From the NCBI GenBank assembly GCA_052327205.1, contig CM126208.1:268336001-268400000 (forward strand): 64,000 bases of DNA, read 5' to 3'. Under the pieces are notes generated by a model. It was not told where the DNA came from, ran no database searches, and was given only the letters and a program-made list of their open reading frames with translations. This DNA comes from Somniosus microcephalus (Eukaryota). Shown piece after piece: positions 1 to 64,000 of the stretch (the first letter of the stretch is position 1; every line of letters begins with the position of its first letter). Position numbers and translations under genes: made by a program.

Positions 1-59
1 CTCGGAACCGTGACATGCGCGAGTCCCTTGACTAAACCTGCAAGCTCCATTGTAAGTTC

Positions 60-180
60 TCCCATGTTTCCCACATTACAACAGTGACTACACTCCAAAA
101 GTACTTCATTGGCTGTAAAGCACTTTGAGACGTCTGGTGGTCATGAAAGGTGCTATATAAATGTAAGTCTTTTTCTTTTT
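60..180 (+). mobile_element. DeuSINE (SacSINE1-like) 3' tail
   Basis: CATTACAACAGTGACTACAC...GGTGCTATATAAATG tail shared with other copies. Confidence 0.75.
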
Positions 181-379
181 TTCCTGTCCTTTAAGTGTAT
201 GATTAAGTTCTATTACATGTACTGTCAGCTTAATAAATCTGTGACACCTGATTTTCAAGGTAATGAGAACCTTATTGATTTGAGGGGTAAACTTATAAAT
301 AAGAACACATTCACTAACAATACAGTTCAATGTACAAAAATGTGAAATAAACCACTTTGGAAATAAAAACAGGGAAAGA

Positions 380-835
380 AAATTCACCTTGCATGGTAAA
401 ATTATAAATGGAGTAAAGGAGCAAAGGCGATGGCCCTGAAATTGTGATGTCTGGATGGCCTGTTTTTTATAGGAAGAATATAAAAGTGGATAAGCTGCAT
501 CATAAATTCAGTAGGATATTGGCATGGGTGAGGGATTACAGTAACTAAGAGAGACTTGAGAAATGAGGGCTTTTCTTTACTAGAGTTTAGAAGGTTAAGG
601 GGTGACCTGTTAAAGTCTTCATGCTAATGAAGATTTCGATAAAGAAAATAATGATAAATTGTTTCCACTGGATAGAGAGGTACTAACGAGGACACAAATA
701 AAATAATCACCAAAGAATTAAAAAGGACAGAAATATCTCTTCACACGGAGTTATTACGATATGGAATTCTCTGCCATTAACAAGTCTATAAATTCTTTTA
801 AAGGGGAATTGTATAATTGCTTGGAAAAATTGAAT
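380..835 (+). mobile_element. Old, decayed CR1 fragment
   Basis: Degenerate LEFRRLRGDL and WNSLP-type motifs. Confidence 0.6.
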
Positions 836-839
836 ATTA

Positions 840-1875
840 GTGGTTGGAGTAAACGGGTCTTTTTCCAAGTGGCATGCAGTAACTGGTGGGGTACCGCAAG
901 GATCGGTGCTAGGACCCCAGCTATTCACAATATATATTAATTATCTAGACGATGGAACTAGATGTAATATCTCCAAGTTTGCAGACAACACAAAGCTGGG
1001 TGGGCATGTGTGCTGTGAGGAGGATACTGAGAAACTCCAGTACAATTTGGACAGGTTGGGCGATTGGGTAGATGCAGTATAATGTGGATAAATGCGAGGT
1101 TATCCACTTTGGTGGCAAAAACAAGAAGGCAGATTATTATCTGAACGGCAATAGATTGGGAGAAGGGGAAGTGCAACGAGACCTGGGTGTCCTTGTGCAC
1201 CAGTTGCTGAAGGTAAGCATGCAGGTGCAGCAGGCGGTTAAGAAGGCAAATGGCATGTTGGCCTTCATAGCGAGAGGATTAGAGTACAGGAGCAAGGATG
1301 TCCTGCTACAGTTGTACAGGGCCTTGGTGAGACCACACCTTGAGTATTGTGTGCAGTTTTGGTCGCCTTATGTGAGGAAGGATGTTCTTGCCATGGAGGG
1401 AGTGCAGCGAAGATTCACCAGACTGATACCTGGGATGGCAGGAATGACATGAGGAGAGATTGGGTTGATTGGGCTTATACTCGCTGGAGTTTAGAAGAAT
1501 GAGAGGGGATCTCATTGAAACTTATAAAATTCTAACAGGACTAGATGCAGGAAGGATGTTTCCAATGGCAGGGGAGTCCAGAACCAGGGGTCACAGTCTA
1601 AGGATAAGGGGTAAGCCATTTAGGACAGAGATGAGGAATTTCTTCACCCAGAGAGTGGTGAACCTGTGGAATTCTCTACCACAGAAGGCAGTTGAGGCCA
1701 ATTCATTAAATATATTCAAGAAGGAGTTAGATATATTTCTTAAGGCTAAGGGGATCAAGGGATATGGGGAGAAGGCAGGGACAGGGTACTGAATTTGGAT
1801 GATCAGCCATGATCTCATTAAATGGCGGAGCAGGCTCGAGGGGCCGAATGGCCTACTCCTGCTCATATCTTCTGT
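840..1875 (+). mobile_element. CR1 LINE, 5'-truncated (RT C-terminal half + 3'UTR)
   Basis: [57 protein letters not shown]; GGGCCGAATGGCCT tail hairpin. Confidence 0.95.
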
Positions 1876-2144
1876 GTTACAATGAGCAAGGAGGAAGGTG
1901 AGATTAGACTTGATGACTCATGTCGACTGATGCAGGCTTAATGAGCTGGATGGCCTGTTTCTGTGCTGAAACATTCTAAAACTGAGCCCTTGTCTGCCTG
2001 TTCAAACATCTCGGCTAAAGGACAGCAATGACACGCTCCCTCAGTAACAGTGCAAGTAATGAGCTGGAAACCACCGCCCTCTGACTGAGGTGGGAGTCAA
2101 GCTGTCACTATGGTGATGGGGCAGGCTGAGGAAATAGCCTGTCA

Positions 2145-2285
2145 TAGAGTTATACAGCACGGATAGAGGCCCTTCGGCCCATCGTGTCCGTGCCGGCCAT
2201 CAAGCCCTGTCTAATCTAATCCCATATTCCAGCATTTGGTCCGTAGCCTTGTATGTTATGGCATTTCAAGTGCTCATCCAAATGC
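2145..2285 (-). mobile_element. CR1 3' tail
   Basis: Reverse complement of the CR1 tail at 57440-57588. Confidence 0.75.
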
Positions 2286-2714
2286 TGTCCCACCCAGATT
2301 GCATAGTTCAAGGGAATGTAAACCTGGCAGAAACGTCGGGCCCTAAAATCCAGCCCTCAACCGAGGTGCACCAGCATTGCACCCCAAAAACTATGAGGAC
2401 TTTCAACCCCATAGTGTTTAAAGAGGAGAAACTGGATGCCAGACAGAAAATGTGAGTTAGGAATGAGCGCAGAGAGATGAGTCTTGCGGAGGCTTTTAAA
2501 GCAGGAAGAGAGAAATGTGGGTTTGCAAGACAATTCCACAGGGGAGGGAAGAGATGTCTGAAAGGGCAATTTGCGACACGACACAACTTGTCTTTAATTA
2601 AAAGAATGAATGGATCTCGCCAGTGAAATTTTGAAGGGAAATCATGGGAAACCAGGAATAAAATGGCCAATGCAGGTGAGCTCACACTGAGATCCCATCA
2701 GGCGTGTCTTGCAT

Positions 2715-3035
2715 TCTAACGTAGAGAAGATGTTTGCACTTGTGGGGGAGACCAAAACTAGGGACTGTGAATATATGATAGTCACTAATAAATCCAGTAG
2801 GGAATTCGGGAGAAACTTTACCCGGAGAGTGGTTAGAATGTGGAACTTGCTACCACAAGGAGTGGTTGAAGTGAATAGCATAGATGGATTTAAGGGAAAG
2901 ATAGGTAAACACATGAGGGAGAAAGGAATAGAAAGATATGCTGATGGGGTGGGAGGAGGCTCGTGTGGAGTATAAACGTCGGCATGGAGCAGTTGGGCCG
3001 AGCGGCCTGTTTCTGTGCTGTAATGTAATTCCATG
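2715..3035 (+). mobile_element. CR1 3' fragment
   Basis: RNFTRRVVRMWNLLPQGVVE; GGGCCGAGCGGCCTGTTTCTGTGCTGTAA tail. Confidence 0.85.
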
Positions 3036-3377
3036 TAACACTGATGTATGAAACCCCATGGGGCGAGGTGCGGACACAGCAGTGATTGTGCAGTGAGCTC
3101 TGCAGCACGGTACGGTTCTCGAAAGGCAGTAAGAGCAGAGCAAAGTTTGTAACCAATACCAGCTGCAGACCCCATCACTGCCTCACTCTGTCCACAGTCA
3201 GCTGCAAGCTTTCAGCCAGAGACTGCCTGCTTAGGTCTCCCTGCCTATCTGACCGAACACAATGTAGGTTCCAGAGAGTGTGTAGCCCAGGACTGCTTCA
3301 AAGCACGTTGATCTCTCAGACCAACGATAAACTTTTATTTTTCCTTTGACCTGATCTTGACAACAGCAAATTTAATG

Positions 3378-4199
3378 GGGGTGATTTTCATTCAGAAGTC
3401 GGAAAGGAGGCGGGACTACAACTTTCAGGGTTGTAGTCCCGCCTCCATCGAGATGCAGCCAATCCACACGATTTTAACTTGATTGATCTTGTTGAGCCCG
3501 CCCAGTGGGCTCAGCAGGCCAATTAAGGGCCACCTGGCAACAGGTGACGTCACAGACTGAAATTTCATCTGTCAAGGCGTTTTGACAGATGAAATATCAG
3601 TGTTTCACAGCTGTTTGAAGTTGTCCAACACTGACAGTCTTACTTCTAACCTGAGACCTTCTACACAGACTCAGTTAGAAATCTCACCAGCACAGAAAGC
3701 TGCAGGCTGTCACTTTTGACAGTTCGCAGCCATTCTGCTTTCTGTGCCTGTTAGATGATGGACTCCCAAAACCTAGAGGAAGGAAGGTTTAAAAGGTAAG
3801 TACAGGTAATTTAAACTTCTTTACACACTTTAGACACACCAAACACACTTACCTTTGCACTCATGCACCCATCACTCACCTGAACACTGACATCTCGACC
3901 CCTCCAAGTCCTTCAACCCAACTCCTCTAACTTGGCGTAGTTTGGAGCCATCGGGAATCCCACACTTCAAGCTTTAAAATAGGGATTAGGCTAAAAACTG
4001 CCTGTTAACTACCTGTTAACAGGCAGTTAATTGGCACTAATCCCTTCCCGCCTCGGGTAGGCGGGTCCCAGTGTGGGGCAGGTACCCACCTCCTTTGAAA
4101 CTTACATGGGGGCGGGATGGTGTCGGGACCCCCGAATTCGGGACTTTAACCCCCCGCACGCCTCCAATCCCGACTCCACGGGTCAATGAAAATCGACCC
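3378..4199. mobile_element. Non-autonomous DNA transposon (MITE), GGG..CCC TIRs, copy 1
   Basis: TIRs GGGGTGATTTTCA / TGAAAATCGACCC, flanked by AATG on both sides; highly similar to 34079-34875; internal hairpins. Confidence 0.85.
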
Positions 4200-4511
4200 A
4201 ATGTATCAGCTGGATTTTCCCAGGTGCTCCCAATTTCCTGCCTTTTCGATAGAGAAAATGGGAGCCAAGGCAATTAAGTTAATTTTCTGGGCTAAGGTTT
4301 TTGCCAGAGAAAGCTCAGGGTGATTGTGGGGAGCTACCTGTAATGGACCTCATTCCGAGGGGACACTATCTCTCCAATAGATGAAGGCAAATTTATTTCT
4401 ACTAAGAGCCAATCCTGTCTGGGTAAAGTCCCTTGTAAGTCCAAACAAGGCTGCATCAAAATGAAAATGTGTAGTTTGTGGTTTGCACTGTGACTGCCAT
4501 AGAGCTTCCAC

Positions 4512-4955
4512 GGCCTCATTCTGGCTCAGTATGTAGCATTCTTGGCTCCGAGTCAGAAGGCTGTTGGTTCAAGATCCACTACAAAATTGAGGCTGACCCT
4601 TCAGTGCAGCACTGTCGGAGGTGCCATCTTTCAGATAAGACGTTAAACCGAGGCCCTTGTCTGCCCTCTCGGGTGGATGTAAACGATCCCATGGCCTCTA
4701 TTTGACAGAACAACAGAGGAGTTCTCCCTGGTTTCGTGGCCAACATTTATCCCTCAACCATCATCACTAAAACAAATGATCTGGTCATTATCACATTGCT
4801 GTTTGTGGGACCTCGCTGTGTGCAAATTGGCTGCGGCCGTTGCCTACATTACAACAGTAACTACACTTCAAAAGTGTTTCATTTGGCTGTAAAGTGCTTT
4901 GGGATGTCCTGAGGATGTGACAGCAGCTATATAAATGCAGGTTCTTACTTTCTTT
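4512..4955 (+). mobile_element. DeuSINE (SacSINE1-like), near full length
   Basis: tRNA-like head, Deu domain (GATAAGACGTTAAACCGAGGCCC...GATCCCATGGC...TTTATCCCTCAACC), L2-type tail. Confidence 0.85.
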
Positions 4956-5216
4956 AAATATTGTACTGTTAGCTGGGCTCTCTGAGGGAGGGACTCTATG
5001 TAGGGGAATTGCATGAAAGAATTGGCATTTTCCACGCACTTAAAGGCAAAGCCTCACCTCACAAAGTGCCAAATCTATTGGGCGTCTAGTCCGCTCATTT
5101 ATTGGAGCACCCACAGTATGAAGCAGCTTTGGGGGTTTAAGGCACTGCTCCATCAGAATTCCCACACGGGGAGCCGGCGATTAGCGCTGGCGGCTCGTCA
5201 GTCTCTGTAAATCAGG

Positions 5217-5379
5217 GTGTGGAGATGCCGGTGTTGGACTGGGGTGGACAAATGTAAGAAGTCGCACAACACCAGGTTATAGTCCAACAGCTTCACCTGA
5301 CGAAGGAGCAGCGCTCCGAAAGCTTGTGATTTCAAATAAAGCTGTTGGACTATAACCTGGTGTTGTGTGACTTCTTACA
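5217..5379 (+). mobile_element. Penelope-derived palindromic mini-element (family A) with hammerhead ribozyme
   Basis: 13-bp TSD TCTGTAAATCAGG at 5204-5216 and 5380-5392; ~42-bp inverted arms 5252-5293/5339-5380; central hammerhead motif. Confidence 0.85.
5293..5329 (+). ncRNA. Minimal type I hammerhead ribozyme
   Basis: UCAC-CUGACGA-A-GGAGC agc GCUCC-GAA-AGCU-U-GUGA: core boxes intact, stem I 4 bp, stem II 5 bp, palindromic AGCU at helix III. Confidence 0.8.
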
Positions 5380-6945
5380 TCTGTAAATCAGGCCCAAGCA
5401 TGAAAGTCGGTCGGGCTTCCCGCCAACGTCATCAGGCGGGTGAAGCAAATGCCCCTTCGAGCCCTGCACCGCCCCCACCCCACCAGCACCTGCCCGATCC
5501 ACGCCATGTATGAAAATCACCCCCAACATCTCATCCTCGAGGTTTATCAAGAGACACATTTGACTCTTTCATCCAACCGCCCTGTTTCTTTTCCGATTCA
5601 GTTAGGGAGATCATTCTAAGATGTATTAACTCCTTGTAGTCTGATTCAAAACTTACTCGTTTTTGAATTTTTGTGCTGTTCTGGTATCTTGCTGACGTCT
5701 CTATTATTTAACCTGGAAATAAATCGGACCAAGTAGCTTTAGCCTGTAGACATTGTTCTAACAGTGTGTTGTTTTCCTTCTTTAGGAAGGGAACGGGAGA
5801 ATGTGTTGGGCATCCCCAGTGATTGGGAGTTAATTGTTAACCCTGGGCACACTAACTCATAACACAGTCTGTATAAGGAGGCAATTGTCACTCCTGGGAA
5901 ACCCAGTCCGCTTATGGAGACTGTCGTACATCTGTGAATACAAGGTAAAGTATTGGGGGGGGGAAAAAACCCAAACTGTGTCAGAAGGATCACATTCGAG
6001 ATCACGAGATGGGCACAAAATGGTAACCTGTCTGTTCGCTCGCGGAACTTCCAAATTTTTATTAAAATGACAATAGTAACCGCTGCAATAGTTCAAGGTT
6101 TTTGAGACTGGGCACCATCTTAAAGCAGCAATGGAAAGAAACGAAATAACCCGCTCTGAAAGGGCTGGTCTGTTTTATTTTGTATCTCGACATGTCCAGG
6201 TCTGATTTATTTGGTTATCCTGTACACCCAAATCTGATTCATTTATTTGTACATTTCCCAGGTTTAGATTTTATTTATTATGTTTGTGTATGTGCCCAGT
6301 TGTGATTTTATTGCAGTATATGCTTATATATGCAACTGTGTCTTATTGAAACTTTACATCTTTGCTTGCACACACACACACCTATTGCATTGTGTCTCGC
6401 ACACTTTCACTGCACAAATTATTAATTCCTGCGTTGCTAAAATCAACAAGTTGTGTATGCGAAAGGGTGAAGTGAATTTGCAATCCTGAATGGAAAAATA
6501 TGTTTCTGGTGCAAGGCAACGAACACTATTTTCCCGGCTGAATCGGTGTTTACAATTTCAACAATAAATAAGATTTTAGTCAGAAGAATTGGGACCCTGT
6601 ATTTATTCCTAATCTCCTGACCTGATTTCTCCGTGTTCTCACAAAAGTCTTATTTAGGCAGCCTGACTGCAGCTATTCTTCGCGCTGTAACCGGCTGTTT
6701 AGTTGAGAAATGTGATTTGTTGCGTAGCTCGACATCCTGTAATTTGTAGCAGGCACACAGCCAGCGTCATGACCATTAGTCGGGACATTGAGGTGACGAC
6801 TCTCGGGCCAGACTTCGCTGAGTCTGCAGCTGCTCTGAAGCTGTCACCAGAGAGCTGGATGTGTAGGCAGCTTGTGAAAAGGCAGTTCGATGAGACTCCA
6901 ACTAATACTACAGCATCCGATGAAGCCAAGGGGTTGGTGGCAAGA

Positions 6946-6960
6946 GTGCACCTCTGGTGT
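6946..6960 (-). promoter_or_regulatory. Candidate CTCF site
   Basis: Reverse complement ACACCAGAGGTGCAC in non-repetitive DNA; motif match only. Confidence 0.25.
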
Positions 6961-8429
6961 TAAAAATAGCACGGTTCTTAACTAAATCCAGCTCCTCCAT
7001 ATTACTCAAGCTCCTACTTTTCAGTTATCCCAATGTTTTGGAGTGAAAAGGAAGCCTATAATTTTGAATGGCCGCAACTCCGAAATGACAGTCCATGTAA
7101 CACAAAAATTATGAAAGCCACTTACAAATATATATTTCTATTACAACAGTCCTGATTTTTCATTCACTACAAGATCACAAGATAATTACGGATGAGGAAA
7201 GCCATTCGGACCATCTTCACTCATTCCAAAACTTAAAGATGGGAGGCCAGGAGACCTGGGGTCTTTGTAAACTTTAACCATGAAAATTCCAACCCCTCTC
7301 TGCTGAGTTACACCCCAACTGAAGCACAAAGATAGCAGTAAAAAAAAACTAGCAGAATTTTAGTTTCATACAGTGAAAGAAATCTCACTGCACAAACCCC
7401 AGACGTGCAGTATAACTGTGGCATGTGTCAGGAGGCAGCCTTTGTCACCACTCACTCTAGTTAGCTTGGAGCACAGAGAAAGCTCATGAAATATTGACTG
7501 CCTTTAAAATAAATATCCTCCCTTCTACACTTATTATTTTAGTTAAATGCAAGAAATGAGTGATCGAAACTCTGAACAGGGCAGCACACTGGATCATTTA
7601 AATCTCTGCTTCAAGTTGAAATTGAACCCAGTGCTTACTCTCCTGGTGAACAGGGGAGTATTAACTGCTTGCTTTGAAAATACAAGGGTCTTTTAGTGAA
7701 AAGCCCATCAGACATATGTTTTCAGTTGAGATTATACATATTAAAGCAATGTGAAAAAGATCTTGCTTCAGTTAGTGTGAACTTAATACAAAGCAAATTT
7801 CTAACAAGATGAATTTTTCTTTTCCAAAGAGTCTACACAAAAACAATTCTGAAGAAAAATTTAGTCTATCCCGAAATTATTTGGTCAGTCAATACTTGGT
7901 GTTGCCAGCTTTGGCACTGAACATGGGGTGCAGCCTTCTGGGCACAGAGTCAGTCAGGGACTGGCAGGGGTACGATCCGATGCAGACCCTCATCTCTGGC
8001 CACAGTTACTGGAGGAATGTTAGCCTTCAGCCTTGAAGTACTGTGGTAACATCCCTCTCTACTGAGTGTAAATCTCCAGTCTGGGTGGCCCATTCCAAAT
8101 CACTGATTCATTGCTGCTTTAGGAAATCCTTCACAACTGCCCAAGTGTGTTTTAGGCTATTATTATTTGGAATCTTCCAAACCACCTATTTCCAGTTAGG
8201 ATCATGTGGTTCTAGCCCATGACACGCATCTACATGGACCTGTCTGTCTATAATATTTTCACAGAAATCAAACTGTCCAATTGCATGTAATCCTAGAAGA
8301 TGAGGGAATTGCCTCTGACTTTGGGGATGGTAACAGACACTGGTCTTATTCACACACTCATTGGACCAGAACGGGTCCTTTCTGAGTTCACCTGACCACA
8401 GGGTGGTTCACTTGGATTTTTTGGCAACA

Positions 8430-8540
8430 CAAGACATTTCTTCTGATGAAGGATTCCTTGAAACACTAATCCCTCTTTCCCTTTCAGGTACTGATTGACC
8501 TGCTGTGAATTTCCTGTTTCTATTTGAGTTCCAGCATTCT
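8430..8540 (+). mobile_element. Degenerate Penelope family B pLTR
   Basis: CTGATGAAGGATTCCTTGAAACACTAAT followed by a decayed family B arm (TGACCTGCTGTGAATTTCC...TTCCAGCATT). Confidence 0.5.
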
Positions 8541-9332
8541 TTACCTCCTTTCCTCACATTTCTTGTATTGACAACACAGATACTCCTCGTGCAGCCTCGG
8601 TACATTTTATCATTTTCCTGTAAACGTCTTACCAACCTGATGTGCTGACGCATCTGCTTCCTTCACCATATGGGCTACTTTTTTCTCTCTCCAGGAAGTC
8701 AAGAGCAACAAAAGATAAACAGCGGATCATTATCATGAACAGTACCACTCCCACCACCATCCCTCCCAAGGGTAAAGTGCTGAACAGCCAAAGGTGAGCC
8801 AGGGCGGGAAACTGGGGATCGGGTGAGGGGGGGGAAGAGAGGAATGTAACCACTTCCAGTCTGACGACCCTCCCCAAACTCTCTGTTCCTCTGACCTCCT
8901 CTTGTGCATTGCTCTCCCTTCGCCCCACCATTGGCGACCACATCTTCAGCTACTGAGGTCCCATTCTCTAGAATTACCTCCCGATCTTCCTTCGAGACCT
9001 ACCTCTTTGACCACACCCTTTGGTTATTCCTTCTAATTACTCCTTATTTTCCACATTCCTCTGTGAAGCACATTCGGATGTACTGCTATGTTAAAGATGC
9101 TGTATTAATGCAAGTTATTGTTGTTATAAGTCACCAGAAAATGGGTGCATGACTAAGTGTGGGTAATCATACCATGGAGGAGGAGACAGGGAGAATGTGG
9201 GGAGGTCATAGAATAGTCAGGGTGCCAACCACGGGGCAAGGAACTACTGCGCCTGATACGATTGCCTGAACCTTGCTGAGGAGCGATGTCTGATGAAGCT
9301 CAGCTTCAGGAAGGGAACAGTCACTGAGTTGT

Positions 9333-10481
9333 GGGGGCATTTTTACCTGGGGGGGAAAAAAAGGGTGGGTTTGGAGTGTTGGGGGGGGGGGTAGTTAAAT
9401 TGTTAAAAATCGGAATCCCGACCTCAACCCGCCCACTTCTGGTTTTAATGGAGGTGGGATGGGGGCAGGCAGCCAACCCGCTGCCAGGAGGCGGGACATC
9501 AATGTAAATATTACAATGAGACTGGAAGCCGCCTCTTTAACTACCATTTTGTGTTTAACTGTAGCTAGTCAGGTTTTGCACACATTGTAACATGCAGCAG
9601 TCACAGCAAGGCGAGGACTGCTACATCCAGGAGGTAATTGCCTTTACACTTACTTCCTGAATCCAAAGTCCCTGCCTAGCCCACCCCCCACAATTGAAGA
9701 CCGTCTCACGACTGTCCCACTTTACAGCCTTCCGGGCTCAATATAGAGTTCAACAATTTCAGATCATAACCTCGGCCCCTATTACATTTTTACTTATTTT
9801 TTATCCACACCTTTGTTTTGGTTTTTCCCTTCCCCCCCCCCTCCCCCCGCTTTCCTTTTTTTTCTCTCTCCCACATGGCAGCTGTCTCCCATTCTGCCAG
9901 CGCATTTCACACCTAACCTAGAGCCGTCTTTTGTCTCCACTAGTCCTATCGCCATCTTGTCTCATTTTGAATACCTCTTAATGTCTCTTCTTCTGTTTTG
10001 TTCTCTCCCAGCCTGGCCTCTTAATCTATTTCATTCCCTGTGCCTCTTTAGTCTTGATAAAGGGGTTTGACCCGAAACGTCAACTCTAATTTCTCTCCAC
10101 GGATGTTGCCTGGCCTGCTGAGTTTTTCCAGCATTTTCTGTTGTTACCTCCGATCTCCTTCCCGGACCTCCCTCCCCCGCTGATGATCTTGAGGCCAGCC
10201 ACAATCTTCCTCACCGCCCCGCCCACCCCCGGTCTCTCAACAGCCCCAATCTTTCTCACCAGCCCCCACCCGATCCCTCCTTCCCTCCTCTGTGTGGCCT
10301 TCCTGCCTGCAGCCAGCCAGCCTCTCCATCTGGCTGGCTGCGGATGGGAAACAGGCTTCAGATGCAAATCAGGCCCCGCCATTAAAGTCAGCAGGGCCTG
10401 CGGGAAACCCGTTCTCCCAGGTTTCCCACCCGCATCAGAGCTCCCTTGCCCCCAACCCGCCTTCCCCATGAAAATCCAACC
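9333..10481. mobile_element. Related GGG..CCC MITE, interrupted by a Penelope fragment
   Basis: Starts GGGGGCATTTTTA, ends TGAAAATCCAACCC; internal similarity to the same MITE group. Confidence 0.55.
9700..10145 (+). mobile_element. Penelope-like 3' fragment nested in a MITE
   Basis: TLQPSGLNIEFNNFRS* followed by a pyrimidine-rich pLTR and a degenerate hammerhead (CTTGATAAAGGGGTTTGACCCGAAACGTCAACT). Confidence 0.7.
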
Positions 10482-10499
10482 CGTATTGTCTGGTCCAAG

Positions 10500-11390
10500 A
10501 TATTTTTGCAAAGACAGTGAAGTGGAAGAACTGCTCTCAGTGGAGTGAAGGTCACCAGTGCTCTGAGGTAGGGAAGATGGGTTTTGAAGTAGAGAGAGAA
10601 GAGGAGTGGAGAGGTTTAGAGAGGGAGATCTGTATAGAGGCACTGAGGTAGCTGAAAACTGTCCTACCAATGGTGGAGGAGGGGGTGCACAGAAGATCAG
10701 TTGGAGGACAAAAGGTGTGGGGGAGGATATTGCAGAGACAAAGGAGTGATTTTGAAGTTAAGGATGATGTGGTGGGTGACTGGTGAAGATGGGATGTTGG
10801 ACAACACTCACCTATTATAGGTCAGGATATGGGCAACTGAGGTCTAGACAAGTTGAAGTCTATGGAAGGTAGAGGAGGGAAGACTAGTAACACGGATACT
10901 CTGGTAATTGATTCTACAGGTGACAAAAGTGCGGATTTGGATTTTAGTGGAGTTGGAGTGAGGTAGATGGAAGAGACCAATGTTGCAGGAAGTAAACAGT
11001 TCGGTGATGGATAAGATGTTGGGTCTGAATTAGATATTGATGAAGATACACTGGCTCTGATGGGACAGGCAGGAGTGGAACCACCTAAGAGCATGCCCAT
11101 GGAACTGGGCAACAGAGGAGAGATACTGGAGGGGAATGGCATCATCAACTACGTTAAACTCTACAGAGAGGTCGAGGAGGATAAGGATGGATAATGCACC
11201 ATGGTAGCAATCACAGAGGATGTCATCTGTAACTTTGGCCAGGTTGTTCTCTGTGCTGAGAGAATGGCAGAAACTGTACTTGGAAGAGATTAGAAAGAGG
11301 AGTTTGGGGAGAGGTGGGCATGGAGTTGAGATGATGATACATTCAATGAACTTTTGAGCAGGAAGGGTGGTTCAAGACGGGAAGGTAGTT
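10500..11390 (-). mobile_element. Decayed L2 LINE
   Basis: Minus-strand remnants (HSTENNLAKVTDDIL, LILLDLS, RLDLS) and pyrimidine-rich L2 3' end. Confidence 0.6.
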
Positions 11391-11399
11391 GGAAAGGAC

Positions 11400-12110
11400 A
11401 AAGTGGTCCAGCACCAACTTGAATATTGTCTATGGTTCTGGGCACTGAACCATAGGGAGGGGAGGGTCCAGGCCTTGGAAAGAGTAGAAAGGGCAATGAA
11501 GTTAGTAAATGTGATTCAACATCTGTGCTTTGAGAAAGTACAGGCACTAGGGATATCTACACTGGATATAGACAGCTTAGAGTTCAACTTCTCGCAGTAT
11601 TTAAGACTTTCAGGGGAAGTGATTAACTGGATTCCACAAAGATGTTCAACATTTATACAAGCTCTAGAACAAATTGACATCGATTCAGTTTAGGCAAGGA
11701 AAGATGAACAGAGTTGAGATAAAACTTATTCACACACAGGATGGTGAAAATGAAGATTAACCCACGTATGGAAGCGGAGGAAGTTCTACATTCAAGAAAG
11801 TGATCAATATTTTTTGACACAAGGGTGTGAGCGATAAAAATTGAGTATGAACTCCGTGACCTCTGGGATCAGCTGATGGATAGAGATGGTCTTTTCTGGT
11901 GTTCGTGGTTCTTAATGATATTGGGGCTGGTTTGGTTAAGTGGGTCTAGTGATGTGAAGGGGTGACCATGGACTCCCGGAGCTCGATCAGGAGGAAATTC
12001 CCAGAGGATTTTTGTTTGCCTGCACTGGCTGTTACCCGTTACTGGTGGTGTGCAAGGCTGCATGGTCTCATGGGTAGAGTGGGCCCTGATGACTTTTCTC
12101 TCACTCTTTT
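11400..12110 (+). mobile_element. Old CR1 fragments
   Basis: HQLEYCLWFWA..LERVER motif remnants. Confidence 0.55.
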
Positions 12111-12259
12111 TATATGTTGGCAGATTGGTGCAACTTGTTTCTGATGTCCCTCCTGGCCCTTTGTGTTGCTAACCCAGAGTTCAGATTCTCTCAGATTCAC
12201 TTCCAGGCAGCCTGACACTCTAGTGGGCTGAAAGGTCCATCTATTTATTTTTTTAAACA

Positions 12260-12369
12260 GGCCACCAATGAGAAGATTGTCCAATCCTTGTGGCCACTGC
12301 TTAAATCTTCTGTTTTCCTCCATGTGATTCAAGCAGTGGCCACAAGGATTGGACAATCTCCTCATGGCC
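12260..12369. repeat. Hairpin: 40-bp inverted repeat with 18-nt loop
   Basis: 12268-12307 vs 12326-12365, 2 mismatches. Confidence 0.9.
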
Positions 12370-13004
12370 CTGTTGTGCTAACCAGCACTGGGCAGCTGGT
12401 TGTTTGAGGAGTATTCGATGTACCATCGGGGTATTAATTTATTGGATTCATGCGCTGAGATTGTTGAAACCATGAAGCATGAAAACGCCACATGGAGTCC
12501 GGGGGACACCAGTCAATTGGATTGGTTGGTGCTAATCATTAACCCAACTGTGAATACTGCCCCATTTCCATGGAGACAAAAACTATATCAGGTGGGTGTT
12601 GGATATAGGCCTGTGTTCAGTGAGCTGTTTCTGGGTGATGAAGATTGGAGTAACTCCAGCCCTCTACACTGCTGGATGATGTCACCGCAGTGAGCCACTT
12701 CAGATCAACAGACTGAGTAAATCCTGAATCAAGTGTTATCAGAACAAAACATGACTTCGTGTAGAAGTAATGCAGCAGATAGATGCAGAGGCGAGTCCAT
12801 AATGTCATATTAAATATGCCCCTTGACTGTTTAGCTCGACTCAAATATTTTGTCAATAAGGTCACCCACCCATACCCTTTGCACAAAACAGTTTGCTCCG
12901 GATAATATCCATTGCTCAGTTACACATCTGTGTGGCAGATTCTTTCACAGTTCATCCAGGAAATACTTTAATATAACTCCAGAGTTAAATCACCACATAG
13001 CCCT

Positions 13005-13700
13005 GTCTCAATCCCAAACTATCTCACTGCCCCACTCTCCCTATAGCCCTTTCTCAATCCCAAACTAATCCCATTGCCCCACGCTCTCCACATAGCCCTG
13101 TATCAATCCCAAACTAATCCCACTACCCCGTGCTCTCCCGATAGCCTTGTATCTTTCTCCTCTTCAAGTATATATCCCATTTTCCTTTTAAAATGCAATG
13201 GTTTCTGCTTCAACCACACCCTGTGGTAATGGATTCTGTGCTTCAACAAACCTCTGTGTAAAGAATTTTTTCCTAATCACTTGCTTAGTGATAATTTTAT
13301 ATTCATGGCTCCTCATCACTAATACCCCAACTGAAGGAAAGTCATTCCCCATAAATAAAAACAAAATCTCAATTAAATAATCTCTGCACTGATTGGAAAA
13401 AATCCCAGGATCTTAAGTCTCTCCTCATCACTATAGTTTCCCATCCTGGTGAATCTACACTGTATGCTGTCTATGGCTTTAAAGTATTTTCTATAATGAG
13501 GCATCCAAAACTGCACACAGATTCTAACTGTGGTCTAACCAATGCTTTATACAAATTTATCATTACCACTTTAAGCTCCTATTTTTAAAACCCAAAATGC
13601 TGTTTGCCTTTTTGTAACTCTCTCTGCCTGCACTTACAGTTTCACAGCATTATGTGTTGGTCCCTAGCTCTCTCTGCTCCTCCAGTCTCTGTCTTCCCAC
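13005..13700 (-). mobile_element. Old CR1 fragment with triplicated ~46-bp tail segment (13005-13150)
   Basis: CCAAAACTGCACACAG (CVQFW) remnant; ATAGCCC..TCAATCCCAAACTA repeated three times. Confidence 0.65.
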
Positions 13701-14143
13701 TGAGTTTATATCTCCACTGTCACTGCATCAATAGTCTCATAATGTGGATCTAGTTTCCTGAACCTGCATTCTGCGAAGATATTCAAAGCCCCTGCCATCA
13801 GACCCATTCACCCTGCTCTGACCAGATTACCTCCTTTTCTTTCCTCTCGTGTACTTCCAGTATCCACTTTCTGCACGTCACTATATGATAACAGCAGTCT
13901 GATATTACAACACTTGCACTATTACCTGGGGCAGAGTCACACTTGGCCAAATGGTCTGACTGCTCTGTGGAATTAGTAGCCCCAGGTGTCATGGACTGGC
14001 TCGGCCCCAGGTGTTATGGACTGGCTTAATAGACCAACAGTATGAAAGTTGGCACCCGGTTGCAAGTGTTTGAGAGCTTGATGGGAAGAACCATGTAGAA
14101 TGGCTTGGGCATGGTGATTTAGAAAGAAAGAACTTTCATTTAT

Positions 14144-15329
14144 CATCTTCTTAGGCAGTACCTCGGAACTGAGGATGACTTGTTTCCACATTAAAAATGA
14201 GTTCTCAGGTGACTGATGAGTCCAATGCGGGACCTACAGTCTCTGTCACAGGTGGGGCAGACGATGGTTGAAGGGGCGGGTGGGTGGGGTGCTTGGGTTG
14301 ACGTGCGCTGCTTGCGTTTGGCTTCCGCTTGCTCCCAGCGAAGAGACTCGAGGTGTTCGGCGCCTTCCCGGATGCTTCTCCTCCACTTTGTGCGGTCTTG
14401 GGCCAGGGATTCCCAGGTGTCGGTGGGGATGTTACACTTTTTCAAGGAGGCTTTGAGGGTGTCCTTGAAGCATTTCCTCTGCCTACCTGGGGCTCTCTTG
14501 CCGTGCCGGAGCTCCAAGTAGAGCACTTGTTTTGGGAGTCTCGTATCAGGCATGCGGACAATGTGACCCATCCATTGGAGCTGATTGAGCGTGGTCAAAG
14601 CCTCGATACTGGGGATGGTGGCCTGAGCAAGAACACTGACATTGGTGCGCCTATCCTGCCAATGGATTTGCAGGATCTTGTGGAGGCAGCATTGATGGTA
14701 CCTCTCCAGTGCTTTGAGGTGCCTGCTGTACATGGTCCATGTCTCTGAAGCATACAGCAGGGTGGGTATCGCTGCTGCTCTGTAGACCATGAGCTTAGTG
14801 CCGGGTTTGAGGTCCTGGTCTTCAAACACTGTCTTCCTCAGGCGACCGAAGGCTGCACTGGCACACTGAAGGCAGTGTTGGACTTCGTCGTCGACGTCTG
14901 CCCTTGTTGACAGTAGGCTCCCGAGGTATGGAAAGTGGTCGACGTTGTTCAAGGCCTTGTCGTGGATTTTGATCATCAGGGGGCAGTACTGTGTGGTGGG
15001 GGCAGGTTGGCAGAGGACCTTTGTCTTACGGATGTTTAGTGTAAGGCCCATGCTCTCGTACACTTCGGTGAAGGTGTTGACGATGGTTTGGAGTTCGACC
15101 ACCGAGTGAGCGCAGACTTGAGCATCGTCTGCATACTGTAATTCAACGACAGAGGATGGGACGACCTTGGATCTGGACTGGAGGTGATGGAGGTTGAACA
15201 GTTTCCTGTGTTCTGTAAATTAGCTCCACTCCAGTGGGGTGCTTACTGAGGGTGACATAGAGCATTGCAGCAAGGAAGATCGAGAAGAGCATTGGTGCGA
15301 TGACACAGCCTTGCTTGACCCCGGCTCGC
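14144..15329 (-). mobile_element. RTE-clade (BovB-like) LINE, 5'-truncated
   Basis: GVKQGCVIAP..LQYADD..GLTLNIRKTKV..FPYLGS..YASETWT..RLPKQVLY..C2H2-like end CPTCDRDCRSRIGLISHLRTH; 303-aa open stretch. Confidence 0.92.
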
Positions 15330-15496
15330 CCCCAGGTGTCATGGACTGGCTCGGCCCCAGGTGCCATGGACTGGCTCGGCCCCAGGTGTCATGGACTGGC
15401 TTAAAAGACCAACAGTATGAAAGTTGGCACCTGGTGGCAAGTGTCTGAGAGCTTGACGGGAAGAACCGTGTAGAATGGCTTGGGACATGGTGATTT

Positions 15497-15700
15497 AGAA
15501 AGAAAGAACTTTCATTTATATAGCATCTTTCACACCCATGAGAGATCCCAAAGGCTTCACAGCTAATGAAGTACTTTTGAAGTGTGGTCATTGTTATAAT
15601 GTAGAAAATGCAGCAACCAATTTGGCACAGAGGGTGACCAGATAGTCTGTTTGTGTCATGTTGATTGAGGGATAAATGTTGGCCCCAGGACACCGGGCAG
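15497..15700 (-). mobile_element. DeuSINE 3' half
   Basis: Reverse complement of Deu domain and tail. Confidence 0.75.
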
Positions 15701-16090
15701 AACCTGCGGCCTGCCTCCTAAGATGCTACAGGACGGTGAAGATATAATCAGTAAAATGGTTTCAATCTATAGCTCACGGCACCCCCGGCCTGACTCCAGC
15801 CCCAGAGAGTCTGTAACCGACCCCGGCCCCAGAGAGTCTGTAACCGACCCGCAGACAATACAAAATGCAGAATATCAGCTGTTCTCTGAAGAGCCCCGCG
15901 TGGGTTAGTTGCAGAAAATACCAAGAGTCTCACTCCTCCCAGAGTCTTGACATCTCCTGATCAATGCATCTTGTTCCATAAAAGGTATTCGGAACGGGAG
16001 AGCCGCCTTTCCCCCGACCGCTGTTAATTTCGCTCGGTGATCGACCATCACCGGGAGACAGCTTGTACTCACATACCCCGCACCCGTACT

Positions 16091-16345
16091 AAAGCAAAAT
16101 ACTGTGGCTGCTGGAATCTGAAATAAAAAAACAGAAAATGCTGGAAATACTCAGCAGTGCAAAGAAAAAAACAAAGTTAAACGTTTCAGGTCGATGACCT
16201 TTCGTCAGCACTGCCTTCAGACTCATTCGCCTTGTTCGGACTAGATTACCTGATGAAAGGTCATCGACCTGAAACGTTAACTCTGTTTTTCTCATTCCAC
16301 AGATGCTGCCTGACCTGCTGAGCGTTTCCAACATTTTCAGTTTTT
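16091..16345. mobile_element. Penelope family B inverted pLTR pair with hammerhead cores on both strands
   Basis: Minus core CTGACGA..GAAACGTT at ~16176-16212, plus core CTGATGA..GAAACGTT at 16250-16282; flanking arms are mutually inverted. Confidence 0.8.
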
Positions 16346-17079
16346 ACCCTGTATTCTCTCCCCTGTATTCGTGGTCCAAATAGGGATCTCAACAGATATG
16401 GTCGCGCATTTAGTTTGAGCGAGTTATTATTGGGGAATTTATACACGGGCCTAACCTTTCTTTCGATTTCTCTGGAGAAATCCCGAAAGTGGGACCAAGT
16501 AATGTCTAATAACGCGCTGGACTGGGGATTATTTATTTGTTATGTCACCTTCTGTGAGGAGATGCCATTAAATCCCGAATCCCTGCGCACCCCGAGCGCT
16601 CTCCTTTGTGACGGGAGATTCCTGTTATTCCTTTGCCTATTTACCAATACCAGGTGAAACACACGGCCCAGTCTGTCTGGCTGCTGATTTATTTCGTTGC
16701 CTGCTGATATTGGCGGCCCCAGAAAGCAGCAACCACAGATTGAGGTTCGTTTCAAAACGGAATAAGGCGATTTTAAAAATAACCTTTTCACAAACGACCT
16801 GATTGTCCGCTATGCTCATTTTCTGACCATTCCTGTTTATTGCAGTGAGATTGAGAACTACAAATAGAGATGGAAGAATTTCAGAAATCTATTTATTTTT
16901 ATAATGGATTTAAATAACTATAAACACCCCAGAGTGGAGAGCGGCATCAGGGTATATGTGAACGCTGTTTGTTGATGTTTTCAGAATCCAGCGACTTCAA
17001 AATAAACTCTGGACAGCAGTAAGTGCCCATCGCTTGCAGTGTGGAGGCTGGTGTTGGTTTTATAGAGTAGACCAGAAGC

Positions 17080-17790
17080 GCAGACATTGTCCCCGGGCGC
17101 CTACATTCAAGGTGCTCTATACAGGCAAGTTGTTGGTGTTGTGACGGGCTCCCCCGGGACTGACGGACACTCTGTCCATCCCTCAATCCCCAGTCTGAGC
17201 TCCTTCGAGATTCCAGGTATTTGGAAATTCCGTGAACTGAACTCGGGAGAGACCGCGGAAAAAAAAAACCATGGGAACAAAACGGAAATGAAATGACGCG
17301 GGGACGAAAGTGGATCGGATTCCCAGCGCTGGGTGTTCCTGAGATGGGTTTGCTCAGCTAACGGGATTACAAGTTTCGGGATTTTTTTATCTGCTCGCTT
17401 TTCCTTCACTTCCTCGCCACGATCCATCGCCTGTTTATTGACGGACCGGTGCGAGTTTTCACATCGCTCCAATAGTTTACCCTCCCTCTACAATGTCGTG
17501 TGGATAAAACCGCTGCCGAACTTGTCGTCCGCTCGCAGTAGATTTCTCTCCCCCTGGGGACCCGGTGCTCGCCTGCCGTGTGTGTGTGGATTCGGTGGAG
17601 TGGTTTACTTCCTCTCTCTCGCTGTCTGTGTCTGTGGCTCGGTCTACCCTGTCCAGCCCGGTCCGTTCTCTTTGTCGGTCTCCACCGTGCCAGTGTCCCG
17701 GCGATGGCTCCACGCTCTCCCTCACACTCCCTCCTGCTCAGGATCGCTTGTCTTCTCATCATCAACGGTGTTCGGGTCCAAGCACACGGT
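17080..17790 (+). promoter_or_regulatory. CpG-rich promoter / 5'UTR region of SUSD5
   Basis: Clearly raised CpG density relative to flanks, non-repetitive, directly upstream of and including exon 1; TSS not determinable. Confidence 0.6.
17704..17788 (+). CDS. SUSD5: SUSD5 coding exon 1 (signal peptide MAPRSPSHSLLLRIACLLIINGVRVQAH)
   Basis: ATG in GCGATGG context within a CpG-rich region; hydrophobic signal-like peptide; donor G|GTCAGT at 17789; phase 1 joins exon 2 to give ...QAHG-KMFVL. Confidence 0.8.
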
Positions 17791-17989
17791 CAGTCCAGTC
17801 ACAAGAACCTCTGATAATGAGAGTTTGCCAGCAGCAAGCGCCGTCTCGTTCATTGGAAACTGTCATTTCTCGCTGTGATTTGTGTCAAATTAAATTGTTT
17901 TCAAAAGTGATTTTCTGATAAGTTGCACAGACGAAGCTTGTCCGCAGGAGAGTGTCTAATAAGATTTAGAGAGAGAATTCTAGAACGTG

Positions 17990-18830
17990 CAATTTTTTCC
18001 GACGTATCCAATTCCCTTTTGAAAGTTATTATTGAATCTGTTCCCACCACCCTTTCAGGCAGTGAATTCCAGATCACAACAACTCGCTGCATTTAAAAAA
18101 AAAAATTCATCTCCCCTCTGGTTCTTTTACCAATAATCTTAAATCTGTATCCTCGGGTTAAGGACCCTCCTGCCACTGGAAACAATTTCTCCTTATCCAC
18201 TCTTTTTCAAAACCCTTCATAATTTTGAACACATCTATTAAATCTCCCCTTAACCTTCTCTGCTCTAAGGTGAACAATCCCAGTCTCTCCACATAACTGA
18301 ATTCCCTCATCCTTGGTACCATTCCAGTAAATCTTTTCTGCACCCTCTCCGAGGCCTATGCCTATTTAATAGGATCCATGAATATAGTTTAGATCATAGG
18401 AACAGTGGGTCTTTGAGCCTGTTCCGCCATTCAATGAGATCATGGCCGATCTGTATCTTAACCCCATTTACCTGCCTTGGGTCCGTAACCCTAATACCCT
18501 TACCCAACAAAAATCTATCAAACTCAGCTTTGACATTTTCAGTTGACCTCCAGTCTCATCAGCCTTTTGGGGGAGAGTTCCAGATTTCCACTACCCTTTG
18601 TGTGAAGAAGTGTTTCCTGTCATCACCCCTGAACCTCTGATTTTAAGGTTATGCCCCCTTGTTCTGGACTCTCCCACCAGAGGATATAGTTTCTCTCTCT
18701 CTACCCTATCAACTCATTGTAATCATCTTAAACACCTCAATTAGATCGCCCCCCTTAATCTTCTATGTTCGAGGGAATACAAGACTCGTCTATGCAGCCT
18801 GTCCTCATAATTTAACCCTTTTAGCCCAGG
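17990..18830 (-). mobile_element. Two adjacent CR1 3' fragments
   Basis: RLGLFTLEQRRLRGDLIDVFKIM; RVVVIWNSLPERVV; second fragment 18395-18830. Confidence 0.8.
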
Positions 18831-19110
18831 TATCAGAGGTCTACTGTGTAGGTCCATCTTTCTGAATAAATTTGTGTTGTAATAAAATGGCTATAATTTA
18901 ATGTAAACTTTTTTGATTTGAGTTGCTAAGAGACTTAGACCCAATTACAAGCTAGCCATTGATTTGTGAATCTTTCTGATCAGAACCAAATTGTATTGTG
19001 GAGAGTCCAAATTATTTATTGAATTGCAAAAAGTTTCTGAGATCAAAATGGGTTCATGAGGAACATGAAGTTTCATGACCTGATCTTGCACAGCCTCTGA
19101 TCATTAATGA

Positions 19111-19291
19111 CAACAGAAAATGCTGGAAACACTCAGCAGGCCAGGCAGCATCAAAGTTCTGATGAAGGGTCCCAGACCTGAAACGTTAACTCTGTTTCTC
19201 TCTCCACGGATACTGCCTGTCCCGCTGAGTGTTTCCAGTATTTTCTGTTGTTACTTCAGATTTCCAGCATCCACAGTATTTTGCTATTGTA
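19111..19291 (+). mobile_element. Penelope-derived palindromic mini-element (family B) with hammerhead ribozyme, SUSD5 intron 1
   Basis: 15-bp TSD TCTGATCATTAATGA at 19096-19110 and 19292-19306; inverted arms CAACAGAAAATGCTGGAAACACTCAGC / GCTGAGTGTTTCCAGTATTTTCTGTTG. Confidence 0.85.
19155..19191 (+). ncRNA. Minimal type I hammerhead ribozyme (sense to SUSD5 pre-mRNA)
   Basis: AGUU-CUGAUGA-A-GGGUC cca GACCU-GAA-ACGU-U-AACU: intact core, stems I and II, GUU cleavage triplet. Confidence 0.8.
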
Positions 19292-19462
19292 TCTGATCAT
19301 TAATGAGTTTGCTTTACACCCTTGTATGTTCTATCGACTTAAAGGTTTACATTTATTGCATATTTGATGCCTGTTCTGAGCTATCATTTTATTTTGAAAT
19401 CCAATTTACAAAAAAAAACTTCAATATATAGATAGCTTGTAAAAAAAAACTACATTTGTGAA

Positions 19463-19862
19463 ATAGAACGACTTGCATTTCTATAGCGCCTTTCACAACC
19501 TCAGGATGTCCCAACGTGCTTTACAGCCAATGAGAAGTGTAGTCACTGTTGTAATGTAGGAAACACGGCAACCAATTTGCACATATCAAGCTCCCACAAA
19601 CAGCAATGTGATCATGACCAGATAATCTGTTTTTTAGTGATGTGGGTTGAGTGATAAATATTGGCCAGGACACCGGGGAGCACTCCCCTGCCCTTCTTTG
19701 AATAGTGTCATGGGATCTTGGCAGACGGGGCCTCGGTTTAACATCTCATCCAAAAGACGGCACCTCTGACAATGCAGCACTTGTTCAGTACTGCACTGGA
19801 CTGCCAGCCTAGATTTTGTGCTGAAGTCTCTGGAGTTGGCCTTTAACCCATGACCTTCTGAT
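19463..19862 (-). mobile_element. DeuSINE, near full length
   Basis: Reverse complement of the 4512-4955 type. Confidence 0.85.
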
Positions 19863-19899
19863 CCAGAATATTGTGTAAAGTATGGAAAATATTCTTTTA

Positions 19900-20240
19900 A
19901 AATAAAAATTGTAAAGGCAAATGTGATTAAACATATTGGATAAATAATTAGTCCAATTGTTGAGGGGCCCAGAATGAGGGGACGTAGGTATGAGATTAAA
20001 TTAAGATTTTGGGGAGAGATAGCAGGATAAACTTTCTTTACAATAGTGTTGTGAGGCTGTGGAATCATTCGCAGAGTTAGTGATTGAAGCAGAAACCATG
20101 CCAACTTTAAAAACAGATTAGAGAGGTGGCTGAATGAAAAGGGAATAAAGGGATATGGGAACAGGGATTAGGACACTGTTCCTGTGCAGTACAGACTGGT
20201 TGGGCTGAATGGCCTGTTTCTCTGTTGTAAATTCTGAGTT
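19900..20240 (+). mobile_element. Old CR1 3' fragment
   Basis: GGGCTGAATGGCCTGTTTCTCTGTTGTAA tail and degenerate coding remnant. Confidence 0.65.
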
Positions 20241-20432
20241 TCTGTTAAACGAAAGGCCATCTTGCACTCTTTCATAAATAGAATCTCTCCGTGTAGAACT
20301 GAGGGCGGGGGAGGGTGAAGAGAGTGAAATAATTTCAACAGATAAAGCTCAACATTTGTAATATGGCTACACAGGGATGGAGTGAAAGGGTTGGAGTGAA
20401 GGTCACCTGACTGAGCGGGTTAGAGTAGCGGT

Positions 20433-20945
20433 CAAAAGCAAAATACTGCGGATGCTGGAAAACTGAAATAAAAACAGAAAATGCTGGAAATACTCAGCAG
20501 GTCAGGCAGCATCTGTGGAGAGAGAAACAGAGTTAACGTTTAAGGTCGATGACCTTTCATCTGAACTGGAAAAAGTTAGAGATGTAACGGGTTTTAAGGA
20601 AATGCAGAGGCTGGGAAAGGGGGGGGGGAAGGGAGGAAAGAACAAAAGGGAAGGTCTGTGATAGGATGGAAGGCAGGAGAGATTAAATGACAAATGGGAT
20701 GATGGTGCAAGGCGAAAAGGGGTGGTGATAGGACAAGTAAAGAAACTAAAGATGGGTCTAGAGGAGGTGTAAATGGCAATAGCAGAATCATTACCAACAC
20801 CTGCTGCCCGAAAAAATGGGAGCAGTGGTTATGGTCTGAAAATGTTGAACTCAATGTTGAGTCCAGAAAGCTGTAAAGTGCCTAATCAAAAGATGAGGTG
20901 CTGTTCCTCGAGCTGCCATTGAGCTTCATTAGAACAGTGTAGAGG
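20433..20945 (-). mobile_element. Penelope-like element 3' fragment (GIY-YIG C-terminus + pLTR, mutated hammerhead)
   Basis: Minus strand encodes HCSNEAQWQLEEQHLIF*LGTLQLSGLNIEFNIFRP*; pLTR shares family B arms; hammerhead boxes mutated to CAGATGA / TAAA. Confidence 0.8.
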
Positions 20946-21104
20946 TCACATGATGGGTGTAATTCTCAACCAAGAGAATCAAAGTCAATGAAAACTGGAT
21001 TATTGTGACATGAATAAAAGTGGATGCAGTTCCAGAACTTTACACCTATGTCACTCCTGGAGCTGAGATACGAGACAGCGTCTTATTCATTTCTCTTGTC
21101 CCAG

Positions 21105-21282
21105 GGAAGATGTTCGTGCTCCGGCCAAAGAACGGGACCGCGCAATGGGACATGACCGCGGCCCGAGGCTTGTGCACAGAGCAGGGAGCACGTCTGGCCA
21201 CGGCTGAAGAGCTGCAGCGAGCGGTGGAGGAATGCGCGTTCACAGAGTGCACCGCCGGCTGGATTGCAGGCAACCGGATCGG
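21105..21282 (+). CDS. SUSD5: SUSD5 exon 2 (Link/hyaluronan-binding domain, N-part)
   Basis: Acceptor tttctcttgtcccag, donor GG|GTAAGG; encodes GKMFVLRPKNGTAQWDMTAARGLCTEQGARLATAEELQRAVEECAFTECTAGWIAGNRIG, a Link-module pattern (C..GA.LA...EL....C..GW); 178 nt. Confidence 0.93.
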
Positions 21283-21416
21283 GTAAGGACTACCCTCAAA
21301 TAACGGGGGAACCAGCATCAGCCAGCAGTCATCCTGACTCCAAGCGACCACTGGTTCAAGGCTTTAGCCCAAACCTTTCACACATTTGTGCTGGTTGGGG
21401 AAAAATGACGGGAGGC

Positions 21417-21735
21417 GGGGGGCACGGTGGCATAGTGGTTAGCACTGTTGCCTCACAGCGCCAGGGACCCGGGTTCAAATCTGGCCTCGGGCGACTGTCT
21501 GTGTGGAGTTTGCACATTCTCCGTGTGTCTGCGTGGGTTTCCTCCGGGTGCCCCGGTTTCCTCCCACAGTCCAAAGATGTGCAGGTTAGGTTGATTTGGC
21601 TATGATAAATTGACCCTTAGTGTTAGGGGATTAAATACGTGGGGTTACAGGGATAGGGTGGGATATGTGTCGGTGCAGGCTCGATGGGCCGAAATGGCCT
21701 CTATCTGCACTGTAGATTCTGTGAATCTGTGAATC
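21417..21735 (+). mobile_element. HE1/V-SINE
   Basis: tRNA A/B boxes (TGGCATAGTGG, GGTTCAAAT), V-domain CTGTGTGGAGTTTGCACATTCTCC...GGTTTCCTCCCACAGTCCAAAGATGTG, CR1-type tail. Confidence 0.9.
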
Positions 21736-22409
21736 TGTGAAGGAGGAGCCAATCCAGATCTAGTTAACTGGTTAAGGATCTGGAGGAGATCCAAGAACTT
21801 GGAACTCTTGAATGTCTGAATAACCTTTGCTTCCCAATCCCACCATGCCACTTTCAGTAGAAATAAATGAAGTGTCAAATGAAAAAGATCATTACCTCTT
21901 GGAAAAGTTTGGTTTGCCCTGGTGAGTGACTGAAATAACCTGACTGATTCCTACCAGTGCCCCCGGACCTCTTAGTCCAGTATCAGGAACACATCTAAGT
22001 GAATATCTGTAACACTAGACTATCCAATCTAAATTAAAGCATATTAATACCCTTGCCGATTTATAAATACCAATTCCCAGGCATCACTCCACTTTCTTCA
22101 GCCTCTGACTTTGTCACCTGCCCCCTTTAATTTCTAATTATTTTATCTCCTGTTTTTGGTTGCTCCCACTGTGCTTTTCAGTACTTGTACTTGTACTTCC
22201 TAGTCAATATTCACACCCTTTGGTTTTCATCTTTTACGTTAGTTTTTGTCGCTAACATCCAGAGTTTTGAGTTACTCTCATCCGCTAATTTTCATGCTTG
22301 TGCGCATTGTCAATTCTGTAATGTGCCTTCTCACTTTCAATAAAAACGCCATCTAATTGTCAAATACACTCTAAGGCAGCCTCTACTTTATAAATGTCTC
22401 GCACTTGCA

Positions 22410-25400
22410 CTTCCAGATTTCAGTTAATCTCTCTCTAGATTTCAGTTAATCTCTCTCCAGATTTCAGTTAATCTCTCTCTAGATTCCAGTTAATCTCTCT
22501 AGATTTCAGTTAATCTCGCTCTAGATTTCAGTTAATCTCTCTCTAGATTCCAGTTAATCTCTCTAGATTTCAGTTAATCTCTCTAGATTCCAGTTAACCT
22601 CTCTAGATTTCAGTTAATCGCACTAGATTTCAGTTAATTGCAATAGATTTCAGTTAATCGCACTAGATTTCAGTTAATCACTCTAGATTTCAGTTAATTG
22701 CTCTAGATTCCAGTTAATCTCTCTCTAGATTCCAGTTAATCTCACTAGATTTCAGTTAATCTCTCTCCAGATTTCAGTTAATCTCTCTCCAGATTTCAGT
22801 TAATCTCTCTCTCTAGATTTCAGTTAATCGCACTAGATTTCAGTTAATCGCACTAGATTTCAGTTAATCGCTCTAGATTTCAGTTAATCGCTCTCCAGAT
22901 TCCAGTTAATCTCTCACTAGATTTCAGTTAATCTCTCTCTAGATTCCAGTTAATCTCTCTCTAGATTCCAGTTAATCTCTCTCTAGATTTCAGTTAATCT
23001 CTCTAGATTTCAGTTAATCTCTCTCCAGATTTCAGTTAATCTCTCTCCAGATTTCAGTTAATCTCTCGCTAGATTCCAGTTAATCTCTCTCTAGATTCCA
23101 GTTAATCTCACTAGATTTCAGTTAATCTCTCTCCAGATTTCGGTTAATCTCCCTCCAGATTTCAGTTAATCTCTCGCTAGATTCCAGTTAATCTCTCTCC
23201 AGATTTCAGTTAATCTCTCTCTCTAGGTTTCAGTCAATCGCACTAGATTTCAGTTAATCGCTCTAGATTTCAGTTCATCGCTCTAGATTTCAGTTAATCT
23301 CTCTCCAGATTTCAGTTAATCTCTCGCTAGGTTCCAGTTAATCTCTCGCTAGGTTCCAGTTAATCTCTCGCTAGATTTCAGTTAATCTCTCTCCAGATTT
23401 CAGTTAATCTCTCTCTAGATTCCAGTTAATCTCTCTAGATTCCAGTTAATCTCTCTAGATTCCAATTAATCTCTTGCTAGATTTCAGTTAATCTCTCACT
23501 AGATTTCAGTTAATCGCTCTAGATTTCAGTTAATCGCTCTAGATTTCAGTTAATCTCTCTAGATTTCAGTTAATCTCGCTCCAGATTCCAGTTAATCTCT
23601 CTCCAGGTTCCAGTTAAACTCTCTCTAGATTTCAGTTAATCTTTCTACATTCCAGTTAATCTCTCGCTAGATTCGAGTTAATCTCTCGCTAGATTCTAGT
23701 TAATCTCTCGCTAGATTCCAGTTAATCTCTCGCTAGATTCCAGTTAATCTCTCGCTAGATTTCAGTTAATCTCTCTCTAGATTTCAGTTAATCTCTGTCT
23801 AGATTCCAGTTAATCTCTCTCTACATTCCAGTTAATCTGTACATTCCAGTTCGCTAGATTCCAGTTAACCTCTCGCTAGATTTCAGTTAATCTCTCGCTA
23901 GATTTCAGTTAATCTCTCGCTAGATTTCAGTTAATCTCTCGCTAGATTTCAGTTAATCTCTCGCTAGATTTCAGTTAATCTCTCGCTAGATTTCAGTTAA
24001 TCTCTCGCTAGATTTCAGTTAATCGCTCTAGATTTCAGTTAATCGCTCTAGATTTCAGTTAATCGCTCTAGATTTCAGTAATCTCTCTCCAGATTCCAGG
24101 TAATCTCTCTCCAGGTTCCAGTTAAACTCTCTCTAGATTTCAGTTAATCTTTCTACATTCCAGTTAATCTCTCGCTAGATTCGAGTTAATCTCTCGCTAG
24201 ATTCTAGTTAATCTCTCGCTAGATTCCAGTTAATCTCTCGCTAGATTCCAGTTAATCTCTCGCTAGATTTCAGTTAATCTCTCACTAGATTTCAGTTAAA
24301 CTCTCTCTAGATTTCAGTTAATCTCTCTCTAGATTTCAGTTAATCGCTCTAGATTTCAGTTAATCTCTCGCTAGATTTCAGTTAATCTCTCTCCAGATTT
24401 CAGTTAATCTCTTTTAGATTCCAGTTAATCGCTCTCTACATTCCAGTTAATCTCTCTCTAGATTCCAATTAATCTCTCTCTACATTCCAGTTAATCTCTC
24501 GCTAGATTTCAGTTAATCTCTCGCTTGATTCCAGTTAATCTCTGTCTAGATTCCAGTTAATCTCTCTCTACATTCCAGTTAATCTGTACATTCCAGTTCG
24601 CTAGATTCCAGTTAACCTCTCGCTAGATTTCAGTTAATCTCTCGCTAGATTTCAGTTAATCTCTCGCTAGATTTCAGTTAATCTCTCGCTAGATTTCAGT
24701 TAATCGCTCTAGATTTCAGTTAATCGCTCTAGATTTCAGTTAATCGCTCTAGATTTCAGTTAATCTCTCTCCAGATTCCAGGTAATCTCTCTCCAGGTTC
24801 CAGTTAAACTCTCTCTAGATTTCAGTTAATCTTTCTACATTCCAGTTAATCTCTCGCTAGATTCTAGTTAATCTCTCGCTAGATTCCAGTTAATCTCTCG
24901 CTAGATTCCAGTTAATCTCTCGCTAGATTCCAGTTAATCTCTCGCTAGATTTCAGTTAATCTCTCGCTAGATTTCAGTTAAACTCTCTCTAGATTTCAGT
25001 TAATCTCTCTCTAGATTTCAGTTAATCGCTCTAGATTTCAGTTAATCTCTCTCCAGGTTCCAGTTAAACTCTCTCTAGATTTCAGTTAATCTTTCTACAT
25101 TCCAGTTAATCTCTCGCTAGATTCGAGTTAATCTCTCGCTAGATTCTAGTTAATCTCTCGCTAGATTCCAGTTAATCTCTCGCTAGATTCCAGTTAACCT
25201 CTCGCTAGATTTCAGTTAATCTCTCTCTAGATTCCAGTTAATCTCTCTCTACATTCCAGTTAATCTGTACATTCCAGTTCGCTAGATTCCAGTTAACCTC
25301 TCGCTAGATTTCAGTTAATCTCTCGCTAGATTTCAGTTAATCTCTCGCTAGATTTCAGTTAATCTCTCGCTAGATTTCAGTTAATCTCTCGCTAGATTTC

Positions 25401-26270
25401 AGTTAATCGCTCTAGATTTCAGTTAATCGCTCTAGATTTCAGTTAATCGCTCTAGATTTCAGTTAATCGCTCTAGATTTCAGTAATCTCTCTCCAGATTC
25501 CAGGTAATCTCTCTCCAGGTTCCAGTTAAACTCTCTCTAGATTTCAGTTAATCTTTCTACATTCCAGTTAATCTCTCGCTAGATTCGAGTTAATCTCTCG
25601 CTAGATTCTAGTTAATCTCTCGCTAGATTCCAGTTAATCTCTCGCTAGATTCTAGTTAATCTCTCGCTAGATTCCAGTTAATCTCTCGCTAGATTCCAGT
25701 TAATCTCTCGCTAGATTCCAGTTAATCTCTCGCTAGATTTCAGTTAATCTCTCACTAGATTTCAGTTAATCTCTTTTAGATTCCAGTTAATCTCTCGCTA
25801 GATTCTAGTTAATCTCTCGCTAGATTTCAGTTAATCTCTCTCTAGATTTCAGTTAATCGCTCTAGATTTCAGTTAATCTCTCGCTAGATTTCAGTTAATC
25901 TCTCTCCAGATTTCAGTTAATCTCTTTTAGATTCCAGTTAATCGCTCTCTACATTCCAGTTAATCTCTCTCTAGATTCCAATTAATCTCTCTCTACATTC
26001 CAGTTAATCTCTCGCTAGATTTCAGTTAATCTCTCGCTTGATTCCAGTTAATCTCTCGCTAGATTCCAGTTAATCTCTCGCTAGATTTCAGTTAATCTCT
26101 CGCTTGATTCCAGTTAATCTCTCGCTAGATTCCAGTTAATCTCTCTCTAGATTTCAGTTAATCTCTCTCCAGATTTCAGTTAATCTCTCTCCAGATTTCA
26201 GTTAATCTCTCTCCAGATTTCAGTTAATCTCTCTCTAGATTACAGTTAATTGCTCTAGATTTCAGTTACT
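22410..26270. repeat. ~3.9 kb satellite, 20-22 bp unit TAGATT(T/C)CAGTTAATC(TC)n(GC), with higher-order repeats
   Basis: Directly visible tandem array, roughly 180 units, SUSD5 intron 2. Confidence 0.98.
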
Positions 26271-26709
26271 GATGCCCTCTACTTTTGAATTCCTCTAGTT
26301 TCAGTGTGCTCTTTACATCGGACAGACCATCAGTATGTGTGAAAATAAGTGACACACCATACAATGGATTGTCAGTGCTGCTCCTCACTGGTACAATAGT
26401 GGAGGGAGACTGCAGCCGTGTCCTGTTACCTCTCCTGAATGGTAGAGGAAGCTATGAACATGCCCAACCATTGATTTGGTCTGATCAACAGAAGCATCAG
26501 TTGTGCCTCTCTGGTGATGGAGAGGATAGTGAGCTCATTGATGCCTCTGTCCAATGGCAGCAAATGTGACGTCAATCACCAGCATCTCTCATTCTTTAGA
26601 GAAAATAGTCACACATTCTTTTCTTCAGTGTTCGTGGAAGCTACTTACTTACAGATTTCTAATGCCAGAGAAAGCCGTACAGTTCAGTGATGGGGAAGGT
26701 AACCTGAAT

Positions 26710-27282
26710 GGTGTGAGATGATCAGGTACCAATCCCTCACTCGTGGTGTGAGATGGTCAGGCACCAATCCCTCACTCGTGGTGTGAGATGGTCAGGCTCC
26801 AATCCCTCACTCATGGTGTGAGCTGGTCAGGCACCAATCCCTCACTTGTGGTGTGAGATGGTCAGGCTCCAATCCCTCACTCGTGGTGTGAGATGGTCAG
26901 GCACCAATCCCTCACTCGTGGTGTGAGATGGTCAGGCACCAATCCCTCACTCGTGGTGTGAGATGGTCAGGCACCAATCCTTCACTCGTGGCGTGAGATG
27001 GTCAGGCACCAATCCCTCACTCGTGGTGTGAGATGGTCAGGCTCCAATCCTTCACTCGTGGTGTGAGATGGTCAGGCACCAATCCCTCACTTGTGGCGTG
27101 AGATGTTCAGGCTCCAATCCCTCACTCGTGGTGTGAGATGGTCAGGCACCAATCCCTCACTCGTGGTGTGAGATGGTCAGGCACCAATCCCTCACTCGTG
27201 GCATGAGATGGTCAGGCACCAATCCTTCACTCGTGGTGTGAGATGGTCAGGCACCAATCCCTCACTCGTGGCGTGAGATGGT
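26710..27282. repeat. 35-bp minisatellite GGTGTGAGATGGTCAGGCACCAATCCCTCACTCGT, ~16 copies
   Basis: Period 35 measured from 26710 to 26745; few substitutions, no spacers. Confidence 0.97.
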
Positions 27283-29058
27283 TATGTGCTGTTACCTTTC
27301 TTTTGTGGCGAGGAAGCACAGCTGAGCACTAATCTCTCCGAGGAGAAATGGTGTAGCTGTTCATGTTGCCTTAGTTGCTCAGTGGACAGAACTGGTTGTG
27401 GGTCAGTAAGTACTGAGAGAAAGCTTTGGCTGAGTATGGAGAGACTCCTGTTATTCAGTCTCCGCCCAATGACTTGTGTTTTAATGAGTCACTCTTTACA
27501 CTGTCGGGTGAATATCAGAAAAGTGTCAATGTCGTAATCAGTAATTAGAATTATCTGAAGATGTTCTGCGAGAACATAAAACACCATTGACATTTTTATT
27601 GCCCCTAGAATGTCTGTTACAATGACTCATGAACATTGCGCACTCTAGTCAATTCTAGCTCCTACTATACTGTGTCTATCACTGATTCAATCAGTCTAGG
27701 AATGTTATTTAAATAGTGAGAAATGAACCCATTTTTAGATTTATAACCTATCCAGATGACACAGAATGACCACATTTTTAACAGTTTTGTCCTTCTAAGT
27801 AACAGGTTCAGTAAAAAACGGAAGCAAATCCAAGAGAGACCATAATTTTAGACTGAAATATTTATTGCAGGTCATGACCACATCTGAATCAGAGACTAAC
27901 CTTGTCTTGGCAATAACAATTCTGCATTCCCGTTGTCTGGTGTGCATTTGTACATCTTTAGTTTAAAAACAAAATTGTTCTTTGTTTTATTGTACCGAGG
28001 TCGGAGACACTGCTCAGGAATGGAACACTCTCCGGTTTTCTGTTCTTATTGTTGAGCCTCACGTAGTTCCAAGAGAGCAGAGTAAGAAGCTGAGTGAAGG
28101 GACCTCTCCTTCCTCAACCCCATTCTCTCGAGGGCATCCCATACTGTTTTCACTCATACATCTTACATTTCAAATGTCTTCTGGGTGTTTGGTGTCCGAA
28201 TATGAACAGTTTTGCATTGTGTGCCCAGTCTGCACTGAGCTCCGGTCACTCAAACGCATCGCACTGAAGATTTACAAACAGCAGGAGGAGGAGCCTTTCA
28301 TCTCAGGAGACTGGCTGAATGTAACCTCGCAGCCACATTTTACGTCTCCTCATCTCCCTTCTGGTTCTTTTGCCAATTATCTTAAATCTGTGTCCTCTGG
28401 TTACCGACCCTCCTGCCAGTGGAAACAGCTTCTCCTTATTTACTCTATTAAAACCCCTCATAATTTGTGGAGCGCTAGGAGGATGGGCAACCAGCGGCAG
28501 GAGTGTGGATGGGGGATGGTTGAAGGCGGGAGGTCATGTGATGAAACTTCCCGGAATACGTCCGACTAGAGTTGGTGTCCCTAACTGGAGCGCTGATTCC
28601 CACTTGTGGATCCTCACGCGGTAAATTTCCACGAGGTCATCCCAAATTTCCCGCCATAACCTTGGCCAGAAATTGGCGGAACCCTGGAGACAAAACCGTT
28701 TACGCCATTTCCCAAGGGATTCTATCGATCTCTCACTGGACAAACCCCACAGGAATCTCGGCTCCCCCATCGGCGGGATATTTACCCACAGGGAGGGGAC
28801 ATCAAAGTGTCAACAATTCCATGGAGTCTTCCACGTGTATAAGAACCACGTGAAGAATGCACAGTGTAATCCTGGAACAGGTAATCTGCTGGAGTTCCTG
28901 GTCCCAAAATGGTGCAAGGATGGAGTTCTAGAGCATCTTAGACAGGTTAACAATAAGAGATATACAGTGTGAGAAAGAAATCGAATGTAAATTAACGAGC
29001 AACTCCCAATCCACATTATAGCGGAACACTGATGAATTGTGTTTCTATTTACACCCAG

Positions 29059-29174
29059 GATGACTGTGTGCAGTAACGTGGGCTTTGGCCAACAGGACCT
29101 CCAAACCATCCATGTAAAAACTGAAGCAGCTTCTTCAAGTGGTCGATATGATTCATTCTGCATTAAAGACCAAG
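29059..29174 (+). CDS. SUSD5: SUSD5 exon 3 (Link domain, C-part)
   Basis: Acceptor ctatttacacccag, donor G|GTTAGT; encodes MTVCSNVGFGQQDLQTIHVKTEAASSSGRYDSFCIKDQ; 116 nt, phase 2 to 1, fits both neighbours; absent from the ORF track. Confidence 0.9.
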
Positions 29175-29664
29175 GTTAGTGCTGCATCACTTCACATACT
29201 CGACATGTCAGCCCTTTAAAATGGGAACAATGTCTGCCACATTTTGGGATTTTTGAACCATTTTTCCACAGAAAGGATTTGGAAGTCAGTTATGTTGAAG
29301 AGGTGTTTTAAATTGAAATGGGGTCACACAGGTTTAAGATTCTTCCCGTGGGCTGACGGAACAGAAAGAGAAAACACGTGTTCAGGGAGTTCCACAAAGG
29401 CCGAGAGGCAGGACTGGGAATCGAGGTATAGTCAGTCAGTTTTTACGGCCCAAGATTGACCAGAAAGGAAGGAAAATTCAAGAGTGAGTGTCCAGTCCTC
29501 CAGTCGGGACAGTTTAGTGCGGTTTTGTAGAAGTTAGAAATGTCTGGAAATATAATCCTCTGTGTTCTGTAAAATAAATTGGGTTCTGATTTTACGTTGA
29601 ACTTGCCTCACTCATGATATTTTTCAGTTAAACCCACCGGAAAATTGAGCTCTGTGACTTGTTA

Positions 29665-30200
29665 CCGTTGTACAAAGCCTTGGTCAGACCCTCTCTGGAG
29701 TCACTGCATTCAGTTCTGGGCACCACACCTCAGGAAGGCTATATCGGCCTTGGAGGGAGAGCAGCACAGATTCACCAGAATGATACCGGGGCTTCGAGGG
29801 TTAAATTATGAGGACAGGTTACACAGACTAGACTTTTATTCCCTTGAGTATAGAAGGTTGAGTCGTGATCTGATTGAGGTGTTTAAAATGTGAGGAGGAG
29901 TTGCTAGGGTAGATAGAGAGAAACAATTTCCTCTGGTGGAGGGAATCGAGAACAAGGGGACATAACTTTAAAATTAGAGCTCGACTGTTCAGGAGTGAAA
30001 TCAGGAAGCACTTTTTCCACATCTGGAACTCTCTCCTCCCAAAGGCTGTGGATGTTGAGGGTCAGTTGGAGCTTTCGAGACTGAGATTGACAGATTTTTG
30101 TTGGTAACGGCATCAAGGGATGGAGCAAAGGCAGGGAACTGGGGTCGAGGTACAGCTCAGCCATGATGTAGTTGAATGGCCTCCTCCTGTTCCTATGAGT
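29665..30200 (+). mobile_element. CR1 3' fragment
   Basis: CIQFWAPHLRK..RFTRMIPGLRGLNYEDRL..SLEYRRL.RDLIEVFK. Confidence 0.85.
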
Positions 30201-32360
30201 TTACAGCTGGTTGCCCTGCAAAAATGAAGTACTTGCCCCTTTAATTGTCTACAGCTGGTTAGTCTGGATCATTTCCACCATAGTCACCACTTCACAGTGC
30301 CACCCCTTGCCTTAAAAAGATGAGCAAGATTTTGCATTGGCTGATGGTAAATTGGCAACTGAAAGCTAGTGCAAAGAAAACAATGAATGTTATTTGAGGT
30401 TTCTTCTTTCCTTCGATTGTTTCCCCTCTGCTCCTGTACACCATGATTCATCCTTCCGCAACCGGTGGGCGCCGCGGGGACTGGAGTGCATCATCGCCCT
30501 GGCCAATGAAATTTTAATTTAATTTGTTAAAGTTCTTTTAAAGTTTTATTAGTTACAGTCTATTTGTTTTAAGTGTCCACACAAAAGAGTACACTGTGAT
30601 TCATTGCTGGAGCACATTCCCATGGGTACCAAATACCTCCTTAGTGACCATTCTTCTGATCCTAGGCACTGACTGTCAGGTGTGACTCCACTGAGTATCA
30701 CTGCCCTATCCTGTGCTCTCGCCACGCTTTCTGTGCTCACACTCGCATGTAGCTTTCGGGGGAGGAGTCACGAGATGACGATCAGGAGCAGGGATCGTTG
30801 CTGATGGTTCTGCTCCCTAGTCCAGGGATGCTGCAGGGAATTGTAGAGCCCCCGGTACTGCCCTGGCTGAGATGGGTTAAGGCCGCACAGATCAGGGATA
30901 GAGACTGGAACCTTCTTTGTCTCTATGGCTCAATATTACGGACAGTTCCTTTTCCCACTGACCCACCATGTGTGAGACAGCGGTCAATTCTGTTACCAGC
31001 CTGGGAAAGTGACGGTGTCCTTTTTAATGATTTAATTTTAAATATTCAAAGTATCAATCCTGACCGTGCTTTGCAAATGGTTGAATATGGACAATAGTCT
31101 ATCAGGGAATTGAGAGCATAAATGTCTGTGTAGCCTGGGTTCCACTGGCCCAGCTCCATATTTAAAAGACTCCATCCCATTACTGTCATATGTGTAATCG
31201 TTTTGAGAGCCTGTTTTATGGTCTGTTATTTACTTTTGCGGAGGGTTGGCATTGCGTGGGGTGTTTCTGCCGGAACTGCTTTTGGATGGCTATGGTTGTA
31301 ATGATGTCTGAAGGAGTTGAGCAGCTGCTGTTTGCACTGGTGACAGAGAGGCCGGGTCAGCTGTTTGGGTGTGGGAGGAGCTGGGATTTGCTGGTTGCAC
31401 TGGTTCATTGAAGGATAACAGAAGACTCCTGCAGTTCCTGTTAAGGAATGGGGGATCTGGGAGCTGAGTGCAGGCTGATGATTGAGGTGCGGACAAGGTG
31501 GGCTGCAATCTTACTGAGGGTCTGTGGGTTCAGCTGGAAATAGTTTTGGATGGGTTGTCATTTAGTTAACCTTAATTGGTTGATAATAGACTTGGTGTTT
31601 TTAAATATCTGTATTAACAAGGGCACCCCATTAAACCACAGGGACATCCCACTAAACAATGTTGGAGCAGATGCCAATTGATTGATCCTTTGTCCATTCC
31701 AAATTGTTTGCTTAATAAGATTAATTGAATAAAATAATTTCACTTAATTCCACTAATTTTCAACAATAAATGTTTGTTTTAGAGGTTAGTAAGCTCACTT
31801 GTGATCTCGTTAGATATTTTGTGCAGATGGTTAAATGATAAAGCAATAAAACTCCTCAAAACCCGATTTAATTATCAAGACTAAAATAAATGGTGGAAAG
31901 TGACCATTTAAAACCCATGTTGTTGTTTATATTGAATTGTAAGGTTCGTTGAATAAGGCTGAAGTGTTGGAGGACTATCTCTGTCCTGCTCGAACGCCAG
32001 TCTATCGACCTGTACGTCAGATGATTGGCACCATCTCCATTTAATCTGGGAGCTGCTTCTGTTCCCTCATCTGGCAAAATTATTGAAGCACAGCTGTAAA
32101 ATAAACCTTTTAAAAAATGATTTCCAGCCTGATTTAATCGTTAATGGCAATTGCCCCTTGGTGTATTTTGTTTTTTTTTGTAATGATGGTGTCATACACC
32201 TTTAAGGCTGGGAGTTGTGCATTCCGTAGGTTGTTGCTAGGAGACCTTAACTAAATCAACAACTGTCCTGTGGCTTTCCTTTTCTGGCGACATGAAGTGT
32301 TCAGTGTCCGAGAATCGCCCACCGCTCACTGAGGAGCTGGTGAGGCAATGAGGACCCATG

Positions 32361-33022
32361 GATCTGGATTTTTACGGTCGGCGGCGTAATTAAGGATTAC
32401 GCTGCCGGTCTCCGAACAGAATGCGCACTTACCTGCTGCGAGGCCCCAAATGAAAAGTTGCTGTCAGACGCCGCAGAGTTGAGCGAAGCGTAGTGGCCCA
32501 CGGACCGTGTGCGGAAGCGTACCTGGGATCACTTGGGCCGGTGCTCCAATCAGATTGTACACCTTCCAGTGACTCGGATGGAGTGGGCTTTGGAGAAAGG
32601 CCAGGGAACAAGTCTCCCCTCTTGGCTGTAGATGGTTCATGGCCAGCTGGTTCCAGTTTGGTAAAAGGGAGAAAGTAAGATTGTTGTGGAGCCCTCACAA
32701 TAAAACCATATTATCATATAATGCAATAATATTCATTGCTGAACTGATTTTTTTCTAAATCCTGTTTAAGTGTCAAAGTCTGCAGACAGTTAATAACCAT
32801 TAAAGGAAAGGATTTTCACCAAAATGAAGATTTTTTAATGCACCTGTTTGCACCAGTCATAAAATTTTCCGGCGTTATTGCTGGGCCATTGGTGGGCAAT
32901 TAGGATTTCCATGTTGGTGCAGATCATCTGTCAAGTCGGAACTTGACATATCATCTATTTCAAATGCGTTATGATGGTGTATTCTGAAAGTACGCCGTCA
33001 TACTGACTGCAAAATCTGGGCC
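32361..33022. mobile_element. Degenerate Harbinger-like MITE
   Basis: GATCTGGATTTT...AAAATCTGGGCC with (C)ATG on both flanks. Confidence 0.45.
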
Positions 33023-34024
33023 ATGGTGTCTCACCACCCATCGGGCTGCACGTGGATGACTGGTTAAAGAAAAGCTGATCATTCAAACGGGGAACTTGCA
33101 AGAGTGCCGTCCTTGACTAGACTCATTGCCCTTCGTAAACCTGGCGGTCTGCGGGGAATCCGAAGTTGGTCGATGAATCGGCGATGCAGGATTCTCATGA
33201 AGACCCCACTACAAATAATGATGAGGATGGAGTCTTCACACCACAGGGGGGGTCTGTACAAAACCCCGATGGAACGGTCACAGAGAGTGGGGAGGGGAAT
33301 GGAAAGTGGGGGATGGGAGCTGGGGGAAAGATGGGGGGCAGACTGTGGTTCGCAAAGAGCTGCAAGAGGTCTCTGTAAATCTGTGTGGTTTAGTCAAAAT
33401 TACCCCCATTGACAGTTCCTGAGTGACCAGTACTGTAATGAAATAAAGATTGCAGGCTACAAGGATTGGTCAGTGCACTGGTTCAGGACACTATCCTTTC
33501 ATCCCTGGAATCTGGGATTGAATTGAGAGCTGAATGTCTCCTCTCTGATAGAGCTGTGCAAGTTTATGGAATGATTGTGACCAGGAGTCCACAACACAAA
33601 ACTCTCCATAATTTGGCAAACTCGTCCATAGAGGTCTCGGAGGGCGGTGGGGATAGCGCGGTCACTGGATGGCTGATTTAGGAAATGGTTCACTGGACCA
33701 AACTCTGCGACCCGGGGTCAAAGCAGTTTATTGGGGCGGAGTAGAGTGAACTTATTCTGCGTCATTGCGCGTGATAACTGACCCAGCAGTGCTTAGCATT
33801 GACATTGGGAATTAAAGTCTCTGAAAGATCCTTTCTTCTGAACCAGCAGTCCTCGCCTCCAGCACAGAGTTCGCCCAAAAAACAAATCGTTAAACAAACA
33901 AAGTGCCAGTGCTAAAAACATTTGAAGAGCTTCAGAAGCTTTCTTTTTTTTCTAGAGCTCACCACTTTTGAGTGTTTATTCCCTAATCAAAGTAGCAGCT
34001 CAAAGTGCATACATTGATTGCATT

Positions 34025-35230
34025 CTGGGTTCAAGTCCCGTACCAGACACTTGAGCCCATAATCCAAGCTGACACTTCGGGTCGATTTTCATTCAGAAGT
34101 CGGGAAGGAGGCGGGACTACAACTTTCGGGTTGTAGTCCCGCCTCCATCGAGATGCGGCCAATCCACGCGATTTTCACTTGATTGGCCTTGTTGAGCCCG
34201 CCCAGCGGGCTCAGCAGTCCAATTAAGGGCCACCCGGCAACAGGTGATGTCACAGACTGAAATTTCATCTGTCAAGACGTCTTGACAGATGAAATATCAG
34301 TGTTTCACAGCTGTTTGAAGCTGTCAAACACTGACCGTCTTACTTCTAACCTGAGTCCTTCTACGCAGACTCAGTTAGAAATCTCACCGGCACTGAAAGC
34401 TGCAGGCTGTCACTTTTGACAGATCGCGGCCATTCTGCTTTCGGTGCCGGTGAGATGATGAGGAAGGAAGGCTGTAAAGGTAAGGACAGGTAATTTAAAC
34501 TTCTTTACACACTCAACACACTTACCTTTGCACTCATGCACCCATCACTCACCTGAACACCGACATCTCGACCCCTCCAAGTCCTTCAACCCGACGACTC
34601 TAACTTGGTGTAGTTTGGAGCCGTCGGGAATCCCACACGACAACCTTCAAAATAGGGATTAGGCTAAAAACTGCCTGTTAACAGGCAGTTAATTGGCACT
34701 AATCCCTTCCCGCCTCGGGTCGGCGGGTCCCAGTGTGGGGCGGGTACCCGCCTCCTTTGCAACTTACATGGAGGCGGGTTTTGGGCGGGATGGTGTCGGG
34801 ACCCCCGAATTTGGGATTTTAACCCCCCCCCCGCACGCCTAAAAGCCCGCCTCACGGCACACTGAAAATCGACCCCTTCAGTGCAGTACTGAGGGAGTGC
34901 TGCACTGTAAGAGGTTCTGTCTTTCAGATGCGACGTTAAACCGACTGCTCTCTCAGGTGGACGTAAAAGATCCCATGGCACTATTTAAAGAAGAGCAGAT
35001 AAGTTCTCCCCGGTGTCCTGGCCAATATTTATCCCTCAACTAGCATCACTAAAAACAGATTATCTGGTCATTTTCTAATTGGTTCTGGGATCTTGCTGTG
35101 CGCAAATTGGCTGCCGCATTTCTTATATTACAACAGTGACTACAGCCGATGAAGTACTTTGGAATTGTAAAGAGCTTTGGGACATTCTGAGATTGTGAAA
35201 GGCGCTATAGAAATGTGAGTTCTTTCTTTC
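34025..35230 (+). mobile_element. DeuSINE split by MITE (34025-34078 + 34876-35230)
   Basis: SINE sequence is continuous once the MITE is removed. Confidence 0.85.
34079..34875. mobile_element. Same MITE, copy 2, inserted into a DeuSINE
   Basis: Perfect 13-bp TIR GGGTCGATTTTCA; CTTC on both sides; interrupts the SINE sequence GCTGACACTTC^AGTGCAGTACTGAGGG. Confidence 0.9.
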
Positions 35231-36859
35231 TGTATTTGATTCAAGGATCCATTCAAATGACATTAATACAAAATAAACAATCTTGCAGAGGAAGGGAATG
35301 TTTTGGACATACTTAAACACGCGAATCCCAAAGCAGCGAGTCCGCTCTCAGTGCAGGATCTCGCTCAGGTGCGGCGGTCACTGTGTCCGGATGATCGGGA
35401 GTGCAGCCGGCCGGTCAGTGCGCTAACCTCCCACTCGATTCACTGATCTGACAACACAAACTGAGAGCTCTGGGAATGCTCAGCAGGTCGGGCACCATCT
35501 GTGGAAAAACTGAGGCTTTAGTTCTTCCTCTGATCCAGATCTCTGTTAAGCAAGACACCTGCACCGCGAGTGTCTCGCAATGATGTCCTGCGGGTTAATG
35601 TTAATGTCGAATTGGAATATAGTTCAGCACAATATCTTGCTATGTTCATTAAAGCGAGGGAATGGTGTGCACAGTATTCTACCGTATGGTTAACCTGAGG
35701 TAAATTAGTCATAAAGTTCACTCTTCAACGGCTGAAGAGAAACACTGCCAAAATAAACAGTAATCAGCACGGGTAACTGAGCGTTAATTCTAAGTATAAA
35801 CATTACTTCTTACAAAGAATTAAAAAAAAAAATTCCTGGCAGATGTGCAGGGTTGTAATTTAACCTCACCATTCAATTCATGATGTCAGCGGAAACCTTT
35901 GATTCAGACTGCTGCTACCAGTCCAAAACACGTACCTGTGAAGTGCTGTGTGCAGCCAATAGACTGGAGTTATACTGCTAGCGGCGCATCGGTCCAGGTG
36001 GCAGTGAGGTCAGCCTGGTTGTTTAGATGCAGGCGCGAAGCTCTGTTCCCTGGACTGCTGGACTTTAATGTTAAAGACAGTGAGCAGGAGATTCTGAGTC
36101 TGCGCATGCCAGTAAAAGACTCCATACAAAGATATAAAAGGGCCCCCATGCCTTAAAAGACCCCCCCCCCCCTAACCTGCTGGTCACTCTTAAAATGTGG
36201 TTTCACATTGGGTGGGAGTTACACATGGAAACTCACTGGTGTGAGACGTGCCCCTGGTGAAAGGCCAACACAGCTTTGCCTTGGTGCAGTCGGGTGATGT
36301 TAAAGGTCCTGCCTAGGACACTGATACGGCATCATTGGCCACTGCTAACCATTTATTGGCTTTTATCCTGTTTATTAATTGATTTAGGTGCATATATATT
36401 TCAGCTTATATGTGTATAGGCTTACCTGTATATATGTATGGGCTTGTATGTATATAAACTTGTATGTAAATAATTATTGGTCTATGCAAATATATTTTTT
36501 GGTTAATGCGTGTATGTTTGTCGGCATGAATATTTATTTATTGGCCCGCGCCTGTATATTTATTGGCGTGTAAGTCTGTTGGCCGCGCCTGTAGGTTTGT
36601 TGTCCTGCATACAGAGCCTCGCCTGGGGCTCATACTGGAAACTCGTGCTCGTAACCCGTGACGACCTTTTGTGTTTTGGCATCTTGTAGAATTGTGGGCT
36701 GCACATACATGATCCCAATACGCAGCACTCCCAGAGGGCAAGGCTCCACACCAGGAACACCGGGAATCAGATGGTTCACCCTGTGATCACATGCGATCAA
36801 TCTCTGAACACGAGACAATCAACGTTTCATTGTATTCCCCTGAGGCTGCATCTGCTGCC

Positions 36860-37075
36860 TCTTGTTAGTTGCCCCGAGGGTATTGAGAGTTATCCGTGTG
36901 GTGTGGGGACTGGAGTCATGTGTAGGCCCGGACTGGGTAAGAACAGCAGGTTCCCTTCCCTGAAGGACATTAATGAACCAGTTGGGTTTTTAACGACGAT
37001 CTGGCAGTTTTTGTGGTAATTTTATCTGCCGCTAACCCACAGATTACCAGAATTATTGGGATTTGAACTCTCGAT
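36860..37075 (-). mobile_element. tRNA-derived SINE fragment (related copy at ~52205-52395, +)
   Basis: Shared core TAAAAACCCAACTGGTTCA(C/T)TAAT; B-box-like GAGTTCAAATCC. Confidence 0.55.
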
Positions 37076-37084
37076 CTCATAGAT

Positions 37085-37980
37085 ACATAGAAGATAGGAG
37101 CAGGAGTAGGCCATTCGGCCCTTCGAGCCTACTCTGCCATTCAATGAGATCATGGCTGATCATCCAAATTCAGTACCCTGTCCCTGCCTTCTCCCCATAT
37201 CCCTTTAGCCTCAAGAAATATATCCAACTCTTTCTTGAATATATTTAATGAACTAGCCTCCACTGCCCTCTGTGGCAGAGAATTCCACAGGTTCACCACT
37301 CTCTGGGTGAAGAAATTCCTCCTCATTTCAGTCCTAAATGGCTTACCCCTTATCCTTAGAATATGACCCCTGGTTCTGGACTCCCCGGCCATCAGAAACA
37401 TCCTTCCTGCATCTAGTCTGTCCAGACCTGCCAGAATTTTATAGGTTTCGATGAGATCCCCTCTCAATCTTCTAAACTCCAGTGAGTATAAGCCCAATCG
37501 ACACAATCTCTCCTCATACGTCATTCCTGCCATCCCAGGTATCAGCCTGGTGAATCTTCGCTGCACTCCCTCCATGGCAAGAACATCCTTCCTCAAGTAA
37601 GGTGACCAAAACTGCACACAATACTCAAGGTGCGGTCTCACCAAGGCCCTGTACAACTGTAGCAAGACATCCTTGTTCCTGTACTCGAACCCTCTTGCTA
37701 CGAAGGCCAACATACCATTTGCCTTCTTAACCGCCTGCTGCACCTGCATGCTTAACTTCAGCGACTGGTGCACAAGGACACCCAGGTCTCTTTGCACTTC
37801 CCCTTCTCCCAATCTATTGCCATTCAAATAATAATCTGCCTTCCTGTTTTTGCCACCAAAGTGGATAACCTCACATTTATCCACATTATAGTGCATTTGC
37901 CATGTTTCTGCCCAATCACCCAACCTGTCCAAATCGTACTGGAGTTTCACGACATCCTCCTCACAGCTTACCCTCCCACC
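37085..37980 (-). mobile_element. Young CR1 fragment (same family as 840-1875 and 52432-52775)
   Basis: 266-aa open RT C-terminal frame; near-identical to the other two copies. Confidence 0.95.
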
Positions 37981-38197
37981 CTCTCAGGACTGCTAGTTCA
38001 GTACCTGCAATATCATAACTTTGTGCAGATTACTTTTCTTGAGGTAAATTTATTTATAAAATTCTTGAGGTATATGATTTATTTAGGATACTTTTCTATC
38101 TAGTGTTTCACTGTATAATTGAGATGTATCTCTGCAACATCTTATTAAATATGTACTTTTTAAAAAGGAGAACATGCTTCTTTACTTCGGTCTCTGA

Positions 38198-38659
<462 letters not shown>

Positions 38660-40569
38660 TAAGTTGGCTCCTCAGTCAGTTACAGTGCCCCAAAGTTGTC
38701 TTAAAATATTAAAGATCTATTTGTAAAAGAAATGTCTTTGTTTCCCATCATGTGCCAATCGACTAGAATGCAACTGGTAGATTAAGTAGGAATGAACTAG
38801 GGCTGGTCCGGTCATCTCGGGGATGCTTTACAATGTCATCGGAACTCCTTGATTTCAGAGAGGGTGAAATGTGTTCAGGAAATGGAACATTTTGCAGGTT
38901 AAGGCCCCTGTATCAGTACCAAGCATTTCTAAAGTAGGATTATACAGAGAGTAATGCTTCCTCTACTCTGCTCCAACCCAAGACAATTAGCTCCAACTGT
39001 GGGACCTCCAGGAACTGGGTTGAGAGACTGTTTTAATTTTAGAAACCAGGAGCTGTTTTACTTCAATACATCAGTCTGGGTTGAGATGTGAACCCCAGTC
39101 TGGAGAGGTGAAAGCGAGTGTGCTAACTCACTCCACCACATCCATCCCAGCCTCCATCGTGATTCGACCCAACTCTTATTCCATCCCATGTGATCAAAAC
39201 TGCAGTTGTCAGGGAAAGTGATTCATTGCCAATGATTTTATTGCAACCAATTCTGCATGGGCATTTATCTGAGGAAAAACCATATTCCATTGGACCATAG
39301 GCCAGTTTATCCAATAGAGAGAGTGGGACAAAGCACCTTAAAGGGCTCTAGGAAGGTGGGTTTTATAATTACAGTGTCACGTGAGTTGTATGAATCTGTT
39401 AAGAGCTTATGGCTAACCATGAATAACTAAGAAAGGGAGTTATGAGGCATTATGAAACAGGGCTAGCAGTCATGTGTGTTTATTTACCAGGATATGACCC
39501 ATATCAAAATACCTAAAAATAAAACTGTGGGTATACCTCGTTAAATATAGGAACTGACACCTGCCAACTCGAAATTCTGGCCAATGGTCCCATCCTCTAG
39601 GGCACAGGGTAGATAAATAACGTGAATTATAATAATTGGATTAAAAGGGTGACCCAAATTCCCCTTCTGTGTCTAATTCACTGCTCACATGTCCCTTAGC
39701 ATTCATGGTGACTTGCCTAGATAAGCACAGGCTTGCACACACTGGCTATAAGCAGACAAGCCAACTGAGAAAACTAGCAAAAGCTGATGCACCCCCAGAA
39801 AACCTTCCTGCTGAAGAACAACCTTGAATATAGGCCTCATGACACATGAAAATAAATGATTGCACTGAAAGTGCAGCGGGACATGGACAGGTCATAGGTT
39901 AAGCTTAAGATGCACCCAACTTTTGATCACTTTTATTGTAGGTACACAAAAGCACAGTTGGTGAATTCAGAAATGACTGAATGGGGTGTGAGTCCTGCTG
40001 GTGTGAGGTTTATATCGAGAGGAATCTAAGGCCAAGTCCTCTCAGTGGATTTTAATTTTTGAAACTTTAATTGGTGTATTTTCTGGCATTCTTATAATTC
40101 TAACTTTCAATTTGAAACTAATTCCACCTGCAAGGGTTACAGATATTTTAAGGACTTCAATCCAACTTTAAAATAAATTAAAATAAACATGGCCAACAGA
40201 TGGATGGTGAAATAACAGATGGATGACACGGGATCACGTTTCAAATTTCTCCAGTGTTGCCACCAACGCTAACTGCCAGCCTAGGTCACACTTTTGCGAG
40301 AGATTTTTTACCCTTCTTTTGAAGTTTAAAACCATTGCTCGCTAATTCTTAAAAGTGCGCAACAATGTGGCTTCCAAGAACACGCATGAGGAGCTGGACC
40401 TGACTGACTGACTGTCCCTGGGCTGAGGGCGTCACTCTGAGTATTAATGTCACTCTTCACACTGTCTGCCAGTAGACACAGGATTAAAATGAATTTCACT
40501 TAGCACACGTTTTGTCACATGGAATGCCAAACTCTCGGAACCGCAGGTATCGCTCAGAGCTGCGTATCT

Positions 40570-40690
40570 ACATTGGCTGCCGCGTTTCCCACATTACAAC
40601 AGTGACTACACTTCAAGAGTACTTCATTGGCTGTGAAGTGCTTTGGGGCGTCCTGAGGTCATGAAAGGTGCTATATAAATGCAAGTTTTT
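40570..40690 (+). mobile_element. DeuSINE 3' tail
   Basis: ATTGGCTGCCGCGTTTCCCACATTACAACAGTG...TATATAAATGCAAG. Confidence 0.75.
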
Positions 40691-42009
40691 TAAAATATAT
40701 ATTCCTACAGCATTGCTTTTGAGATATATCTCCTGTTATATATAAAATAGCTCAACAAGTACTCGGTAGGATGATGTCATGGGCATGAAGTAATGGGAGC
40801 TGGTGAGTAGCTGAGGGACGTTCAAAGGTACAATGATTGCTCATAGTTAGTGCTTCCTGCTTCCTTTCTTGGCGTGAATGAACACTGTTCCACTGAGAAC
40901 ATAGGGATATTCAGCCTACTCGGGGCAGGCTGGGGCAAGAAGTGTGGTTTTGGAGACCTCCTTTATTTATTCTGTATCGGGGCGGGGGAGGGGGGAACCA
41001 CAATTACTGCAAAACAATTTATCACAGCTCAGCCGTGAAGTGAGGCCAGTGTTGAGGGGACGTGAGATCATGCTGCTAGAGCCACTCCCTGTTCTCACAT
41101 AGAACTGTTCGCTTGTTGATGGAGACTGAGGCAGAGAGAGAGAGAGCCCAGGCGGCAGCGATTGTGGGTGAAGTTAGATTTTCTCTCTCTGCGCTGATAG
41201 CACTGACCTTGTGACACTGTGTGGGTCTCTAAACCCCCCGTGGGTTGGTTAGAGATGACTGTGCAGCACAGAAACTGGCTTTAAATGAAACTAAGAATAT
41301 TGTGCATGTTTGGTGACTAAAGGCATACCCGTATTGCTGCATTCTGTCCAATTTCACCTCTGCAATTTAAAAATAACGGTTGCAAGAGGATAAATAAAAT
41401 GCCATTCATTTGCAGCTGCTAAATATAACTGCCATCGCATTTCCTTGCGAAATGCCAGCACCGGGGCTGGGTCACTTTCTACAAAGGTAACCTACTAAAG
41501 CCAGACAGAAATTATTACCCAATATTGCACAAACCCATTAGTGTCATTTTGGGAATTGAAACATGAACCTTGGGATGGTGAGGGGTGGGGGGGTGGGGAA
41601 CAGAGTTTGTTTTCTTTGATGTTAGACTGATGAATAGAAGCTTTTATACACTCAGTATCTCGGCTGGGTTGTCTGTGCCAGAACTAACTTTCTGTAGTTG
41701 GACTGAGTCGAGCGAGGAAAAGGAATCTCTTACCATTTGTTGCAAACTGGAAGCATGGTTTTCATACCTATAAGTTGACAACTGCATTCAGCCCAATCTC
41801 ATCAATTTAGTAAAAAAAAACCTTTGAAATGCCAGTGTGCTGAATATATAAGAACTTCATTCAGTTTAACCCTTACATCACAAGAAAAATTTAAAAGATT
41901 AATTTTTCTGTTATTTATATTTAAGTATTCAGTTCTGTCGTTCAGCCTTAATCTAAAACTGATTTAGATACTCAAGGCATTTGAGGTCATTTTCTAATGT
42001 AACATTATT

Positions 42010-42455
42010 GCTTGTGCTCATCCATGCCTGTTACCTCTAGACTTGACTATTCCAACGCATTCCTGGCTGGCCTCCCATGTTCTACCCTATGTAAACTTGA
42101 GGTCATCCAAAACACTGCTGCCTGTGTCCTAACTCGCTCCAAGTCCCGTTCACCCATTGCCCCTGTGCTCGCTGACCTACATTGGCTCTCAGTTAAGCAA
42201 CGACTCGATTTAAAAATTCTCATCCTTGTTCTCAAATCCCTCCATGGCCTCACCCCTCCCCATCACTGTAACCTCCTCCAGCCCCACAACCCTCCAAGAT
42301 TGCTGCACTCCTCCAATTCTGGCCTGAGATCCCTGATTTTAATCGCTCCACCATTGCCGGCCGTGCCTTCAGCTGCCTAGGCCCTCAGCTCTGGCATTCC
42401 CTCCCTAAACCTTGCTTCCTCCCTCTCTCTCCTCCTTTAAGACACTCCTTAAAAC
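42010..42455 (+). mobile_element. L2 LINE 3' fragment
   Basis: VTSRLDYSNAFLAGLP..IQNTAACVLT..IAPVLADLHWL.VKQR. Confidence 0.9.
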
Positions 42456-42769
42456 CAGGGGTTGGGAGAGGGGTTTGGGGTGGGGCTCGGACAAGGGTCT
42501 ATAGAGGGATCGAATGCTTGCACTTCAGCAGAGGGAAGGCTTGAACCAACATTGCAAATTAATCCTCACCTCATTAGACCATTCGTGATACAAATATATT
42601 TCAGTGGCCATCAGATCGAGGATTTGAACACATTTCTATCGAGTTGTTAGAAACTGGTAAATTAGTAATGCAATCTTCTACATTCCATGAATACCACAAC
42701 TCATTTACAGCTGAAAGCTAAATGCAAGATAAGCCAGTCAATGCTAATCTTGTTTATTTTTTTTTACAG

Positions 42770-44022
42770 ATGAAACAGAGGGACATGTCGACTATGAAGA
42801 CAAGTTCCCCGATGAAGACTCCATGTCATTTCCAGAGCCTAACGAGGAGCAGGATAAAGTCATCGTTTCTGAAGATGGTGCGGAAGGTATGGACGATGAA
42901 TTAGACAAGGGAACGGATGGCTCGATAGGAGAAGGTAGCCGAGAAACACTACAGCCAACTGAATCACCAGTCTCATTACTCAGCCAGAAACACCTGTTTT
43001 GGTTCCCCTCTGAGGCCTTTCCTGACATTGAGCAGCCCGACACCAAGAAACCAGGTGTGGAGTCCAAAATCCAAATTACTTCAAGTGATAATCAAATTGG
43101 AGTAAAGACTGATAGTACCGGAGGGGTCCAAACAGCTGAAGATGACGACTTGCCTGTTGAACCATCCATTGTGCACAACGAGACTAAAGTTACGAAGGAA
43201 ACAGTGGCCAGTACGGATGAATCGTGGGTAGATGGCTATCCCATTGCATCAGAAACCGAAGAGGAAGGTGAGAAGGTTGATGGATCGTTGGAAACCGAGG
43301 ATGAAACTGTTGTCACCACAGATCATTCCAACCATGTTGAGATCAGCAGGGCAGACACGCCAAGCACAACCTCGGTCCCTCACTACACACAGATCATAAC
43401 TGCACCAACTGGGATGCCTGACCAAGGTGTTAAAGAAGTGGACATAGGCTTAACACCAACCACAGCACCTGAAAATGTCAGTGCCAGTAAAGCTATTGAA
43501 GAGGCCAAGTTCTACACAACCACGCTCTCGGGTATAGGCACCGAGGGGTCATGGAAATCCTCTGATGCAATTACTGAACCTTCACAGTCTGCCACAAGCA
43601 TTGTAGAAACAGTAAGTGACAGTTTCTATCCTGTAGATCATGCCCCAGTCCCCACAGAAATAGCTGAGATTTCAACCCATTATACTTTGACTTCAGGCAC
43701 GCTTGAAGCAAGTACTCAGACTTCGTTGGATTTTACAGAAATAGACACATATGATGGCTTCACCAAAAGAGAGAACTTCAGCGACGGCACTGAGGCCAAA
43801 CTGCTCCCCACCATTGAAAGCTGCAGGGGCGGGGACTGCTCGAGCTCAAGCAAAGGCCCCATCATCGCCATCATCGTCACGGTGATTGGTCTGCTCGTAC
43901 TGGCAGCTATCCTGGCTGTGTGGTGCTACAAACGCAGACACCAGAAAACATCAGTGTATGAGATGAACGGGAAGGGGCAGGTGAGACGTCGTGAGCACAT
44001 CGAAATGCAGCAGAAAGTGTAA
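42770..44022 (+). CDS. SUSD5: SUSD5 terminal exon 5 (acidic/Ser-Thr-rich stalk, TM helix, cytoplasmic tail)
   Basis: Acceptor tttttttttacag; DETEGHVDYEDKFPDEDS...LLSQKHLFWFPSEAF...TM IIAIIVTVIGLLVLAAILAVWCY...IEMQQKV*, TAA at 44020-44022. Confidence 0.95.
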
Positions 44023-44678
44023 TCGGAAAACCCGCTTATTGAGGGAGGCGCCACCATCACAGGGGCGACATCCAGAACTGACCCATCTTAAATGGGAAGC
44101 ATTGCGATACCGCATGAGTTGTCTTAATTCTAATACGCTTTGAATAATCAACGTTACAGAGAAGTTTGCTTAAAATACCTGGAAAATGCAGAATGACCAC
44201 TGAGTTTAATCAGTCAAGCACAGATAGGAGGGGAGGGTGGAACCCTTTTCCAATGGAAGATGAATGTAGCATTGACCCTCTTTGTAGGGACGCAGTCTCA
44301 CTGGGTTTGCGACGGGGGCCGTTATAAATTAGCCTAGACATTCACACGGGAATCTTGTAAAAGGGAGGGTGGGAACTTTAAGTGGATGCTGCCCAGGAAC
44401 ATGTAAAGATTTGTAAATAATTTCTATTTAGGTTCTGTGTCAGTTTGCATATGTTTAACTATAATGTAATCTTAAACTATTGTAACTAATCAAAACAAAC
44501 GTTACTTCTAAAGAAAACGCAAATGCGTACAATAGGTGGAAACTTCCTACATATTTATTCCATTTTTATATGCAACCACCTTTTGCTAAATGACTTCAAA
44601 CTGCTCTGAAAAATGCCTACAAGGGAATGAGATCTCATTTTCCATAAAATGTGGTCGGCTTATGTGTGGGGCCACTTA

Positions 44679-44688
44679 AATAAATAAA
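44679..44688 (+). terminator. Candidate SUSD5 polyadenylation signal (overlapping AATAAA x2)
   Basis: AATAAATAAA about 660 nt after the stop, followed by T-rich sequence. Confidence 0.6.
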
Positions 44689-44723
44689 TCAATGTAATCT
44701 TTTCAGAAAAGGTTAAAAACATT

Positions 44724-44729
44724 TTTATT
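44724..44729 (-). terminator. Candidate CRTAP polyadenylation signal
   Basis: TTTATT on + = AATAAA on -; alternatives at 45780-45785 and 44554-44559. Confidence 0.4.
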
Positions 44730-46629
44730 AGTTTTAAGGCACCAAGTCAGTTGTACAGATTCTTATCCAATTTTTTTTTTTTTTTAAACATATTTGAACA
44801 CAATGGCTGTAGTGTAAAAAGAAAGATTAATACTGTTACATTGACATGATTCATGAAAGAAGCAAGATTTACCGCAAGAACATTGCAGTTCACAGTCAAC
44901 ATAGGATGAGCTAAGAAGCAGAAAGACTCGGGATCATATCACAGGGACAGAGAGGGGGTGGGGGTGTTACTGTGTGAGAGCAGTGAGCGATTGACCTTCC
45001 ACTTCATACTTTGTCTGACAATCTGCTTTAAATTATCAACAATAAATCTGTCAAAAATATTCAGTGTTATTTCTTTTCTGTTTGTTCGGTTTAGATTATT
45101 CGTAAAAAGACAGTTTGTGACCAGAGGTAAATATGGAAAGAATTTAAGGGCAAGCTCGGAGGGGTTTTTTTGGTCGCGGTGGCTGGAAGTGGCCGACAAA
45201 GGTTTGCATTATGTGATTCTCAGTAATACACACCGCCTCGCAATTTGAAATGGCATCGGATTTACTTTTTTTTTCCCCCCCCCTTAAACCATCTTTAGGG
45301 CCATAAAGGTTGCAGATTATTCAGGTTATCAAAGCGACGGTTGTTTTGTGAGAATCTCTAATCGTTCAGTGAGTTTAAAGAGTTGAAGGGAACGCTACAC
45401 TGGGTTATTCAAGTCGCGAGTCACAGTGTAAAAGGAGTTGCTGTTTCAGGCATGGCTTGCAACCAAGTGTCCAGGAGCAGGGCAGCTGCACTGAAGGATT
45501 AGTTGTGGGTTTTTCGCACTGACTCGCTACAAACGGCATCAAGGGTCTATGTTCAAACATTAATAAATGAGTCAATGTTTTCTCTGGCGTCGAGGCAGCA
45601 TAGCTAGCGGGAGCCCGAGGCAAAGTACGAAACAAGTTTGGTTCAAGCTCTTGCAATAGAATTATCAATACACATTTCTGAATTTCCCACCTGTATAATT
45701 CTCAGTCACATATTTAAACAAAAATAATTTTACCCAAACTTTGCCCAATAACTTACAGAAAACATTCCCCCTTTTGGTGTTTATTAAGAACCTGACTAAG
45801 ACTCACACACAGTCCCATTCTAAATATGGGGATTTCCCAATATTTTTAAATGGGGTTCCTGCCACCAATCAGCATAAATGGCATCTCCATGGTTTCCACC
45901 CCCTCAAAATTGTCCGCCGATATTTCTAAATTATTATCCTTCACATCTAGCTGGATTAAAAGTATGAACAACGATCAGTGACTGATGCCCCAGCAATCAG
46001 CAGCATGAGCCCAGGGAGTGGATTTTGCTCAGAGAGACTGCACCCAAGAACCAGTTCTCCTCCGGCCAAGCACAACATAAGCTTGGGGCTGATCCGGGAC
46101 AACATTCAGCAGTGAAACCCACCCCGAGTTTGTACAGAAACAAAACAGAAAGAACGTTAGTTAAAGATACTACATGCCGTCTGTGTGCCAGTGTCTTTAA
46201 ACATCATTTTAGATTCTGTAGGAAAAAAGAGAATAAAAATCCTTTTAAGGAAAGAGCTAGTCATTCTACCAATAAAAACACACAATACTCCAACAGTGTC
46301 AGGGTAGCAGCCTAGGAGAAGGCGGAGCTAGTGATGATGCAATGGTTTTCAGCCGTAGAAACTATTTCTGATTTAGTTTGGAGAAAAAATGAATTGAAGG
46401 ACAAACTAGCACAGTGGTGGCTAAATGCAAAACGGGGCAAAACCTAAAAGGATTTCTGTTAAATAACAAAAGGCACATCTTTGAAAGAAAATTACAGGGC
46501 TGCCACGCAGAAACACAGTTCAGGGTTTGCAGAAAGTGTCCCGAGTTGAGGCAGCTGCAGAAACCGATTAATTATGGATTTTTCACCGTTTTACCACTTT
46601 TTTGTGCAGATTTTGTTCCGTTGCTGAGA

Positions 46630-46689
46630 TTAGCTGTCCGGTGCTTCTGGTGCTTCCAGAAGGTCGTCAATATATTCCAGTACTTCACC
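46630..46689 (-). CDS. CRTAP: CRTAP terminal coding exon
   Basis: Minus strand ttttcctgtgtag|GGT GAA...AGC TAA; GEVLEYIDDLLEAPEAPDS*, matching the CRTAP C-terminus pattern (GEVVEYVDDLLE...). Confidence 0.93.
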   Translation of the reverse strand, partial: GEVLEYIDDLLEAPEAPDS

Positions 46690-47184
46690 CTACACAGGAA
46701 AAGCAAACATTAGCTCTCGGACTGCAGCCCGACACACATTATAATTCTAGGTTCATTCACCGTTAGCCGTACTGCAAAATGACCAACTTATACACACACT
46801 GATCCAGTTTTGTTCTTCCTGTGAAATAATAGTTTTTGTTCTTAAACAAACCATCAAAATTTCTCAATTTTTGAACATATTTCTTCTATTTAATCCTGCA
46901 GTGACATTTATTTGCAATGAAGAAATACTCTGAAATCACGGTGTGCAGGGCTGGGAAAGCACAGTTCAGTCACTTCCCACTGAAGGCAATTCGTTGCAAA
47001 TCACACACTCAATTTCCACAATTCCAACAAATATGAAAGATTGTAGTTTATAGTCAAATGTGGCGCACACACATTTGCTGATTTCATTTTACATCACAGT
47101 CGGTTATGGATTAATCACATACCTTAAAATTCAGCTATCAAAATCCTTGAAATATTTAGTTAAAATCTATTCTCTAATTATATA

Positions 47185-47980
47185 ATAGCAAAATAGTGCA
47201 GGTGCTGGAAATCTGAAACAGAAAGTGCTGGGAAACATAAGAAATAGGAGCAGGAGTAGGCCAATCGGCCCCTCGAGCCTGCTCCGCCATTCAATAAGAT
47301 CATGGCTGATCTGATCCTAACCGCCAATCTACTATCACAGAACCATCTCCTGAATCGAACAGAATTAGACACACGAAATAGGAGCAGGATCAGGCTACAC
47401 GGCCCCTGGGCCCGCTCCGCTACCCACAGGGCCGTGTCCGATCCGAACCTAGACTCATGTCCAAATTCCTGCCCGCTCCCCGTAACCCTTAATTCACTTT
47501 ACTTCTAGGAAACTGTCTATTTCTGTTTTAAATTTATGTAATGATGTAGCTTCTACAGCTTTTTGGGGCAGCATATTCCATGGACCTACCACCCTCTGAG
47601 TGGAGTAGTTCCTCCTCATCTCAGTTTTGAAAGAGCAGCCCCTTATTCTAAGACTATGCCCCCTAGTTCTAGTTTCATCCATCATCGGGAACATCTTCCC
47701 TGCATCCACCCGATCCAACCCCTTCACAATCTTATATGTTTCAATAAGATCGCCTCTCATTCTTCTGAACTCCAATGATTAGAGTCCCAATCTACTCAAC
47801 CTCTCCTCTCATGGCCATCCCCTCATCCCCGGGATTAACCGAGTGAACCTTCTTTGTACTGACTCGAGAGCAAGTATGTCCTTTCTTAAGCATTGAAGGG
47901 TTCGACCCGAAACATTGACTCTGTTTCTCTCTCCTTGATGCCGCCTGACCTGCTGAGTGTTTCCAGCACTTTGTTGTTAT
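47185..47980. mobile_element. Penelope family B palindrome enclosing a CR1 3' fragment (47235-47890, minus)
   Basis: Left arm 47185-47234; right part with partial hammerhead GGGTTCGACCCGAAACATT at ~47897; TAATTATAT on both flanks; inner ORF EFRRMRGDLIETYKI... Confidence 0.7.
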
Positions 47981-49616
47981 CTCTGTAATTATATGTTGTT
48001 TTCAGATCTTGTGCTTTATTTTGGATTGTACTCTCTACATCATTAGCACATATCTGCCCAACTCAACAGGACAGCAGAGATGATTAAATATTTGCCCAAA
48101 AATATAAACTGCACGTGTGAGCTAACGCCACATGATACATGTGAAATTTCATACGTGACTATATTGTGTCTCTGCATCAAAAAGAGGCCAGTGAAAAAGA
48201 TACTGCACCTGTTCTTAAACTTTTGAGAAAATGTAGTTTTGAATACCAATGGCATAGCTCATTGATACAGATTTTAAATAAAAAGTGAGACAGTGTTACA
48301 AATAGTTATTACGCTGAACTCTATCCTGGATTAAAGGTGATAAGTGTTACAAATGACGGTTAAATTAGTCGTCTCTCTGTGCAATCCAGGCTACAGTTCC
48401 CATTATGGGCAGCTTCAAGTAATTGTTGAGAGCGCAGGGTGTAGAATAAATGAGATCAGATCATTAGACTCTCTGAGCTACAGCATTGCCTGGAATAAGA
48501 GTAAAACCCAAAACCTGTCAGCGCTATTGATTCAACAAATACTCTTGCAGTGATGGGATGAGCATGGATTCCTGTTCGTAACTAGGTCTCCCTTTACTGT
48601 CTAAAAGAAAAAACACATCAAAAATAAATTGTGATGACCCAAGTATAAAATATTTATGGGATTAGAATCCACTTTTGTAAGTAATTCATTAAATGTTCAA
48701 TACTGGCAATTTTGAGATTTATTGAAATGTTCCAGAGGAAGAAGGAGATTCACGTTGCTTCGCTCTAGAGCTAGTTGACCTGACCTCTGGGTCTACACAA
48801 CACAAGTGAGAAGTGGCAGCCTAAGAATTAGGAGCAGGAGTAGGCCATACTGAGCTTGCTCTGCCATTCAATAAGATCCTGGAAAGTGCTCCACACCAAC
48901 ACTAAACTCGAAGCGTAACCATACCCATAGTTAGCTGTGTTTTATGGTGCAGTCACACTGTACGTCTAACTTTGGTACAAAGTGGTTTGCGCTTCAGACC
49001 GAAGCTTCAACTTGGAGTGTAAATTGGGTATCGAGGCCCAAACTGCCTCTGAAGTAAAGCAGAGTGGGACTGCTTTCTCGACTGAGTCTCACTCCTCTTC
49101 GGTCCAGTGACTCTGGATTCAGGCTGCAGTCGCACTGCAACTGGTGTGCAACAAAGCCACTTCTCATTGACACTATAGTGTGAACGCAGCCTACATTAAG
49201 TATCTTCCATCGTACACTCAGATTAAACTAGGATTGATCCTGTTAAGTAACAAATATACTCTCCCACTGAACAGCAGTTAAAACCATGAGCAGTTACTCC
49301 AAACTATGCCAATTAAACCCAAGACTACACTAAAAAAGAATATTTTGGTCAGAACATATTCTCAGGGTCATCTAAATATGTCCAACTTTCCTTTCATGTC
49401 TTGTCTTAGTGTAAGATGGTAATTACACACTGTATGTTTAGCACCTATACTAGCAGTTTCATGCTACTGTTAGACTTTAGTAGTGTTCTTGCAAGCAAAC
49501 AGGGATATCTTCACATACATGAGAAATATGTGCCCAATATATAGACTGTGGGGTAAGAAGTGTTTTATGTACATTTTGTCATGCTGTCACCATTAGTTAC
49601 ATTTATCACAATAGCT

Positions 49617-49954
49617 GGGGAATAAGAGAATGTTTTTGATTTTGGCAAATTGCTTTCAAATAACCAGGTAAAAAGGTATTGAATGTTTTACTCTGTGACA
49701 GTATCGAGTTTAACACAGGTTAGATGTAGGATGAAGATCTACTGATTCTAACTGCCCAAGTCCCGACCTCTGAAAAGTCCTTGATGGCTTCAATCGGACT
49801 TCAGTTGCCCAATAGCCATCAGTGTAACTCTTCTCAGCATGACTCACCAATCAGTGACAACAAGGGTCCGTTTTCTGCAGTTCTGTGTGGTCATCAGGTG
49901 GACCCAGTTATTTGAAAGCAATTTGCCAAAATCAAAAACATTCTCTTATTCCCC
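49617..49954. repeat. Perfect 48-bp inverted repeat, 242-bp spacer
   Basis: 49617-49664 is the exact reverse complement of 49907-49954. Confidence 0.95.
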
Positions 49955-49964
49955 GTCTCGATAA

Positions 49965-50235
49965 GAATTCCCAGGTGAGAAGGACAAGGGCAGCAGGTGC
50001 ATGGGAACACCAGCCCCTCAGTCACACACCATCCCGACCTGGACATATATCGGCCATTCCTTCATCGTTGCTGGGTCAAAGTCCTGGAACTCCCTCCACA
50101 ACAGCACTGTGGGAGCACCTTCACCACACAGACTGCAGCGGTTCAGGAAGGATCATTGCCACTTTCTCAAGGCGAACAGGAATGGGTAATAAATGCCAGC
50201 CTTGCCAGCAACGCCCACATCCCGAGAATGAATAA
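49965..50235 (+). mobile_element. LINE (CR1/L2 group) 3' end
   Basis: SHTIPTWTYI..FIVAGSKSWNSL..RFRK; tail AATAAATGCCAGCCTTGCCAGCAACGCCCACATCCC. Confidence 0.75.
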
Positions 50236-50819
50236 AATGTATTAATTCTCATTTTCCCTTCCAAAAAACATTTGAAAGCTGCTCCATTCCGGACTGATTT
50301 ATATTGAGAGAATTATACTGAAATTCATTAAAAAACGTACTCAATGGAGAAACTCATCAAACAAAGACGCTGCTGATCACCAGAGCTACACAAAGAAGTT
50401 ATCTCAGTGCTTCTTAAGCAAAGTCGATGGAGAGTCGTTAGGATCCGTTTACGTACTTTTATAATAAATATTTATATAGTTCTAGAGATTAAGCCTGTTC
50501 ATGTATATATGTATATAAAGCATATGCAGTCAGTTTGCACCGAAAGGCTTATGCTTCAATCAGAACTTCTATAAATAACAACTCTCAGTCAATGTTCCCT
50601 GCAATTTCTTTGGTCCTGCGCGGTTCCCAGGAGTGCAGCTTAAAGGGAACATTGCTCCCAGTGCTATATTGCCGATTATGTACCGCACAGCAGCACATCA
50701 TTGCAGAATGCTCCCGCCATGAATGGCAGATTTACGGCACTAGAAACCGGACTTACAGCTCACCAAATAGAATCTGTTGCTCCTATAGTATAACTAACAG
50801 AGAAATGCATCTGGAGTGA

Positions 50820-51395
50820 ACAGGAGAGTGGGATTAAATTTATGGGATATTAAAGGGTGCGGGGAGTGAGCAGGAGAGTGGGATGAGACTGGGTGGGATA
50901 TTAAAGGGTGCGGGGAGTGAGCAGGAGAGTGGGATGAGACTGGGTGGGATATTAAAGGGTGCGGGGAGTGAGCAGGAGAGTGGGATGAGACTGGGTGGGA
51001 TATTAAAGGGTGCGGGGAGTGAGCAGGAGAGTGGGATTGGACTGGGTGGGGTGGAGCATGAAGGGGAGAGTGGGATTAGACTGGGTGGGATATTAAAGGG
51101 TGTGGGGAGTGAGGAGAGTGGGATATTAAAGGGTACGGGGAGTGAGGGATTAGACTGGGTGGTATGGGGAGTGAGCTGTAGAGTGGGATTAGACTGAGTG
51201 GGATATTAAAGGGTGTGAGGAGTGAGCAGGAGAGTGGGATTAGACTGAGTGGGATATTAAAGGGTATGGGCAGTGAGCAGGATTAGACTGGGTGGGATAT
51301 TAAAGGGTATGGGGAGTGAGGGGGAGAATGGGATTAGACTGGGTGGGATATTAAAGGGTGCGGGGAGTGAGCAGGAGAGTGGGTTAGACTGGGTG
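50820..51395. repeat. G-rich 51-bp minisatellite derived from a CR1 3' end
   Basis: Unit GAGCAGGAGAGTGGGATGAGACTGGGTGGGATATTAAAGGGTGCGGGGAGT; runs into the CR1 tail GGACTGAATGGCCTGTTTCT at ~51430. Confidence 0.92.
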
Positions 51396-52431
51396 CCTCA
51401 TATGGAGAAAAACAGCAGCATGGAGCTGGTGGACTGAATGGCCTGTTTCTCTGATTCAGTGACTTACTGTTGAATCAGTTTTGTAATTATTATTACAGTA
51501 ATTCAAAAAACCGTTGGCTTTCTCGTTGTAAAGCAGCCTTTAGCAGTGACCAGATTTTTAAAAAATATCTGGAGTTACGATTGGATCCTGTTTGTTGCCG
51601 CAAGTCAAAGTCTTGTTTTTAAACGAAAGTTTAAATATCTTTCTTGGTGACTGACTGGGGATGTAAAGAAGGTAACAATTTAATAAAGGCGAATATCTAT
51701 TTCACCACAGAGCCAAGCGAGAAGCCAGACAGCAGCAGTGCTGTGATATTTAAAATTTGTATTTAGGGAATATTTGCAGTCCCAATAAATTGGATAGCCA
51801 GAAATTTAAGCTAGCAAATTATTGCAGAATCAGAGGGCAATGTCTCATGGGGAAATAGCCCAGTCTCGCCACCAGAATAAATTATGTAAATGAGCAAACA
51901 TGGAATAACAAACTCAGTCCCAGAAGTTGCCAATCTTGTCCTTCAGAATTTGTGTTTATTTTTGAACAGGCAATTCTAAGGACTCCCTGTATAATACTTA
52001 AAGCGCGTTCCTTACTATTCCACAGAGTCTTCTAACAATAGCCCAGTATGCTAATCTAGACAGAACAGAAAAATCATCTTTATACCAGAGCCCTGATGAT
52101 TCTGAACAAGCAATGCCCATTTGTCTCAGCGTCTGCTCAAGGAGGAGGGGAGGGGAGGGGATAGATCTTATGAATTTATCCGCCCAGCAGGGAGTTTACA
52201 CACATGTGGGTACGGTAATGTAGCGGTCAGGGTCCTGGCCAAGTAATCTAGAGACCTGGACTAGGGAAGGTGAGTTCATCCCCTGCCAGAGAATTTGAAT
52301 TTAGTTTAAAACAAAATCTGGTAATAAAAAGATCAGTAAAAAGTGAGCATGAAGCGGTCAGATTGTTGTAAAAACCCAACTGGTTCACTAATTATGGGCC
52401 GGGTTTTGCGGCAGAAATAAACGGTGAGGCT

Positions 52432-52775
52432 AGACAGACTAGATGCAGGAAGGATGTTCCCGATGGCGGGGAGTCCAGAACCAGGGCTCACAGTCTAAGG
52501 ATAAGGGGTAAGCCATTTAGGACAGAGATGAGGAGGAATTCCTTCACCCAGAGAGTGGTGAACCTGTGGAATTCTCTACCACAGAAGGCCGTTGAGGCCA
52601 ATTCATTAAATATATTCAAGAAGGAGTTAGATATATTTCTTAAGGCTAAAGGGATATGGGGAGAAGGCAGGGACAGGGTACTGAGTTTGGATGATCAGCC
52701 ATGATCTCATTGAATGGCGGAACAGGCTCGAGGGGCCGAATGGCCTACTCCTGCTCCTATCTTCTATGTTTCTAT
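52432..52775 (+). mobile_element. Young CR1 3' end nested in a MITE-like element starting at ~52396
   Basis: Near-identical to 1537-1875; GCTA on both flanks. Confidence 0.9.
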
Positions 52776-53400
52776 GCTAACAGCGTTCACTTTTATTAAA
52801 GTGTAAATCAGAAAGCAGCTTCCAGCGACCACACATGCGCAGTTAACCACGGAAACCAGAGTTGTCCTGTTCCTCCAGAAGCTGTGCAATAACAGTATCT
52901 CGGCAAGAGACTCGCCATTGAATTACATGGAACAGCGTGAAGTTACGGTACTTATGCGATTAGATATCCACAAAACTAGCCAGAAAAAGTTAGGGCTTGT
53001 CCGTTCCAATGCAAGTCAATTTTACCAGCAGACTAGTTGGGCCGAATGGCCGCTTTTCTGTTCTGTGATGTATATTCTATGTAACACAGAACAGTTACAC
53101 AGCAGTTACACACACAAGGTACTAAAGTGAAGGTAACAAGGTTCTTTGGGAACGATGCCTCAGTGGGGACTGAAGTTAACAAAAGCACTCCCTTGTCATG
53201 TCCTCATTACCCTGCACTGTAGAACCTGGTTTAAATACAGCTTCAAAACACACAAATCTTTTCTTCAGAATTAAGTGTCAGGCTCAATCATTTCTCTGAG
53301 CGGCGCTTTCAAGATGGAAGCAACACAAACAAATGAGGGAATGTTGTTTGAAAGCTGCCTGCTGTCTCACTCCGATAGACTTTCCCCAAAGTACAGTCTC

Positions 53401-53417
53401 TGCCACCACCTGGTGGT
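53401..53417 (-). promoter_or_regulatory. Candidate CTCF site
   Basis: Reverse complement ACCACCAGGTGGTGGCA resembles the CCACCAGGTGGC consensus; motif match only. Confidence 0.35.
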
Positions 53418-54413
53418 GATGTTGTGCTAATGACCTGCTGGAGTTTGCCAGAATTCTAGATTACCGGAATCCATGCAAACTGCTCACAAAAATGATTAAT
53501 TCCCCAGAGGAATGTTTGAGAGAGGATTGCAAAACATGCAGAATAATAAAATTATAAAAAAGCTTTCCTGGGGTTCTAATGTTGGGAGAAAAGAACTTAG
53601 CATATTGAAGAACAGGTTCTGTGATCGGTCTCTGGGATCATGTAAATAACCTCATCAGCACTGAGTCACCTTTAGCAATTAATCTATGTCTTGCACCACA
53701 GTGTAAAATAAAGTCTACCTGGATAAACCAGGCCCATTTTTTGTATGTTCTTCCTATTCGATTCCCTTCGCGGTTACAGGCCTACCTCCACACAGAGTGT
53801 GCAAAGTGCACTCCTGTGACCAGGCAGCAGGAAGCGAGCGAACAGGGACAGAGAATCTTGCACATTCCCCTCGGTGAGAAAGCACCAAACTGCTGCTCTC
53901 CCCCTTCCCGCAACAACAGGACAGCCAACGGGCAGGAACTCTCAGCTGTGAACGCGCGCTGGCACAGTAAGCTGCGGTACACTTGTGCCACCCAAGCACA
54001 CACAGTGGGCATCACCCGTTACACATAAACAAGTTGCTCTAACTTCGATTTTATTGATGAACAGGAATGCCGCAAGTCCGGGTGGTGCTACGCCGCGCAA
54101 TTCCCTGCACAGGGACCTGCTGGAGATGGCGGGCAGACATTGCTCTCATGGAGCGCAGCTGGAAAGGATCGCGCATGGAAGAAAATCGGAGGGGTTGGGC
54201 AGGGGTCGTGTGCCCATAGCGGTACCCCCGACTTCTCTTCCTGCCCAGGTGCTCCTCTATACCCAAACCCAAATCAAAGGGAAAATCCGCTCAGCTTCAT
54301 TCAACGTGACGCCGCATCGAATCCACACATTTGTTTCCCGTCATAGCCTCTTCAAATTGATCAACGGCCAATAATTGCCGTGATGGTTTAATCACAGGGT
54401 GTCTGCTACTTAC

Positions 54414-54497
54414 CTCATCATCGGCTTGTAGATGTTGTTTGGCGAATTCATACATCTGCAGCTGAAAGTTGGTCTGGTTGTAATATCGCATGGCCTC
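54414..54497 (-). CDS. CRTAP: CRTAP penultimate exon
   Basis: Minus strand aatttgcag|GAG...GAG|gtaagt; EAMRYYNQTNFQLQMYEFAKQHLQADDE; 84 nt. Confidence 0.93.
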
Positions 54498-54756
54498 CTG
54501 CAAATTAACAGCGGAATGAGAACACTTCTACACCAACATTTAACACCCTTGTTCAGTGATTAAACTACTGTGCGCTCATCAATCTGGCCTACATAACAGC
54601 AGTCACTGCACTTCAAGAGTAATTCATTGCATGGAGTGTTTTGAGAAGTTTTGATGATGTGATGAGGCATTATTTAATTGCAACCATTTGTTCTTTTCCT
54701 GGCCTCCTAGCATACTACAATATCCCTTTATTCGAGGAGGTACAAGAGGTCATTGA

Positions 54757-55965
54757 ACATAAGAATTAGGAGCAGGAGTCGGCCATACGGCCCCTCGAGC
54801 CTGCTCCGCCATTCAATAAGATCATGGCTGATCTTCAACCTCAACTCCACTTTCTCGCCCGATCCCCATATCCCTTGATTCCCCTAGAGTCCAAAAATCT
54901 ATCTCTCTCAGTCTTGAATATACTCAAAGACTGAGCTTCCACAGCCCTCTGGGGTAGAGAATTCCAAAGATTCACAACCCTCTGAGTGAAGAAATTCCTC
55001 CTCATCTCAGTCTTAAATGGCCGACCCCTTATCCTGAGATTATGCCCCCAGTTCTAGACTCTCCAGCCAGGGGAAACAATCTCTCAACATCTACCCTGTC
55101 AATCCCCCTCAGAACCTTATGTTTCAATGAGATCACCTCTCATTCTTCTAAACTCCAGAGAGTATAGGCCCAATCTACACAATCTCTCATCATAGGACAA
55201 CCCTCTCATCCCAGGAATCAATCTAGTGAACCTTCGTTGCACCGTCTCCAAGACAAGTATATCCTTCCCCATACAAGACCAAAACTGTGCCCAGTACTCC
55301 AGGTGTGGTCTCACCAAGGCCCTGTACAATTGTAGCAAGACTTCCTTACTCTTATACTCCAACCCCCTTGCAATAAAGGCCAACATGCCATTTGCCTTCC
55401 TAATTGTTTGCTGTACCTGCATGCTAACTCTCTGTGTTTCCTGTACGAGGACACCTAAATCTCTCTGAACTCCAATATTTAATAGTTGCTCACCATTTAA
55501 AAAAGATTCTGTTTTTCTATTCTTCCTACCAAAGTGAATAACCTCACATTTCCCCACATTATACTCCATCTGCCAGCTTATTGCCCAGTCTATCTATATC
55601 CCTTTGCAGACTCTGTGTCCTCGCAGTATACTTTCCCACCTAGCTTTGTATCCTCAGCAAACTTCGATATATTACACTCGGTCCCTTCACCTAAATCATT
55701 GATATAGATTGTAAATAGCTGAGGCCCCAGCACTGATCCTTGCGGCACCCCACTAGATACAGCCTGCCAACCGAAAAATTACCCTTTTATCCCTACTTTC
55801 TGTTTTCTGTCCATTAACCAATTCTCTATCCAGGCTAATATATTACTCCCAACCACATGAGCACTTACCTTGCGTAGCAACCTTTTATGTGGCACCTTAT
55901 GGAATGCCTTTTGGAAATCCAAATATACTACATCCACTGGTTCCCCTTTATCTACCCTGCTGGTT
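54757..55965 (-). mobile_element. CR1 LINE fragment
   Basis: MEYNVGKCEVIHFGRKN..LVRPHLEYWAQFWS..RGDLIET; upstream VYLDFQKAF and [10 protein letters not shown] remnants. Confidence 0.93.
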
Positions 55966-56547
55966 ACTCAATTGACCTGTGAAAAATCCATCACATTCTC
56001 AAAAACCCACTGTGGAGCAAACTCAAGATGATTTCTGATACAACATGCATTTTACATGTTCTTTTCTCCCCTTCTCCCACTTGCTTATCCTTCCCTACCT
56101 ATCTTTCTCCCCCCCCCCCACCATCTCCCTCCCAGACTCTCTGTCTCCGTCATTCCTTTATCAACCGTGCTCCCTCGCTACCATCCACCTCACATTCACT
56201 ATCCCGTTTTGTTACATTTATGTAAATACACACGTTACACAGTCACTCGTGTGTTGTGTGCCCACTAACTGTTCTCCGTGGTAGTACTCTGGCACAGAAA
56301 TATTTCAACAGCTACGAGACACTTTCAAACATACTTTGCAAAATACCAGAAGCTTCCTTTTATTTTAAAAAGAAATCCCCATCCACTTAAAAATAAGTTA
56401 ATATTTTGCAGATCAATTTGAATATATGCCTCATTGCCCCACACCACACTGACGAGATTCTGCCAAATACTGTTATAGGGTGTTGGGGTGAAAATAGGGT
56501 GTTGGGGTGTATTCACAGGACAATTCACTTGAAGACAAAGCATACTA

Positions 56548-56778
56548 CAGTAAACTTTTTCGTATCCGGCACCTCCGGGACCGGGATGGTGCCAGTTGAT
56601 GAAAAATTTCAGATAACAGAAAGGTAGGCAATTTTTAACACAAAAAAAAAACCACGGACTAACTCAGCCACCGCGGGAAACTCTGACTCGGAAAAATGAA
56701 AAATGGATGGATTCGGCAAGATTACCGGTTATTAAAGAATTCCGGATGATTAAGTGCCGTTTAAACAAGAGTTTACTG
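56548..56778. mobile_element. Tc1/mariner-pogo (Tigger-like) MITE
   Basis: TA-flanked TIRs CAGTAAACT...AGTTTACTG with extended imperfect match to CGGCAC. Confidence 0.8.
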
Positions 56779-56789
56779 TATATTGTCTT

Positions 56790-57980
56790 TTTACAAGACC
56801 TTGGTTAGGCCTCAGTTAGAATACTGTGTCCAGTTTTGGTCTCCACACATGGTGGGTGATATTGAGGCTTTGGAAAAGGTGCGCAAGGAGGGACACAAGA
56901 TTGATTCCCAGTTTGAAGCATCTTTGTTGGCAAAATAGGCTACAAGAGCTGGAACTCTACACTTTAGAGAAGCGTAGAGTTAGGGGTGATTTGACTGCTG
57001 TTTATTAGATGATGAAGGGAATAGATTATGTTTGAGTAGACAGTTTTGTTTTAACGTGCACCTTATCCAATGAGTAGGGAGGTCCAGGGATCACAATCTC
57101 AAGTTATGCAAGCCCACAACTAGGTTAGATTTTTAGGAGGTGGATCTTTTCCCAGCTTCAGCTATGAAGAGAGACTGGACAGGCTGGGGTTGTTTTCCTT
57201 AGAGCAGAGAAGGCTGAGGGGGGACCTGATTGAGGTGTACAAAATTATGAGGGGCATAGATAGGGTAGATAGAAAGGAACTTTTCCCCTTAGCAGAGGGG
57301 TCAATAACCAGGGGGCATAGTTTCAAGGTAAGGGGCAGGAGGTTTAGAGGGGATTTGAAGAAAAACTTTTTCACCCAGAGGGTGGTTGGAATCTGGAACT
57401 CACTGCCTGAAAGGGTGGTAGAGGCAGGAACCCTCAACATTCAAGAAGCATTTGGATGAGCACTTGAAACGCCATAGCATACAAGGCTACGGACCAAATG
57501 CTGGAAAATGGGATTAGAATAGACAGGGCTTGATGGCCGGCGCAGACACGATGGGCCGAAGGGCCTCTTTCTGTGCTGTATAACTCTAATAGTGGATCTC
57601 TGGAACAGGCTGCCATCGCGTGCGGTAAACGGCGATTCACTGAATTCCTTCGAGCGAGAGCTGGACCTGTTTCTGGCTGGGGCGGAGATCACCTCGTACA
57701 GGAGGTAGGTGCTGTGTAACATTAATCACGGCCGATGTCATCTCCTGGACTAGTTTTGATCACCTAAGGGGGGGGTCCAGAGAGGAATTTTCCAGATTTT
57801 TTTACCCCCTAATCAGCCTGAGTCGTTATCTGTTTTTTATCACCTCTCAAAAGGGAGGTTATATTGCTTCCAGATGGGGTGGGGAGGGGAGTGTAAATAT
57901 TGTGATGCTCAAGGCATCACTGTTGTATGGGATAGGCTGCATGGACCAGTGGATCATTTTCTGTCTGACATTTTTGTGTT
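56790..57980 (+). mobile_element. Old CR1 interrupted by a younger CR1 3' end (~57160-57588)
   Basis: Outer LEYCVQFW..LYTLEKRRVRGDL resumes at GTGGATCTCTGGAACAGG; inner FSLEQRRLRGDLIEVYKIM. Confidence 0.8.
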
Positions 57981-58105
57981 CTGAAAAATAAATTATTGAT
58001 ATGAAACAACATAATTCTATATTCTTTTCTCTCCAATGACACCCCTCCCCTCCCCTCCAATCAAGTTCAGGTTAGCTGCACGTGTTTTCACAGCTGTTAA
58101 CGTAC

Positions 58106-58251
58106 TGGTCTGGGCAGGAAATCTTCCTCGGTCAGGCCCCACTTGTCCTTATGGTATTGGTAATACACCAAATTCTGTTTCATCACCGAGTCCTCAGGGT
58201 CAAACAGCAAGTAGGTCACTACACAAGGGGCTGCATTCTTCATGTTGTTGA
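58106..58251 (-). CDS. CRTAP: CRTAP internal exon (equivalent to human exon 5)
   Basis: Minus strand tttttgcag|...AGA CCA|gtacgt; (L)[48 protein letters not shown]; 146 nt, phase 1 to 0. Confidence 0.95.
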
Positions 58252-58614
58252 CTGCAAAAACACACAGGTCACAGTTAAGGCAGCAGCATTAGATTTACAT
58301 GGTGCAGGGGCTCAATGTTACATCATGTCGCACCCAGTGTTACACACAGTGTCAATATCGAGTCGGCAGCCCGTTCTACATCGTTCTCCATTTTTATTTC
58401 AACCGAAGTCAATCGGGGGAGGTGTAAAACGGGCAGCTGATTTGCTATCACCTGATTTACGTCATTGCAAGTCAAGATTTACCCTCACTGTTCCAAAGTA
58501 ATTCATTGTATGCGAGGTGCTTGGAGACATTGAAGATAAAGGAACTATAGAAAAATGAGTCTTTATCTTTTTCAATCATGACTACGAGTCCTTGAGTTAC
58601 AGGAAACTTGTGTT

Positions 58615-58800
58615 CATAGAATGACATAGCGGGGCCATTCGGCCCATCGTGCCCGTGCCAGCTCTTTGAAAGAGCGACCCAATTAGTCCCACTCCCCCGT
58701 GCTCTTTCCGCATAGCCCTGCAAAACTTTCCCCTTCATGTATCCTATTCCCTTTTGAAAGCTATTACTGACTCTGCTTCCACCGCCCTTTCAGGCAGCGC
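58615..58800 (-). mobile_element. CR1 3' tail
   Basis: GGCCATTCGGCCCATCG hairpin; LPERAVEAESVIAFKRE. Confidence 0.75.
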
Positions 58801-60264
58801 AGTGCATTCTGCACAATAATCACTTTGATTTGTGGTAAGTGTGAACAAAAGGACCCAGGCAATGTGGAGAGAAACATGGTTAATCATGAATCCATTTTTG
58901 TAAAATAAATCCGATTTACCCCAATGTATCTGAAATGTCTGTAGACTGTACTGGTCTGAACACTCAACATCTCCCCGAATGTCTATTAGCAACAAACTCA
59001 GATTGACCAGTGAGGGGAAACTCTCTCCAAGGCTTTTAGTATCAGAGGATCTCTTGCTGCTGTTCATTTTCACAAAGTCTAGAAATTCATTCAAAGAGGA
59101 ATTTCAACCCTACGTAAATGTTCAGCATATGCGTTTAAATCATAGATCATCAAGGAACCTGAAGATAAAGACTAATTAAATACAACATCTGGTTACAAAG
59201 AGCAAACAGACCATTTTCACTAAATGGACCCTACCCTGAAGTGTGTTGGACATCTTGGGGAGTTAAGGGTTAACAGTCGAATTTCTTTGTATCTTGGATT
59301 AACAGGCTTCCCAAGATATAAGCAGGATGGCTTTGAAGGGTGGTAAAAGCAACGCATTGCTTGTTTCTGAGATGTAAAGTGCTTGTGTAAGGGAATAAGT
59401 GTTTGCAATGACGTCAGCCATGAGTGGTTTCATTTTAGGGTAATAAACAGGGTAGTAAGAATCCATTCGATACAGATAGCAGTTGGTGCAGCTTTTACTT
59501 CAATGATGCTAGCAAATGTCACATCAGGAAGTCTCATGTAGGGGAAGTGAGGTAGATAATTGCAAACTGTTGACATGGATATTCTATTTTCAAAGGATTT
59601 GGGAAATAGATACATCATACAGGCTTATCTATGGCATTTTCCTTTGATGCAGTCAAAATATGGTGTATAAAGGAACATGGTTTTCAACAGTTTGTCAGAG
59701 TGTACGCGAAAGATACAGAAACCGAATATCCATTCTCCGTATACAGTTAAAGACCCACCACCTTTACTGCGCATCAATAAAATCTGTTCCGTATACTACA
59801 CTATGAAGTCTCGTGCTTACTCGAAACGTGTTCTTGTGAATCACAGGAGAAAGGAGGTTGACTGCTTAACATAATGGCGAGAGTTTGAAGAGGAAAAGGT
59901 TGATGCCAGAAATTGGGGCTCTAAGGAAAGGAGACTCAAAGAACATGAATCCATTTTGTAAAATAAATCTGATTTACCCCAATGTATCTGAAGGAGGGGA
60001 CTGACTCAAACTGCTGAGAGGTGTGGAGATAAGGAGGTTATTTAAAGCATATAATGGAAGTCACAGTATACCTTATCCTGATGCTTTTATTGTGCTCAAT
60101 GGGGACACCTTCGATTATTATATTTCATTGCCAATTTTCCTGCCCTTTCCTTTCCCCCCTTCAAACTACCAACCCGTTGTTGGGGTGTATTTTCACATGG
60201 GTAACTCTCCCCTCGCCACAGTGGTCCGTCTCCACGCCTGAGCCAACTTCCTCCGTACAACAGT

Positions 60265-60520
60265 GTCAGCCATGGTTCAGTGCTACCATTCTCACCTCAG
60301 AATCAGAAGTCCCACTCCAGAGACTTGAGCACAATATCTGGGCTGACACTTCAGTGTAGTACCAAGGGAGTGCTACACTGTCGGAGGTGCTGTCTTTTGG
60401 ATAAGATGATAAACTGAGGCCCCATCTGCCCTCTCAGGTGGATGTAAAAGATCCCATGGCACTGTTTGAAGGGGAGCAGGGGCTGCTCTCCCCATTGTCC
60501 TGGCTAATATTTATCCTTCA
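60265..60520 (+). mobile_element. DeuSINE 5' two-thirds
   Basis: Head + Deu domain, truncated where the minisatellite begins. Confidence 0.8.
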
Positions 60521-61685
60521 GTACTGCCCCTCCGACAGTGCAGCGCTCCCTCAGTACTGCCCCTCCGACAATGCAGCGCTCCCCGAGTAGTGCCCCTCCG
60601 ACAATGCAGCGTTCCCTCAGTACTGCCCCCGACAGTGCAGCGCTCCCTCAGTACTGCCCCTCCGACAGTGCAGCGCTCCCTCAGTCCTGCCCCTCCGACA
60701 GTGCAGCGCTCCCTCAGTCCTGCCCCTCCGACAGTGCAGCGCTCCCTCAGTACTGCCCCTCGACAGTGCAGCCCTCCCTCAGTACTGCCCCCTCCGACAG
60801 TGCAGCCCTCCCTCACTACTGCCACCGACAGTGCAGTGCTCCCTCAGTACTGCCCCCGACAGTGCAGCGCTCCCTCAGTACTGCCCCCGACAGTGCAGCG
60901 CTCCCTCAGTGCTGCCCCTCCGACAGTGCAGCGCTCCCTCAGTACTGCCCCCGAAAGTGCAGTGCTCCCTCAGTACTGCCCCTCCGACAGTGCGGCGCTC
61001 CCTCAGTACAACCCCTCCGACAGTGCAGCGCTCCCTCAGTACTGCCCCCGACAGTGCAGCGCTCCCTCAGTACTGCCCCTCCGACAGTGCAGCGCTCCCT
61101 CAGTACTGCCCCCGAAAGTGCAGTGCTCCCTCAGTACTGCCCCTCCGACAGTGCGGCGCTCCCTCAGTACAACCCCTCCGACAGTGCAGCGCTCCCTCAG
61201 TACTGCCCCCGACAGTGCAGCGCTCCCTCAGTACTGCCCCTCCGACAGTGCGGCGCTCCCTCAGTACAACCCCTCCGACAGTGCAGCGCTCCCTCAGTAC
61301 TGCCCCTCCGACAGTGTGGCGCTCCCTCAGTACTGCCCCCGACAGTGCAGCGCTCCCTCAGTACTGCCCCCGAAAGTGCAGTGCTCCCTCAGTACTGCCC
61401 CTCCGACAGTGCGGCGCTCCCTCAGTACTGCCCCTCCGACAGTGCAGCGCTCCCTCAGTACTGCCCCTCCGACAGTGTGGCGCTCCCTCAGTACTGCCCC
61501 CGACAGTGCAGCGCTCCCTCAGTACTGTCCCTCCGACAGTGCGGCGCTCCCTCAGTACTGCCCCTCCGACAGTGCGGCGCTCCCTCAGTACTGCCCCCGA
61601 CAGTGCAGCGCTCCCTCAGTACTGCCCCCCCGACAGTGCAGCGCTCCCTCAGTACTGCCCCTCCGACAATGCAGCGCTCCCTCAA
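60515..61685. repeat. 31/33-bp minisatellite derived from DeuSINE (CTCCCTCAGTACTGCCCCTCCGACAGTGCAGCG)
   Basis: Unit is the reverse complement of the SINE segment CAGTACTGAGGGAGTGCTGCACTGTCGGAGG; ~36 units; ends in a minus-strand SINE head (~61685-61765). Confidence 0.95.
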
Positions 61686-62086
61686 TAATAGAGAAATGTC
61701 AACCTTGATTATGTGGGCTTGAACCCATGACCTTATGGCAGAGGTCAGAGAGCCACGGTTGATATCCAAGAAGGGGCCTTCCTGATGTGCTGCATCCTGC
61801 GAGCCAAACTCCAGCCTGCCCTTGCAGGTTTATTGGCCACATTAAATCCAGTGCCACACCAGGATCTACAGATGCCGGTTAGATACCCTGGTACAAGCTC
61901 AGCGGAAACTCACCGTCATTGCCCTGGGAGCTCACATTGTGAACTCCATCTTTACTTGAGAGAAGCGACTGGACATCAGCAGAGATGTACTTGGTCACTT
62001 GTATGACATTTGCAGCCAATTCTGTGTATATAATTGTTTTAAACCAGCACCACTCCTCAAACCCGATTTACCAGCCGTTTACTCAC

Positions 62087-62215
62087 GTTTATAATAAGTG
62101 AACTGCAAATAGTGGTACATTGTAGCAACAAACTTCTCCACGAAAAACCCACCAACGATTGGAGTTAAATCATGCTCACAATTCACTTTGCACTGCAGAA
62201 CCTCAGCATAATGAT
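62087..62215 (-). CDS. CRTAP: CRTAP internal exon (equivalent to human exon 4)
   Basis: Minus strand ttttcag|AT CAT...TAT AAA C|gtgagt; (D)[42 protein letters not shown]; 129 nt. Confidence 0.95.
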
Positions 62216-62506
62216 CTGAAAATTAAATCACATTGTCATTACTCAGCGACACTGTACTAGCTCAAACAAACATTCGTTTACATTCATCTGGGTTTTTGTC
62301 ATTTCTGAACAGCAATAAACACTGGAAATTGCAACAAAAGACAGGAAAGTAAGCAATATCATTCATTTACCTTTAAAATAAATTCTGTTCAAGATTGAAT
62401 CCCATTCTTAATACCGAATGTCAGTATCAATAACTACCCAGTCAATGAAAAGTAAAGGGAGCTTTACTCTGCCCAGCATTCGTATACCTAACCTCAAAAG
62501 CTTCAG

Positions 62507-62510
62507 GGGG

Positions 62511-62552
<42 letters not shown>

Positions 62553-62640
62553 AAGAGAGAGAGGGGCGAAGAGAGAGAGAGAGCGCGCGAGAGAGAGAGG
62601 GGCGAAGAGAGAGAGAGAGACTGGGGGGGAGAGAGAGAGA
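62507..62640. repeat. (GA)n microsatellite with GGGGCGAA interruptions
   Basis: Directly visible. Confidence 0.95.
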
Positions 62641-62969
62641 CATGCTGAAGATGAGCTCCTGAAACTTGTGTTTTTTGTCATTAAAAAATGAGGAAAAGTT
62701 TAATTTCAACATAAACCTCAGGCAAAAAGCAACAAGAGGAGGATATAGAGGTCAAACTAAGGAAAAACAACAAAAATCAAGGAATATACACTTTTAATGG
62801 GATTTGACATTCACAGAACAGCAAATAGCAGGGAAGACTAACACTTCAAGGAAACTTGCCTTCTATCAAAATCTGAATTGAGTGAGTACAACAATATTGA
62901 GGAGGACACCCATATATTCTAAGGACAACAAGAATTTTTTACTTTTACACTAAAAACAGCCTGCATTTC

Positions 62970-64000
62970 TTCTTCAGTTGTAATATTGCTAAAGCTAGCT
63001 TCTGCTCAGCGCTAGGCTAGGCTAATGCTAAAGTTGACAGTCGACAGTCGAGAGACATTTTCTCCTCCAATTTCAAATGTAACCATTCAAATTAACTTGT
63101 AAATGAACCAATCAGAAGAGCTGCAGCCCCTCCCCCGCAGCATCCACAGTTGTGTGCAAATTAGCTTCAGAAATGAGCGAATCAGAAGAGCTGCAGCAGC
63201 TCCCGTGCTGCGCAGCAGAACTGACAGACTGTCTGCCCCTCAGAGCAGCAACCAGTACTCCCCTCCCCCACTGCACTGAGAGCACCCTCTTTCAGTTTCC
63301 CCCTGACATCAAAGACAGTGAAAGAAAACAGTTCAAGCAAAAGCTGATGAGAGAGAGGCCAGAGACTCTTTGCTGACTTGTACAAAAATGGGAATAGGAG
63401 TAATCTTATTTTTTTACTCAGATCAGTCCACTGCTTGGGCACAAAGCAATCACCACACACTATCCCTGTGTTCAGAATGAGGAAACCACTAATGGGTTCA
63501 AACTGAAAATAAGGGAATCAGAGGACCTTGATAGAGCAATGACAACTGTCAACATGTACAACAACAGGACAATAATGGTGCAAGGCAACCTCAAAGACTT
63601 TGAAATGGCCTTCCAGACACTGAGAGGATTAGTAGAGAAGGGAGAGACCAGCCCCAGTGTAACGGTCAGGGAGAAAGCCACACACACTCCCCCCCACCAC
63701 TTGCAGCTCACCAGGAGTAAAGCAGCTTAGCCAGGAGAGTGAGCCCCCCAGTTCTGACCAAGCACACACACTGTTGCCCCACAGCTCCCTGGTACAATTA
63801 AAGGAGTTCACCCAGCTGGAGATAGAGCTGGTTCAGCTCAGAGAGACGGTCCTTACTCAGAATCCAGAGCAACACACAACAAAGCAGTTACAAAACTGAA
63901 AAGTGATCAAGTAAGCAGCTTTTCAGCACTAAAGCAAGAGAGGGAGAGCTGACTTTACTTGGAGAGCAGGTGAGAGAGCTGCAGAGGGACAGGGAGAGAT
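62970..64000 (+). mobile_element. Probable 5' end (5'UTR + frameshifted ORF1) of a non-LTR retrotransposon, running off the window
   Basis: Frameshifted peptide RERPETL-ADLYKNGNRSNLIF-..AW-HKAI..FKLKI..MTTVNMYNNRTIMVQGNL followed by coiled-coil-like sequence; GCTAG-rich leader. Confidence 0.55.

Follow-up and report, generated by a model that had tools for sequence, protein, structure and literature searches.

A short inverted end of a Penelope-like element, with a minimal hammerhead motif, in intron 1 of SUSD5 of Somniosus microcephalus

Background

Insertions of Penelope-like elements (PLEs) with an inverted pLTR, a tail on one side and a target site duplication (TSD) are described in the consulted parts of PMC3846280, PMC8557442 and PMC8969392. 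According to these parts, the EN+ PLE insertions Pen2a_Av and Pen2_Av (PMC3846280; scheme in PMC8557442) have a head-to-head inverted pLTR, a 30-40-nt tail at one end only, a TSD, a 5' truncation and an open reading frame (ORF) running through the pLTR, and the shark family considered here shares all these features. However, the shark copy analysed below is only 181 bp long and has no ORF between the arms. The TSDs are 9-17 bp in the shark and 8-10 bp in the rotifer examples given there, and tens of thousands of ends in the shark contrast with single copies in rotifers.

Minimal hammerheads, in the consulted part of PMC4209133, have a 4-bp helix I, an extra base between positions 9 and 10.1, a pair at G10.1 and palindromic positions 15.2-16.2; they are mostly single dispersed motifs from truncated elements, and opposite-strand pairs 100-700 bp apart are on record. 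The shark motif is of this kind. On the other hand, its helix II has 5 bp, position 10.1 pairs with U rather than C, and sharks are not named in that part. The same source reports no cleavage for single minimal hammerheads and little for dimers, and eight of nine Xenopus (frog) dimers did not cleave (bioRxiv 10.64898/2026.07.22.740005, consulted part).

In PAc, a Poseidon element of the green anole (Frangieh et al. 2024, PMC11167929), both DNA strands are cleaved and extended, a dimer is predicted, and the hammerhead depends on protein. As in the shark family, two internal starts of reverse transcription bound the tail, the hammerhead overlaps the start of the ORF, and the templates are mostly uncut at the hammerhead. 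Non-LTR retrozymes, in the part of bioRxiv 10.64898/2026.07.22.740005 that was available, are non-coding and pLTR-related and contain a type I hammerhead, like the shark copy. However, every unit of a retrozyme has its own hammerhead, and the units follow each other head to tail in tandem. The shark copy consists of one head-to-head unit that has one hammerhead and a junction of its own, and thus it was not assigned to this class.

Results

Structure of the insertion

The analysed stretch of DNA, called the window, covers 64,000 nucleotides of S. microcephalus contig CM126208.1 (assembly GCA_052327205.1). Its relevant features are listed in Table 1. Coordinates in the pLTR are counted from the C of CUGAUGA (position 0, window position 19159).

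Table 1. Features of the insertion and of the neighbouring SUSD5 exons, in window coordinates
Feature	Position	Strand	Basis
SUSD5 coding exon 1, upstream of the insertion	17704..17788	+	tblastn with three shark SUSD5 proteins, 70-87% identity; GT donor at 17789
Left TSD, 15 bp	19096..19110	+	exact repeat
Inverted arm, reverse complement of pLTR +50..+91, tail-less	19111..19152	-	starts near the short start site
Arm junction, two bases AA	19153..19154	+	sequence
Direct arm, pLTR -4..+132, 5'-truncated at the family hot spot	19155..19291	+	mapping onto the Penelope-like element
Minimal type I hammerhead: 4-bp helix I, extra A after A9, 5-bp helix II, palindromic ACGU	19155..19191	+	pattern; features as in the consulted part of PMC4209133
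Unmirrored 3' part including the Penelope "tail" of about 35 nt, between the 3' ends at about +97 and +132	19252..19291	+	bimodal 3' ends of 96 copies; PMC11167929 and consulted part of PMC8557442
Right TSD, 15 bp	19292..19306	+	exact repeat
SUSD5 exon 2, Link domain, end approximate	21104..21283	+	tblastn, 82-90% identity

The initial annotation had described a palindromic 181-bp unit bracketed by a perfect 15-bp direct repeat. The repeat (TCTGATCATTAATGA) is exact and constitutes the TSD. The palindrome is real as far as two inverted arms of 43 nt are concerned (19110-19152 and 19209-19251, complementarity 91%), but the last 40 nt have no mirror and correspond to the Penelope tail, and thus the unit is palindromic in part only. 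The predicted fold of the 181-mer has z = -9.8, and equal stability was seen in none of 200 shuffles. If five partly matching bases of the TSD are counted, the inverted arm maps to +96..+51. The direct arm differs from the majority of 46 copies of the same subfamily at eight positions, none of them inside the hammerhead.

The distance of the window copy to its nearest sampled relatives, which include ORF-bearing copies, is 5-6%. On a contig of a relative, 26 letters of the element are joined to the right flank of the insertion. This hints that the insertion is old and common to a relative, and the 5-6% distance agrees with that. Among the joints listed, in a table dominated by repeats, none represents an empty site.

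Hammerhead motif and its predicted fold

Helix I of the motif is formed by AGUU (19155-58) and AACU (19188-91). It is followed by CUGAUGA (19159-65), an extra A, helix II GGGUC/GACCU (19167-79) and GAA-ACGU-U, with the predicted cut after position 19187. Thus C3UGANGA9, GAAA, UH, helices I and II and a palindromic helix III are all present, and the earlier parse as a complete minimal type I hammerhead stands as written. The pattern has a single match in the window and none in 100 shuffles. Cut sites of the U-U type are slower in hammerheads than those of the U-C type. The scan with hammerhead models that had been suggested as a check was negative: in Rfam, no hammerhead family matched at E<=1, and two chance matches were the only ones.

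In the predicted fold of the window copy the core UGAUG pairs with the inverted arm with probability 0.84-0.98, and the core GAAAC pairs with the downstream GUUUC. Folds competent for the hammerhead make up 7.5e-5 of the ensemble (about 1e-4) in the window copy and from 1e-7 to 2e-4 in three native contexts, by folding energies that take in neither tertiary contacts nor protein. The GAAAC-GUUUC pairing (pLTR +21..+39, window 19180-19198) is predicted here and in two of the three native contexts, and GUUUC is conserved. One possibility is that this pairing may serve as a built-in off state.

Within the motif, subfamilies vary only at N7, at one G-U/A-U pair and in loop II. This is the pattern expected if the motif is under selection in the parent element; however, the same stretch is also coding, which confounds the comparison. 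The intact motif is kept in 22 of 48 copies of the unbiased sample.

Parent element

The exact core occurs 7,299 times in the genome (3,631 + 3,668; control 0), and the downstream 22-mer, with one constrained flank base, 23,965 times. Two samples were considered, both confined to the first 55 Mb of contig C1. One consists of 65 core matches taken in the order of the list, the other of 96 anchor matches, left from the first 100 once four near-identical duplicates had been removed. The sequence shared upstream of the core extends over 0 to 1,500 bp in the 65 copies and leads into an ORF.

The ORF upstream of identical ends encodes motifs of reverse transcriptase (RT), a CX4CxxC linker (CKLRRCNTC or CKRRRCNTC) and a CCHH GIY-YIG domain. 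The latter matches PF01541 with E 8.5e-4 and 20 bits, which is under the cut-off of 22.6, and the motif IYCIRCSRC..LYIG can be read in the sequence. The ORF has 831 homologues, including shark and ray proteins, many of them with PF00078 and PF01541. A CX2-5CxxC linker before the endonuclease marks the Neptune and Nematis clades (PMC8557442, consulted part). Judged by this motif, the parent is a 3,079-bp Penelope-like element of the Neptune/Nematis type; in this it differs from PAc, as the linker is absent from Poseidon. In rays, two proteins that carry annotations as host-gene isoforms (P0003 and P0013) are 65% identical to the element ORF, which suggests exonisation or mis-annotation.

A whole unit of 3,079 bp was found at locus L093 (4075-7226), and its reading frame continues through the pLTR. 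The 5' part of the ORF is preceded by a 5'-truncated copy in 29 of 30 loci by BLAST, and in the thirtieth by a short tail remnant seen by eye. Thus the units form partial tandems, which give rise to pLTRs. The inserted copies show a 30-40-nt tail at one end, an inverted 5'-truncated pLTR and a TSD. No spliced retrocopies, with an element exon joined at -2, were found among the mapped segments.

Ends of the copies

The 3' ends of 96 copies are bimodal: they fall within +84..+109 or +129..+133, with two between, so that there are two preferred ends, a short one at about +97 and a long one at about +132. The 5' ends are spread from +50 to beyond -1,380. TSD-like repeats of 9-17 bp (score of at least 9) flank 51 of 164 sampled closed units, as compared to one of 150 mismatched flank pairs, and this lone control pair is an artefact caused by a reference that ends inside an element. 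Among closed inverted units the same score is reached by 20 of 34.

The junction is distinct in each of 35 inverted units, of which the 26 short ones measure 131-263 bp. These observations bear on the two origins that the initial annotation had considered for the insertion. An extremely truncated and inverted Penelope copy, inserted in a single event, is borne out by the shared 3' ends, the passage into the ORF of a PLE and the exact TSD. The other origin, a retrozyme- or SINE-like non-autonomous family, had been tied beforehand to fixed ends among genomic copies. Two 3' ends are indeed shared, but the 5' ends and inversion junctions vary, and therefore the independent family fails by the very test named for it. 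The window copy is thus a real, clean and ordinary Penelope-like stub.

Inverted units and the integration mechanism

Single-arm copies use either 3' end freely (65 short, 49 long, 2 unclear). In contrast, 32 of the 35 inverted units combine one long and one short end, two being ambiguous and one having two long ends (binomial p 2e-7 against 0.5). The arm that reaches further in the 5' direction is that of the short start in 18 units and that of the long start in 11, with 3 equal and 3 complex cases. As either arm may be the longer one, plain fold-back copying of one arm from the other does not account for them. The arms of a unit agree at 103 of 120 subfamily sites, a level reached by none of 2,000 shuffles (0.53 +/- 0.07). 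The exception is locus L080, where the arms belong to different subfamilies and agree at one of six sites. The identity of the arms is 0.884 within units and 0.867 between units (p 0.028), which gives weak support to one template.

Taken as a whole, the window insertion is best described as the 5'-truncated, 5'-inverted pLTR end of a 3.1-kb PLE, likely dual-primed, with the hammerhead as a passenger; we put the probability of this reading at about 0.9. The likely course of events is as follows. The element protein would make a cut in each DNA strand, with about 15 bp between the two, and each cut end would prime reverse transcription at a different one of the two internal start sites of the RNA. 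The cDNA from the +132 site would stop at -4, the strong stop of the family at the 5' edge of the hammerhead, and the cDNA from the site at about +97 would stop at +50. Finally, the two cDNAs would be joined head to head and filled in, yielding the palindrome and the TSD.

Priming from two ends at a staggered cut, with one cDNA per start site, is inferred from the statistics of the ends, namely the pairing and the arm data, and from the behaviour of PAc with its cleavage and extension of both strands, two start sites and predicted dimer; we consider it probable, with room for doubt. One alternative keeps the same parent, and derives the mirror arm from fold-back (self-priming) of one cDNA or from an antisense template, with the short end produced by endonuclease resolution. 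Such fold-back was proposed in PMC3846280 and PMC8557442, as far as the consulted parts go. It yields one long and one short end and arms of the same subfamily, junctions often lie in self-complementary parts of the hammerhead, and an asymmetric central deletion could mimic the observed arm lengths. However, the tail-less arm is the longer one in 18 of 32 simple units, and a copy of a tailed cDNA would need a later deletion there; besides, the short end is also found alone with TSDs (L035, L038, L164, L168), and both ends correspond to RT start sites in vitro in PAc (PMC11167929). Thus fold-back seems rather unlikely, and two-ended priming is preferred.

Hot spot of 5' ends

The 5' ends of 40 of the 72 copies at risk lie within -11..+10, that is, 22 nt. 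This corresponds to 0.034 per nt and is about a 12-fold increase; the rate is 0.002-0.003 per nt upstream (15 in 5,420 nt; p 8e-19) and 0.006-0.009 per nt downstream (24 in 3,387 nt; p 7e-10). The hot spot is seen with both start sites (23 short and 10 long simple copies), and 15 of these 33 copies have an adjacent TSD with score of at least 8. The end of the direct arm of the window copy at -4 falls in this region. The hot spot coincides with the 5' strand of helix I and overlaps a likely splice acceptor TTTTTCCAG, which is kept in three subfamilies; the intron of D. virilis ends at the equivalent place (consulted parts of PMC4209133 and PMC2377424).

Several possible causes of the hot spot were considered. 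A hidden subfamily with another upstream sequence does not fit, as the flanks of non-inverted copies are unrelated and do not align. The start of transcription is not supported by the whole units, as only one of 23 has the upstream pLTR ending there. The hot spot is weak in these pLTRs; among first-pass copies of the subfamily concerned, 7 of 45 end in it (p about 0.25). The hammerhead cut site is not a common 5' end: 7 of 96 ends are at +25..+33, with no excess over the neighbouring positions, and 3 of 30 whole units begin at +24..+33. As the cut site is not a preferred end, most templates were uncut. Our best guess is that the hot spot results from stalling of the RT at a folded, protein-bound hammerhead.

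A tentative extension, which we consider possible though somewhat short of probable, would combine this roadblock with obligatory two-ended priming: a protein dimer on one RNA would start one cDNA at each end of the tail, at a cut staggered by 9-17 bp, and both polymerases would tend to stall at the 5' edge of the hammerhead. Neither the obligatory pairing of long and short ends nor a 5' stop hot spot is described in the main text of the PAc report (PMC11167929).

Two further observations on 5' ends were made. The whole unit at L093:4075-7226 has its 5' end exactly at the predicted hammerhead cut (+29), a single case. A lesser accumulation of 5' ends is seen at about -26..-38 (L040, L049, L176, L178, L190 and others), at CTTAAT. 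This sequence resembles a branch point for the putative acceptor and is also AT-rich and of the endonuclease type.

Short copies as a separate family

Another explanation is that the window copy belongs to a family of short hammerhead copies that propagates itself like a SINE or retrozyme and is mobilised in trans. The hot spot does yield many copies of similar size, inverted units shorter than 300 bp make up 20 of 91 units in the unbiased sample, and retrozymes were proposed to be derived from pLTRs (bioRxiv 10.64898/2026.07.22.740005, in the part available). However, besides the 35 different junctions, short copies show no preference for short nearest neighbours (0.38 as compared to 0.52 expected, and 0.63 as compared to 0.61), and no alignment column of the unbiased sample splits short copies from long ones at p<0.02. 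Thus the short copies do not group apart, and neither fixed ends nor private diagnostic mutations characterise them. There is no tandem array at the window copy, and ORF-bearing copies are among its nearest relatives. This makes a separate family very unlikely, and an ordinary stub remains the preferred reading of the window copy.

Position relative to SUSD5

Further exons of SUSD5 map at 29060, 38400 and 42769 on the plus strand. As exons 1 and 2 flank the unit on this strand, its placement in intron 1 in the sense orientation, made in the initial annotation, is confirmed. The further suggestion that the ribozyme could cleave the SUSD5 pre-mRNA fares worse. A dimer is needed, and no second sense core exists between exon 1 and the stop codon (17704-44019); the sole other sense core near SUSD5, at 16250, is upstream of exon 1. 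Since the window hammerhead is predicted to be folded shut and lacks a dimer partner in the SUSD5 coding span, cleavage of the pre-mRNA by it is unlikely, and the insertion is likely to be harmless.

Expression data bear little on this point. Two RNA runs, of which 24 and 31 in 100 were read, gave reads neither for SUSD5 exon 1 nor for the unique flanks and are uninformative for the locus. Family reads from two fragmented cDNA libraries do not pile up at their beginnings or ends within the element, including the vicinity of 19187, although this test is weak.

A regulatory role, with the ribozyme of an otherwise ordinary stub cutting or in some other way regulating the SUSD5 pre-mRNA, might be suggested by the sense orientation in intron 1, the hammerhead free of subfamily differences and the hint of an insertion common to a relative, but it is extremely improbable: the absence of all eight differences from these 37 of the 137 positions is compatible with chance (about 0.08), about half of the unbiased copies (22 of 48) also keep the motif intact, minimal hammerheads are inactive as single motifs and nearly so as dimers in the sources cited above, and the core is predicted to pair with the inverted arm, with no second sense core in the coding span.

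Other copies and repeats

A second inverted unit of the same family, from the ATC-loop subfamily, is located upstream of SUSD5 exon 1 (16082-16346). It consists of a tailed minus arm (16082-16213) and a tail-less plus arm (16250-16346), with cores on both strands and 36 nt between them. Intron 1 contains an antisense 5'-truncated copy (20433-20956, minus strand) with a tail and possibly an imperfect 10-bp TSD. Further fragments of the element are found at 10069-10158, 47181-47237 and 47894-47983. The window also contains a tandem array and, flanking the element, other high-copy repeats (60514-61688, 17994-18835, 19470-19700); family reads of the repeats at 17994-18835 are abundant in both RNA runs.

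In L003-L012 and L021 (contigs C35 and C38) an inverted unit lies inside a larger segment that is repeated at least 11 times with identical flanks, and this unit has spread by duplication rather than by transposition. At L092, a Gypsy-like LTR retroelement lies between two long inverted copies, which share about 60 bp past their 3' ends.

Conclusions

In the main texts of open papers, neither a tally of long and short ends in inverted units nor a hot spot of 5' stops was found, and a hammerhead in the pLTR of a shark element was not described there either. As far as searched, the pairing (32 of 35) and the hot spot (40 of 72) go beyond the published record.

The window copy taken alone is ordinary, and sense-strand intronic hammerhead matches in sharks should be treated with caution, as they are mostly such stubs. 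The family, on the other hand, provides a large body of natural data on an integration mechanism that is still little understood. The strict pairing of long and short ends yields a sharp prediction that can be tested with the in vitro system already in use for Penelope, and the stop near the 5' edge of the hammerhead suggests a role of this motif other than catalysis. If the tentative scheme of obligatory two-ended priming with a roadblock is true, the hammerhead would act not as a cutter but as an RT roadblock that mass-produces stubs and hairpins of 100-260 bp, several thousand per shark genome.
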